Source of the DNA: Podarcis liolepis
Taxonomy: Eukaryota
Assembly (NCBI GenBank): GCA_965112155.1
Contig: OZ218103.1
Strand: one strand, 5' to 3'
Length of the DNA: 64,000 nucleotides
Positions within the stretch are counted from its first letter, which is position 1. Each line of letters starts with the position of its first letter. Below the pieces are notes generated by a model, which was given only the letters and a program-made list of their open reading frames with translations, did not search any database and was not told where the DNA came from. Shown piece after piece: positions 1 through 64,000 of the stretch. The translations under genes were made by a program, and so were the position numbers.

Positions 1-229
1 ACATCTGGGAGCGTGGCTGGCATGCGTCCCAGGGGGCATGGCGCGCCGCCCTTGGGGGGGTGCATGGCAAGCAGTACACATTCCAGGACGTGCACGGCAA
101 GTGGCGAGTGTCCCGGTGGTGTGCGGCAAGCGCTGAGCTTCTGGGGGCGGGGGCAGACGCGATGTCACACACCCCCAGATGGCACCCAGGGTGGAGCGCA
201 CCCCTTGCCCCCACCTTCATCTGCCAGTC
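1..229 (-). mobile_element. GC-rich non-autonomous hAT-type element, cut by the window start
   Basis: GC/CpG-rich block. Its right end (180-229) resembles the reverse complement of the left terminus of the element at 49739-50094. Confidence 0.5.
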
Positions 230-1564
230 TTAAAGACAGCCAGACAAACTCCTCCACAAGGGAATTATACACTCTGGGCACTCACCCCCTTTGTTGCGAA
301 CAGCGGTGGCACTCTGAGAAAGAACTCAGTAGAGGATCTTAACTTCCATATAGCTTGGTACTCATAAAGCAGTCCTTAAGGTACTGTACCTGGTTCCGAA
401 GCCATGACAGACTCATAGCTTAATACCAACGGCTTGAATTGTCTTTGGAAACAACATACCCAGCAAAAATAAATTAATAGATAAATACCTTGGTGAAGAC
501 ACAGGAGAATTATGAAAGCCGGGCTGTACAACTCCCTAGTCCACAAGATGACATTGTTCCCTTTCTTTGTGGGCTTCAGGCCAACACATTTTTTATTCTG
601 GCATGCTTATAGTTTGGCTCATTCCTAAATCTCACTGCTGAAAAGTATACTGCTGGTTACCAGCTGCTCTACTGTTTTTGTTGCTTTTTAAGGTCACAGT
701 GTGATTGTTCTTCAATTATGGAGCTGCTTTCATTGTGAGTTGGAAAGGCAGGATATATATATTTCAATTAATATATGAAACAATAAAACATGGAGTCCAT
801 TAGTGGTCCATTCCCACAACAGCATTTTTTTGCAGCATGTTCACCGAAGAAACTGATCACCTCTCTGACCCCCATGTCCCAGTCTTGGAATGTTCTGTCC
901 CAAGAGCCAAACTGCTTTCCTTTTGGGGCTGCTTATGGCTTTGCTGCAGCTGAATTAGTTTTTATTGTCACTTTAGTGTGGCTAATAGTATGCTTAGTTT
1001 TAATTGGGTTTTATTTTTCTTGCCTTTTACTGATTTGTAAGCTGCCTGAAGAATTGGGAAAATGGGGTTAAATATAATCTTAAAATACATAAAATATATT
1101 TTTATGTATTTTTCCAGGATGCTCTACTAATATAATACCAGCACTATAATGTTCAAAACTTCACTGATGTTAGCAAAGTTGTCAGGTCTTAAATTGAAGC
1201 AAAGAAGGTGACGTTAAACCACATGCAGACATTTAGAGGCCATATATGGACAAATCTGGTATTCAATGCTGACATACTAAGAAAAAAATACTGTACCTAT
1301 GATTAATTGGGGACATAATAATAACAGTGTATCAAGTCAAATTCCCTCTGTGGTTCCACATTAAAGATAATTAGCTGACAGGGCATCTGAGATCCGTGTA
1401 TATTCTAAATCAGCTGCCACCAAGCCTTGGCAAATGGCTAAAATAGTTTATATTCCATCATAAACTAGCTAGTTGTTCCTCAAATGCATGGAGGCTGGGC
1501 AGAGTAGGCATGTTCAATACTGCTGCCCCACCATGGAATGAGTTTCTCTTGAATATGCTTTAAT

Positions 1565-1716
1565 CAGTGCTTTTTTCTGGGGGGGGAAGGCTCAGGGGTA
1601 CGCATACCCCCTAAACATTTTTTGAATCTAAGTTTGGCCTCACTGAGGGGCAGTATTTCAATATGAGTAGGAAATTGAGAGTACCCCTAAACATTTTTTT
1701 AAGAAAAAAAGCACTG
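1565..1716. mobile_element. hAT MITE
   Basis: TIRs CAGTGCTTTTTTT / AAAAAAAGCACTG. Perfect 8-bp TSD GCTTTAAT at 1557-1564 and 1717-1724. Confidence 0.85.
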
Positions 1717-2064
1717 GCTTTAATAATGGGATCATCCTGGGTATTATTAAAGATACTTCACTAGTGAAAATTCAAAAATCTCTGCAAACATATCCCCATA
1801 TTGTAAACAGGACTGATAGAACCCTAATGTGGATGGTCATGTAGGCTCTGAACACAGGATTCCTACCCTTTATTTTTCAAGGGTAAAAAATCACACAAAC
1901 ATAGTCATAGTGTATTGGACTGTCTGTGTGCAGACAGTCCCTGTGCAGATGTGAGTTCCAACACGTATAGTCAGATACAACAAGGACGTTGGGCAATTGG
2001 TACAATTCTCCCCTTCCCATGTATGCGGCTTTATAAATGCTTTGACTGCCCATGCAAAGTAAGA

Positions 2065-2205
2065 TAGGGCTATGGGGAAACTGTGACCTCCAGGTGGTGT
2101 TGGACTCTAACTCCCATTAGCCCCAGCCAGGATGGCTCAATGGTCAGACATGATGGGAGTTATAGGCCAGCAACATCAGGTGTCTGTGCACAGGCTTCCC
2201 GTCTC
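2065..2205. mobile_element. Abundant short palindromic MITE family (GGACTACAACTCCCATC...GATGGGAGTTGTAGTCC core)
   Basis: Fold-back structure. Degraded copies also at about 10210-10300, 19670-19780, 24130-24270, 35275-35410, 36260-36400, 51020-51080 and 58320-58365. Confidence 0.55.
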
Positions 2206-5200
2206 TGCTTTGAGGGTTGCACAGAACAGCAAAAAGGGTGAGAAAAACTGTCCCTGCAGGAATTGCCATTTTAACATAACAATCAAAAGTTCAGGAGCCC
2301 CGTCCTCTTATGCAGTGGGTTATCCTAATCTCCTCCCTATTTAAGGTGCTTCACCAACTTAGTGTTAGCATCAATAGCAATTGGTGGACAATGGTTTAAG
2401 ATTGTCAAAAACATTTGGAAGCTTCTAAAAATTAGACTTTCCACATTCAAATATGGCTTGCGGTTTTTAAAAAATGGAATATTTTGCGCCTATGCTGTGA
2501 TTCTCTACAGTCTACTAACCTCAGCATGTTTCATTTCATCAACCGTCCATCATACAGCTAGGAGTCCAGCTGCCACTGACATCATGTATGCAGCCAGCCA
2601 ACCAGCCAGGCTCCATCAGACAGCTCTTGCCCCATTAACAAACAGCGCTGTATGGCTGTCAAGTTCCCAATTGGTCTGCGGTGAGGAAATGTCAACAGTG
2701 TTACGCTAACAAGAAAACACTGAGGACCAACAGTAGACAGAGTCAGAAGTCAAAAAGATCGGTCTGAAAATATTTTGGGAAATGGCGAGATCTGCCAGTA
2801 AGCAGGCCTGCATATGCTTTTTCCAGTGATTGCAGATGCTTTCCTAGGAACCTCTCTTACATACATATGATGGCCTGGCAGTGTCTTCATTTAGAGAGTG
2901 GACATGTCTCCTACTTTACACATGTCCTCTATCGAAAGGCTGTCAATCCTCTGTTTAGAAGGATCTTCTCTTTGCTGTCCAGTTCAGTGATAAACAGATG
3001 TAGGAAAGGAGCACAAAGACATCTATTTCTAAATTTGCATCTACAAAATATAAATCAGCAAATTGAAAGTTTATGCAATTCTGTGTCCTCTTTTGCCTTC
3101 TTTCTCAGAGTTGCATTTCTTATTTTTTGGTGGCGCATAAGTGGCCACCCTATTTGCATCATCAAATAATATTGCCACCTGACACCCCCTCCTCAAATCC
3201 ACACAACACCACAAGGTCTGTCTGAGTCTGAGGAAGATACTTGGGCAAAGGGAAGGAACATGCACTACAGGGCTGTTGGCATACCGGATTAGTGGGAAGC
3301 TTGGCCGCCTTTGACATATTTTGGCTGAGCTGTCTCAAAACATTCCTGGGCATCTAAGTTACAGACGCTCTCCATAAAGAGATTCTGTGCCTCCTCCCCT
3401 CCCCCTGTATTTGCTGCCATCTGTCTCATCTTAAACCTAGAATTCTTTGGTTCCTGCTTTTTCCCATCATCTTAATGGCGTTGGGGCTTGGAATCATTAG
3501 CTCCAACACAAAACGGTGGACTCAGCAGGGACATAGCATATGAATTATGGGAAGAAAATGAATGTCTCAGAAAACTATTTCAGCAAAATGATCTTTTCTG
3601 TAAGTCTAGTTCCCTCTAGTAAGAACACAGCCTTTTCACTCTAACGCCCCTCCTTTTGCTCCTCTGGATTTTATCCCAAAAGTTTCTTTTTTGTGATACA
3701 AGAACTAATGTCAGCTTCTTGTAAGGAGAACTAAAAATGAATTCAGATCTGGAGGCACTGGAGGCGAACAAACCTCCATGCATGCAAAATGCAAACACTG
3801 AATTTTAGGAGCTTCCTATAAAGTCATAAAAGAAGTGCCAATCTGCTTTGAATTAGCATAGAACTTTTTAGTTTCTGATGATGCAATCTGTAAGTGTGTC
3901 ATTTATTTCTATATTTATGTAGCTGGGCTTTCAACAATATAATACACATTTATTTACTAGCTCAACCCTGAAATAACATTTGTGAGCTGAGCTCACAAAT
4001 TATAAAGGACGGATGGTGAAATTAAGAATGAGCGGGCCGCAAATAAACAAACTAAGTACACTACAAAGCAAATTTTAAGCAAAATCCAGCGAAAATCATA
4101 CTTAAATCCCACTGTTTAAATCAGAGATAGCCTGGGCTGAATCCATCCCCCAAGGCAACTTTATTTGGCCTTGTTGATTGTACTGTGCATGTTATAGAGG
4201 TGTAACAAGAACTCTGGCCACAACTTTGAGCCTTAAAAAAGAGAATGTCTCACACTGAATGTAACCGACCTGTAGGAAGGACTCTGTGATTTGAAAACAG
4301 AGGTGTTGTATGTACTTTTGTTGCCCAAGAAAATCTTTTAATAAAAGCATAAAAAGGAATGCTGTAAGAAACAGATAGTCTACCTTTAGTATTATTATTT
4401 TTTGGTTTTGTATGTAACATGTACCATATGTGATTGAACCTGAGGTCTGTTTGTGCAGCAACATACCTTTCCAGCCCCCTGTCTGGAAAACAGTGACCCT
4501 CAGTTCACAAAGAAGGGGGCAATCTGTGGCCTAACTCTATGGGATATAATTTTAACTGAAAATTATATGGCTAGCTTGATGTATTTGTCTGTTATGACAA
4601 GTAGCTAACTTCTAAAGTTTCTCAGAAGATGCTGGTGTGTATGACCTGGACATGTCTGATTTGTTCAAATTCTGAAAGTGGCCTAAATATTCAAATAGGT
4701 TCTTAAATCATTTTAGTTAGATTCTGCACTCAGCGTCACCCTAAGTCCCTATTTTTAAAAACATGCAAGGAGAAGTGAGCTGTGTAGGGAATATGTCAAC
4801 AACACTTTGACCTATTTTGTGTGTGTGTTGAGAGAGTCAGAATGTGACCCCAGCATGTCCTCCAACCAATGTATACGGGTCACTGTGAAAGTTAAAGATA
4901 CAAACTCTCTCCTTCTTGTGGCAGTTTTCAACAAGTTCTTAGATCATAGGGGGAATATGTAGTGAGGCACTTAATGAAATCCACAAGACTCCCTCCCTGA
5001 CTTCCCAAAATTTAATTAATTATTGGCTTCCACATAGATTTCTAAAAGCAATCACCTAGGGGGCTGTAGCATATCTGCCCTGCCTTTGACCCAAGTCCCA
5101 ATCCCAACCTCTGCATTAGTGGAGACAGAACTTTTCTCTCCAATTAACTGGAATATATTTTTCTATGGTTGACTGGACATAGGTGTGCTATAGGGCAATG

Positions 5201-5575
5201 CAGGGGCCACCAACATGTTGCCAACTCACACCAACCTAAGGCAGCATGGCCTATGGTCAGGGATGAGGGAACCATGTTGGCTAATGAGTAACAGCTAGAA
5301 AGACAGGGCTTGCAAGAGGCAGTTGTTCAAATTATTTTTCTCTTGAACCAAGCAGGTGAGACATGCAAGGGGCAAAACTCCTGAGCTGATCCATTCGGCA
5401 GACTCCAGAATATCTGACTGAAAATGTTTTATTTTAGTTAAGATACCAGATGTGAATTGAAGTGAGCAAGACTGGTTGAGGCAAAAATGCACAACACAAG
5501 CGATGGCAAAAGAATAATTTCTCTTGCCATACATGTAGCAATCTGGCAGATGAACTCACCATGTTAGATGTGAGG

Positions 5576-5780
5576 TAGGGTTGCCATATTTCAAAAAGGA
5601 AAAATCCTGAAACCTGCAATTTCAAGCTTTCAGAGCTGTTTCCGCTGCTTTTTCCATCGTGTTGCCATGCACACAGTTTTTTCTGACATTTTGCCACTTC
5701 GGCAAAATTCCCTCCTGACACCATTTTTACACCCAAAAACCAGGACATGTTAGAAATTTTCCTGATGTATGGCAAGCCTA
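5576..5780. mobile_element. hAT MITE (TAGGGTTGCCA termini)
   Basis: TIRs TAGGGTTGCCATA / TATGGCAAGCCTA. 8-bp TSD ATGTGAGG / GTGTGAGG. A shorter relative lies at 41508-41602. Confidence 0.75.
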
Positions 5781-6889
5781 GTGTGAGGGAAAGCTCATTG
5801 GAAGTCCAAAAGACTGACAGTTTGTAGGCAGAGATACTCTCCTTTTGAACTGTGTGTATACAGTGCAGAAGGGCTAAGGGAGATGAGTGAACTTACCACA
5901 ACTGAGGAGGACTGGGCTTTCCCCTCCAGCCAATGGGTGTAGCTATTTCCCAAGGTTTGGCCTATAGAAACTGTCTCATAGGTGTGGTGTAGGATGAAGA
6001 ACACTAACAAGTTTTGCATGTCAACTTTTAACACTGGGGTTTGAGCAACTGACAGATTCTCAAACATCAGAAGAGAAGATAGTGAGAAGGTGAATTGGCA
6101 GAAACTCCTTTCTTTCTTGCCAGACTAGACACTCACGCAGATTTGCTGAGGCAAATGAATTTAGGACACTTGCAACGTGCCAGGGAAGCTGTCGTTTGAT
6201 TACTCCAAAAACAATTCAATATGGAGTGATCAATATTTAAAAACAAGGGCTTTCACAGGGCCGCCACAAAAGACAAGGAGGCTGTTGTTGTCCACCAGGC
6301 TCTGTCCTGTCTTTCCTTATAATTCAAGTATGGTTGCTGCTTTTGATTTTCCAGGAGGCATTCTTGTGTCATAATAGAATATGATGGCCCTTTATATGTA
6401 CACCTTTGCCTGTGAGGAGTGAGCAAAAACCTCCTGCTGCATTGTCTTCGATTTAGTGGAGGCTGTGAATAGACAAAGGACTAATCCACACTTTGCTTTG
6501 CTTTGCTTTGTTCTGATTTAGTGCAGAAGAGTGGGTTTTCCCGGAGAAGCCACAGGGCAAAAGCCAAACCACTCGGACTGGAAAACTGCTTGAACCCATG
6601 CTTTCTAGGCACAGGGCAAGCAGAAGTGTAGACCTAAATCCTTGAAGCACATTCCAAGCACATCCCCCCCCCCTTAAAGAATTCTGCATAGTTTACCCCT
6701 CACAGAGTTACAAATACCAGCAACGCTTAACAAAATACAGTGCCCATAATTCCCTGAGAGGGAAAATGTGCTTGGAATGTCCTTTAAATGTATAGTGCTT
6801 ATGCAGCCTGAGGCCTACCTACTCCAAAGGCATTTTGCTGTCTGAGGCAAAGGATAGGATGGCACACATGCACCCCACATAGCAGATAA

Positions 6890-7150
6890 GAATCTTTATT
6901 TGCGTCAGCCATCGGCCATAGCAATAAAACAACAATACGGCACACAAAGAATAAAACTAAAAAGTCAATTATATAAAATACATTTTAGGGGACGACAAAA
7001 TAATAGTAGCAAAACATAACGATAATAATAGTAAAATCCTAGGAGAGGAATCTGGGCGACGACGCTAATGTCACTCAGGTTGCACCCCACATAAAGAAGC
7101 CAACCAGACTGGCAGCTGAATCTTAACTTCAGCACTGGCGACAGGACAGC
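6890..7150 (-). mobile_element. 3' end of a LINE (RTE-X-like)
   Basis: The minus strand reads a decayed ORF end, then a T-rich 3'UTR ending TGGCCGATGGCTGACGCAAATAAAG. Family assignment is from memory of squamate LINE 3' ends. Confidence 0.4.
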
Positions 7151-7591
7151 GTCCTCCGCCACACCTGAGGGCAGCGAGCCGTGTAACACACACTCTTCTG
7201 TCCTACAACACTGTGTTGCCACTTGCTGCCCACTCAAATATACACTGCTGTGGTGGGCCAGCATGTGTCCCCTGAACAGAGCTATGCATCTGCACACACA
7301 ATAGCTGCTAGAATATGAGATGTGCACACTGAGCGGGTCAAGGGCCTTTCCCAGTTGTGTCTGTGCTACATCAGAGGAAGGTGAGAGACAGCCAAAGCCG
7401 GCATCCAATAATGTAAATGAGCCTATCTGGCAGAAAAGTGGCTGTGGAACAGGCTCCATGGTAAAAGACATGGGGCAGGTCAACACAAACACATAAAACT
7501 GCTTCACTTCTACTTATAAAAAAAAAATGGAATATTTTGGTGCCAGAGCATCAGCTATAAGTAATTACTTGCCACAGGTAAGAGCCACCAG

Positions 7592-8122
7592 TTAGAACTG
7601 TAGAGTTGGAAAGGTTATCTCATCCAACCCCCTGCAATGCAGGAAGCTCAACTGAAGCATCCATGGCAGATGCCCATCCCACCTCTGCTTAAAAACCTCC
7701 AAGCAAGGAGGGCCCATAACCTCCCAAAGGAGTATGTTCCACTGTCAAACAGCTCTTAATGAAAGAAAGTTCTTCCTGATGTTTAGTCCTCTCTTGTTAC
7801 TTGAAGCCATTGGTTCGGGTACTGCTCTCCAGAGCAGGAGAAAACAAGCTTGCTCCATCTTCCATGTGATAGCCCTTTAGATATTTGAAGTTGGCTATCA
7901 TACCTCCTATAACTCTCCTCTTTTCCAGGCTAAGCATACCCAACTCCCTCAACCATTCCTCATAGGGCTTGGTTTCCAGACCCTTGATCATCTTGGTCAT
8001 TCTCCTCTGCACACATTCCAACTTGTCCATATACTTCTTAAACTGTGGTACCCAGAACTGGATACAGTACTCCAGGTGTGGTCTGACCAAGGCAGAATAG
8101 AGCAGTACTATGACTTCCCTTG
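7592..8122 (-). mobile_element. CR1 LINE, 5'-truncated (ORF2 C-terminus plus 3' tail)
   Basis: ORF 7797-8150 contains [52 protein letters not shown], the canonical CR1 ORF2 C-terminus. CR1 tail TTCCAACTCTACAG at the 3' end. Confidence 0.95.
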
Positions 8123-8479
8123 AACGGGAAACAGTCATGGCTTCCCCCAAAGAATCCTGGGGATTGCAGTTTGTTAATGATGCTTAGAGTCATTAGGAGG
8201 CCCCTATTCCCCACCACCACACATGCATGCCTACGTTTTTTGAGTGGTTTATCAGTCAATCCATTTCCCCCAGAGGACTCTGGGAACTGTAGCTCTGTGA
8301 GGGGAATAGAGATTTCCTAACACCTCTCAGCAGCCATTAGAAGCTACACTTTCCAGAATTCTTTGGAGAAAGCCATGACTGTTTAAAGTGGTCTGATACT
8401 GCTTTAAGTGTATAATGCAGAAGGGACTAGCGAGTCAGACCATTATTCCTCAGTACTGTCTACTCTGAGAGTTTCACAC

Positions 8480-8575
8480 TCAGTTCTTCCTAGTCCTATC
8501 TGGAGATACCAGGGATTGAACATGGGACTTTGTGAATGCACAGTATGGGGTCCACCACTGAGCTACTGCCCCTCT
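8480..8575 (-). mobile_element. tRNA-Ala-derived SINE head fragment
   Basis: The minus strand reads GTAGCTCAGTGGTGGA...GTTCAATCCCTGGTATCTCCA (A and B boxes). Similar fragments at about 10325-10425 and 41810-41905. Confidence 0.6.
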
Positions 8576-8629
8576 GAGCCTCAGCATCTACCCACCCCCT
8601 AAATTGGAACCCCAACCCCACTTTATATA

Positions 8630-8874
8630 TACAGTCATACCTTGGTTGGCAAACGCTTTGCAATTTGAACGTTTTGGCTCCCAAATGCCACACACCTGGA
8701 ATTGAGTGTTCCAGTTTGCGAAAGTTCTTTGGAACCCAAACGTCCATCGCAGCTTCCTATTGGCTGCAGGAGCTTCCTGCAGCCAATTGGAAGCTGTGCC
8801 TTGGTTTCTGAATGTTTTGGAAGTTGAACAGACTTCCGGAACAGATTCCTTTCGACTTCTGAGGTACCACTGTA
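8630..8874. mobile_element. Tc1/mariner MITE (CAGT.. termini, TA TSD) with a central palindrome
   Basis: TA-CAGTCATACCT ... AGGTACCACTG-TA. Internal hairpin at 8750-8796: CAGCTTCCTATTGGCTGCAGG / CCTGCAGCCAATTGGAAGCTG. Confidence 0.8.
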
Positions 8875-11053
8875 ACTGGAAAAGATCCAGATAGAAGCAC
8901 ATGGATCTGTTGCTGTCATATGTACTTTGGTCCTTAGAAGTCAGAGCTCTTCACTCAGACAGCATGGATTCTGAACTTTTGCCATAACATTCAGGCCTTG
9001 ACTCTCTGTTCATTCCTCTTTCTCTTTCCAGTGTTTATATGAGTCATTATCCTTCTTTTCCAGTCCGTGACAAAAACATTCAAACTCTGTATGAAAAAAT
9101 TAAACCCAAGCACAAACCAAGCATGCTGTAAAGCCTAAGTAAAGCATGAAGATTCACATATGCTTGTCGAATGTGTATAATCAATTTCCATTCCATTGAG
9201 ACAACTGTGGATATTTTGGGTAGCTTTCCTACCCCTCTCCCTATCAGAATGAAATGTTGGTTCTCTCTGCCTCTTGGAAGCTGCAACGAAGTCCAAGCTG
9301 GGTGTACCTGAACTTAAAACAGAAGCAGGAAACTTTACCCTCAGTAAAATAGTCTTTTCTTCTGCTGTCTCCAAAAGACATTGAAGACCAGAGAGGTGAA
9401 GCTGCAGACCATCTCTCTCCGCAGACTCTGGAATGACTGAAAAGCCAGGCAAGAGAGTGTTTGCATTGGGCTGGAGCCATCATACCATTAACCATTCCAA
9501 ATTATTTGTGGGCTGGTTAAAGGAGGGAGCCTCGACCACCCCAGCCATTTGTCTGCAGGGAAGGCTTTCTGCGCCTGCATGCAGATGGGGTGTGCCTCAT
9601 ACAGAAAGCATCTGGAATCAACTGGCTGGATAATTCCTGTGATATTGCAACACAGAAAAAGAAAAACCCCATTGCTAAATGCCTGCACTCTTTTACATCC
9701 CTTAGGGCTCATTTTATGTTTCCATCTGCCCGACTCCACATTTCAAAAGCAGCACAATAAAATGCAAACATCATACATTTATTTGGTGTATATACAATTC
9801 CCAGACGGAGTGCAAAAATACGGTGAAATGCCTCTCCTTTGTCTTTCCCCCATTCAACTGCACAGCATAAAATGAGAAAAATTCAAGCGAACAGCGCAGG
9901 CTGTGCCTCACAGTCTTTGCAACAGGCCTGCCCAGAGGACATGTCTTGGGATGGGAATTTCCTGCCCACGTGGGCTGGCACTGTAGCGCACACAACTTGG
10001 GAGTGCAGGGAGTCTCCTGAAAAAACACAGGTCCCTTTGGCCTGGATAATATTCCCAGCAACTCATTGCTGAACACAGACTCCATAGATCCTGCCCTAGT
10101 CTTCACCAACTTCTTGGTTGAAGCAGCTTGCATGGGAACATCAGAAACTGCTTCATAGCAAGTCTGATCTTTAGTCCATCAAGCTCAGTATCTACACCAA
10201 GGGTAGTCATTATTGGACTACAGCTCCCATCATTCCTAACCACTGACCATGCTGGTTGGGGCTGATGGGAGTTGAAGTTCAACAACATCCACAGGGCACT
10301 ATGTTGACCTGAGTCACACTGACTGGCAGTGGCTCTCCAGGGATCTCTCCCAGGCCTACTGGGATGCTGGGAACTGAACCTACAACGTTCTGCATACAAA
10401 GCAGATCCTCTTAACACAGCTACATGCACCTGCATTCCAGGGGGTTGGACTAGATGATCCTCAGGGTCCCTTCCAACTCTACAGTGATCCTCCATTTATT
10501 CATTTCAGGCACTGGTAGTGCTGGAACTGGTTGCCCAGCCCCCTAAATAAAAGCTGCCTGATATAGCTGAGATGAGATCTGGAACATGGGCATCCCAGAT
10601 CACAGTTCACACCCTTAAGCAGTATGGTTAGTAACACCAGCTACTGGCGACACTTTTGCCTTCCCTGTAGTGTGCCTTTGTGCTTGCCGTTGATGTTTGC
10701 AACCTCAGATCTCCCTGGAACCTCCAGTTCTTTCCAGTTGCTCTTTGCCAGTCACAAGGAACAGGGAAGACTTTCCAAAGAGCTAACAAAAGTGCAGTCC
10801 AAATCCTGCACTTCTGATTTGCTTGCATTGATGGTAATTCAGCCCGGCTGCTTGAAAGCTCCCTTCTCCCCCAGAGGCGAAGTGCCCGTTCAATTCCAAG
10901 CCCCTTTCCTGATTGCTTAAGTTCTGCTCCTATATCAGCCTCATCTATCCCCCCCCCCTTATAGTGGAGGAGAAGGCTCCCAACCTCCTCTTCTGAACAT
11001 CTAATCTCTGGTAAAAATCACATGAGTTGGATTCTGTTCCAAGAGAGAAAGAC

Positions 11054-11077
11054 TGTGTGTGTGTGTGTGTGTGTGTG
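11054..11077. repeat. (TG)n microsatellite
   Basis: Direct observation. Confidence 0.95.
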
Positions 11078-11296
11078 CGCGCGCAGTACACATCCTGCAT
11101 GAAAATAGCCCTTCCCCCAGCAGGCACATGACTTCCTAAACCCACCAGGAATGGAGGTGCTACTGGCTAAGAAAGGGGCATTGCGAAGAGTGCCCCCAAA
11201 GCCTGCTTTAGTGGGCTTTTCTTCCATGGGTAAATGCTGGATAAATGTGGACTGGCTGCTGAAGTTCCTAAGCAAATCTCTGAGGCTCAGCAAGAT

Positions 11297-11473
11297 GGAT
11301 TGCATACACACCACACATTTAAAGCACCCCTGCCTCATACACACAAAGAATCCCGGAAACTGTAGTTTGTTGAGGGTGCTGGGAATTGCAGTGCTCTGAA
11401 GGGTAAACTACAGTTCTGAATATTCTTTACAGGTAGGGGGTATGTGCTTTAAATGTGTGTGGTGTATGCAGCC
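11297..11473. mobile_element. Palindromic MITE (PIF/Harbinger-like)
   Basis: Long TIRs TGCATACAC..CACACATTTAAAGCAC / GTGCTTTAAATGTGTGTGGTGTATGCA. Relatives at about 6640-6808, 8130-8420, 21840-21990 and 23262-23415. Confidence 0.65.
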
Positions 11474-11789
11474 CATGTCCCAGTTACCTGCAAACCTATT
11501 TAGTCAAAGAATGGTTCTAACTTATATATTCAATAAGCCAGGAGTAGCTATTCTGACTCCCACATCTCCATGAGAACAGATACCGGTAGTTAGGAATTTG
11601 TCTCAAAATCTATGGAAGCGTAAGCAACTGAAATGGGCTGCTAGATAGATTTTTTTGACTGAACTAATCATCTAAAAAACCAACAACCATGTATCTGTGT
11701 TTGGGAACCAGGGGTGTGTGTTGCTTCCTGGGAAAACATTAATGCAGTATATAAATATATATATATGAAACTGAATAATCTTAACACTC

Positions 11790-12161
11790 ATGCTGCAAAC
11801 CTATATCCATTTACCTTGGAGAAAGCTCCATGTGGGAGTTACTTGTGAGTAGTCAAATATAGGATGGTGCTACAAGTAACCCTATTAGAGATTACATACA
11901 CCCACTTGGAAGAAAAACCTATTGAAATCAATGGGATATTGTTCCAAGTAAATGTGGTTTGTAAATACTGGTGTGTACCAGAGCAAACCTATGCATGCTT
12001 CCTCAGAAGAAAACCCACTCTGCCCAAAGGGGCTTACTCTTTCATAAGTGCATATATAGGACTAAAGCCTTATGGCACAATCCTATATATGCCTACTCAG
12101 CATAAATCCCATTGAGTTAAATGGGACTTACTCCTAAATCAGTGTCTATGGGATTGCAGTT
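11790..12161. repeat. Cluster of about 4 adjacent 80-90 bp fold-back MITEs
   Basis: Units resembling CAATCCTAT..TACTCAG..AAGTCCCATTGA..CAATGGGACTTAC..ATAGGATTG. Single copies at about 17147-17220 and 43870-43950. Confidence 0.6.
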
Positions 12162-12247
12162 AGTGTCTCTTAAATCACATCAGTCATTTTAAAGTGTTCT
12201 TCTCTTTAGGTATTGAAACTTTTATGGAATTGAACTAGGGACCAAGT

Positions 12248-12409
12248 CATAGAATCAAAGAATTCTAGAGTTGGAAGGGACCCTGAGGGTCATCTAGTCC
12301 AACCCCCTTGAAATGCAGGAATTCTGCCCACAGTTGTTCCTGAGTGGGCTCAAACCACCAACCTTCTGGTTAACAGCCAGATGCACTGACCCATTGTGCC
12401 ACAGGAGTC
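12248..12409 (-). mobile_element. SINE with a tRNA-Asn(GTT)-derived head and CR1 3' tail
   Basis: Minus strand CTGTGGCACAATGGGTCAGTGCATCTGGCTGTTAACCAGAAGGTTGGTGGTTTGAGCCCAC aligns to vertebrate tRNA-Asn. It is followed by GGGGTTGGACTAGATGACC..GGTCCCTTCCAACTCT and an (ATTCT)-like tail. Confidence 0.8.
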
Positions 12410-13135
12410 TCTGAGTGTGGGAGAATGAGTCTGTCTTCCAAAATTCACCTCTTTGTGACAAAACAGAAAGCAGCCCTAAATTCTCAGAAATGCAAAGAAT
12501 TTGTATTCATTCCCTCAAGGAAAAAATAAACATCGTACGATTTTCTCAGCTACCAGAGTGCGAAGAGGAATTGAATCTGCTTTATTCAACTAATTAGGGG
12601 CTCTTAACTCCTTTCTATCCAAAACCATTTACAAATTGCACATGTGGTGCAAGCAGAATTAACAGAAGCCACTTAGAAGGAAAAAATGAAACCACAACCT
12701 AATATTCCTCTCTGAAAATAAAACTCACCTCCCATCTCCCCATACCTTACAAAATTCTGATTATGAATCAAGCTTACAGATAGTGAGACTTCTGAAACAC
12801 TCAACTTGCTTTGGCAAAGGCTATAAACATACCAGATGTATGTGGATGTGTGCAGCATATGAGGAAAAAAAGGGGGTTCCCCAAGTTTTGCTGCCATGGA
12901 AACAGTCTCAGCATTTTTAACCACCTCTTTACTTCACTTTTCCTTTGTTTGTTTGACCGAACTTTTGCATGGACAACTGAAACAAAAAGCAGCCTTTGAA
13001 GACCCAGACAGAAAATACCTGTTGATCCATAAGATAGGGGAAAGTCCCACCTGACTCAGGTTAAGAAAGAAGTCCCTCCTTTCTCTTGTTTAGGGTAGGC
13101 CATCCCCAGATAGAGGACACCTGCCCAGGGCTTAC

Positions 13136-13340
13136 CTGTTTCCACCTGACCTTCCTCCTGCCTGTGTGTGTTTTAACTTCCAGGACTCTTCCTCCCCCTC
13201 TTCCTCTCCCTCCTCACTGCAGTCCGGTTCGGATGCAAATGACCCTCCTGCAAGCCGTGTGTGTTTTCTCCGGTTCCGTTCCTCGGAGATTCTCTCGGAG
13301 AGGGGTGGGTGGGAGCAAGCGAGGGGCGGAGGAGAAAGTC
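13136..13340 (-). promoter_or_regulatory. Candidate promoter and non-coding first exon of a minus-strand gene
   Basis: Local CpG enrichment outside any repeat. GC box GGGGCGG at about 13323-13329 and octamer ATGCAAAT at 13233-13240. Purine-rich, ATG-free minus-strand leader ending in the consensus donor CAG|GTAAGC (last exon base 13136). Confidence 0.5.
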
Positions 13341-14114
13341 ACAACAATAACGTCTTTCTCTGGCAGCCAAACTCCTGGCATCTAATCCACACGCATGTCC
13401 TTCTGCCTGGCTTGCTGAAAGGTTCATGTGTAATAACATTTCCTTCTGCTGGGGCAAGAAAACTCCCCGCGAGTGTTGTTCAACAAATCACATTAAAGAA
13501 AGAAAAGAAAAGAAAAAACGCGGAGCTTTCACTCTCTCTCTATAAGCATGTTGTCCTCTCCTAACTTTATAGTAAATCTGTGTGTCTAGGTTTGCGTTTC
13601 AAAGCAGCAGGACTCAGATGACAGCCAGGCTCAATGGGCAGTAAATGGCATTCCTGTGTTTTAAAGCGAGTGACAGTTCTGTGCATATTTCCCCATTCTT
13701 TCTAAATGCAATTGTTTTTCTATGCTAATCCTCCTTTGTTGCTACCATTGTTAACGTTGACTATGTCAGGTTATTGCTGGCTGGGCTGTTAAAGCCGCCT
13801 TAGGGTAAGGGTCAAAGGCTGCCCTGGGAGTTCAGAAGGGTGGCAATTTAATACTCCTAGAAGACCAGGATAAAGGCGCCAGGGCTAAACCACAGAAGCT
13901 GCAGGAAGTGCAAAATGCCACTGTAAAAATAAAGTCTAATATAGTTGGAGTGGAGGGGGTATCACGTTGCTCTTTCTGCTCATAGGAATCAGTTCAGACA
14001 ACATGTCACCCACCATGTGCAGAGTGCAAAGTGAAATCCAGACAAGCTAAAAAAAAGAAAAGGAAAGGAAAAGCAGCCTGTTAGTTGGAACCAGATTTTA
14101 AAACAGTTGGCACA

Positions 14115-14500
14115 CATTTATTACTGAATTTATATCCCACCTTTTCTCCTGAAGGAGCCTAGGGCAGCAAACAGAAAATGTGCAATTTGACAATAAAAAA
14201 CCAAAGCAAAAACTTTCTAAAATAGTTACAACGTTCAATAAACAATTACAATTGAAACCATCTGAAAGCAGCTGCAGTTAAAAATGTTCTAGAAGCAGTT
14301 CAAAACATTATTCCATCCAGTGATCTGAGGGTTGCCAGGATCCGTATGCTTCAGCCACCAAAGCCTGGGTAAACAGGAATGTTTTCAAATCCTCCTGAAA
14401 GTTAATAATTATGGAGACAGGTGTATCTCCCTAGGGAAGGCATTCCACAACTGGGGAACCACCACTGAAAAGGCCCTGCAATGGGTCATTGCACTCTTTG
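14115..14500 (-). mobile_element. L2 LINE 3' end, degraded
   Basis: GGAAGGCATTCCACAACTGGGGAACCACCACTGAAAAGGCCCT is the antisense of the L2 ORF2 end (RAFSVVVPQLWNAFP), followed by an L2-type tail. Confidence 0.7.
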
Positions 14501-14656
14501 GGAATGGGAATTGCACTCTTTCAGGTAATTGGGTCCCAAGCCAATCAGAGCTTTCTATAGAACCATAGAATCATACAATTGTAGAGTTGGAAGGGACCCT
14601 GATGCGAATACTAACACCTTAAATTGGGACCTTTCTTGCTGAATTCAATCCTTTGC

Positions 14657-14794
14657 ATAGTAACTCAGCTGGTAGAGCCAGAGACTCTTAATCTCAGGGT
14701 TGTGGGTTCCAGCCCCACATCAGGCAAAAGATTCTTGCATTGCAGGGGGTTGATCCTAGTGGTCCCTTCCAACTCTGCAATTCTACAATTCTAT
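14657..14794 (+). mobile_element. tRNA-Lys(CTT)-derived SINE with a CR1 3' tail (resembles the Podarcis tRNA-Lys/CR1 SINE)
   Basis: CTCAGCTGGTAGAG..GAGACTCTTAATCTCAGGGTTGTGGGTTCCAGCCCCAC matches tRNA-Lys-CTT. It is followed by GGTCCCTTCCAACTCT and (ATTCT)n. Confidence 0.85.
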
Positions 14795-17420
14795 AAAATC
14801 AAATGGCCGTACTTCTGAACAAACTTCTGTAGGGTTGCAAAGCACGGACCTGGAAAGTGTGGTGCAAAAGGAAGTTTGGATGAGCCTAGAGTTACCTGCT
14901 CCCCCCCCCCTTTAATGAAAAGCCGTGCTACTGGGAGTAGAAGTGCCATGGAGGAGGGCCTGCTAACCCCTTCTTCTTCCTGCCAATTGTTGCTCCGTAT
15001 TGCCTCACTCCAGCTGCTTCTTCACCAATGCGGGGAAAGATCCTCACAGCGAGAAAAATGAGTTGGGGGTTCATTTTTAGCAGGTGAATAGCAGTAGGAG
15101 AAAGGATTAAGAAACAACTCCCTGCCACTTTTTCATTTCTATATGTAGTCTCCCAAGGCTGTTTTTCTTTTACAGGAAAAGGGGGAAAGGGACACGGACC
15201 ATTGTGTCACACAGCTATTTTGGTCTTAAAGCCTAGCTGTCTTATTTTTCCCAGCACACGGGGTTCTAAATAAAGAGGTATCGGTAGCAGTAGAAGTTTC
15301 TGATCACAGTAATGTATCTATCCTTTTCGGGAAGCGAGAGGGATGGAAAAGCTGAAGGGATCCAGTTGCACTGCCACAGAAGTAAACACTTGTCAAGCCT
15401 AGAAACACAGTCAATTATTGATCTTGGCTTCTGCCAAATGGAAAAATGCAAAATCAGTAGGAAACTAAGATCCCATTTTGCAAGATGAATCTTTTAATTG
15501 ATCCAAATACATCACTGTCAGAGCACCAAAAGAAAAAGTAATGAGGGTGAATCACCCACTAGCTTGCTCACTGAGTCTCTGTGCATGATGCTGTCCATAG
15601 AAAGGTAATGTAACATAAAGCCAGGAGCCAAAACTCCTTTTGCTTTTACCCGATAACATGGACTGCAAATGATGATTTCTGTATTAAAGCTCAGTCCAGA
15701 GTAACCTGTCCAGGCATTCAACTAATGTATCAAGCCAGGAAGTGCATAGAGGGCATGCGCTGTGCTGCCCACAACACCCTCGCTTGATCCACCCCAAACA
15801 GTCCACAGTAGGAAGATTTAGAGGGGGCTTTCAAGCATGTTTGGCTGAATGCATTTAGAAGTCTGCCCACAATCTGGAACCCTTATAATGTGATGCTGTC
15901 AGTCACAGGAAGCCTTCTGAGCACATTCAGCTGAACATGCTTAGAAATCTCCTTCACGTAGTGGAGCAGGCGCAGACAAGGACACCGGCGGTACAGGGGT
16001 GATGTATGTGCCCCAGCTTCCCTACATATGTTGAATGCCCATTTTGTCCATTGCAAAAGACTTCCAAGACCATAACACTCCACAAAATGGGCACCCTGCA
16101 TTACAAAATTAGTTTTGAAATTGTGATACATCTGTCCAGGATCACCTCTAAGAATGTGATGTACTTATGTTAGCCTGTTAGAAACAGAGGAAGGAGAAAT
16201 TAACTTAACAAAAATTAGGACAATCCAGAGCTTTGTGTCCCAGGATATGGATTCAGATCTTACTACATAAAACATAGCTTGGCAAACACACAAACTGATA
16301 GCTTAGCAAATATTTATTCCCCTTGATTAACCAGAAATATTAATAATATCCAGGTCCTAAAATATAGATCCTGGTGGTGCATGATTCAATTGAAGTTAAA
16401 TATTTTGGGGTTCCATTGATTTCAGTAGGAAAGCACCCACGGTTTTATCAAGTTGGGAAAATTGAGCAGTAATTGCAGTTGTTTATTCACAAGGATGAGT
16501 TGCTGTTAAGGCATCCATTTTGTACACACAGAGAACTTCACTGCCAAAAGTGAATCATTCTCTGGACTCAAAAACATAGAAGGAACAGTTGTTGGGACAC
16601 CCTGAACTCAGATGGAATAACGTACTGGCCCCTTTTGCCATTTTCGCACAATTCAGCATTTCTCTGGGGATTTCAATGGGTCTCATAAATATGAAGGGAA
16701 GAAGACAAGACTGAGAACAGGGAATGCTAGCTGGAGAGCCGGTATCAATATTTCTCCTCTTCTCTCACACTGTGATTCTTCTCTTTAGCAATCCCATAGC
16801 AAATATTCCTTTGTAGTGCAAATAGCCTTAAATAATTGGAATGGGAGAACATGGACTGGCTGGTAGTGAAAAGCAGCTAGCTCCCTAAGAAAAGTGATTG
16901 CTTTGTCAATGAGCTTTTTCTCCCTTTCTTTTACGCATCATGTTGAAATCTAGTTGCCCCTAATGAGTTCTTTGGCACCTTGTCCTCCAGGAAACTAAAA
17001 TACATTCCTGTGGGATTGTCCTTGCAGCTTTATATAACTTGCGTCCCATTGGCTTTGATCATTTCCCCAAAGAACTGGCAAGATCTCCTTCTGTTGGCAA
17101 CTTTCCCTTCCTCTCCTTTGGAACTAAGGCTGTCATCTAAGTCCCACATACGTGGGAGTAAGCCCCATTGAATTCAACAGGACTTACTTCTGAGTAGACA
17201 TGCTTAGGATTGTGCTGTAAGCATGTTGCTGTAGGAGACAGTTCATACCAACCATTGGATCAAATTCTCCCTCTGAGCTTCTGCTAGCTAATGAAGTCTC
17301 TAATCCACAGTTGGGCAGACAACAGGCTTGTTGGTTCTACTACTTTATATTTGAACCCTAATATCTCCCAACCAGAGCCAGGGGCAAAAGACAGACAGTA
17401 GAACAGCATGCATGCATACA

Positions 17421-17676
17421 TACCGTATTTTTTGCTCTATAATACTCACTTTTTCCCTCCTAAAAAGTAAGGGGAAATGTGTGTGCGTCTTATGGAGCGA
17501 ATGCAGGCTCTGCAGCTATCCCAGAATAGCAAGAGGGGTTGCTGCTTTAACTGCGCAGCGATCCCTCTTGCTGTTCTGGCTTCTGAGATTCAGAATATTT
17601 TTCTTCTTCTTTTTCTCCTCCAAAAACTAGGTGCGTCTTGTGGTCTGGTGCATCTTATAGAGCGAAAAATACGGTG
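17421..17676. mobile_element. pogo/Tigger-type MITE (CCGTATTTTT termini), short form
   Basis: TA-CCGTATTTTTTGCTCTATAA ... TTATAGAGCGAAAAATACGG. Subterminal sequence is shared with 29722-30573. Single internal hairpin at 17521-17579. Confidence 0.9.
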
Positions 17677-20600
17677 ATTTCATTTGTATGCCACCTTTCC
17701 ACAGTTCAAACCATGCTCAAGGCAGTTTACAAAATGAAAAAATACAAAACTTCAACATAACAAAAGCAGTCGTAAACAACAAATAAAACATTTAAAGAAT
17801 ACACAACCAAATTGAACAATTTCCATGCAAGTCACAACAAGATCTAAAACCAAGATATAAAATACTAACAGCAACAACAACACCAATCTCCTCAACCAAA
17901 CAAAGAAATTCCAGCCCATCCAGCAGCCTTAGCTTTTGTAGCTGGAGTCAGTCAGGGCTTTGTGCTCCCAGGCCAGGGGGAGAAAGGCCTGTAAAGCAGG
18001 GAGCAGGTCTTCCAGGACTCACAGTCAAAATGGAATTAAAGAACAGTGTGCCTTTAAGCACCTTCTGACTGACTGACTGACTGAGCTAAGGAATTTGTTT
18101 TTAGTACCAGAACTGAAGTGAACTCGCAGAAAAATTCCTCTCCTGGTTAGCATTCTTCAGTTCAGCAGCCAAGCTGAGGTGGGAAAAGTCATTTTTGTTG
18201 GGAGCCAGAAACCCTGCAAATTATCAAGAGATCTACTAGTAGATCCTAATCCACCTTCTGCCTAACAGTGATCTAGCCCAACCCTTCTGATTACTGTAAT
18301 TAGTACACGTGACTTGTTTGGTACATCTATTTCAAGTGTCCACCTCTCACACACTGAGTGTCAGTGAACTGAAAATGCCTTACACACAATGGAGAAATGG
18401 AGCTGTGCAATTATAATGTGTATGATATAATATATGAAAAGGGGGCTTGTACATTGATCTGATCTGAAGTGGAAGGTCTTCTGGCATCCCCATCATGTAC
18501 ATGGCATTTCCATTTCTTGACTCTGTGATCTGTGAACCTTGAGCTAGAATGGACATTTTGTTCACCCGCTGAATATTGGCTGAATATTTGGCCCATACAT
18601 AGATCTCATTTCTCTCCCAATAAGCTGCTGGAGGAAACATGAAGTGCAAAAAGCCACAAAGAAAACTCTGAAGTTTTTTGTGTTTGTATAAATGACTTTC
18701 TGATTGCTTAGTCTACTGATAAATGTTAGGTGGTGGTGCTCCAAAATCTGGGTCACATACAAGTTCCTCCATTAGCTTCGCCTACAAGCTTCTCAGGAAA
18801 TAACATTTTGTTTGCAAAATGTATTTGCCTTTTCAAAAAGCAATGCTTTCTCCAAAAGCTTTGGGACTGTAGTGAAAAACTGCTATTCAGAAAAAATTTA
18901 TTCCAAGTGAAAAGATCAAATGTATAACTACCAAATTATTTATTTATAGTCTGTAACTGCTACTGATACAACTTTTACAGCTACTACTACTACTACTGTC
19001 AACTAAGATCCCAAATAACACCAATCACTGTATATATAACAGGTTAAAACCTCACTGTTGCTTGCCTGTTAACTATGTCTTTGAACTTCCAGCTTTTTTC
19101 ACCCAAAGAATCACTTAAATGGCTATTCGTCTTTAGAAAATAAACAATTTGAAAGCAGAATAATGCAACACAGAGTTTAAAATAAATTTGTTATGTGTGG
19201 ACCGGATTGGTTGAGCTGCTAAGTGGGAAAACAATAAACCTCCTGCTGTTTGTATTATTCTTTTTTTGGAGAGGGAAATATGGAGAGTAGCTGAGAGAAT
19301 GAAGTGACCTAATTATATCAGAATTAGAGAAGGTTAACAACAAACAGATTTGTAGGGAAATGAGTGTTAGTTAGTTATTCAATATTGGAGTGCGAAGCAT
19401 AATGATAATATCCTTTCCCTATGTGATTCTGGCTTGTATCTAAATAATAGTCACAGATATGCATCGCTACATAAATTATATTCTGCCAGCATTTCCTGAT
19501 GAATAAAGCAAATCACCTACCTTCCCTTGAGACATCTAAAAATAAAGCATTGCATCTCAAGGCTCCACTAATTTACCATGGATTTCAAGAGAGTTCGGGT
19601 GTCACATACTGTAGGGGCCAATCTCTCACCAGGGCCAAGCCTTCTTAGGGAGAGAATGATAGACCTAGAGCAGCCTTTGCCAACCTGGTGCCTTGTAGAT
19701 GTTTTAGACCACAAGTCCCACCTGGTGAACTGAACTGGGGCTGATGGGAGTTGTAGTCTTGAACATCTGGAGGGCCAGGCTGACCTGGACCTTTTTAGGG
19801 AAGGGCCTTCCCCAAGAAAACCATGTGTTCAAATTGATGGAAAAGATGAAAATATAGGTTGGAGGGGTATGCTGAGGTCACTTCCTGAAACGTAGTTCAG
19901 GCCAAGCAATTGGGTGCAGGAAGAGGAGCTGATATTCAGCCTGGCTGACGGGAACAAAAAATCAGGGTGAGGTTTGTAGGGCCAGAGAGCAACGAAGGAA
20001 TTTGCAAGGGTAAAACAAGGGATGGAGCCTGTGATCAAGAGCTTTGCTGTAAAGAATAAGGTCTGCTAAAAATGAAGGGGAAGTAAGTTTATACAGTGAC
20101 AGGGAAGGGCAGTGATCAGTTATAGTGGGGAGTAGTGGAGAAAAGCAGAGCCTAGCAAAGTTACTTGGACCCCAGGTGATCTATGGTTTTCTGCAGCAGC
20201 TCAGGGAGTAGATCTCTAGCTTAGCTCAAAAAAAAAAAAAAGAACTTTGGGACTACAAGGGGCTGGTGACCCTGCTAGAGGATCCCCATCTCAGTACACA
20301 ATACAGTGACCTTTGACTGATGCTCTTCCTAGAAGGACAGCCATCTGACTTGGTTGAAACACTTATAACTATAGAGCATGTGAGGTGCAGGAGTACCATC
20401 ATCCACTATCAGATGGATCATTGTGAAGCAGGAAAGAGCTTATGAGTTGCTCAGAGGGGATATTAAATAGCTTGTGGAAACACACATTCACTGTTCTGTA
20501 CAACCACCACTGCTGGAATATAGAACAGGCACAGGCAGCTGAAATAAACATGCCAGAGTCATGCGGCAAGGTATGCCTCCCAGTGTGAACTACTCACTTC

Positions 20601-21549
20601 CCATATGTTCATACCTCCCCTTCTCATTCTTTCTCATCACAACCACAGTTGTGGCATGTGAATTCTGTAGCACTTCAGAAAGAACCCTAAAGCATCGCCA
20701 GTTTTTCCACTGGGCTCCCTAGAAGCTGCCCCATGGAGGTAGGCATCAAATTAATGCTTAATCTAGGCAAGGAAGCTGGCCCAGGATGACACCCACTGTG
20801 CCCACTCATGGCAACTGTGAATGCATCACATGCAAAGTATCATGTCCCTTCAGATTTTAAACTGATTTATCTGAAATTTGGGCACCCTGTATGCCTCACC
20901 CAAGAGGTCTTCCCTGCCCATGTCATATCAATAGGACAAAGCACCTTGATTTACACAAGAACTGCCATGGTTTCAGTAGAGACTGTGGCATGCATAACTG
21001 CCAAGCGACTTCCACCCACCCACATGTTCATGCACTCGCATTGATCCAGTTGGGAGTATATCTGTTTCATAAAGTAGGAACACATCTTGTAAGCAGAGCC
21101 ATCACAGATAGTTTAATGAAGTGAAGGCGACAAAATCCATTCATTTGGTGACAGTGAGTCCCCAGATGAAAATATGCTCATACACACCCAACCTTTGTAG
21201 ACTATTGCCCACTCTGTGTGACACCACATGTGATGTAATTATTACCACTTATACACAATTTTTGTTCAATCCAGGGATGCAGGGTCAAATCTGTCAATGA
21301 ATTCCTCGTGTTCTACCCACCCACAAAACATCTGTTGCTAAGATATAAAGATTTGCAGGCTGGAAACAGACTGTCCCTAAAGGATGGCTATTCACCTACT
21401 GGCTTCTCTGTATTGCTATAACCAATTTATGTTCAGTTTGTCCTATGAAAACCATGACAGAAGAAGATTGTTGGTGAGTGAGGGGATCAATCAGCTTCCC
21501 TGGGCCCTGAGATCTTCAGATTAGCCCTTTATTGTTGTCCTACCAATGA

Positions 21550-21800
21550 ACCTAGTCCTTTTGTGATGACACAAGAAAGGGCCTTTTCTGTGGTGGCACA
21601 CCATTAATGGAACTCCCTCCCCCTTAGAAATGCAGACAATGCCCTCATAATTTGAAGTTTTGAAGAGCCACATTTTCATCCAGGCCCATGGGAAAAACTG
21701 AACATGTTTAGGCAATCCAAGAAGAAAGTAAAGCTATCAATCAGCTGCAGTATTATGATTTGTTTTAATTGCATAGTTGTATTAATTGTTTGAAGCATTG
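21550..21800 (+). mobile_element. L2 LINE 3' end, degraded
   Basis: AAAGGGCCTTTTCTGTGGTGGCAC..TGGAACTCCCTCCCC encodes the L2 terminal RAFSVVAP.LWNSLP motif. Confidence 0.55.
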
Positions 21801-24537
21801 TTTAATTACTGGTTTTACTGTTGTTTAAATTTAACAAAAAAAACCCTGGAAACTTTAGTTCATTAAAGATGCTGGAAACTGTAGGCATGTGAGGTCTAAA
21901 CTATACTTCCCATGATTTTTTGAGGTAAGATATGTGCTTTAAATGTGCTGCATTGAATGTGATTTAAATGTATAGTCCAGATGTGACCTGGGTCTAGTTG
22001 AGAAAGAGGAGCACCTGGAAGAGCTGGCAGGACAGTTCCTTCAGGTGTATGGATCTTCCAAGCTTTCTCTGAGGGCTCAGTAAAAATAAGAGCCAGCTCT
22101 TTCCCAATAATTCTCTGAGGAAGCTTGTAAGGCTAATTACAGCATTCACCAGTGAAACCTCGGCCATCCCTAAGTGCCTCATAGCCATAGAAACATGATT
22201 TCTTTCCCCTGCCTGCCTGCTTGCCTTAAGTGATGTCCCACAGAAACAGCTTTTGGTGGCTTCCACACATGGACTTCCATGTAAGAAAATATTATTATGG
22301 GACGCTCCTACTGTTGGGAGCCTTCAACAGAACATTCCATCAGCACAGAGGTTTGAATCGCAAAATTAAGTGGCTGTGACCAAGGGATGCTTCTGTGTTG
22401 CTTTTAATTTATTTCCATTGGCAACAGATTCCGTCATCTGAAAAATCAGAGCCAAGGCAAGGGAACGGCAGAGCAGAGGGGATGGGCCAATACATGAACT
22501 CGCCTCAAGTCTTTCTGCCCACTACAGAAGTCAGGCTCCTCTTGTTCCCCCATAATTGGCCCTGCCCATCACAAAGCACCTTGGTCAGGACAGTCCCAGC
22601 TTATAAATGTCCTTATTTCCCCTCCCCACCTCATCATGTGGCCTGGGATGTTCTGTTTTCCCTGTTCTTTACAGGACGGGGTGGGGAGTGGTGCTGCTTA
22701 AGGAACTGGAAAGAGTGAGGTCACACTGAGAGAATGCGACTTCTGCTTCTTGTTGGATCCAGCCAGGTGCTGAAAGCAACAAAGGGGAACACATGTTTTG
22801 AACGTTCCTTGGATACTTTGGTCATTAAATCCACGGACAAACTTCCCCCAGGAGAAATCAGAAAAATAGATGAGCCCTGTCCAGCGCTGGGGCAAATGAA
22901 GCAATGGAAAGAACTGGGCAAGCCCATCAAGGCTTATAAAGCTTGCACTCAATATACAGCTCATTCTCCTCTGCTTGGGTTATTACCTCCTTCTGGCACC
23001 TGCTGAAAGCCTTTTGGATCTGGCAACCCTAAAATAGAAGAGGAAAAACAAGGCAGGGCAAAGTAATTTCATACCAAAGTGGTGCTGCTCCCTTTCTTAT
23101 AGTATTATTTTTGTTGTTGTTGTTTTTATTTGGGTAAAAAAAACCCATAGTTAACCATCTGCTCAGATCCCAGCAAAGATGGAAAGCAAATCCATCTGTC
23201 TCAGATCCTTGAACTTGTGTTGATGAGAACTAGATTATCTCTATGTGCTGCTTTTCCTATGTTCACATCCGCACTACACATTTAAACACATAGTTTCCTC
23301 AAAAGAATCCTGGGAAGTGTAGTTTGTTAAGAGCGTTGGGAACTGTAGCTCTGTGAGGGGTAAACTAAAGTTCCCAGGATCCTCTGGGAGAAGGCGTGCA
23401 TTTTAAATATGCTTTATATTATTAGCAGAGCTCATGCACCCTGGGTTCTGTCACTTCATTGCATACGTGTCCAAGGTTTTTCAGAGTATGGCCCCAAGGA
23501 AATCTACTTAGAAAAACTGCTACAGACTGGACTGAATTGTATTGGCAAGTCACCATTAAGGAAAACACACAGTAAAATTCCTTTGATAGGGATTTTAATG
23601 GGCTTTCTCTCCATTGCTGTTACTCTACCCAGCTCCCACAATTCCTCTTGCACACTGATTGACTCTGCACTGGCATGGGAGCCAGAGTCTTTGTTAGACT
23701 CTCTCTTTCTCTCTGTGTGCCTTTGTGGTGTTGCAGAGACTGCTTGGGAGGTCTGGACTACAAGGGGATAATCTCATTTGCTATGGAGGCTGGAACACTC
23801 TGCTCCACCCACACATCCACGGCTGCTTTTGTGGCGCTTTTAAGTACAGAGAGAAAAGAAGTATTTTGCTAGGTTTCACATTTCTCCAGTATGAAATCAT
23901 CCAAATAGTTATCTGAAGTTAAAACCGAATTTCACCATCAGTTGTTGTAGTAGGATTGGTGTTCCACACCCACATATTAGCTCTCGGCCTGCCATACTAA
24001 GCCCCTTTCAGACCTTCCACCTTTGGTGAATGAATGAACACGCAGGGGGAACAGGATTTATTCACCCCTCTGCACATCCATATGCAGGTCACAACAGAGC
24101 CCTGTGCACACATGTGTGTAAGTTCTGTTTCAGGGGCAGCCAACATGGTGCCATCCAGATGATGTAGGAAGCCAGCTGCCATCATCTCTGACCATTGGCC
24201 ATGCTGGCTGGGTCTGATGAGAGTTGGAGTCCAGCAACATCTGGAGAGCATGCTGTTGGCTAGCCCTGCTCTGTTCTGACTTTTAAATGCATTCACATAG
24301 TTCAGTAGTGAGGTCTCCCATTGAGATCCTGCTTCCTCATCACCATATGTGTCTATTTGCCATACATTGTAAGTCTGAAAAGTGTGCTTTCCACTCAAAA
24401 CCAAGGTCTCTGCTGGATACACCTCTTCTGGCTTATGATCAAATCCAGTGAGCTATACCACAAAGCCCACTCAAAACAAGGGCTAACAAGGCCATTTAAG
24501 GAAGAATGTATAAGTGACTGTATGTGCTCTAATACCA

Positions 24538-25027
24538 GAAGCAGAGACATCACCTTGCTAACAAAGGTCCGATAGTTAAAGCTATGGTTTTCCCAGTAGT
24601 GATGTATGGAAGTGAGAGCTGGACCATAAAGAAGGCTGATCGCCAAAGAATCAATGCTTTTGAATTATGGTGCCGGAGGAGACTCTTGAGACTGCAAGAA
24701 GATCCTATCCATTCTTAAGGAAATCAGCCCTGAGTGCTCACTGGAAGGACAGATCCTGAAGCTGAGGCTCCAATACTTTGGCCACCTCATGAGAAGAGAA
24801 GACTCCCTGGAAAAGCCCCTGATGTTGGGAAAGATTGAGGGCACAAGGAGAAGGGGACGACAGAGGATGAGATGGTTGGATAGTGTTCTTGAAGCTACCA
24901 GCATGAGTTTGACCAAACTGCGGGAGGCAGTGGAAGACAGGAGTGTCTGGCATGCTCTGGTCCATGGGGTTATGAAGAGTCGGACACGACTAAATGACTG
25001 AACAAACAAAGAAACAAACAAACAAAC
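24538..25027 (+). mobile_element. BovB (RTE) LINE, 5'-truncated
   Basis: ORF2 C-terminus YFGHLMRREDSLEKPLMLGKIEG.RRRGRQRMRWLD. 3' end GAGTCGGACACGACT with a (CAAA)n tail. 16-bp TSD ATGTGCTCTAATACCA at 24522-24537 and 25028-25043. Confidence 0.97.
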
Positions 25028-28000
25028 ATGTGCTCTAATACCACCCTCTGGAATGCCATCACTTGTGCTCCAGTGAGATCAAAGTTTCAAAATAGATCTT
25101 GAGATTGAAAAAACAGTAGCTCCAATATTTCATACTGAGAATGCCCTGGAAGTGGTAGTTTATGGCGCAAGGATAGTTGTGCGCCATATGTACCATTGAA
25201 AAATGAGAGTGTGCCCCTTTAGAAGAGAATAGGGAGAAAGACATTCATGTAACAAAAGTTTTCTGAAGGATTCTAATGACTGCAGGTCTTTGGACAAGCT
25301 GGAGGGGGTGGGAAGTTTGCTGAAAGTATAGTGACTATGAATCCTTCCTATGGTAGATCTCATCACACAATCTTGATAAATCTTCTAGGATAAAACTGGG
25401 AAAAAATGAGTGGAACAGAGATTGTCTACATCTTTATGACCATCTTTATTTTGAAAACATCCATTTTTGGATAAGTCATGGGATAAAGTCCAGAGTAGTT
25501 TGTAGATATTCAGAACTCTGTCCGTCCTGAAGCAGCATCCAATAGGTGCAAGTGTCATGGTTTCAGCTGCCCTGCCAAGAGAACACATTATATATAAGTC
25601 TTGCCAGATCAACCAAATTTCCAGGGGGTTTAGTCTCCTGTTTCTCCACAATGGCCAATAAGATGCCTCTGCTAAACAGCAGCGCCCCTCCTTGAATCAC
25701 AAAGCAGGCATGGGTAATACTTGGAAAGTGTGTCATGCCCTGACTGCTCTTAAACCTCCACAGCACAGCATTTTTCGTAATTGCCTGGTTAATAGGCAGG
25801 CACCTATGGTGGTCTGGATAAATGAGTTCAAAAGATGCTAGGCTTTTTATTCACCATCCCTTTAGTTTGTTAAAATGTTCTCCTATTTCTCAAGCTGCGA
25901 TGTTGACAACTCATCGTGCTGGGGGTTGTCTTCTCAATTCCTTCTGCAAAACCACCCCCTTTTGCAATCCTTCCAAATGTGCCATCTCCAAGGATGTCTT
26001 GTCACTGCCGCACTGTGAGAAATAAAATGTTTACATTAATTAATAACAATTTGGATGACATGTTAAATGTAGCAACACAACAAAGCAATGCCAAATTATT
26101 GCCCCCAATGGCGTGGTGGGAAAGCAAGTGAGGGTTTGTGCTTATTTACATAAAAAGGGATCAAAGTCTTTCTGCAGACTGACAACTAGTCCTCAATTCT
26201 CCAAGCACATAGGGTACTTCATGAGGATACTAGGGTAAATAAAGAAGATCAGCCCATTCACAGGATTAGAAATCGGGTCCTCTGCCTCTTGAAAATAAAA
26301 CCTTCAAAATTCAAGTGTAGCAAACACCAGAGCCTGAATTATGAGGGATACTTCATAGCCTGCTGAGTGTTTTGACATGTGAGTGGTACTTATTGCAGCA
26401 TTCTTCATTGCCAGTGGATATGTTTTTCATATTCTTAACATCTACTGTGATTTAATGGGTTGTCTAATCCACTGGTATACTCTGTCAGTCAAGTGTTTAA
26501 AGCTTTTGGGATGGTCTTAAGGGAGGGATTTCCGTATCTTGTTCTGATAGCCTCAGTTGTTGTGAGTGCTCTCTGTCTCTCATGTGGGAATAATGATGTA
26601 GCTGGATAGATGCAGGGAATAGCTCACGGAATGAATGGAAAGCAGAGACCTAAATATTATCTGCTGATGTGTACAATGATACTTGCTCAGTGACATAACT
26701 CTGGTCTTTCAACTGCTGCTGGTGGGAAAATGCCTGGGATGATAACTGAGGCTGTGACTTCAGCTTCCTGCAGCCACTTATCATGTAGTGAGATGAGTCT
26801 AGCCATGAGTGTTTGGCTGCAGACTCTTTATGGTCCAGAGATAACTTCTGAATGAACTATTAGCAGGCTCTGATTCTCATTATAGACCTCTGGTTCTGAT
26901 TTTGATTATCTGGAAAGTATCTTATCAATGCAAGGAGCTTACATAATACCCTTTTTTATGTACTGAATATCCCATTTCAATTCCAAATTTGAAAACAGCA
27001 ATGTTGAAGCCCTTTTTCACTGCCACTGTTTCTCCTGCATTCTGCTCTTCTCTGGATTAGTCATGGTGATGTTGTGCAGAGCTAGAAAAGAGAGGTGTTT
27101 TCTGACAGAGCTGATAAGGTTCCTGAGAAATGGTAAGTAGATTTGGCTCAGCCACTATATACATTCCAATATTTCTTGGGGCCTTTCTGGTAGGTAAAAA
27201 GAATGTTAAGGAAAAAACAGAAATATGGGGGCATTTAAGTACAACCATTAATACCAGCATGTCCAAGGATCTCATGAGCTCCTGTCCTGCTCACATATGC
27301 AGAAATCAAATGATCTCCAGTCCCATGTGGTATAACTCCTGTAGGTGGGGGCAAATAAAACAGGTTTACTAAGGTGTGAGCCTGCTTCTGTTTCCTTGCC
27401 AGATTGATAGAACCCTCTACTGCAAGATGCTGTTTGGGGGGTGTCAAATTGGAGTAGTGAATGCAGGGGGAACTAATCCATTACATCACTCCCACTGTAA
27501 CTGCACAGATTGTGAAGGGAAAATGCATTGCAACCTATATATTGGGTGTCATATAGCAAGGTAGCTTTAACACATGTTTGACAGAGTGCCATCCCTTATT
27601 CCTGCTCACACCTTACTTTGTGGCAGGAGGAGGTCTGCCATAGAATCCCATGCTTGGATGAAGGACACAGAACACATTTGTAGAACAGAAGCTTTTTCAC
27701 ACTGAATATTTTTTTCAAGGTGATGATTATATTGGTTGGCTTGCCAGCAACTTCATGCAACCACACAGAGCCTTTGATGAGAGCTATTACTGTGAAGCAT
27801 TCACTAGAGCTATGGAAGTCATAGCTCAAACATGCTGCATCTGGTATTCATAGGGCTGAAGGAGTTCCAGAAGTCTCTGGAAAAATCAGTACCCAAAACC
27901 GTTTCCCAGGGTTTTTAAAGCTTCCAAAGCCAGTAAGTATGAAAAAGGATACATGTGACTATACACACCTCTCCATCCTCCATCAGTCAAGTGAGAGTGA

Positions 28001-28099
28001 TTATCACAGTTCAGGAGGGTGTGGAGCAGTGCTGGTGAGGTGTGTGGCCTGGGGTGAGTCCTGAAGGCCATATAGAGAGTTCCAGTCCTCAGTCTAGGG

Positions 28100-28264
28100 A
28101 CTCAGCTACACAGCTGCAAATAAAACGTTTTAAATGTGTTGTAAAGTGCAATATACAAATGTGACACTAGATGGCAACAGTGAGCTATGTAAAATTCAAT
28201 GTATTTTTCAAAGTGTTTTAAAAAACCCATTTTTACAGTGTTTTTTTATATGTGTGTAGATTCC
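28100..28264. mobile_element. AT-rich MITE containing a CTCF-like motif
   Basis: Degenerate inverted ends CTACAC / GTGTAG. CACTAGATGGCA at 28165-28176. Confidence 0.4.
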
Positions 28265-29721
28265 ACCCAGGAGCCAAATTAGTCAACCTCTGAGAAAGGC
28301 TGCTTTCCAAAGCACTCTGGTTGGTACACACTCCCAGGTAAGTACCCTCTTAATGCTAAGTAGAAATGATGGAGAGATCCTCAACCCAAAGAGACTGAGC
28401 TGATCTATTTCTCTGTTGGACTTCTCTCTGACATCTTCTGATATAGCCCAATAGCTTCTTGGGGGCGATCCACGGGATTCTTTCAGACAGTGCTATTCTC
28501 CATTCCCCACAATATAAAGTTACCTTTCCTCCTTTCCAGGAGCTGGAGCTTTCCTGCTAGTCTGGAGGAAAGAGAGATCCCATCTGCTTAAAACATGAGA
28601 GCTCACTTTATCCTCTATAAAGTTATCTATGGTGGGAAAGGGGGCAGAGCATGATATTAATTAGCTCTGTGTTTCACAGAACCAGAATCAATGCTGGAAA
28701 GAATCCAACTTCTGTGATCCTACTGTGGAAATATGAGATAGTTCTTTATTCAAAGGCATTGTGTTTCTTTCCTCCCCATGTGTTCCTTCAGCTGCCTCCA
28801 AAACTGTGCCCTGGTGTAGTCAATTTCACATCTCCTTTGAATTTTGTGGTACTAAGGGTTGAGGCTGCAGTGAGGTAAACACAGCAAACTGGATCCCCAC
28901 CTTCAGTGAAGCTCCACAGTTATCAGTGCTGGGTCATGACTGAAGAGGGAATTGTCCTTATTGCTCAAGAAGAAAAACAACCCATCTGTACACCACCCAA
29001 CCCACAGCTGTTCTTATCTCCCACACATTCTTCAGATACTGTTTATTCACCACTGACATTAAGGCAGACTGGAAAAGGAAAGTAATCCTCTTCTTCTAGA
29101 TTCATTCATATACAGTTAGTCCACATCCCCTGGCACTAATCCTAATGATCACCATCTTCCATTAAAGAATGAAGGCTGTGCCAGAAATGACAGCTGGTGC
29201 CACTTGTTGGAAATCTGTCTTATGGCCACATCAGCATAAGTGGATGAAACAGGGGCTGTGAGGTCCTTGCAATGTGATGGGCAGCCAGCACTGGCTCACA
29301 CACAAACAACATGGATGTTTTTCAATGGAAATTCAAAGGTCACACACATCCCTAAAAGGAAAAGGTTGCTGACTCAATACCCTGGTGGTTCATCGGACTC
29401 ATTGACACATGACATTACCAAGTCCAGGAGCTAAGGAGGGGTCTTTTTCAACTAAATTGTTATCACAGCAGAAGCCAGTGCAAAGATGCCTGTTAGGGCA
29501 ACAGGACTTTCCATGCTGCCCTCCCCCCTGTGCCCCTGCCCCTCTAGGGTTGGGAGAACCCCCTGAATAGTGGAGGAGGGATGGAGATCATTCCACTAGG
29601 CAAGCAGAAATCTCCATGGTGCTATGCTGAATACAACTCAAAGACTGAACAATAGCAGTGAGTAGGTGTGCAAAATGAATGCCAAGCACATTAACAACTA
29701 CAGTAATCATGACAATAAATG

Positions 29722-30573
29722 TACCGTATTTTTCGCCCTATAAGGCACACTTTTTCCCCTCCAAAAATGAAGGGGAAATGTGTGTGTGTCTTATGGGGCG
29801 AATGCAGGCTTTCGCTGAAGCCTGGAGAGCGAGGGGGGTCGGTACGCACCGACCCCTCTCGCTCTCCAGGCTTCAGGAAGCTATCCGCTAGCTGTGGGAG
29901 ACCCAGCTCTCCCACGGCTAGCGGAGAGCTTGCCTGCACCCAGAAGCTTGGGGCGCGCTGAGCTCCGCACGCCCCAAGCTTCGGGATTAGCGCAGCGCTC
30001 CGCTAGCCCTGGGAGAGCCGCGGGGCTCTCCCACGGCTAGCGGAGACCTTGCCGGCACCCAGAAACTTGGGGCGCGCTGAGCTCCGCACGCCCCAAGCTT
30101 CAGGATTAGCGCATCACTCCGCTAGCCCTGGGAGAGCCGCGCGGCTCTCCCAGGGCTAGCGGACTGCTTGCCGGCACCCAGAAGCTTGGGGCGCGCTGAG
30201 CTCCGCACGCCCCAAGCTTCTGGATTAGCGCAGGGGTCCGCTAGCCCTGGGAGAGCCGCGCGGCTCTCCCAGGGCTAGCGGACTGCTTGCCGGCACCCAG
30301 AAGCTTGGGGCGCGCTGAGCTCTGCACGCCCCAAGCTTCGGGATTAGCGCAGCGGTCCGCTAGCCCTGGGAGAGCCGCGCGGCTCTCCCAGGGCTAGCGG
30401 ACGGCTTGCCGGCACCCAGAAGCTTGGGGCGCGCTGAGCTCCGCACGCCCCAAGCTTCTGGATTAGTGCAGCGCACCTGGGGGGGGGAATAAATTTTTCC
30501 CCCTTTATTTCCCCCCCAAAAAACTAGGTGCTTCCTATGGGCCGGTGCGTCTTATGGGGCGAAAAATACGGTA
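29722..30573. mobile_element. pogo/Tigger-type MITE, long form, with an internal palindrome array
   Basis: TA-CCGTATTTTTCGCCCTATAAG ... CTTATGGGGCGAAAAATACGG-TA. TA TSD; no transposase ORF. Confidence 0.92.
29884..30474. repeat. 119-bp minisatellite x5, each unit made of two palindromes
   Basis: CAGAA(G/A)CTTGGGG recurs at 29941, 30060, 30179, 30298 and 30417 (period 119). Confidence 0.97.
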
Positions 30574-33500
30574 GATTTCTTCCCTCCTTCTCTTTCCCTC
30601 CTTTATTTAACATGATATAAAGAACTATAACGAATATTACAAGCACCATACAAATCTCATCCATTCTGCAACACAGATGGCGTAAATACTTGTATTTCTG
30701 CTTTTTTATATACCTTATTTAAATTATTAATCATGATTGTTGGAAAGCCCATTGCATTTTTGGATATATTGAACTACTTTTATAATAACAAAACATAACA
30801 AAATTTCCTCTGGTTTATCTCATCCTTGATTTCCTTCTTCATTCTGTTTTGATTGATAGGAGCTTGAGATAGTGAGTTCATTTGATCCAAGTATGTTGCA
30901 AAGGTTTAGATTATCTCCTCTAGATCATCTCCTCTGCAATTGCTTTATAGGTCGTTAAAGAATCAAGTCCTTCCCACTGCCTGACAGTGCTTTCATATGA
31001 AGTAATATGAACAGGCCATGTAGCGTCTCCTTTGTTGTATTCATAGATACAACACTCATTTGAGCACATGCAATGAATGGATGGTGCAATGACTTAATGT
31101 TTTGATTACTGTCCAATAACTACATACCCTGAAGTGATGCGCTGAGTGACCTCTGTTCCTTTATTGTGGGGAAATGTTAATCCTAAAGTGTCCTGTGTCT
31201 AGCTTGCTTCTTGCTGACCTTGACCAGCACCTTGACTACATGTTGTGTGCTACGGTTTCCATGATGACTAACCTGCATTACTATCCATGCTGCCTAATAA
31301 TATGTCCTAGTGAACAAAATGGGGACTACGCCTGTAGACATACATAGGATTGCATTGTTAGGCTGCAATCACTTGAGAGTAAATCATTTCTAATTCTAAT
31401 TAGACATGTATTGTGCTGTTAACCTTTCAAGAGGAAGGTTCCAAACAAAAACAACCTTGGCAAGTTATTTCTGTATTGATTGTGCTAGTTATTAGTATGA
31501 CCATATTTATTAAAATTTCACGTGTTGAGTAAACGCTTGCTGGCTGATTGTCTCCAAAATAAATGTTTTGTAATAATCTTCTCCGACTAAAGCAATATAC
31601 CACTGCTGAGGCAGCCAAAAATAGTCCCTTGCCACCAATTAAAAAGCATTTCATTAGGTAATTTAATGAAACACTAATTATTAAACCCACATGGGTCTTT
31701 ATGATCCTCTCCCAGAAACTTGTTTACAAAGAAAACTATAACCAGCCCAGTGATCTTTAATATTTCAGCCATTGGACTGAACTTCAGATTAAGTGACCCA
31801 GATCAAGAGTAATCACGTTCTTCCAGCTGAGATTATTTTACCATTATTTATTTTGGGTGTTTATAATATTTCTTTTGAGTCATTAAAAGAAAAGTGCAAC
31901 TGGCATTTCATCTTGTGCTGCTGTTGCTTTCTACGTAGCTGTTGATGCGGGCAGATATTATCAGCTACAATCTCAGTTAAAGCATCCATGACTGATGGCT
32001 ATTCAATCTCTGCTTAAAAACCTCCAAGGAAGGAGAGTCCACATGTGCATAAAACAAAAAACACCCCCCCCCAAAAAATGCACTCTTATTCCAAGGAAAA
32101 CATGTCCAAGTAGCACTGCCCCCAAAAACCCCACTGCTCAGGGAAGTATCGGGCATGCAACTGTATTAGTTCAGTGGTGGCCAGACCAGATCTGGGTGAA
32201 AGTGAGCAAGACACTGTTCCCCAGCCCCTCATCCCAAATACGAACCATAACAAAGCTATCCACAGTTTGAGTGTTCTTATTCTGGCTCTAATTTGTTATT
32301 TGTCGGTCTTTTCCAACCTCAACCTCAATTCATCTGTGAAAAGAAAGAATGTCAAGCTCCAGAGCCATTCATAAAAAATGTTAATTGAGACCATACCTAA
32401 ATATCCACCCATCCTAGCCCGCTAAACTTGGCTCGCATCAGTTCCATCTACTGCTGCATCCTGTGCCTCTCAGCTTGTGTTTCCAATCCACAGGATAACA
32501 TCAATTTCCACACCAGCAGGAATTCATCTCAAAGGCAGAGCTTTTGCATGGCTTCCCAGTCTTAAAGCCCAATCAAATCGAAAATTTATAAGGGTATTTT
32601 AAATAACAGAAAACACCTCTTTGACAAAACAAAAGGCATCTGTTTAAAGGGACGCTTTATCCTCTTCCAGCTTTCAGTCAGAGGCACTATAAACTCAGCC
32701 AGGACATGCTTGTGTTCAGGTGATGGGGTGGAGGATGGAATAGTATGAATCAACCACACCTCCAGTTCAGCCATTTTAATAGCTTTTTTCAGTACAGTAT
32801 TCCCACTCAGGGTTGGAGGGGGTCATTCTCTCTGTTTGAATTAACATGTCAGTAGTGATTTAGCAAGAGCATTTCTAAGGAGATCCTGTCTCAGCCACAG
32901 AGCAAATGGAGCACGCGGGGCACCTTTGTAGCACAGCTCCAGAGGCCCTCTTTGCTGTTATTGACATTTCTTTGAATTTAACAAAGCAGAGGTTAATAAT
33001 GACTAAAGAGAATAGTTCAGACACAGGTTTGCATTTCGCTCTTTGCTTTTCTCTGCGTTTCCTTAGAGACGGGTAGGAAAGATCAAGAGATCCCTTTTGC
33101 TTGAATTGTCTTCCTTGTGCTTGCTGTAGCCTTAAATAATGACACCCGCCCCCGTTTCGTTAAGGTCCTGCTGTTGGAATTCGCAGAAACAGCAGCTTGG
33201 GGGGTATATTCTGCTTGGAACTGCTGCATTTTACAGCATGCAAGTAACTACTGCCTTAGCAAGGGAGACTGTTTAAGCACTGACATGCCTTCTCCTCAAT
33301 ATGGTCCTGAAAGTCTTTACTGGCCCCAAACTGTGCTTAGTGCTCTACAAATAAACTCTCTATAATCCTTTTCCCCAAAATGTAGGAGACTGCCTCCATC
33401 TAAAAGACTGCAAATGAAGAAATAAATGGTTACCAGGGGTGTCTGTGCCAAAAAAGGATGTCTAAATGGGATAGTATGTGTAAACATAATGGGCTGGATT

Positions 33501-33631
33501 CAACTAAAGAGCTGTGCTAACAGGAGCCAGCATGAGGCTTGCTAGTGCAGTGGGGTTTCCCTCTTTCTCCCTTCACAACTCCATGCCTCCTAAAATTGGC
33601 TTGTGGGGAAGGGGTCAGAAGAAACCCCGGA

Positions 33632-34258
33632 ACATAGAATGATAGAATTGTAGAGTTGGAAGGGACCACAAGGTTCATCTAGTCTAACCTCTTTCAGTGC
33701 AGGAATCTTTTGCCCAATGTGGGGCTTAACCCACAATCGTGACATTAAGAGACTCATGTTCTACTTGAAAATGATTTACAGATGGTATTTAACTCCAAGC
33801 AGGCTTGGATGTATAAGACTGAAATAGATAAGTGCTGGAGATGCCAAGAGAGAGAGGGAACGTTCTATCATATGTGGTGGACTTGTAAAAGGGTAAAAGA
33901 ATATTGGGAAATGATCCATAATGAATGGGGGGGAGGATGTTTAAAAGTACTTTCCCCACAAAAACAGAGTCCTTTCTGTTGGGGATTATTCAGACTGAAA
34001 TTCCCAGGTATCAAAAAAGCTTATTTATGTATGCTACTACTACGGCCCATGTTTTGTTAGCCCCAAAATGGAAAACGAGTGAGGTCCCAACCAAAGAAGA
34101 ATGGCAACTTAAGTTGACAGAATATACACATTGGTATAGTTTTTGTAAAATATGCAGGGATTTATGATATGTAAAATGAACCATGGAAAGAGAAGAAGGG
34201 AAGTCATTGACATCTTAAGGATGTATAAATATAAATGAGTACTTTAAATTGTAAAATA

Positions 34259-34309
<51 letters not shown>

Positions 34310-34350
34310 GGTATATATATGAATGAGTCTCATGTTCTACTAACTGAGCT
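33632..34350 (-). mobile_element. tRNA-Lys/CR1-tail SINE split by an L1 insertion
   Basis: Antisense CR1 tail and tRNA 3' half at 33632-33765; tRNA 5' part resumes at 34325-34350. Confidence 0.8.
33766..34324 (+). mobile_element. L1-clade LINE 3' fragment (ORF2 CCHC region) with an (AT)n tail
   Basis: KCWRCQEREGTFYHMWWTCKRVKEYWEMI and ESFLLGII..LFMYATT.A..LLA.KWK..EVPTKEEW. 17-bp TSD GAG(A/T)CTCATGTTCTACT at 33749-33765 and 34325-34341. Confidence 0.9.
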
Positions 34351-34609
34351 TGGGGAGAGGGGAGGCAAAAGCATTCCCTCATGCAAGCAGAAGTGATTGA
34401 GCTGACAGAGCCATTCATTTAGCACTCCTTTGCATTCCACCTTGGGTATTTTCCAGGGGCTCAATATGCTCTCTCTACACATCTAGCCCTGGTAATCCAC
34501 AGGCTCCAGCACTTGCCCCATGACCATCAGAACTGCAGACACTGGCACTCGTGGACCCAACGTGCATCATCCAAAATGTCATGCTATCATAGTCATCTCC
34601 CATGCACCA

Positions 34610-35000
34610 TTATTTAGTTTTTTTAAATTAAATGTATATCCCATCTTTCCTTCAAAAGGGGCCCCAGAATGGCAGACAACAAGTAACAAAAATAAACAGA
34701 AAACATCTCAAAAACAATTCCAGTACAGATGCAGGCTGGGAAAGAGCTCTGCTTAAAAGGCTTGGTGGAAGAGGACCGTCTTCAGTAGGCAGCAGAGACA
34801 ACAAGGGATGGAACATGTCTAATGCTTAAGAGGAGGGTATTCCAAAGGGTAGATGCCACCACACTGAAGACCCAATTCCTACATTGTGTGGAACAGGCTT
34901 TCTGGTAAGATGGTGTCTGCAGGAGATTCTCCCCTGTAGAGCACAGTGATTGATTGGGTATAAAAGAGATGAGATCTTTCAGGTATTCTGACCGCAAGTT
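34610..35000 (-). mobile_element. L2 LINE 3' end
   Basis: ORF 34782-34997 ...FSVVASTLWNTL..IR..PSL, followed by an L2-type tail. Confidence 0.75.
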
Positions 35001-36654
35001 GTATACATCAAAACTTAAGTAGACATTTACCAGTAAGTCCAGTGTCTAATTGACAATCAGTGCAATTTTTTCAGCAGCCAGTGCAATACTTTCTTATCTA
35101 GAAGCAATGACTAATGGAGGGAAATGGCTTTGAAAATGAGGGTCTGGAAATCTTTGGGGTTAATGCTATAAACCTGCAAAAAAACAACCCAAAAATCGTA
35201 CAGCTGTCCCATGAGTCATGCCACCGTCACATCTAGTCATAACCTGAATTGTGTCCATAAAGTGATAATAGAGCACAGATGGACATCTGTGGCCCTCCAG
35301 ATGTTAATGGACTCCAGCTCCCATCAGTGTTGTTTGGCATGGCCAATGCTCAGAGATGAAGAGAGGTGAAGTCCAACAACAACTGGAGGTTCACAGGTTT
35401 CCCAGCCCTGTAACAGAGCATTTATAGTACAATACTCTTGGTGACTCATCAATTTCAGGAGGAAGGCACCTGTGTTTTATCCAGCCTGAATTTTCTGGAC
35501 ACTCCTGATCAGATATAGGAAACACAAGCTTTCAAATAATTTAAAGGCTATCTGGAGCTTCCCATCATGCAGAGAAGGTGGAGCATGAGAAAAGCACTAC
35601 TGGCTGACTCTGCGCTGTGTGACCATAGGGAGACCTGCATCATGGTTGGGGAATGAACTGGGCTGCAGTTTATAATTCTGCCAAGCCTTTCACCTTCTCA
35701 AGCTCCAACATTCAATAACAAATCTTTTCTGAATTACACAGATGGAAAATAAATGCCTCTCCAAGTCTGAGGACTCCAGATATTTTAATTTTGAGAATTT
35801 ATTTATTTTTTTGCTTTCAAAAGAAATGCACTGGAAGGAAAGAAGGAGGCAAACGAGAATCATTGCCAAGGTAGTAAAACCAGCTGTCAAAAGTATTCCC
35901 AGAACATACTGCAGGAGCACCAATCACGGCCGCCTGAGGCCACTGCTGTGTTTGTTGTGGAGAGTTTTACTGCGGGATTGGAGGCTGGCCAGTTCAGGCA
36001 ACTCTGTGGGACAGGAGGCCCAGCATTTAGGGAACCTAAGACCAACCCTCTTCCAAAAAAACCCCTCGTATTAAACTTTCACCCCAGTCCTAGCCAGTAT
36101 AGCAACTGTTAGCTCATATATCACTCTCCGTATTAAGAAGGGCATCCTATAAACTTTTCAGTAAAACTGAACAGCTGTTGCCATGGAAAGGGCTTGCCTT
36201 TTTTGTTGGAAAGAAGCAGCTTCCATCTCTGGGTTTACAAGCAGGAAAGAAATCTGTTAGAGCAGAGATGGGGAAGAGGCATCCTTCTAGATGTTGTTGG
36301 ACTTGCCCTCCAACAAGTCTACAACCTTTGTCATGCTGGCTCATGCTGATGGAACCCATCAACAACTTATGATCATCCAGATGTTGCCAGACCACAACCT
36401 AGACCACCACTCTCATCTCACAAAGGCCGATCTAGGCACAGCACTGAAAGGAGAGCCTATCCTCTCCTCTTGCTTTTTCTTCTTGCTTTTTCTTACTGCA
36501 GTTCCTATTTTCTATATGTTTAAAATATTACAGAGCCAAGTGTGCCTGTTCAAGCCCTCTGACCTATTCTGTAATAAGCAATCTGTGTGATGAACCTGAG
36601 TTTCCACTTTTGCTTAGCAACAGAAGGGAAAACCATGTGGGATCAGAGCGAGGC

Positions 36655-37100
36655 CCACCTAATGTGGTATAGTGGTTAGTGTCAGACTAGGACCTGAGAG
36701 AGCAAGGTTCAAATCCCCACGAAGCTCACTGTACAGTGGTACCTCAGGTTAAGTACTTAATACGTTCTGGAGGTCTGTTTTTAACCTGAAACTGTTCTTA
36801 ACCTGAAGCACCACTTTAGCTAATGGGGCCTCCTGCTGCTGCTGCGCCGCCGCACGATTTCTGTTCTTATCCTGAAGCAAAGTTCTTAACCTGAAGCACT
36901 ATTTCTGGGATAGTGGAGTCTGTAACCTGAAGCGCATGTAACCTGAAGAGCATGTAACCTGAGGTACCACTGTACAGCTTTAGGTCGGTCTCTCTCTCTC
37001 TTAGTCTCACTACCTCTCAGGGCTGTAGTGAGGAAACATGAGGGGAGAATCGTGTATGCTACCGTGAGCATTCTAGAATATAAGGTAGGATATAAATATA
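36655..37100 (+). mobile_element. tRNA-derived SINE (Squam3/MIR-like) interrupted by a MITE
   Basis: TGTGGTATAGTGGTTAG (A box) and GGTTCAAATCCC (B box). The body resumes after 36974. Confidence 0.65.
36732..36974. mobile_element. Tc1/mariner MITE (CAGTGGTACCTC termini)
   Basis: TA-CAGTGGTACCTCAGGTTA ... TAACCTGAGGTACCACTG-TA, with repeated internal TAACCTGA motifs. Confidence 0.92.
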
Positions 37101-38599
37101 ATACAAAATAATAGTACAATAATAAAAAATAGCTTATTACCAGCTCCTTATCTCCAAGGTCCATGCACCATCTACAGCAATGAAAACACAACATTAAAAA
37201 GAGTTTAAAACAATTTGCACTATAGTCTAGCATTATTTGTGAGAATCTTAGCTAATCAGCAAGGGCTAAATAACCCACTAGAAACTGACCTGCAGTCCAC
37301 CAGTGGAATATGGACTACATTTTGTCCAGCCTGGCTGTACATGATTCATAAGTGACATATGATATACACAGAGGAAAATCATCAGAGAATATGCTATATT
37401 CATTGCTGGGACTTCCAAACAAGTTAGAAGTTACTGTTTCGCAGCCTTTCCTCAGTTAGCAATCAGAGGTCTGCCCTCTGACCAAACTCTAAACACTGTG
37501 CCCTAAAATGGAAACTTGTCTGGGCTTGATAAAGCAGACAGAAACAATTTTGGGAGCCAAAAAAGACTTTGCCTTTAATCACAATTGTATGATTCAGCAT
37601 CCCTGGTGCCCATAATTCATTGTAATATCTGGATAAGCACACACTATGAGAGAGGATTGTGGGGGTAAAGTAAAGGAATGAGAAGGAGGCAGTGTATGGG
37701 TGTCCACGCACAAAAGCTGAATAAATGGTTTATCTGTTGATGCAGGCTGGGCCTGGAAAGTTTATCTTTGTGAAAGAGTTCTGTTTTTCATAGAGGAAAT
37801 GAGACAGCGAGAGTTTAATAGGAAATAAAAACACATAAAGAGAAACTAAGGAGGCCGGCCTGGAAAAATCCTATCCGTCCAGCTGTCTGGCCAGCTGTCC
37901 CAGACATGAGGAACAATTCCTGCAGCTGCTTTGCCATCACTGGTATCTCAAGTCTCCCTCCCCTCAACACGGAAAGGTGAAAATAAGGAGGTTTTGTATC
38001 ACCATCTGCAATTGCATGCCTGTCTTGACAATCTCTCCTTTCTTGACAATCTGGTGTAGACAGAAAACAGCTGCTCTGATTCACACCAGAACTGGTTGTG
38101 GAATAGACAAGAACCATGACAAGAGCTCATCAGAGTTATATGGTTTCCAAATAGCGAAGCGAGACACAGAAGGCTCCTAAACCTTTAAGAGCAGTATAAA
38201 ATAGAGGTGGGTAACCACTCTGTGCTGGGATCAAATAGTGAGGCATGGCAGGGTGATTTTATCCCTCCCTTCGGCTGAACTACAATATCAGCAAAGTGTC
38301 CTGAGTTAAGTCAGGGCGCCCACAAACCTGCTTTGCTACCCTACAAAATCTATCAGCTTTGCAAAACGAGGCTGTCTAAATGCTAGCTATAGAGGTCTGG
38401 ATGAGAAAAGGGAAAGCTTTGTTTAACATTTAAAAAAATGGACACTGCTCTTATGTTACACACATAAGTAAGCATCATTCTGGTGAGAATTATCAAAGCC
38501 CTCCACTGGTAACACAGGCCACCTGCTAATGTGCAATAAAGTATTATCCTTTTAGCTGCATGAGTCTGTCTAAGGCAGGGATGGGGAATCTGTGGCTCT

Positions 38600-38773
38600 N
38601 NNNNNNNNNNNNNNNNNNNNNNNNNNNNNNNNNNNNNNNNNNNNNNNNNNNNNNNNNNNNNNNNNNNNNNNNNNNNNNNNNNNNNNNNNNNNNNNNNNNN
38701 NNNNNNNNNNNNNNNNNNNNNNNNNNNNNNNNNNNNNNNNNNNNNNNNNNNNNNNNNNNNNNNNNNNNNNNNN
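38600..38773. other. Assembly gap (174 N)
   Basis: Run of N bases. Confidence 1.
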
Positions 38774-39240
38774 TCTGGCTGGGTTTCCCCAGCCACTCTG
38801 GGCGGCTTCCATAGAAACCAAAAAACACTAAAATATCATACATTAAAAACTTCCCTGAACAGGGCTGCCTTAAGATGTCTTCTGAATGTCAGGTAGTTGT
38901 TTATCATTTTGACATCTGATGGGAGGGCGTTCCACAGGGCGGGCGCCACTACCGAAGGGCCCTCTGCCTGGTTCCCTGTAGCTTTGCTTCTCGCAATGAG
39001 GGAACCACCAGAAGGGCCTCGGCGCTGGACCTCAGCGTCCGGGCAGAACGATGGGGGTGGAGATGCTCCTTCAGGTATACTGGGCGGAAGCCGTTTAGGG
39101 CTTTAAAGGTCAACACCAGCACTTTGAATTGTGCTCGGAAACGTACTGGGAGCCAATGTAGGTCTTTCAAGACCGGTGTTATGTGGTCTCGGCAGCCGCC
39201 CCCAGTCACCAGTCTAGCTGCCACATTCTGGATTAGCTGT
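38774..39240 (-). mobile_element. L2 LINE 3' fragment, young
   Basis: AARLVTG..RDHITPVLKDLHWLPVRFRAQFKVLVLTFKALNG (ORF 38949-39224). Confidence 0.95.
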
Positions 39241-39246
39241 AGTTAT

Positions 39247-39305
39247 CATCTATCTATCTATATATCTATCTATCTATCTATCTATCTATCATCTATCATC
39301 ATCAT
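39247..39305. repeat. (TCTA)n/(ATC)n microsatellite
   Basis: Direct observation. Confidence 0.9.
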
Positions 39306-39309
39306 CTAT

Positions 39310-39787
39310 ATTTATACACCACCTTTCCTTCCGAGAAGTTTAAGGTGATGTGCATTGTTATGTGCTGAAGATCTCACCCTGGGCCAGCAGGGGGATACTG
39401 TAGATACTTTTCACTCAGGTCCACATATGCAAATAAGGAATGGAAAGTGACGTTCAGTGATTGGATAGTTACAGAAAGTGGTTACTGTTGCTTTGTAGTC
39501 GACCTCTATATAAGCAGGTTGGCTGAACCCTTCAGCCCAGTTCTGTTCTGGCCTGTGAATAAACAAGAGCTGTTTGAAGAATTCCTGTGTTGTCTGATAT
39601 GTTCACCCACAAGCTAACATGCATGGTTCTCCTCCTCCCCATTTTATCCCCACAGCAACCCTGTGAGTTAAGTTAGGCTGAGAGATGTTGACTGCCCCAA
39701 GGCCACCTATGGCTGAGTTGGGATTTGAACACTGGTCTCCACTCCCAAGTCCTAGTAAAACACGCTAACCATTACACCACACTGGCT
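39310..39787 (-). mobile_element. tRNA-derived SINE (Squam3/MIR-like) interrupted by a solo LTR
   Basis: The minus strand starts AGCCAGTGTGGTGTAATGGTTAGCG...GTTCAAATCCC. The body is split at 39351-39624. Confidence 0.7.
39356..39619 (+). mobile_element. Solo LTR (264 bp) of an LTR retrotransposon
   Basis: TGTTA...TAACA termini. 5-bp TSD TGCAT at 39351-39355 and 39620-39624. TATATAA at 39507 and AATAAA at 39558. Confidence 0.88.
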
Positions 39788-41069
39788 TGTGTGCATGCTT
39801 GGCTGGGGCAGATGGGAGCTGGAGACCAACAACATCTAGAAGGTCACAAGTTCCCAATCTGTGCCAAAAAGATACATACTCTGGTGCTTTTTTGGGACAT
39901 GGCCACCATGTTGCTATTTTTGGTAATGAACGTGCATTAAAGTAGGTTGGGGATACAATACAAAAACCTGGACTTCAGAAGTAAAAGTACAAACCTACAG
40001 ACTTTTGAGTGTACTCTTGCTTAAGAACTCTATTATTAAACTTATTGTGCATTTAAACACATACACACACCAAACACCCTGTTTTTAAATACCAGCCATC
40101 TCTGAATATTTAGTTTACAATAATGAAGCAATTCCTTTAAAATGATGCAACACTAGAGAATAGACTTGTGCTAAGGAAAAACTTCCCGTGACTGAAATTG
40201 ACTCAGAATTTCTGGCTTCTAAACACATACTTGGCACATATCAGCAAATCATCTATAGCAATTTTCCATTTGTATCTGTGAGAAAAATGTTGCGCTCTTC
40301 ATTATGCTCCACATTTCAAATTGTCACTTTCCCTGGTGGGTGGGAGAAGGGTCACTGTTCCTCATTTCAACAGACAAGCTGTGCATATATATCTATGCAA
40401 AGCAGAGGTGGGAGAAGACAGCCTCTGAGAAATTTCATCAGCTCAAAAGTCAAAGAGCATCATTGGGCTGAAATCTGATAAGCTAATGAGTCTGAACACA
40501 AAGTGCGGTATTTTGTTTATATTTTCCACTACGCTCTTGCTTTTTCTTTCTGAGGGGGTAAACCAAGGCAGCTAACACAACACTATCAACAACAATTTGT
40601 AAGATGACAATTCAGACTCACAGAAACAGGATCAGGATGCCATATGATTACAATCTGGCAATTAGGCGCAAAATCTTTAATAGCTGGAAACACAGCTTAA
40701 AGCTAGCAGTACACTGGCCCAATTCACACTCATTGTAACCCATACTTAGTTGTTTACTGCTCTAGCTCTCAGAAGAAACAAGCATTTATCCCTATATTCT
40801 AATTGGGCCATGGTTTGTTTTGCTCAAACCGTTTTCAGTAAGCCAAGAACAAACTCTGGAAACCATCTAGAAGTTGTGGTTTGTTTGGAGTGTGACAAAC
40901 CACAGTCCCCACTATGGTTAACCATGATGTGTGAATGAGGCCACTGTCTAATACTACAGCTGCCTTTTACTGAGCAAAACTATTGATCCAACCAACGGGA
41001 TGTGTATAGATGCCAGAAGAGGATATATTTGTTAGATATTATCCTTCCTCCCTCATGTTTGTGAGTTCA

Positions 41070-41325
41070 GAGCCAGTGTGGTGTAGTGGTTAAGAGCGGT
41101 AGTCACGTAATCTGGGAAACCGGGTTCGCGTCTCCGCTCCTCCACATGCAGCTGCTGGGTGACCTTGGGCCAGTCACACTTCTGTGAAGTCTCTCAGCCC
41201 CACTCACCTCACAGAGTGTTTGTTGTGGGGGAGGAAGGGCAAGGAGAATGTTAGCCGCTTTGGGACTCCTGAAGGGGAGTGAAAGGCGGGATATCAAATC
41301 CAAACTCTTCTTCTTCTTCTTCTTC
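41070..41325 (+). mobile_element. Full-length Squam3-like tRNA SINE with a (CTT)n tail
   Basis: GCCAGTGTGGTGTAGTGGTTAAGAG head, GGTTCGCGTCTCC B box, L2-like 3' end and a (TTC)n tail. Confidence 0.85.
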
Positions 41326-42479
41326 AACAGAGTGTCATCCCTTTGCAGCTTAAAGGGAAACTTAGATAGGTTAGTTTTAGCCTTTTTAGTTTAAGTAATC
41401 CAGAATGCTTTAAGGCAGACTGGATTTTCCTGTTATTTCCCCCTTTTCTTCCCCTTAAAACAATAATCACACAAACAATCTTGTGTGCCCAGGCAGGTAG
41501 AAGATTATAGGGTTGCCATATTTTGAAGACCAAAAAAGAGAGGACAGATTTGCCAGTGGGAGAGGGGCATGTCCAGGAAAACCAAGACGTTTGGCAATCC
41601 TAGTATATAGCTATGCCTTCCCGCTGTCGGGGCACAGTGGGAGTGTCTTTCAGAGAGTCCTCTCTAGCAATCTCACATGAAAACACTGGGAGCTTCACCT
41701 CTTATCATGTGCCTATCTAGCAAAACATGAATTGTTGGTTTGACTGCATTTACATATCCCACACTAAGCCAGATCTATCTTTGCCTATTCTGGTAGCTGT
41801 CAGACCAGTCTTTCCAGCCCTACCACTTGGGACTCTTAGCTGGCCATACCGGGATCTGAACCTAGGACCTTCTGCATACACAGTTTGCACTTTACCCATG
41901 ACCCATGTACCTGCAGGTGTCCCACAGGCATCTGGTTGGCCACTGTGAGTCCAGGATGCTGGTTTGATGGCCTGATCCAGCAGATTCTTCTGATGTCCCT
42001 ATGATTTACAAAACAAACCTTTACACGCTGAGCACAGTGTCCAAGCATCCCTATCTTCTGGTAAATTGCTGCCTCTCTTTTGTCCTTATTTTTGCCTGTA
42101 GGAGATAACATCTTGGAATTTTGTTAGTATGAGTTGCTAAAGTTGCCATTCTGCAGTGTTTGGCTCCCTCCCCAGGATCTCTGGAAGTTAAATTTCTGAG
42201 TGGGTATTGATAATAGAAGGCTCTTATCTCTATTTATATGCAGAAGCATATAAATGTGCGCACACAAACACTTAATCACCATTCAGTGCACAACCTGCTA
42301 TTGCTAAAAGAAAAAGAAAAAAAGAGGTATATCGTAGATTACTCTAGGTAGCACAAACTGCATGACAAGTAAGTCTGTAGATTACATATGGCATGGCAAT
42401 TTATCAGGGGGTCAGGAGGAAGGTGGAGGATCTTACCAGCATTTCCTTGTCATGATCAAAGCATCTCCCATTAAGATTA

Positions 42480-43060
42480 GGTTGACAGTGACTTCCACCC
42501 TCTGCAGAGGCTGGATCCACCAACCTTCAGAGCATGATGGATCCAGTTGCTTTCCAGACAGCACTGGGGACTTTTCCTGCTGACAGGTCTGGTAATTCTA
42601 TTGAAGCCCTGTTTGCTCTGTAGAACATGGAAGTGTTCCATGGTAAAATTCAGTGACTGAATGTTCCACATGATAATAGGAGTTCTGCTTGCCAGATGGA
42701 ACAATCTCCTCCCACCTGTGCACACTGTGCTGTGGGTTCTCCTGCCCCCCAGAATCACCTACAGTAGCACCACCTTGAGCACTTCTGCTGCCTTGGGAAG
42801 CTGCTTCTCCACACAAGTGGAGGAAGACTCTACTGACGCCTTGGTGTCTTGTTCAGCAGAGCCTCACAGGGGGATATCAGACTGTTTACATGCTGGTCCA
42901 AAGGAACTGATGGAACTTTTAGTAGCTCACCATGATTTATTACATAGCATTTTGAGGATAAAATTGCCTGTTGAAGGAGGTCAGTTTCCATCAGTGGTCA
43001 GAGTGCTGTGCTGTCTGGTCAGATTACATGGTGCTTTAATATGATTAATATATTGTCACA
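42480..43060 (-). mobile_element. Highly decayed Ty3/Gypsy (Sushi-like) gag relic
   Basis: Minus-strand frames, joined across stops and frameshifts, give KFHQFL..DTK..VFLHLCGEAA..RRLFHL..SVTEF..QGF..CLE..IHHALKV. This follows the order of retrotransposon-gag motifs. A possible LTR end (TGTGACA on the minus strand) lies at about 43054. Confidence 0.4.
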
Positions 43061-45378
43061 GTTACAGGTATTCACGGGCTGTACATGTTGCAAAGTTATT
43101 TTACAGCAGGGAAGTGACTCCTTAACAAAATGCAAAATTAGTGTATGTGGCAGCAAAACTGCTTACCGCAAATAGTTACATCACTGTAGTGAAGGAATTT
43201 ACTGCATCCCTTAAAAAACACACACAAGAAAACAAAGAGGAATAAAAGGGGGTGAGAGAGCTATAGAGCTTAATGTCTAACCACATGACTTATTGAGATC
43301 TGAACAGTTTGTGTGATTAGACTGCAGTTAAGGCTTCAAACCTGTTTGCAGCATTTCTTCACTGAAAGCAAATTCCCCAGAATGTTACTTCTTGCAGAAG
43401 AGTGTAACAGGACAGTGTCTTGTCAAACTGTGTTTCAAGACATTGATTATGTTCATCTCCACAGCTGGGCTCCAAAAAAACTTTTTTGGTGTGCCAAAAT
43501 TGTCTTCTCCCCTGTTTTGGAAAGAGGGCTCCTCAACCATGTCCCAAAATCTTTTTTTGGAAGTCCCCACCATATGGCAGTGAGGACTGTTGTTCGAGGA
43601 GCCCAACCCCTGACCCCCCCCCCCCATGGTCAGATCCAAATCTAGATCAGATCTAGAGTTGCATGGCTCTTTATTGCCCTACCAACATATATAACTAACG
43701 CTGCAATCCCATCAGAGGCATACTTAGGGGAGCACAACCAATTCACTCACACTAGGCGCCTAGCCAAGAGGATGCTGCAGCAGTGATGTAGAATGGAAGA
43801 TGAGAGGTGGGAGGCACTGAATTTTAGAGTCACACAGGTTGCTGCTGAGATTTGAAAGCCCAAGATCCACCACTGATCCTATACCCATTTACCTGGGAGT
43901 AAGCACCACTCAACTAAGCAGAGCTTACTTTCAAGTAGACATGTATAAGCTTTCACTGACATACAAAGAGAAAAGCTGGCCTTTTCAGAAGTCCATTCAT
44001 CTATCAAGCCTACCTCCCACTTTGGAGCTACGCTACTGTTGATCCCAAAACTGCCTCATGCCCAATTCATGTCTGCTGTTTGTTTTCCCCCTCTGTTATA
44101 TTAGGGATCTTTTTTCAGTTGGTCATTTGACCTCCTTTACAAGTTTCTTTCTTTCTTCATCAGCGCTTAGTCCCATGGTGTCACACCCAGCTATGCTATG
44201 AGAGTGAAGGGAGGAGTGTGGCCAAGACCAGCGAACAGAGCAGGAAATGGCTTTGAGCCAGATGAAAATAAGAGCGGAAAAGGAAACTGGGAATGACTGA
44301 GAGATGATCATGCATCTGGCATAAAATCAAAGGCAGTGTTGCTGAAATCTAGACTCTGATCAAATCCCAGCATAATCCTTTTGATCAATGTGTAAGCTGT
44401 GACCCAGTCCTGTTCCTGGATTTATTGCCTCAGTTCCTCTGGGAAAGATTTTCAACTGCTCCGTATCCAAAATCAGAGTCAGATGTTGCTGAAGGATTTG
44501 GATTTTATTTAGGCACCAACCTATAGCATTTTCCACTGTTTCCATGGCTTGGGAAATTTGAGATCCATCCTGTTCCCTCTAGTCTATGCTGGATATGGCA
44601 CCTTAGCAGGATCTTTGGGATTCCCTCCACCCATCAGTGGCATGAAATGAGGAGGAGACACAAGGCCACTTGGCTTATCTAGTCACCACAAAGCAACCCA
44701 GTGGCTCCAGATTAAAATGTTTCATTTGGGGTTACAGATAGGTTAAGCTGAAGCAGATATACAGAATGAAAACTTAAAAGTTTTAAGTTCTAAATAGTCG
44801 ATGCAGAGTATTCTAAGCAACATGTTCATCTCAACTTTTTATTAAAACTAAACAAAATTAATTTTAACTGTTTGTTTTTAAATCAATGGGTGTACATCTT
44901 TTTTAAAAAGGAAGAAAAGAAACAAGAAAAACAACAAAATACACATCATGGTCATTGTAGGTATACAAAAGAAGAACAGCAGCATAGAGATTTTACAATT
45001 GTGTGTGTGTATCTGTGTGTAAATCAGTGAAAGAGCATTAACATCAAATTGTAAGGAAGCATTAGAGGGGAAATAGACAAATGAGGTAAGTCCTGGGTGA
45101 GGAAAACAAATGGGAAAAATACTAGTCAAAACGACTGCCAGGTGAATTCATAATTTGTGAGGACTATATTAACATAGGACTGATTCTTAAGGTCCATCAT
45201 AAAGATCCATCAAATACCAACATAATCTTCAGGTTCTGCAGTTCCCTACAGCACACACAGATTATAAGTAATTTTTTTCAGTTGCTGGAATATATACTAC
45301 CTTTTTGAGCCAATAACCAATTGTAAAATTTGAACCATCTTTCCACTCCTGGCCTATTTAATGGAAGGCTACCTCTAG

Positions 45379-45603
45379 CAGTGGTGTCCAAACTTTTTTC
45401 AAAGAGGGCCAGATCTGATGAAGTGAAGGGCCGTAAAGGCCGACCAAAGGGCCAACCAAAGTTGTTGACCTTTTTTTTAGAATTGAAGTTGTTGAGGGTT
45501 TTTTTTTTAGGATTTTACCCCAGGAAATAAACTGCCACAGGAGCTGGATTAAACTGACCAGCAGACCAGATTAGGCCCCCGAAACAGACTTTGGACATGT
45601 CTG
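45379..45603. mobile_element. hAT (Charlie-like) MITE
   Basis: Imperfect TIRs CAGTGGTGTCCAAA ... TTTGGACATGTCTG. Confidence 0.6.
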
Positions 45604-48600
45604 CTACAGGATAAAGGACAAGTGGTTTTAATGTTACTGATGAGTTGATGTCTTGAAATACAGAGAGCCAGATCTGGCTGGATTCAGTTACCAAGACTGC
45701 TCCTAATTTCCCCCATAACTGCAGTCCAGAAAGTATGGGGCCAATAGGCAGGTCCACCATAGGTGCCAATAAGTCCCTATGGCTCCACAGTGCCACCATC
45801 AGGATTTATTCCACACAAGCAACAGGACTTTTCCCCTCTCCTCCTGCCAATCTGCATTAGGGGGTTGTGGGAAACCCCAGAACACATATGGGGACACCCA
45901 CGAGATGTCCCATTTTGTGAGTGGACACTCTTCCCTTCATACATATGCCAATCAGCATTATGTTGCGTTCCAGCTTGAACAATTAGTATCCACTCTCACC
46001 ACTAATAAATTGACAAGTTGCTGAAAAGCTCTGCCCAGAAACTCCGAAGGTTTATTTTGTGACTTTCACATTTTGACATTTTGTGTTCTGGTTGGATTTT
46101 CATTTGCATGTATTTATTATGTCTACGTTTGGGAAATGGCCCTGAAATAATTGCCGAAACTATTTCCTCGTTGTTGAACAGGCATGCTGTTATATCCACA
46201 AACTACTTGGATTCTTAGCAGATTTATTATCTAAGTGTTGCCAAACAGCTCTTTGATGACGAGGCCACAAGTGATCTTGGATGGATTTGAACTGGTAGCA
46301 TAAAGCATTTCTGAGCATTGTTAGAGCCCTTTAGAGACTTTACTTTGATACACGGCAGGGTTTTAATGTGGCTTAGATGGTAAGCCTGCCACAAACCCGG
46401 CTCCATAAATCAGCCTCATTTTGTGCTTGCAGTGTGTTCCAGCTAGCTGATTCTATTCTACGACTGCTCATCCATTTCTGTTCCTTGCCCTTGTCTTGAA
46501 GTCTTTGCCTTTTGCTCCATCAAGCTGAGACCTCTGGGAGAGGCAGCTTTCTGCTTTTCTATGCTGTTTTTTGAGATCCGCTTATGCTCCCAGTTCTTTC
46601 TGCCCATCAAGCAAGTCTGGCATACTCCTTAAATTATGGATTCACTGGGATACAACTAGGACCAGAGTTTGATGTTCAGTTTTTTTGGGGGGAGGGGGTT
46701 TAAGCCAGTATGCTTTGACTGACCAAAATGCTTCCTGCCACACCCTAGCTCTGGCATGATTTAGGGTGTTCTAAGCAAACCACAAGAGTCTATATGTTAA
46801 AATGAGTAATATTACCATTTCATACATGGAAAAATATTCCATGGATATTGGCCTGAGCTTCAGACACTGTGAAGCTGCTATATACAAAACAAGTCTCTGG
46901 GAAATAAAAAAATGATATTTATAGGGGGAGCAGATAGAGAATACTGGTTGAGCCTTGAAAAAGTTACAGCTGCAATGAATCTGCTCCCAAAAATTCTCCA
47001 CAATATTCTCCTTTGTGCATTAGCTGTTCTCCGGGTGCTCCGTGTATGCTTGAATTTTGTCTAAATATTTGCTGTCTGTAACTTGACATATGTTATTTCA
47101 ATATTTAATGTCTGGCCATTTATATTTTGCAATATTTGAAAGCTGGATTGGTTTTAGCATTTGACAGGACGCAGTATAGATAGCTGATATGCAATCATAT
47201 ATCACAGTGGTTAGCAAATCATATACTTTCAGGGTACATATTCTACATTGGCATCTACCAAGAAACATCTGCATGGCTGCCACAGGATTCTGGAGCTTAT
47301 TCTAGGGTCATTTTGATTTCATGGAGTAGTGGGGAGAAAGCAGTATAGAAGCTCCTCTCCATGTCCACTGTGACCTGAAAGTGTTCCAAAAACACATCCA
47401 ACTTACTTTTTTAACGTGTGGCCATTGGGGAAGAACAGTAGCGGTTATCAAGCTGTCTTTCAGCTGTACTTCTCATAGTGGGACCCTTGATAAACTTCCG
47501 AAGAACCCAGGGTTCCCAAGAAGACAGCTTGCCAACTGCTGGCATGTCATGTTTGACAGCATTTGATGGCTGGCATGCAACAGAAGTTAATATTAGATGG
47601 CATTTGATAGTTAGCACATAGGAAAAATACAGCATTTGATGGATATACATGATCATTGACAGCTTATGATATTTCATATTCAAAGCCTCCATAAATCAAA
47701 GCAGCAATGAAATGTCAAGTAGTCTAAAGTTCTTCTATCTTAAAATCAGAGATTCAAACTTTGGGGGAGGAATTCAATGTAGTGCTAAGCAGATTGTTCC
47801 ACCAGTGCAAGCATTTCTGTGCTCTGCCCTCTCCCCAGCACCCAACAAACACACACCTGGTCAATTTTTGTGGTCTTCTGATAATGGGGCTCATTAGTTG
47901 ACATCCAGTGCTCATCAGCCCCAGGTGGTATGCATGTGCAGGAGTGCAGGATTTGGCTCTGCCAATGCATTTGCACTGCACCAACCTCCCCACCCAGTGA
48001 ATTGTTTCTGTTTGGAGCACCCCAGATTTCCCATCTCTGCTTAAGACCATAGTGGGTATGTCAAAGAGATCTATCACATGGGAGAATATTTCCTGGGTGA
48101 TCAAAACATGCAGCCATACTCTGTGGAGTAAGCAGAGGGGTTGACAGGAGGGGAAGTAATCTTCCAAGGTTTGACAAGTAGGCACCTGGAGATCAGCTAC
48201 TGACACATTTCCAACTCAGGCAATTAGAAATAAACAGGTGACACAACTAAGAGGATTTTCACATTCCTTCTTGTTAAAATGTGTGGGTTTTGATGGATGC
48301 ATAGCACCTGAGCAGTCTGCCAGCAGGAAACGGAGTAGGTACCGTAGCCCATTGGCAGATATAGGGATTCTTATAGTGGCAGGCTCAGCCCATTTCAACA
48401 TAGAGGTACAGATGTGTTCCTAGAAAGGGAGTAGGGAAATACTAAAATTTTCAAACTTTGAGGCAAGAATCTCATCTATCCTGAAGATTATCTCACAAGC
48501 CACTGGCCTTCCCACCTCCACCGTTGTCTTGCACCTCAAAAAAATGTGCTGTCTGTATTTGATGCTCAATTATTATTCTGACTTGAGAATTTTTTTTTAC

Positions 48601-49203
48601 TTAGGCAGATCAAATCCTTCTGTGGTCCCCTGCCCCATGCGAAGAAACCATCACATTTTTGCATGCAACTCAAACTCCACCTGCCTCTCTAGTTCTGGAG
48701 GATGACACAGCAGCTACAGAAGTAACATGGTGGGGAGGGTAAGACAGGTGCTTCTCATCTTTATGAGAAAAGGGGCCAGAGACCTGTCAGGGAAATAACC
48801 TGATAGTTCTGTGAAAGCCAGGCAGAAAGGGAAAGAACAGACCAAAGTAAAAAAACGATTCAGAAATGAACTTTGCAGCTGTCTTCCCCAACAAAAGCCC
48901 TTTAGTCCTTGGGCTCCAGGCTCTGCAAATGGAGCCAACGGCAACATTTGGGGATATGAGCTAGAAGCGAGTTATGTTTATTTTTTAGCACAGCCTCTGA
49001 AACAGTACACACATGTGAGCATAGCTGGGAGACACCCGAGCCAGAAGTACAGCTGGCATGCAAAAATGCAGAAAACCAAAAGGGAAAACTGTGTTGGAAG
49101 GAGAGAGGGGGGTTGATTTGCATCAGACTGAGGATCTAACCCAAGGAAACCTATGCAAGCTAACTTTCTTTCCCAAACTCTGAAATAATTCTGCAGGGCA
49201 GGG

Positions 49204-49456
49204 CAGGGCCATAGCTAGGGGGTGGTGAGGTGGGCTCCCGCCAGGGGCGCAGATAGGGAGGCGCAAAATTGGCTAAAATATGTCTATAAATAAAAATAAC
49301 AATTATCACCTCATAAGAAAAGGTTTTGAATAGAGGGTCATTATATGATATGCAGGGGCCCTATTTTCCCTGGGGGGGTTTTCTGTACCACATTCCCTAG
49401 GGGGAGCAATCTGGACGGTTCTGCCAGGGGCGCAAGATCACTTAGCTACGACTCTG
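49204..49456. mobile_element. hAT MITE
   Basis: TIRs CAGGGCCATAGCTA / TAGCTACGACTCTG. Internal duplicated GCCAGGGGCGCA. Confidence 0.65.
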
Positions 49457-49738
49457 GAGCCGGGCCACATTTTGCAACACATTCAACATTTCTGGTGCCC
49501 TGTTCACCACCTCTCTTCTATCCTGGGGTGAGTTATTTGAATAGTAAAGTCTGGTTTGGTCATCAGCCTAAATAGCCGTCTAGCTCAGAAATCCTGTTTC
49601 CAACAGTTGGTATATCCAGATACCTCTGAGAATTCCACAAACAGGGCATGAAGGCTGTAAGCAGCAGGGTTGTGCTGCCCTCAGTCCCACTCACAAGCAT
49701 TTGAGCAGGGCTGCTCATTTTTGTTAGCACCTCTAGAT

Positions 49739-50094
49739 CAGGGGCGGAGGAAGGGGGTGCAGTGGAGGCGGTTTGCCCCAGGTGTCACCACTGAGGGGGT
49801 GACAAAATGCCAGGCAGCACTCACCGTGGGGCCTGCAGCATGCTGGAGCCACGCGTCTCTCCTGGGAGAGACGTGGTAGCTTATGTGCGCAGGCCCTGCG
49901 CTTCCCCCAAACGGTCCGCCTGCCGCCTCCCCCTCAGCTGTAGGGCGGCTGAGTGGGAGGAGGCAGGAAGACTCCTCGGAGGCCCCACGGAGCATCCTGC
50001 CCCGGCTTGCCCCACTCTGTGGGTGGCTGGCCCTGCCCCTAGGCACAGGGCATGCCCGCTGCCCCAGGCGCCCAATCGGCTTGCTCCGCCACTG
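49739..50094. mobile_element. GC-rich hAT MITE
   Basis: TIRs CAGGGGCGGAG / CTCCGCCACTG. 8-bp TSD CTCTAGAT / CTCTGGAT. Confidence 0.85.
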
Positions 50095-51214
50095 CTCTGG
50101 ATTGGCTCCAACAAGTCTCACAAGATCTGGACTTTTGCTATAGATGCACAGAGAATGGCACCGGGAAATAGGTTTGCATAAACATACTGACACATTGTTT
50201 ATCATAGACCCATGAACTCTAAAGGGTTAGAATCCGGCCCCCCGCCCCAGTAAACTACCTGCATTTCACTCACCTACTATCACCTGTAAATATCAGCTGA
50301 AAGTTTTATTTTACAATTAGAGTGTTTCAAATAGTAATAAATTCCCTTTAAATGAAGAGAATATTTAAAATTCATTTGTTAATATAAAATAATCAATTAA
50401 AAATATATCTAGAACAACAAATGCAATATGTCAGAGGTGTTGTCAAGCAGGTGCTGGGTGGAACTGGAAGTATGTGGATGTTTTCTGGAAAAGTCTTGTA
50501 AACATTACGGAAGATATTAATGGGTACAAATGTAAATTAGATTCTATTATACTTCCAACATGCTGGAAGAATGAAGTTTTGGGGGGATTGACTGGAATCT
50601 ACTAGCAAACTTATCAATTGCTGCCTATAACTTGCTTGCAAATTATTACTAATAAGTCCCATAACAGAAGACTGGACAAGGAGAAGTTGGCATACAATGT
50701 TGATGAATAGCCTCATGCGTTATATAAGACTCTGGAAAGGCTCAAGAAATGTAGGCGTGTTGCTTTTGGAACAGCGGTGCCCTTTTTTAGTTACTCTCTG
50801 TTCATGTAAGACAGGATGTTTGGCTTCTGCTTAACGTTCTACAGTATTGTATGTTAAATATAGTTTAACTGCAAAACAACATCTTTACTGAAGTATGATG
50901 ACTATGATTCTTTAAAGAAAAGTTGTGATTATCACTGCCTTTAAAGGAATATTAGATAAATTCATGGATGTCAGGTTTATTAATAGGTTTTAGTGATAAT
51001 AACAAAATGGAGCCCCTCTGTCAGCCTTCCCCAACATGGTGTCCTCCAGATGTTTTGGGACTAAAATTCCCAGCAGCCTCAGACAGCACGATACTGTTGA
51101 CCTGTTCTAGCAGGGCTATTCTTATGAGCGTTATCTGCATTTTGCCCTCAGATCACTGCACCCAGTCACAAATATGTTTCCTGGGACTTGGCTCAGGCTC
51201 TACGTCACATCTGC

Positions 51215-52005
51215 AGGTGTAGCAGTGGATGTGATAGAACCTTCGTTGTCTTGCCTCGCTAATGGACTGGATGAGAGCCAACAAACTGAAGCTCAATACA
51301 GATAAGACTGAGGCACTTTTAGTGGGCAGTTCCCTAGACCAGATGGATGGGAGGTTACCTGCTCTTGGTGGGGTTATACTCCTTCTGAAGGAGCAGGTAT
51401 GCAACTTGGAGTCCTTCTGTATCCTTGGCTGTCACTTGAGGCTCAAGCAGCCTCAGTGATGAGGAGTGCCTCCTTCCATCAGTTTTGGTTGTTGTCCCAG
51501 TTGCACCCCTATTTGAACAGGGATAGCCTAAATTCTGTTGTCTATGCTCTGGCAACCTCTAGGTTAGATTACTGCAACACGTTATACATAGGGCTGCCTC
51601 TGAAGACAGTTTGGAAATTTCAGCTGGCACAGAATTCAGCAGCCAGATTGCTAACTGGGGCAAGGTGGTTTGAACATTTTACACCAATCCTGGCCCAATT
51701 GCACTGGCTGCTGATTAGTTTCTGGGCCCAATTCAAAGTGCTGGGTTTGACCTATAAAGCTTTAAACAGCTCAGGACCTCAGGACCACAACACTTCAAAG
51801 TCCACCTCTCTCCATATGAACCTACCCAGACCCTGAGATCATCATCTGAGACCCTTCTTTGTGTGTCTCCTCCATGAGAGGTCCAGAGGGTGGCAACACA
51901 AGAATGGGCCTTGTCTGCAATGGCTCCCCATTTGTGGAATGCTTTCCCCAAGGAGGTTTGGCTGGCACCTTCATTATACACCTTCAGGCGCCAGGCAAAA
52001 ACAGG
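51215..52005 (+). mobile_element. L2 LINE ORF2 3' fragment
   Basis: WMRANKLKLNTDKTEALLV and SRLDYCNTLYIGLPLKTV.K.QLAQNSAARLLTG..HFTPILAQLHWL. Confidence 0.95.
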
Positions 52006-52094
52006 CCTGCACCCAATCTTGTTTCTGTACATTCTTGCTTGTTCTCAGTAACCAAAAACATATTATCAACATATACAAGGGGGAAATTTTTCCT

Positions 52095-52295
52095 TCATTT
52101 GCAAGGAATCGTAAAAAACATAGTGGCACTAATAAAGAAAAGTTCCAGGGTGGCAACAGAAAGCAAATTAAAAATGCTTTTGCAGTTCATCAAAACTATC
52201 CAGCAATATCAAGTTATAGGAAAACTGGTGCTATTAACAGTAACCCTAGTTGGTTAATTGATTCGGCAACTTCCATGCACATGACGTCTGATGCT
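52095..52295 (+). mobile_element. Ty1/Copia gag-protease junction relic
   Basis: SFARNRKK resembles the end of the zinc knuckle (HFARNC). It is followed in frame by WLIDSATSMHMT, matching the Copia protease motif WxxDSGAxxHMT. Confidence 0.7.
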
Positions 52296-53086
52296 AATCC
52301 CCCCCCCCAAGAGTTAATTGAGATTCAGGTGAGGGTCATATGCCTTGTCAATCCCAGCAGGTATAGAACAGGAAGACCCGATGGCCTGCCCAGGCCAATA
52401 AGAAGGAGCTATTTTGGCAGCAGATTCTTGCTGCCAATTGGTTTGGAAAAAGTCAACAAGAGTGCCTGGCCTGTTCTGGACAACCTTTGAATCAAGATTA
52501 TAGGCAGTATTTGGCAGAATAAGTTCATGAGCAGAGCAATTTCCACTTCTGCAGTGGGACTTTCCTTCCTCTCTTCCAACCCTGCACTGTCCCTGAATCT
52601 GGGTTTGGGGAAACCCATACAAAGGATTTAGGGGGATCACAGGGGGAAGAGAGGGAGGAAAGTCCCATTGTGGTCCTTGAAAAGCATAGCTGCAATGGCC
52701 GCTTGAAAAGCACAGCTACAATGCCTTGGGCAGAAGGTGGAATATTTCAAAATCATAGGCCATCCACAACCAGTAGCATTTGGTGGGGGGAGGCACTTAG
52801 CATATCTCCCAACGCTGACATCACTGTGGCTTACAAGAAGGTAGAGGAGAAAGGAGGTGAGGTTGATGTGGTGTGAACACACTGGCATGAGCACCAGTTT
52901 GGCTGCACCGGTGTGTTTGCACTGTGCCAACCTTACTCAACCCTGCCAGCACCAGCAATGTCAGTAGTGGGAGGTCGTGTAAGTGCCAGGACCTTACCCT
53001 GCCGACAGTGCTAGCTGCAACCCAACTTGGAAACCCTATGCATAATCCTACTAAATCTAGTTGGTTTAATAACAGTATTAAGCTAG

Positions 53087-53167
53087 CAAGATCTTGTGAG
53101 ATCTTCCTGAAATCTCACAAGATCTCATGAGCTCTGTAAGATCTTGTGAGATCTTGCAAGATCTCAC
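53087..53167. repeat. Tandem about 10-bp self-complementary repeat (AGATCT core) x8
   Basis: caagatcttg tgagatcttc ctgaaatctc acaagatctc atgagctctg taagatcttg tgagatcttg caagatctca. Confidence 0.85.
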
Positions 53168-53257
53168 CAGAATCTGCCATTGCTGCTGCCAGGCACCACT
53201 GCACAATCCAGGTAAGGGAGGCTTGGGCGGTGGTGAAATTCTCAGCATGGTGTACGC

Positions 53258-53430
53258 TGAAAGAAAATTATATGAAAATGATGTACCGGTGGTATTTGAC
53301 TCCTAGTAAGCTTGCATAAATATATAAGACAAGTGCAAATATCTGCTGGAAATGTAAGCAAGAGGAAGGCACCTTCTGTCATATGTGGTGGACCTGTAAG
53401 GTTTTAAAAGCATTCTGGGAAATGATATAC
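53258..53430 (+). mobile_element. L1-clade LINE fragment (CCHC region)
   Basis: LKENYMKMMYRWYLTPSKL..ICWKCKQEEGTFCHMWWTC..KAFWEMI. Confidence 0.85.
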
Positions 53431-53936
53431 CGGTATATGCCTTTGATTGAAGCAATGGAAACAGCAATGGCACCAAGCCCTTCTTGCGAGTAGCCTAGTA
53501 GCATCGGGCTGGTCACTGGTAGAGTGCTGTGCCAGGCAGGTCTTTGATCGGATCTTACAAAACTATTCTTAAATACCCAAGCTGGTTTGTGGTTGCATAA
53601 TTTGAGGATGGAATTCAAGACTCTGTAGCTTCATTATTCTACTTTCTTTGTTGCTTCATGTTTGTTTGTTTGTTTGGGTTTTTTTTTTCTTGTTATTGAA
53701 TTCCCCCTCTTCCTTCCTCACCCAGCTGGATCTTCACAGCTATTTGTTGTAGCCGCTAGGGGTCAAGCTTTCACATCTGTTCTTAATTGTCTACAGCTTT
53801 GGATAGAACATGACTTGCTTGCTGTCTCTTCTCCTCCCCTAGCAAATCATTATTTTAACCCATAGTATTCTGGCTTAGAGTCTGCTAGTTGTGATCCATA
53901 AGCTCTGGGGCTGAGGCTTCCCCTACCCCACCTTTA

Positions 53937-53938
<2 letters not shown>

Positions 53939-53977
<39 letters not shown>
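53939..53977. repeat. (AC)n microsatellite
   Basis: Direct observation. Confidence 0.95.
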
Positions 53978-53980
<3 letters not shown>

Positions 53981-54119
53981 TCTGATCAACATCAGGTAGC
54001 CAGATCAGGAAGTCCAATTTAAGTTTCCTCAACACCCATGACACAGCATCCTGGATGCAGCAAATCAGATCCTACTGTTGCTATGAGATCAGGTGAAAAA
54101 GCAGGTCTCTTGTACATTT

Positions 54120-54384
54120 GGGACATGGGTGGCGCTGTGGGTTAAACCACAGAGCCTAGGACTTGCCAATCAGAAGGTTGGCGGTTTGGATCCCCACGAT
54201 GGGGTGAGCTCCCATTGCTCGGTCCCTGCTCCTGCCAACCTAGCAGTCTGAAAGCACGCTGGTTTGCCAGAAGCAGCTTAGTCATGCTGGCCACATGACC
54301 CGGAAGCTGTACGCCGGCTCCCTCGGCCAATAAAGCGAGATGGCCACCACTGGACCTAATGGTCAGGGGTCCCTTTACCTTTAC
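54120..54384 (+). mobile_element. Sauria SINE (internally deleted copy)
   Basis: GGGAC..GGGTGGCGCTGTGGGTTAAACCACAGAGCCTAGG head, GCTGGCCACATGACCCGGAAG core and (ACCTTT)n tail. TSD TTGTACATTT at 54110-54119 and 54385-54394. Confidence 0.95.
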
Positions 54385-56767
54385 TTGTACATTTATGATG
54401 GGAGGCGCAGATGAGAGAATTTCAGTTCATGCCAAACACTGTGCAGAGGGTGGCGGTTGTTTTTGTTTGTTACTATAGTGTGTGTTTTTGTGTTTTTTAT
54501 ATTGAAAACTGCCCTGTGATCCTTGGATGAAGGGCAGTTCATAAATTTAATAAATAATAATAAATGAATAGTGATACCTGCTGACATTCCCTTTTCCATA
54601 CAACTATTACAGGTGCAGGAGGCAGTCTGGAGGCACCCATAGCTGTGCTTTAAAACAAATTAGGATGACACATCAAAGAAAGAAGTAAACAACACAGGAT
54701 TGCAACGGTGTGAGAGAAACAGGGTGGGATCTCGGGAATAAGTTGTCAAAAGGTGTCACTGGCTGAAGTAAAGGCAAGTGTGGAAGTCCCAAAACAACAG
54801 CAGACACGACAGACCTCTGGACCACTGAAGAGCATCCTTTCTGGTTGGCTCCTTTGACCACCTCTGCCTCCTTGCTGCAAACTGAGACTGAAACTGCATC
54901 TGGGTTTTAAGGCAGATATTCCCCAAATAATAAAATGACCATTTTCTGTAGACTACTTAAATTTCAAAAACTGTGATCTCCTCCTGCATAAAGCAACAAA
55001 GGGGTGAGCACATTTCGGGGATATTTTTAATGTTTTAGGGGAGCTACCAAAGACTATTCCTTTTTGCTTGGGCCTTAAAACTTTGGGGCTTGTGTTTTAC
55101 AGATATCGGGAGCCAATCAGATCATCTATTCTTGTGACAGAATTTAGAGTCTTTAATATATTGTCCTTTCCTTACATATCAGTTTCTAATGCCACTGTCT
55201 GGTGACAATGGATTCCCAAAGGGCCACCACCTTCCCACTTATATTTCCTCTCCATTCCTCACACTGTGAGATTAATATTCTCTGTCCCATTAATTTTGAC
55301 ATGCTTTTCTGTATCTGAAGAAAAATAAACCATTTCCATTCTTTTATAGGAGCCCATTTCAGTTTAACACACATAGGCTTGGCTCCTAAGATGAGTTTGT
55401 TTAAGGAACTTCAAGGCAGGGCGTTTCCTAACCTCTCCTCCTCTGGCACCTCACATCATTCAGGAAGAACCCCAACTCTCTAGAGAAGCTTTTCAGGGGT
55501 TGTAGAGAGTGGACAAGATGAGAAACTTTCCTTCCTTAAGTTCATTTATTTTAGGATCAAAACCCAATTTGGGGTGATTATTTCCTCTTTGTTGGGGCTG
55601 AGTGATGAGTAGCAGCCCAAATTGGGAACCAGGAGCTACAAAGTAGGTCAGATGTAATTAGAGAAGCAGGACAAACCTGGAAGCAGAACCAAAGAACAAG
55701 CCAACACAAAGGAACGCCCAAGGCTCAGAAAGACTTTGTTGCTCAGGCAAGGCTTAACTAAAGAAAATAGGTTCTTATGCTACTTCTTGTTCAGAAAAAT
55801 CCAGGGGTCAGCCTGGATGGGCAGAGTTGGCATGGAAGGTACTTCATCAAGAAGGCTGTTATCTGCAGTTCAGTGGTTCATCACTTAGGAGTGGCCACAT
55901 ACATGTTCTAGGAGCTCCTGACATCTCGCCAGCAGACTCTCATTCCACATGACCCCTGAACCTCCATAAAGGAATCATACATAGCCCATACACGAAGTAT
56001 ATGCAGTGCAGAAGTTAAAACTTGATGCCTGTGGGCTGGCTTTGGTCCTGCAAATACAGCTTTAACTGCTCTTCGTGTTAAAGATTTCCATCCACTTTGG
56101 GTTGTTGTTTTTAATCAGGCCTGCATTCATTGCAGCATCTGTTTGCAGCATGGGATGAATAGAGGGAGGATGAAGGCAAAGGAGATGTGCTTTTTGACCT
56201 GAATAATAAGCCAGGGTTGTGTGAAGCACACTGGAAAGAGGACAAATCAACAGGAAATACTGATTGCTTTAAAGACAACCCAAACAACCAAGAGGATTCA
56301 GAATGTAGAATTAGGTCGCTACTGAAAGTATGTGAGCAAGAAAAGGAAAACAGTGTTTCTGAGATGGAGGACTTGGAATGCTCCTGGAAGGCCATCATCT
56401 TCTAAAAATAGAAGGAATGGAACATTGTAAACACCCAGCCTCCCTTCTCTCTGACGCCGACTGTGTCTCCGCCATGCTGTATTTAGTTACGGGGCCATGG
56501 CAGCAGACTGGACAGCAAGTGTGTAAGTAGAGAAGCTGAAGAGTAATGCAACCACTACTCTTCTCAAAGAGCTACAAACATATAGCCAGCCCAGAGCAGT
56601 AGGCGGCATAAGGCTTCAAGGGGAACAGAGTTTGCACAGTTCAACTCTTATTATAGAGTGGTATGCTCACAGTTTGGGGGCATCCATTTCACCTGTAACC
56701 TGCTCTTATGAAATATTTGGGGATCATGCAACCTCTCCTGCACTCTCATTGATTTATGACCTCTCTT

Positions 56768-57200
56768 TAAGAACACAAGAAGACCCCTGACGGATCAATC
56801 CAGTGGTCCATGTAGTCCAGTGTTTCCCAAACTTGAATTTCCAACTGTTTTTGGACTAAAATTCCCATCATCCTTGGCCACTGGTCTTGCTAGCTAGGGA
56901 TGATCGGAGTTGCAGTCCCAAAACAGCTGGAGACCCAAGTCTGGGAAACACTGATCTAGTCCAACATCCTGTTCAACCAGGTGCCCGTGGGAAGCCCACA
57001 AGCAAGACCTGAGTTCAGGAGCAATTTCTCCACTTGTGATTCACAGAAACTGACATTCTGAGGCATGCTTCCTCCAATAGGGAAGCTAGATGACACACAA
57101 CCAGCATGGCTAGTACCCACTGATAGTCTTATCTTATATGAATTTGTCTAATTTTCTTTTAAAGTCATTCACATTCGTAGCTATCTTTGCATCTCACACA
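56768..57200 (-). mobile_element. CR1-family LINE 3' end interrupted by a MITE
   Basis: Antisense of the element at 58795-59024 (ATGAATTTGTCTAAT...; TAAGAAC tail). Confidence 0.65.
56818..56953. mobile_element. Palindromic hAT MITE
   Basis: CAGTGTTTCCCAAACTT ... AAGTCTGGGAAACACTG. 8-bp TSD ATGTAGTC / ATCTAGTC. Confidence 0.85.
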
Positions 57201-57365
57201 TTACATAGCTTAAGTATATACTGTGTGAAGAAATAGTTACTTTCATCTGTTCTGGATCTTCTATCATTGTATATTTACAACAAAGACAGGGAAGGTGTGG
57301 CACTCCAAATGTTGTCAGACTCCAACACACATCAACCTGACAATATTTGGAGGCCATGGGCCTTA

Positions 57366-57754
57366 TACAGGGATTGGAATGCTCCTGGATGATGGGAGAT
57401 GGAGCCCGCAAGACGAATGCCTCGCAAGACGGAAAACTCGCTAGACAAAAGAGTTTTCTGTTTTGGAGGTGCTTCGCAAAACGAATCTCCTATGGGCTTG
57501 CTTCGCAAGACGACAATGTCTTGCGAGTTCCTGCTGGTTTTTTTTCCTCCCCCCCCCCTTTTTCTAAGCCGCTAAGCCGCTTATCAGCTGATCCGATCAG
57601 CAGATAAGCCACTAAAAGCCTCTAAAAGCTGCTAATAGCGCTAATAGCGCTAATCCGCTAATCCTTCAATGGGCTTGCTTCGCAAGACGAAAAAAACCGC
57701 TAGACGAAGAGAATCACAGAACGGATTCTTTTCGTCTTGCGAGGCACCACTGTA
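57366..57754. mobile_element. Tc1/mariner MITE with a disrupted left TIR
   Basis: Right TIR CGTCTTGCGAGGCACCACTG-TA. Left end TA-CAG[33-nt insert]GCCCGCAAGACG. Repeated CGCAAGACG motifs and an internal hairpin at 57579-57609. Confidence 0.85.
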
Positions 57755-58794
57755 TACAAAATAAACAAGTTAACCAAGTAGGGCGCAGGCAGTCTTAAAG
57801 CAGCTTCAGTCAATCACCCTAAGATCCTATTTTTAAAAAACTTGTCAGAAATATCTCTTGGTATTTATTCTCAAAATGAAAGGCAGTATATAAAGCAGCA
57901 GCAGCATATATTAGAAAACATTCTCAAAACTCAAAAGAATTTTTGCTTTCTATAGCCAAATGCACATTGTACATAACTATTCCTTTTAGCCTGACCTAAC
58001 ATGGCTCCAGGTACAATAGGCTTTTAGAGAAAGATTAGCCTGATGAGTCATTTGTGGCTCAAAACTTCCTGGAAGGAAGAAAAATAAGTGAGGCTTGGTC
58101 AAAAGGGTCAGCCTCTTTTCTTTGGCCTTAGCCCCACCCTCGGCTGGCAGTCCATTGTCCTCTCTGGCTGAGGGCAGGTCAAAGGCTAACCCAAGCAGGT
58201 AGGAGGCACCCGTCCAGGTGAGCCCCTGCTCAGTGCCACAAACCCTGCCCACCTGTAGGGAAGGGAGGGTGGAAATTGTTCACCACAAAGAAGAACAACC
58301 TCCATTGTTTTCAGCAGGAATGGTCAAGGATGATGGGAGATGGAGCCCATTAACACTTGGAGGATCTGTGGAATAGGATTAATGAACAGTTGAACCTTTT
58401 TTTTTGCAAGTGGTGCTGAAAAGCCTTTGGGAACAGGAGGTGTTTTTGACACTGCTGAAAATGTTCCCAGGAAATGGTGATTCGCTTTGGCTCTGTCTAA
58501 AAAAACAAAAGGAATAAAACTGTTCTGGAGAGGACATACCATTGAAGGAAGTCTCCCCCTGTCACCCTAGAATGAAAGCAGCCTTGCTATTGCCTACAAA
58601 TCAGCAAAGGGATGTGGAGACTTAGCACTGGCTACAGGACACACTTTTCCTCCTTGTTTTAAACTGGTTTCAGTTGTTTCAATTGCTGTTTAATTTGCTT
58701 GTTTTGTTGTGTATTTTAATTGATGATGTTTTAATTGACCGACTGAATTTTTATTATGAATTTTAATTATGTATGTATTTTTATAATTATTATT

Positions 58795-59024
58795 TAAAGA
58801 GGATTGGAGAAATTCATGAAGGATAAGGCCATTGATGGCTGTGAGATGACTTCATGGTTGGAGGCAATTATGCTTCTGAATACCCAGTTGCTGCAAACCA
58901 TAAGGGAAGAGAGTGCCCTTGTCCTGCCTGTGAATTTCCCACAGGCATCTGGTTGGCCACTAGGAAAAGAGGATGCCAGACCAGATGGGCCATTGGCCTG
59001 ATCCAGCAGGTTCTGCTTATGTTT
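58795..59024 (+). mobile_element. CR1-family LINE 3' end
   Basis: FKRGLEKFMKDKAIDG terminal motif, then a 3'UTR ending GGCCTGATCCAGCAGG..CTTATGTT. Confidence 0.75.
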
Positions 59025-62000
59025 CATCCTAAACTACTTAGAAGTCATTTTGGCATATAAGAAGTTCATTGTTGAGTTTTCCGAACTGAATCACCCATGA
59101 GCGAATCATTGGCAGAACCAAGATTTCTAGGACCCAGATAATACTGATGAATGTTTCTTCTCACTTTGGAGCTTGAGAATCAGGCTGTGATGAGTGCAAG
59201 ATGAATGGGCGCAGGTGAGCTTAGCACACTGTGAAGAGTTCCCTTCCCAGGCATTCCCTTAAGCAATTCCACTTCTGTGCTTGTGTAGCTGAACAGGGCT
59301 TTAAAAAGAAAGATCTCATGCATCAGCCTTCAGGAATCATGCCAAGGACAGATGCAGTCACTAAGGAGCTCCATTTACTTTTGTATCTGTTTTCTCCCAC
59401 CTCATCCCATAGATTCTCCCTGGACTGATAATTAGCTCCATTTCCTTGAATGGAGGAAGCCATTCAGCTGTGAAAGTGCTCAAAGGAAGCCCCTCCCCCC
59501 CAAGCTAACTCTCCTCTGACTGTGCTGCATCTATTATTATTTTATTTTAGACCATTGATTCCAATAAAGCCCTGCAGTGCTCCTTCTTTTCTTTCTCCCT
59601 CCCTCCCTCTCTCTCACATAAGCCAACAATGAGCATAGCAGAAATGTAAGTGCTGGATTCTATAGGAAACGCTGACATTCTTTTGCTGGCTGCTTGGGGT
59701 TTTTATTTCCAGCCATAGAGAACCTGGGGAGCCAAAGAGACCCAGAGTTTACACATCAGCACAGCACGGTCCTAATCCTTTTAATTCTTTCTGGTGCTCG
59801 GGAGGGGAGGAGGAAATCCAACCACATGCTTCCTCTTCCAAATTCGGTCCCACCCTTGTTCCAAAAAAAAAACCAGGAGTGGATGCTGTTGATAGGAGCT
59901 GGGTTTCATTAGCAGAGAAAGGGTGAGGGCCAATATGCACGCAGGAATAAATAGCACTCTTCCCTGATTTCTCAGAGGCAGAGGGAGGGTGATGGGTGGG
60001 AAGCACGAAGGAAGGAAAGCTGTGGACCTGTTCCTGAGCTGGTCTACTGGCATGCTTATGCTGTCACACAGACTAGCCTCGCAAAACTTCAGTGTATAGG
60101 CAAGGCAAAACTCCATGCTGCTTTGATTCAGTTAAAGTAAAAGGTCTGATGGTCAGAAGGAGGATAACCTCATCTCTCCTTTTCCAGATTCCCCAGACAA
60201 TAAACCAGGAAGCTCTAGGTACCATCTCCAGCGCAGAAGCTACTGCATCACTTGTCTCTGTGTTATTATGCTGGCTAGTCAGCCATAGCAGGCACATATT
60301 TCCCTGTGCAGGCCCACTTGCCATCTGTGCATCAACAGAAGCTCTAATTATCAGCGCCTGAGGACAAACAGGTTGAGCAAGTGGGCAGCAATCTTCGTAT
60401 CACCGAGGAGCTGCCTCTGAGCCAGCTGCCCACATGTCCTCCCCACTAACCCAGTGCAAGGACTGGCAGAGTAGAAGCCAGGAGGGGAGGCGGCTTCTCC
60501 ACACTTTTTATTTGCTTTTAATATTGCTTCTCTATATTGATAGAGCTTCATCAGCTAAATTCCTACCTGTTCTGTGGGTGTTAAAGGCAATAGAAGCCCC
60601 GCACAATAGTTTGCTTATTTCTGTGTGCACACCTGTATATTTTGTGTGTGTGTGTCTTCCCTGGAAGTGGGATGCTCCTCTGTGGTATGCACCCATGCTG
60701 ACATCGCCCTTGTACAATAGTCTCCTACAGGAAAGGTACTATTCAGAGCTGTGCACACCAGAGGTGGCATGCAAATTGAACTTGGTTTAAGTTCTCATGA
60801 CAAATTGAAGCTGGATCAAAATGAAGTATTGCATTAGAAAGAACAGGATAGATATGGAATTAATTAATTTCATGTGTACTCTGCTTCTCAAAGCAGTGGT
60901 GGAAGCACACTGGAAGCACAGTAAAAAGGAGTGCATTTACAAGTAGGGTTTACATGCATTGAAGGTACATGAAATTAAGGCTTATGTGCTCTTTTATAGT
61001 GACTGAATGCAATATACTCTGTCAATTTAGTTCAGCAATTGCAGTTCTAACCTCTGATATCTTCCAGGCAGAAAACCTCCGCAGCAGCAGCAGCAGCTGA
61101 CAGAGTGCTTTCACTTGTACTTGGCTGTGCTAGGGTTTCTGTTGGGGTTTTTTTAAGGCAAAGAGACAAATTACACTGACAGCTTGTACAGAGCTCTGAG
61201 GAGTGTAAAAAACACTTTAGTACAAGAAGGAAAAGAAGAAAAATAATAATAATAATAATAGAAGGCTACATTTTCCAGTTGTCCTCCATACAGGTGGATT
61301 AAAAATGGGCCTAGTTTTGAGTGAATGAAAGACATGATATTTGCAATGACGTGTGCTACATTTTGAGAGGAAGTGATAATTCTTTCCCAGATCAGGCAAG
61401 CTGCTGCCAATCTGAAGCAAATGTGATGAATCTGGGTGTGAATGCATTCAAGACAGTTGATAATGATAGTCCTGATTAGAGTTGCCACCTTATTAGAGAG
61501 GGAAGACCCATGCCCATAGAGCTGCCAAATAGGCTGGAACCAGTTGGTGAAGGTTTCTGAGCACAGAAATTTCATGAAGGGGAATGCTAGACTCGGAGAA
61601 GTTTTGCACAACATGCAGTTATGAAAGGTACAGAATCTGTGGTAGGAAAAAAAAGGGCTGGAACAAGATCTGCCTTCCAGTATTTATCAGGAAAAGAATC
61701 AATAATATATTTTGCTTACGTTGAGGAAGAGAGTAGCTGTTTGCAGTGCAAGGAAGACCAAGCCGTGTGAGCAAGCCAAAGGAGCCCCACCACCATGAGG
61801 CAAGATAAGAATAATTTGGGGCACCATTAAGGGCAGGAGATCCACATTGGAAAGGCAGAGCACATTATTTGCATTTGACTGGTCTCAAAGATTCCGCACT
61901 TCGTCTGAATCTGATGCCAAATGGTAAGACCCACTATCCCATTTCCAAAAATGTTTGATCAGGTGTGGAGGTATGGCAATGTTCTTCTCACCACCTAACA

Positions 62001-62339
62001 GCATAGTATAGACAACTCGCTTACCAAGTGGCTATGCGTCCACTATGGCAAATAAATATTTTGTCAAAACTAGTCATCTTATTCACCTAAATCAGAGAGA
62101 TTGCAATGCACTTTGCCTGAGGTGCATTCCTCTGAAAAGAACTATTCTTGGCCCCTTATAGCAGATGTGAAACATCTGCTAAGAAGAAGAACAAAACATC
62201 AACAAAGTAGAAGCACTTTAGAAGATTGTCAATGCTATGTACAAAGGCTTTTTATGGGGGATTGTTAGACAGCCTTCCTAAGTTCCACCGGCATCCATTA
62301 TTTAGAAATAGTTCCTAAAACTCCTATTTACTCTCCTGG

Positions 62340-62542
62340 TACAGTGGTACCTTGGTTTAAGAACTTAATTCTTTCTGGAGGTCCATTCTTAACCTGAAAC
62401 TGTTCTTAACCTGAGGTACCACTTTAGCTAATGGGGCCTCCCGCTGCCGCCGCGCCGCTGCTGTTCTCATCCTGAAGCAAAGTTCTTAACCCAAGGTACT
62501 ATTTCTGGGTTAGTGAAGTCTGTAACCTGAGGTACCACTGTA
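62340..62542. mobile_element. Tc1/mariner MITE (same family as 36732-36974)
   Basis: TA-CAGTGGTACCT ... AGGTACCACTG-TA, with interior shared with 36732-36974. Confidence 0.92.
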
Positions 62543-64000
62543 TTGTGCTGCTGGAGAAAAGGTGGACAGCCTTATGCCTAGAGGCCAAATTCAGCCCTCC
62601 AGACTTTTCTCTCTGGCCTTCAGATTCTCCCCAGGCCATATCCTTCACTGGCCCTGCTTTGCATTTTGGGTAGCGGTGGCTGTTTGCCTGGCCAGCTGGC
62701 ATATCCCTCTGATAATGCCTCTTGCTTGTCTAGCTAGAGGATAGAGGAGGGCGTACATAGAAACTACCATATAAACCGTATAAAGATAGAAATGTACATT
62801 CATTGCATTTTTGCATCTTGCCTCAACCACCATGGGCATATGGACCTCAGAAGGTTGTCTGGAAAGGTCTGGGGCCTTTAAGCTGTAAACAGTTCCCCAC
62901 CACTATGCACAAGAGCACAGCCTGGTATAAATCTCTGCTTTCTTTCCCAGAACTGGATTCTGTTTAGTTTGTAGCACAGTTCTGCTGTTACACATTTTGT
63001 GGTTTTATCAGATGGGCATTTGCAGTCCCAGGTCTCAAAGCTGAGCACTGCGGTATTTCGCCAGCGTACTACCCTTGACACAAGAAGGCCCCCAGATTTA
63101 TGTGTTTTCAAATTAAGTATCAAATTATCAGAGGAAATCTTCGTTAGAATAATAGGTATTGGCTTAATTCTTAAGGCTAGCAGTGCCTGCAATTAATGAA
63201 TAGGTATGGACAACACCCCAGGATCTATGCCTTGGTACATAATTAATGGGAATATAGGCACAAGCTAGCCAATGTGTCTCTGAAGTATTGCCCTCTGTTG
63301 AGTGGAACCTCTCTTGGATCAAGCCATACCAGTCTTGTTGCTTCCAATCAAAACTCAATACAGTGCTGATATTTAAAGGGGAAATGTTATATGGAACAAG
63401 GCAAGATTTGGAGATGTTTCATCAGAAATGGCTGCTACACTACATGGTAGTTTTGATACACCTTGCTTATCCCAGAGGTTGTGCAAATGTTTGCATGCTC
63501 CTGTTGCTTGAGAGCCAGACAAACTATGGCACACAGTCATGTGTGACTTTCCCCAGATTCTTGTTTGTGAGTTTTAATGGTGGGGTAAGGGGAGTTGTTT
63601 AAGGCTTTGGCTATTTTCCTGCTTAAAATCACCCCCACAAGCTGATTTCCCACATAAGGGAGAATGGGATATTTTACCTTATAGGTAGAAAAACAGATAG
63701 GAAGGAGACACTTCTGAGCAGAAAATTCTTGTGTGAAGACTGACCTTACCATTTTGGGGTAGGTAAAGAACAAATCATGTAACCCCCCTTTAGTGTCTTG
63801 TGAGTTGTCCGAAAACTGGTGACATGAGGGGATGTCCCTGGGCAATAAGCCCACAACTTGCACACATGTAACTTGTGCACATTCAGCTTTCTGCACTTGG
63901 CAAAAATGAATAAATAAATAAATAAAATAAAAAGGGAGCAGGTGTCTGGGGGGGAAGACTTTGACAACCCCCCTCGCCATTGAATCCAATGTGTTTTGAT

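Follow-up and report, generated by a model that had tools for sequence, protein, structure and literature searches.

MITEs that carry tandem arrays are already known, among them DTC84, Tetris, Xmix/Xstir and miDNA4. Most documented cases of the route from transposon to satellite have so far come from bivalves, insects and frogs, and recent activity of DNA transposons is uncommon in amniotes. DTC84, a bivalve element of the pearl type, is described as a high-copy clam MITE in whose centre up to five core repeats are arrayed (Satovic and Plohl 2013, PMC3879986). According to the same description, a palindrome lies at its unit junctions, repeat variants are ordered along the array, and the inverted-repeat arms are referred to as a 'cassette' (PMC3879986). 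Tetris is a foldback transposon of Drosophila virilis (Dias et al. 2014, PMC4079207). It is described as non-autonomous, with ends in common with the simple MITE DAIBAM, and its internal tandem repeats of ~220 bp are reported to seed satellite arrays (PMC4079207). A review lists two further cases, the Xmix MITE/Xstir satellite of Xenopus and Tc1-mariner MITE/miDNA4, in which tandem repeats are carried and tandem arrays are produced (PMC9659126).

The locus described here lies in a 64-kb window of lizard DNA, by which we mean the whole stretch of 64,000 nucleotides that was analyzed. At 29724–30571 the window contains a MITE of 848 bp, flanked by TA on both sides (29722–29723 on the left and 30572–30573 on the right). 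We read it as a non-autonomous cut-and-paste MITE that carries a tandem array as passive, recently expanded cargo, and we give this reading as a whole a probability of about 80%. The TA duplication points to the Tc1/mariner-pogo superfamily in the broad sense. The terminal inverted repeats (TIRs) are 27 nt long. The left TIR (CCGTATTTTTCGCCCTATAAGGCACAC, 29724–29750, plus strand) pairs with the right TIR (30545–30571, minus strand) when the latter is read from 30571 to 30545, and 24 of the 27 positions agree. This terminus is found again at 17423 and at 17674. Together with an inner, inverted copy of its motif (29784–29802), the left TIR forms a left-end hairpin at 29724–29803 on the plus strand, which was found by the repeat finder and in the fold. 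Palindrome P0 follows at 29815–29876. The repeat finder gave it two 29-nt arms that are 97% complementary, with one mismatch, a 4-nt spacer and a total span of 62 bp. The tandem array of five 119-bp units comes next, at 29884–30474. The right subterminal region (30475–30544, plus strand) was defined by sequence inspection and contains runs of G and C and a second, direct copy of a TIR-like motif.

No ORF of at least 110 aa overlaps 29724–30571, and the interior of the element consists of repeats throughout. Transposase was sought by searching the ten longest ORFs of the window against Pfam, and no family was found in them; no transposase-bearing copy with the same ends was present in the 64 kb. 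The single-strand fold of the element had a predicted energy of -384 kcal/mol (z = -29.5). We also considered the whole element as a foldback. The two-fold symmetry of the array and the pairing of the ends fit that view. The two subterminal regions, however, are not alike, and the foldback was dropped in favor of a MITE with a symmetric array.

The limits of the array were taken from Tandem Repeats Finder and from an alignment of the units. Tandem Repeats Finder reported a period of 119 bp, 4.8 copies and 94% matches without indels at 29906–30474. In the register starting at palindrome A, the units occupy 29884–29998 (u1), 29999–30117 (u2), 30118–30236 (u3), 30237–30355 (u4) and 30356–30474 (u5). 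The number five is that of the assembly alone, as the short-read contigs collapse the array. Each unit is laid out as palindrome A (46–48 bp), a 14-nt linker, palindrome B (46 bp) and a 13-nt linker. Unit 1 has an older form of palindrome A at 29878–29931, for which the repeat finder gave 24-nt arms, 92% complementarity and a 6-nt spacer. The palindrome A copies of units 3, 4 and 5 are perfect and spacerless. They measure 46 bp (30118–30163), 48 bp (30236–30283) and 48 bp (30355–30402), are centred at 30140/1, 30259/60 and 30378/9, and were found both by the repeat finder and by a direct palindrome scan. Besides these three copies, the only perfect spacerless palindrome of at least 24 bp in the window was one (AT)n microsatellite. 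Palindrome B is imperfect over its 46-nt span, with perfect outer arms of 13–16 nt and a degenerate centre around GAGCTC. Its copies were located by the repeat finder at 29940–29985, 30059–30104, 30178–30223, 30297–30342 and 30416–30461; the fourth of these, in unit 4, has HindIII sites in both arms.

An earlier note on this DNA had described much of this anatomy, and our analysis agreed with it. It had named intact TIRs with TA target-site duplications, a near-perfect 62-bp palindrome at the position of P0, and five tandem units. It had also given the sizes and positions of the three perfect palindrome A copies and the 13–16-nt arms of palindrome B, and had stated that units 3–5 are more symmetric than units 1 and 2, which the unit alignment bore out. 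A 20-mer from palindrome A matched nine times, with 0.00 matches expected, and this count and the z-score of the fold exclude a chance origin of the palindromic array.

Unit 4 matched its own reverse complement with 88% identity over 106 of 119 bases. When a half-unit reaching from one palindrome centre (A) to the next (B) was compared with the following half-unit in reverse complement, 52 of 62 positions agreed, and the linkers also showed some likeness. Because the half-units match when reverse-complemented and unit 4 matches itself, the 119-bp unit is best described as an inverted dimer of a ~60-bp half-unit. Such an inverted dimer, repeated in tandem, automatically gives two alternating palindrome centres. 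Units 3–5 were 96–98% identical among themselves, and units 2 and 1 were 91% and 79% identical to them, respectively. The gradient from u1 through u2 to u3–u5 is as expected if the array has recently been duplicating at one side.

A second member of the family was found in the window at 17423–17674 (plus strand). This copy is 252 bp long, is flanked by TA, has the same ends and contains one central hairpin with a 25-bp stem in place of the array. It was 88% identical to the 848-bp element over the left 87 bases and 80% identical over the right 79, the latter value including the right subterminal region at 30475–30544. The central hairpin of the short copy and P0 of the 848-bp element are homologous. 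Contig ends ran past 29810 into other sequence, and their consensus (GCGCAGCTATCCCAGAAGCCAGAACAGCAA) matched the interior of the 252-bp copy, which indicated that the short form is the majority form of the family.

The abundance of the family was judged from contig depth in three DNA runs from three organisms (X1, X2 and X12). Depth here is the sum over all matching contigs and is not a copy number. Summed depth on the flanks was ~100 in X1 and X12 and 18 in X2. It reached 1–5 million on the termini, and array bins in X1 had 17,000–166,000. As depth ratios to the single-copy flanks, the termini were over-represented ~10^4-fold and the array ~10^2–10^3-fold. The array-bearing form is thus present in many copies, so that the array travels with the element, and it probably makes up a minority subfamily. 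In the bin of the unit-3 perfect palindrome (30098–30154), depth was 31,496 in X1, 2,895 in X2 (flank 18) and 732 in X12. The 'new' arm state at 29915 made up 67–68% of the depth in X1 and X2 and 17% in X12. These differences among lineages suggested that the perfect-palindrome variant is a lineage-specific recent expansion. Contig joints within the array were seen as well, for example 29906 to 30038 in X12, and array depth differed among the organisms; no second array-bearing copy was read.

Other collections were scanned with motifs of the element. A 22-base unit motif had a sole match in the metagenome scan (L001, 2479–2501), which was a chance match in an unrelated T-rich contig without the array. 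Nothing was found in prokaryotic genomes with the TIR and palindrome-A motifs, or in a viral collection with the TIR motif. A literature search with the terminal sequence returned unrelated primers only, and no specific paper on this MITE family was found for lizards, lacertids or Podarcis.

Several other features of the window were recorded. A second CpG-rich patch (o/e 0.8–0.9, 42–45% G+C) is present at 57200–58000, around the terminus of a different MITE family (TACAGGGATTGG...) that is unrelated to the CCGTATTTTTCG family. The stretch 57366–57412 was examined as a candidate member of the CCGTATTTTTCG family and was rejected as not belonging to it. A perfect (AT)23 microsatellite lies at 34261–34313. 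The motif TACCGGTA follows directly at the end of this AT run, where a chance origin is plausible. At 38600–38773 there are 174 N, either an assembly gap or a masked stretch.

Contigs of X1, X2 and X12 were aligned to 29300–31000 for analysis of the insertion site. In X2, a 2925-bp contig joined 29720 directly to 30571, with 255 letters on its shorter side. The same joint was made in X12 by a 1281-bp contig with 104 letters on its shorter side. In X1 it was bridged by 27 letters only, under the threshold of 31. With 3 ambiguous letters, 850 bases are left out at the joint, and this corresponds to the 848-bp element plus one TA. The empty allele reads AAATG-TA-GATTTC, with a single TA and without an excision footprint. 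These two features showed that TA was duplicated on insertion and that the empty site is the pre-insertion allele, not an excision product; the TA duplication claimed in the earlier note is thereby supported. The insertion is recent and TA-duplicating, and its site is empty in X2 and X12. The earlier note had also called the element young and mobile, and the missing insertion in these two organisms supports that.

X1 was the run that represented this stretch best. In X1, a contig with zero differences to the window stopped exactly at 29723, where its depth was 117, versus 67.5 on the empty branch. Two haplotypes were seen in X1 at 30759–30925. The first (depth 44) did not differ from the window, and the second (depth 61) had 7 differences in 167 bases, or ~4%. 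Most simply, X1 would be heterozygous, with a filled and an empty allele; this is probable though not firm. The insertion is probably polymorphic. A haplotype divergence of ~4% is high for one individual, and X1 could be a hybrid, a highly heterozygous sample or a pooled run. All three DNA runs departed from the window by T>C at 29597 and by an additional CTTA after 30665. The right flank of X1 was covered by the divergent haplotype only. These two differences may be private to the assembled haplotype or may be small assembly errors.

The CpG observed/expected ratio (o/e) was 0.78 in the element and 0.65 in the 252-bp copy, versus 0.21 in the 64-kb window; the CpGs are largely intact in a CpG-poor genome, as the earlier note had said. 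The array (597 bp, 69% G+C, o/e 0.78) lies within the compositional thresholds of a CpG island (≥200 bp, ≥50% G+C and CpG o/e ≥0.6). CpG transitions (CpG to TpG) account for about four of the differences between units and occur in units 1, 2, 4 and 5. Since the short copy still has a ratio of 0.65, CpG transitions separate the units and the insertion is missing in related organisms, the high CpG content is put down to the youth of the copy rather than to protection. The term CpG-island-like, used in the earlier note, holds for composition only, and youth explains it, with CpG decay already visible.

An Rfam scan of 29300–31000 at E values up to 1 gave no match at gathering score. The best match was MIR1437, with 87 bits versus a gathering score of 168. 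A known structured RNA or miRNA was rejected, as the Rfam matches were sub-threshold, generic miRNA hairpins. A CTCF-like motif in palindrome A was also dropped, being a poor match by eye. RNA was represented by raw reads from ~12% of run X23. The termini of the element were covered, and 99% of the aligned reads continued into unlike sequence, indicating that these reads came from other MITE copies embedded in transcripts. On the array (29984–30439) the depth of RNA reads was at most 0.7 and zero in most bins, in an organism that lacks the insertion and has fewer array units. The silence of the array in X23 is weak negative evidence. Palindrome centres rich in G+C slow the extrusion of cruciforms, as is established for cruciform kinetics. 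The centres here (GCCGCGCGGC) are G+C-rich, and slow extrusion would be predicted for them.

The earlier note had suggested looking for compensatory changes between arms, and such changes were found when P0 was compared with the central hairpin of the 252-bp copy. At four of 23 stem positions the same substitution was present on both arms. A fifth position was altered on both arms, and three changes were on one arm only. Four identical double changes in 23 pairs have P ~6e-4 under independent placement, for a comparison of two family members. Within palindrome A, unit 1 has a pair of G–C type at columns 11/36, unit 2 a mismatch, and units 3–5 a pair of C–G type. By our estimate, a single compensated pair of this kind is expected by chance with a probability of roughly 7%, given the divergence of unit 1. 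By the comparison of P0 with the short copy, hairpin arms in this family evolve in concert. Candidate causes are templated repair within the hairpin, re-creation of the palindrome by strand switching, and selection on the hairpin.

The earlier note had gone further and proposed that conversion within hairpins restored the symmetry of units 3–5. Such conversion is not needed there. Units 3–5 are recent copies of one unit, as their 96–98% identity shows, and a perfect palindrome needs a single origin; they are perfect by descent. What stands of the proposal is that arms co-vary between family members.

P0 precedes the first palindrome B by one period and is 66% identical to it in register. Its arm resembles the arms of A and B over short stretches, at 12–14 out of 15–18 bases. 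From these short similarities, we infer that the array may have grown from the central hairpin of the family, with A and B both descending from P0. The minority subfamily would then have arisen by multiplication of the single central hairpin. A half-unit of ~60 bp would have been duplicated in inverted orientation, giving a palindromic unit of ~119 bp. This unit would have been duplicated in tandem by slippage or unequal exchange, giving the alternating centres A and B. The latest duplications would have produced units 3–5, which would share one perfect palindrome by descent. The element itself was presumably moved in trans by a transposase that recognizes the terminal and subterminal repeats. 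By analogy with the described systems, a satellite in the making is plausible.

Three other explanations were weighed against this reading. In an assembly artefact, the array or its unit number would come from a mis-expanded or collapsed repeat or from a chimeric join of MITE copies. Palindromic tandem repeats are hard to assemble, the short-read contigs never span the array, and the private variant of unit 2 at 30065 was in none of them. Even so, such an artefact is very unlikely. The private substitutions form an ordered gradient among the units, which collapsed or duplicated reads would not give; both ends, the correct TA flanks and an exact empty-site counterpart are present; and contigs with array sequence occurred in all three DNA runs. 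It is very unlikely, too, that the array is a functional host element spread by the transposon, whether a CpG island or regulatory module or a hairpin source of miRNA-, siRNA- or piRNA-like small RNAs. The insertion is missing in related organisms and so is not conserved. The composition of the array, about 600 bp at 69% G+C with an o/e of 0.78, does reach the values of a CpG island, but CpG retention is expected of a young copy and decay has begun. Its hairpins are very stable in the predicted fold and have some likeness to models of miRNA precursors, and MITE-derived miRNAs and enhancers have been described in other systems (PMC9641971, PMC12676858). Against this, the likeness is to generic hairpins, all of it far under the gathering scores, and RNA reads reached the termini and left 29984–30439 at a depth of ≤0.7, in ~12% of a run from an organism without the insertion. 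No host function is indicated.

The third explanation concerns the symmetry itself. The hairpin modules could be actively kept symmetric, either by mismatch correction templated by the other arm or by strand-switching gap repair that re-creates the palindromes after excision. The place of correction would be a hairpin or cruciform that has extruded, or else DNA that is single-stranded while it replicates or transposes, and symmetry would reflect a mechanism and not descent alone. The double changes between P0 and the short copy (P ~6e-4) speak for such a process, and so does the compensated pair 11/36, although the latter has a chance expectation of ~7%. The symmetry of units 3–5 is common by descent and counts only once. 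Private mutations on one arm have remained uncorrected, at 30065 in unit 2 and at the mismatch of P0. Moreover, the covariation comes from two family members and fits selection on hairpins equally well, as it does independent births of subfamilies from fresh inverted duplications. We regard active maintenance as possible but on balance doubtful. A stronger version is improbable: that a templated process tied to transposition or replication preserves or restores the identity of the hairpin arms in this lizard MITE family, and that it also builds arrays in which inverted half-units alternate. Hairpin-templated repair and strand-switch synthesis would be the candidate processes. If it were true, the family would renew itself and keep generating perfect palindromes, rich in CpG, at scattered places in introns. 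It would also offer a natural vertebrate system in which to study how palindromes are born and maintained.

A cut-and-paste MITE with passive, recently expanded cargo remains the reading that we prefer. The insertion is present in one genome and absent from others, where the empty site is exact, and this directly attests to recent DNA-transposon activity in this lineage. The element would show an early stage of the route from transposon to satellite in a vertebrate, with a building block that is unusually regular and fully palindromic. Copies that bear the array count as structural variants and pose difficulties for assembly. Where they sit in introns, such CpG-rich insertions, prone to form hairpins, can pass for CpG islands or miRNA precursors in automatic annotation.

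In its general features, the element resembles MITEs of the Tc1/mariner-pogo type (Stowaway-like, Tigger- or Tc2-derived), with a TA duplication, TIRs, a non-coding interior and high copy number. The label of the earlier note, Tigger-type, names one candidate subgroup among these. The resemblance to Xmix/Xstir and miDNA4 is that of vertebrate MITEs with tandem repeats, and it was drawn from the table of the review, not from sequence (PMC9659126). For the Xenopus MITEs, that table does not mention palindromic double-hairpin units, which are present here (PMC9659126). With Tetris and DAIBAM, as they are described, the parallel is that a short form (here of 252 bp) and an array-bearing form share their ends (PMC4079207). 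In Tetris the repeats are reported to lie inside long TIRs and to form satellite arrays of kilobase size (PMC4079207), whereas the array of the present element is symmetric and occupies its centre, with no long array seen. In layout the element is like DTC84, for which a central array of core repeats between inverted-repeat arms, with ordered variants, is likewise described (PMC3879986). The description of DTC84 gives it a putative target duplication of AA, a microsatellite segment and short inverted repeats (PMC3879986). In contrast, the element described here duplicated TA on insertion and combines 27-nt TIRs and subterminal repeats with a unit that is wholly an inverted dimer and holds two 46-bp palindromes; its host is a vertebrate.
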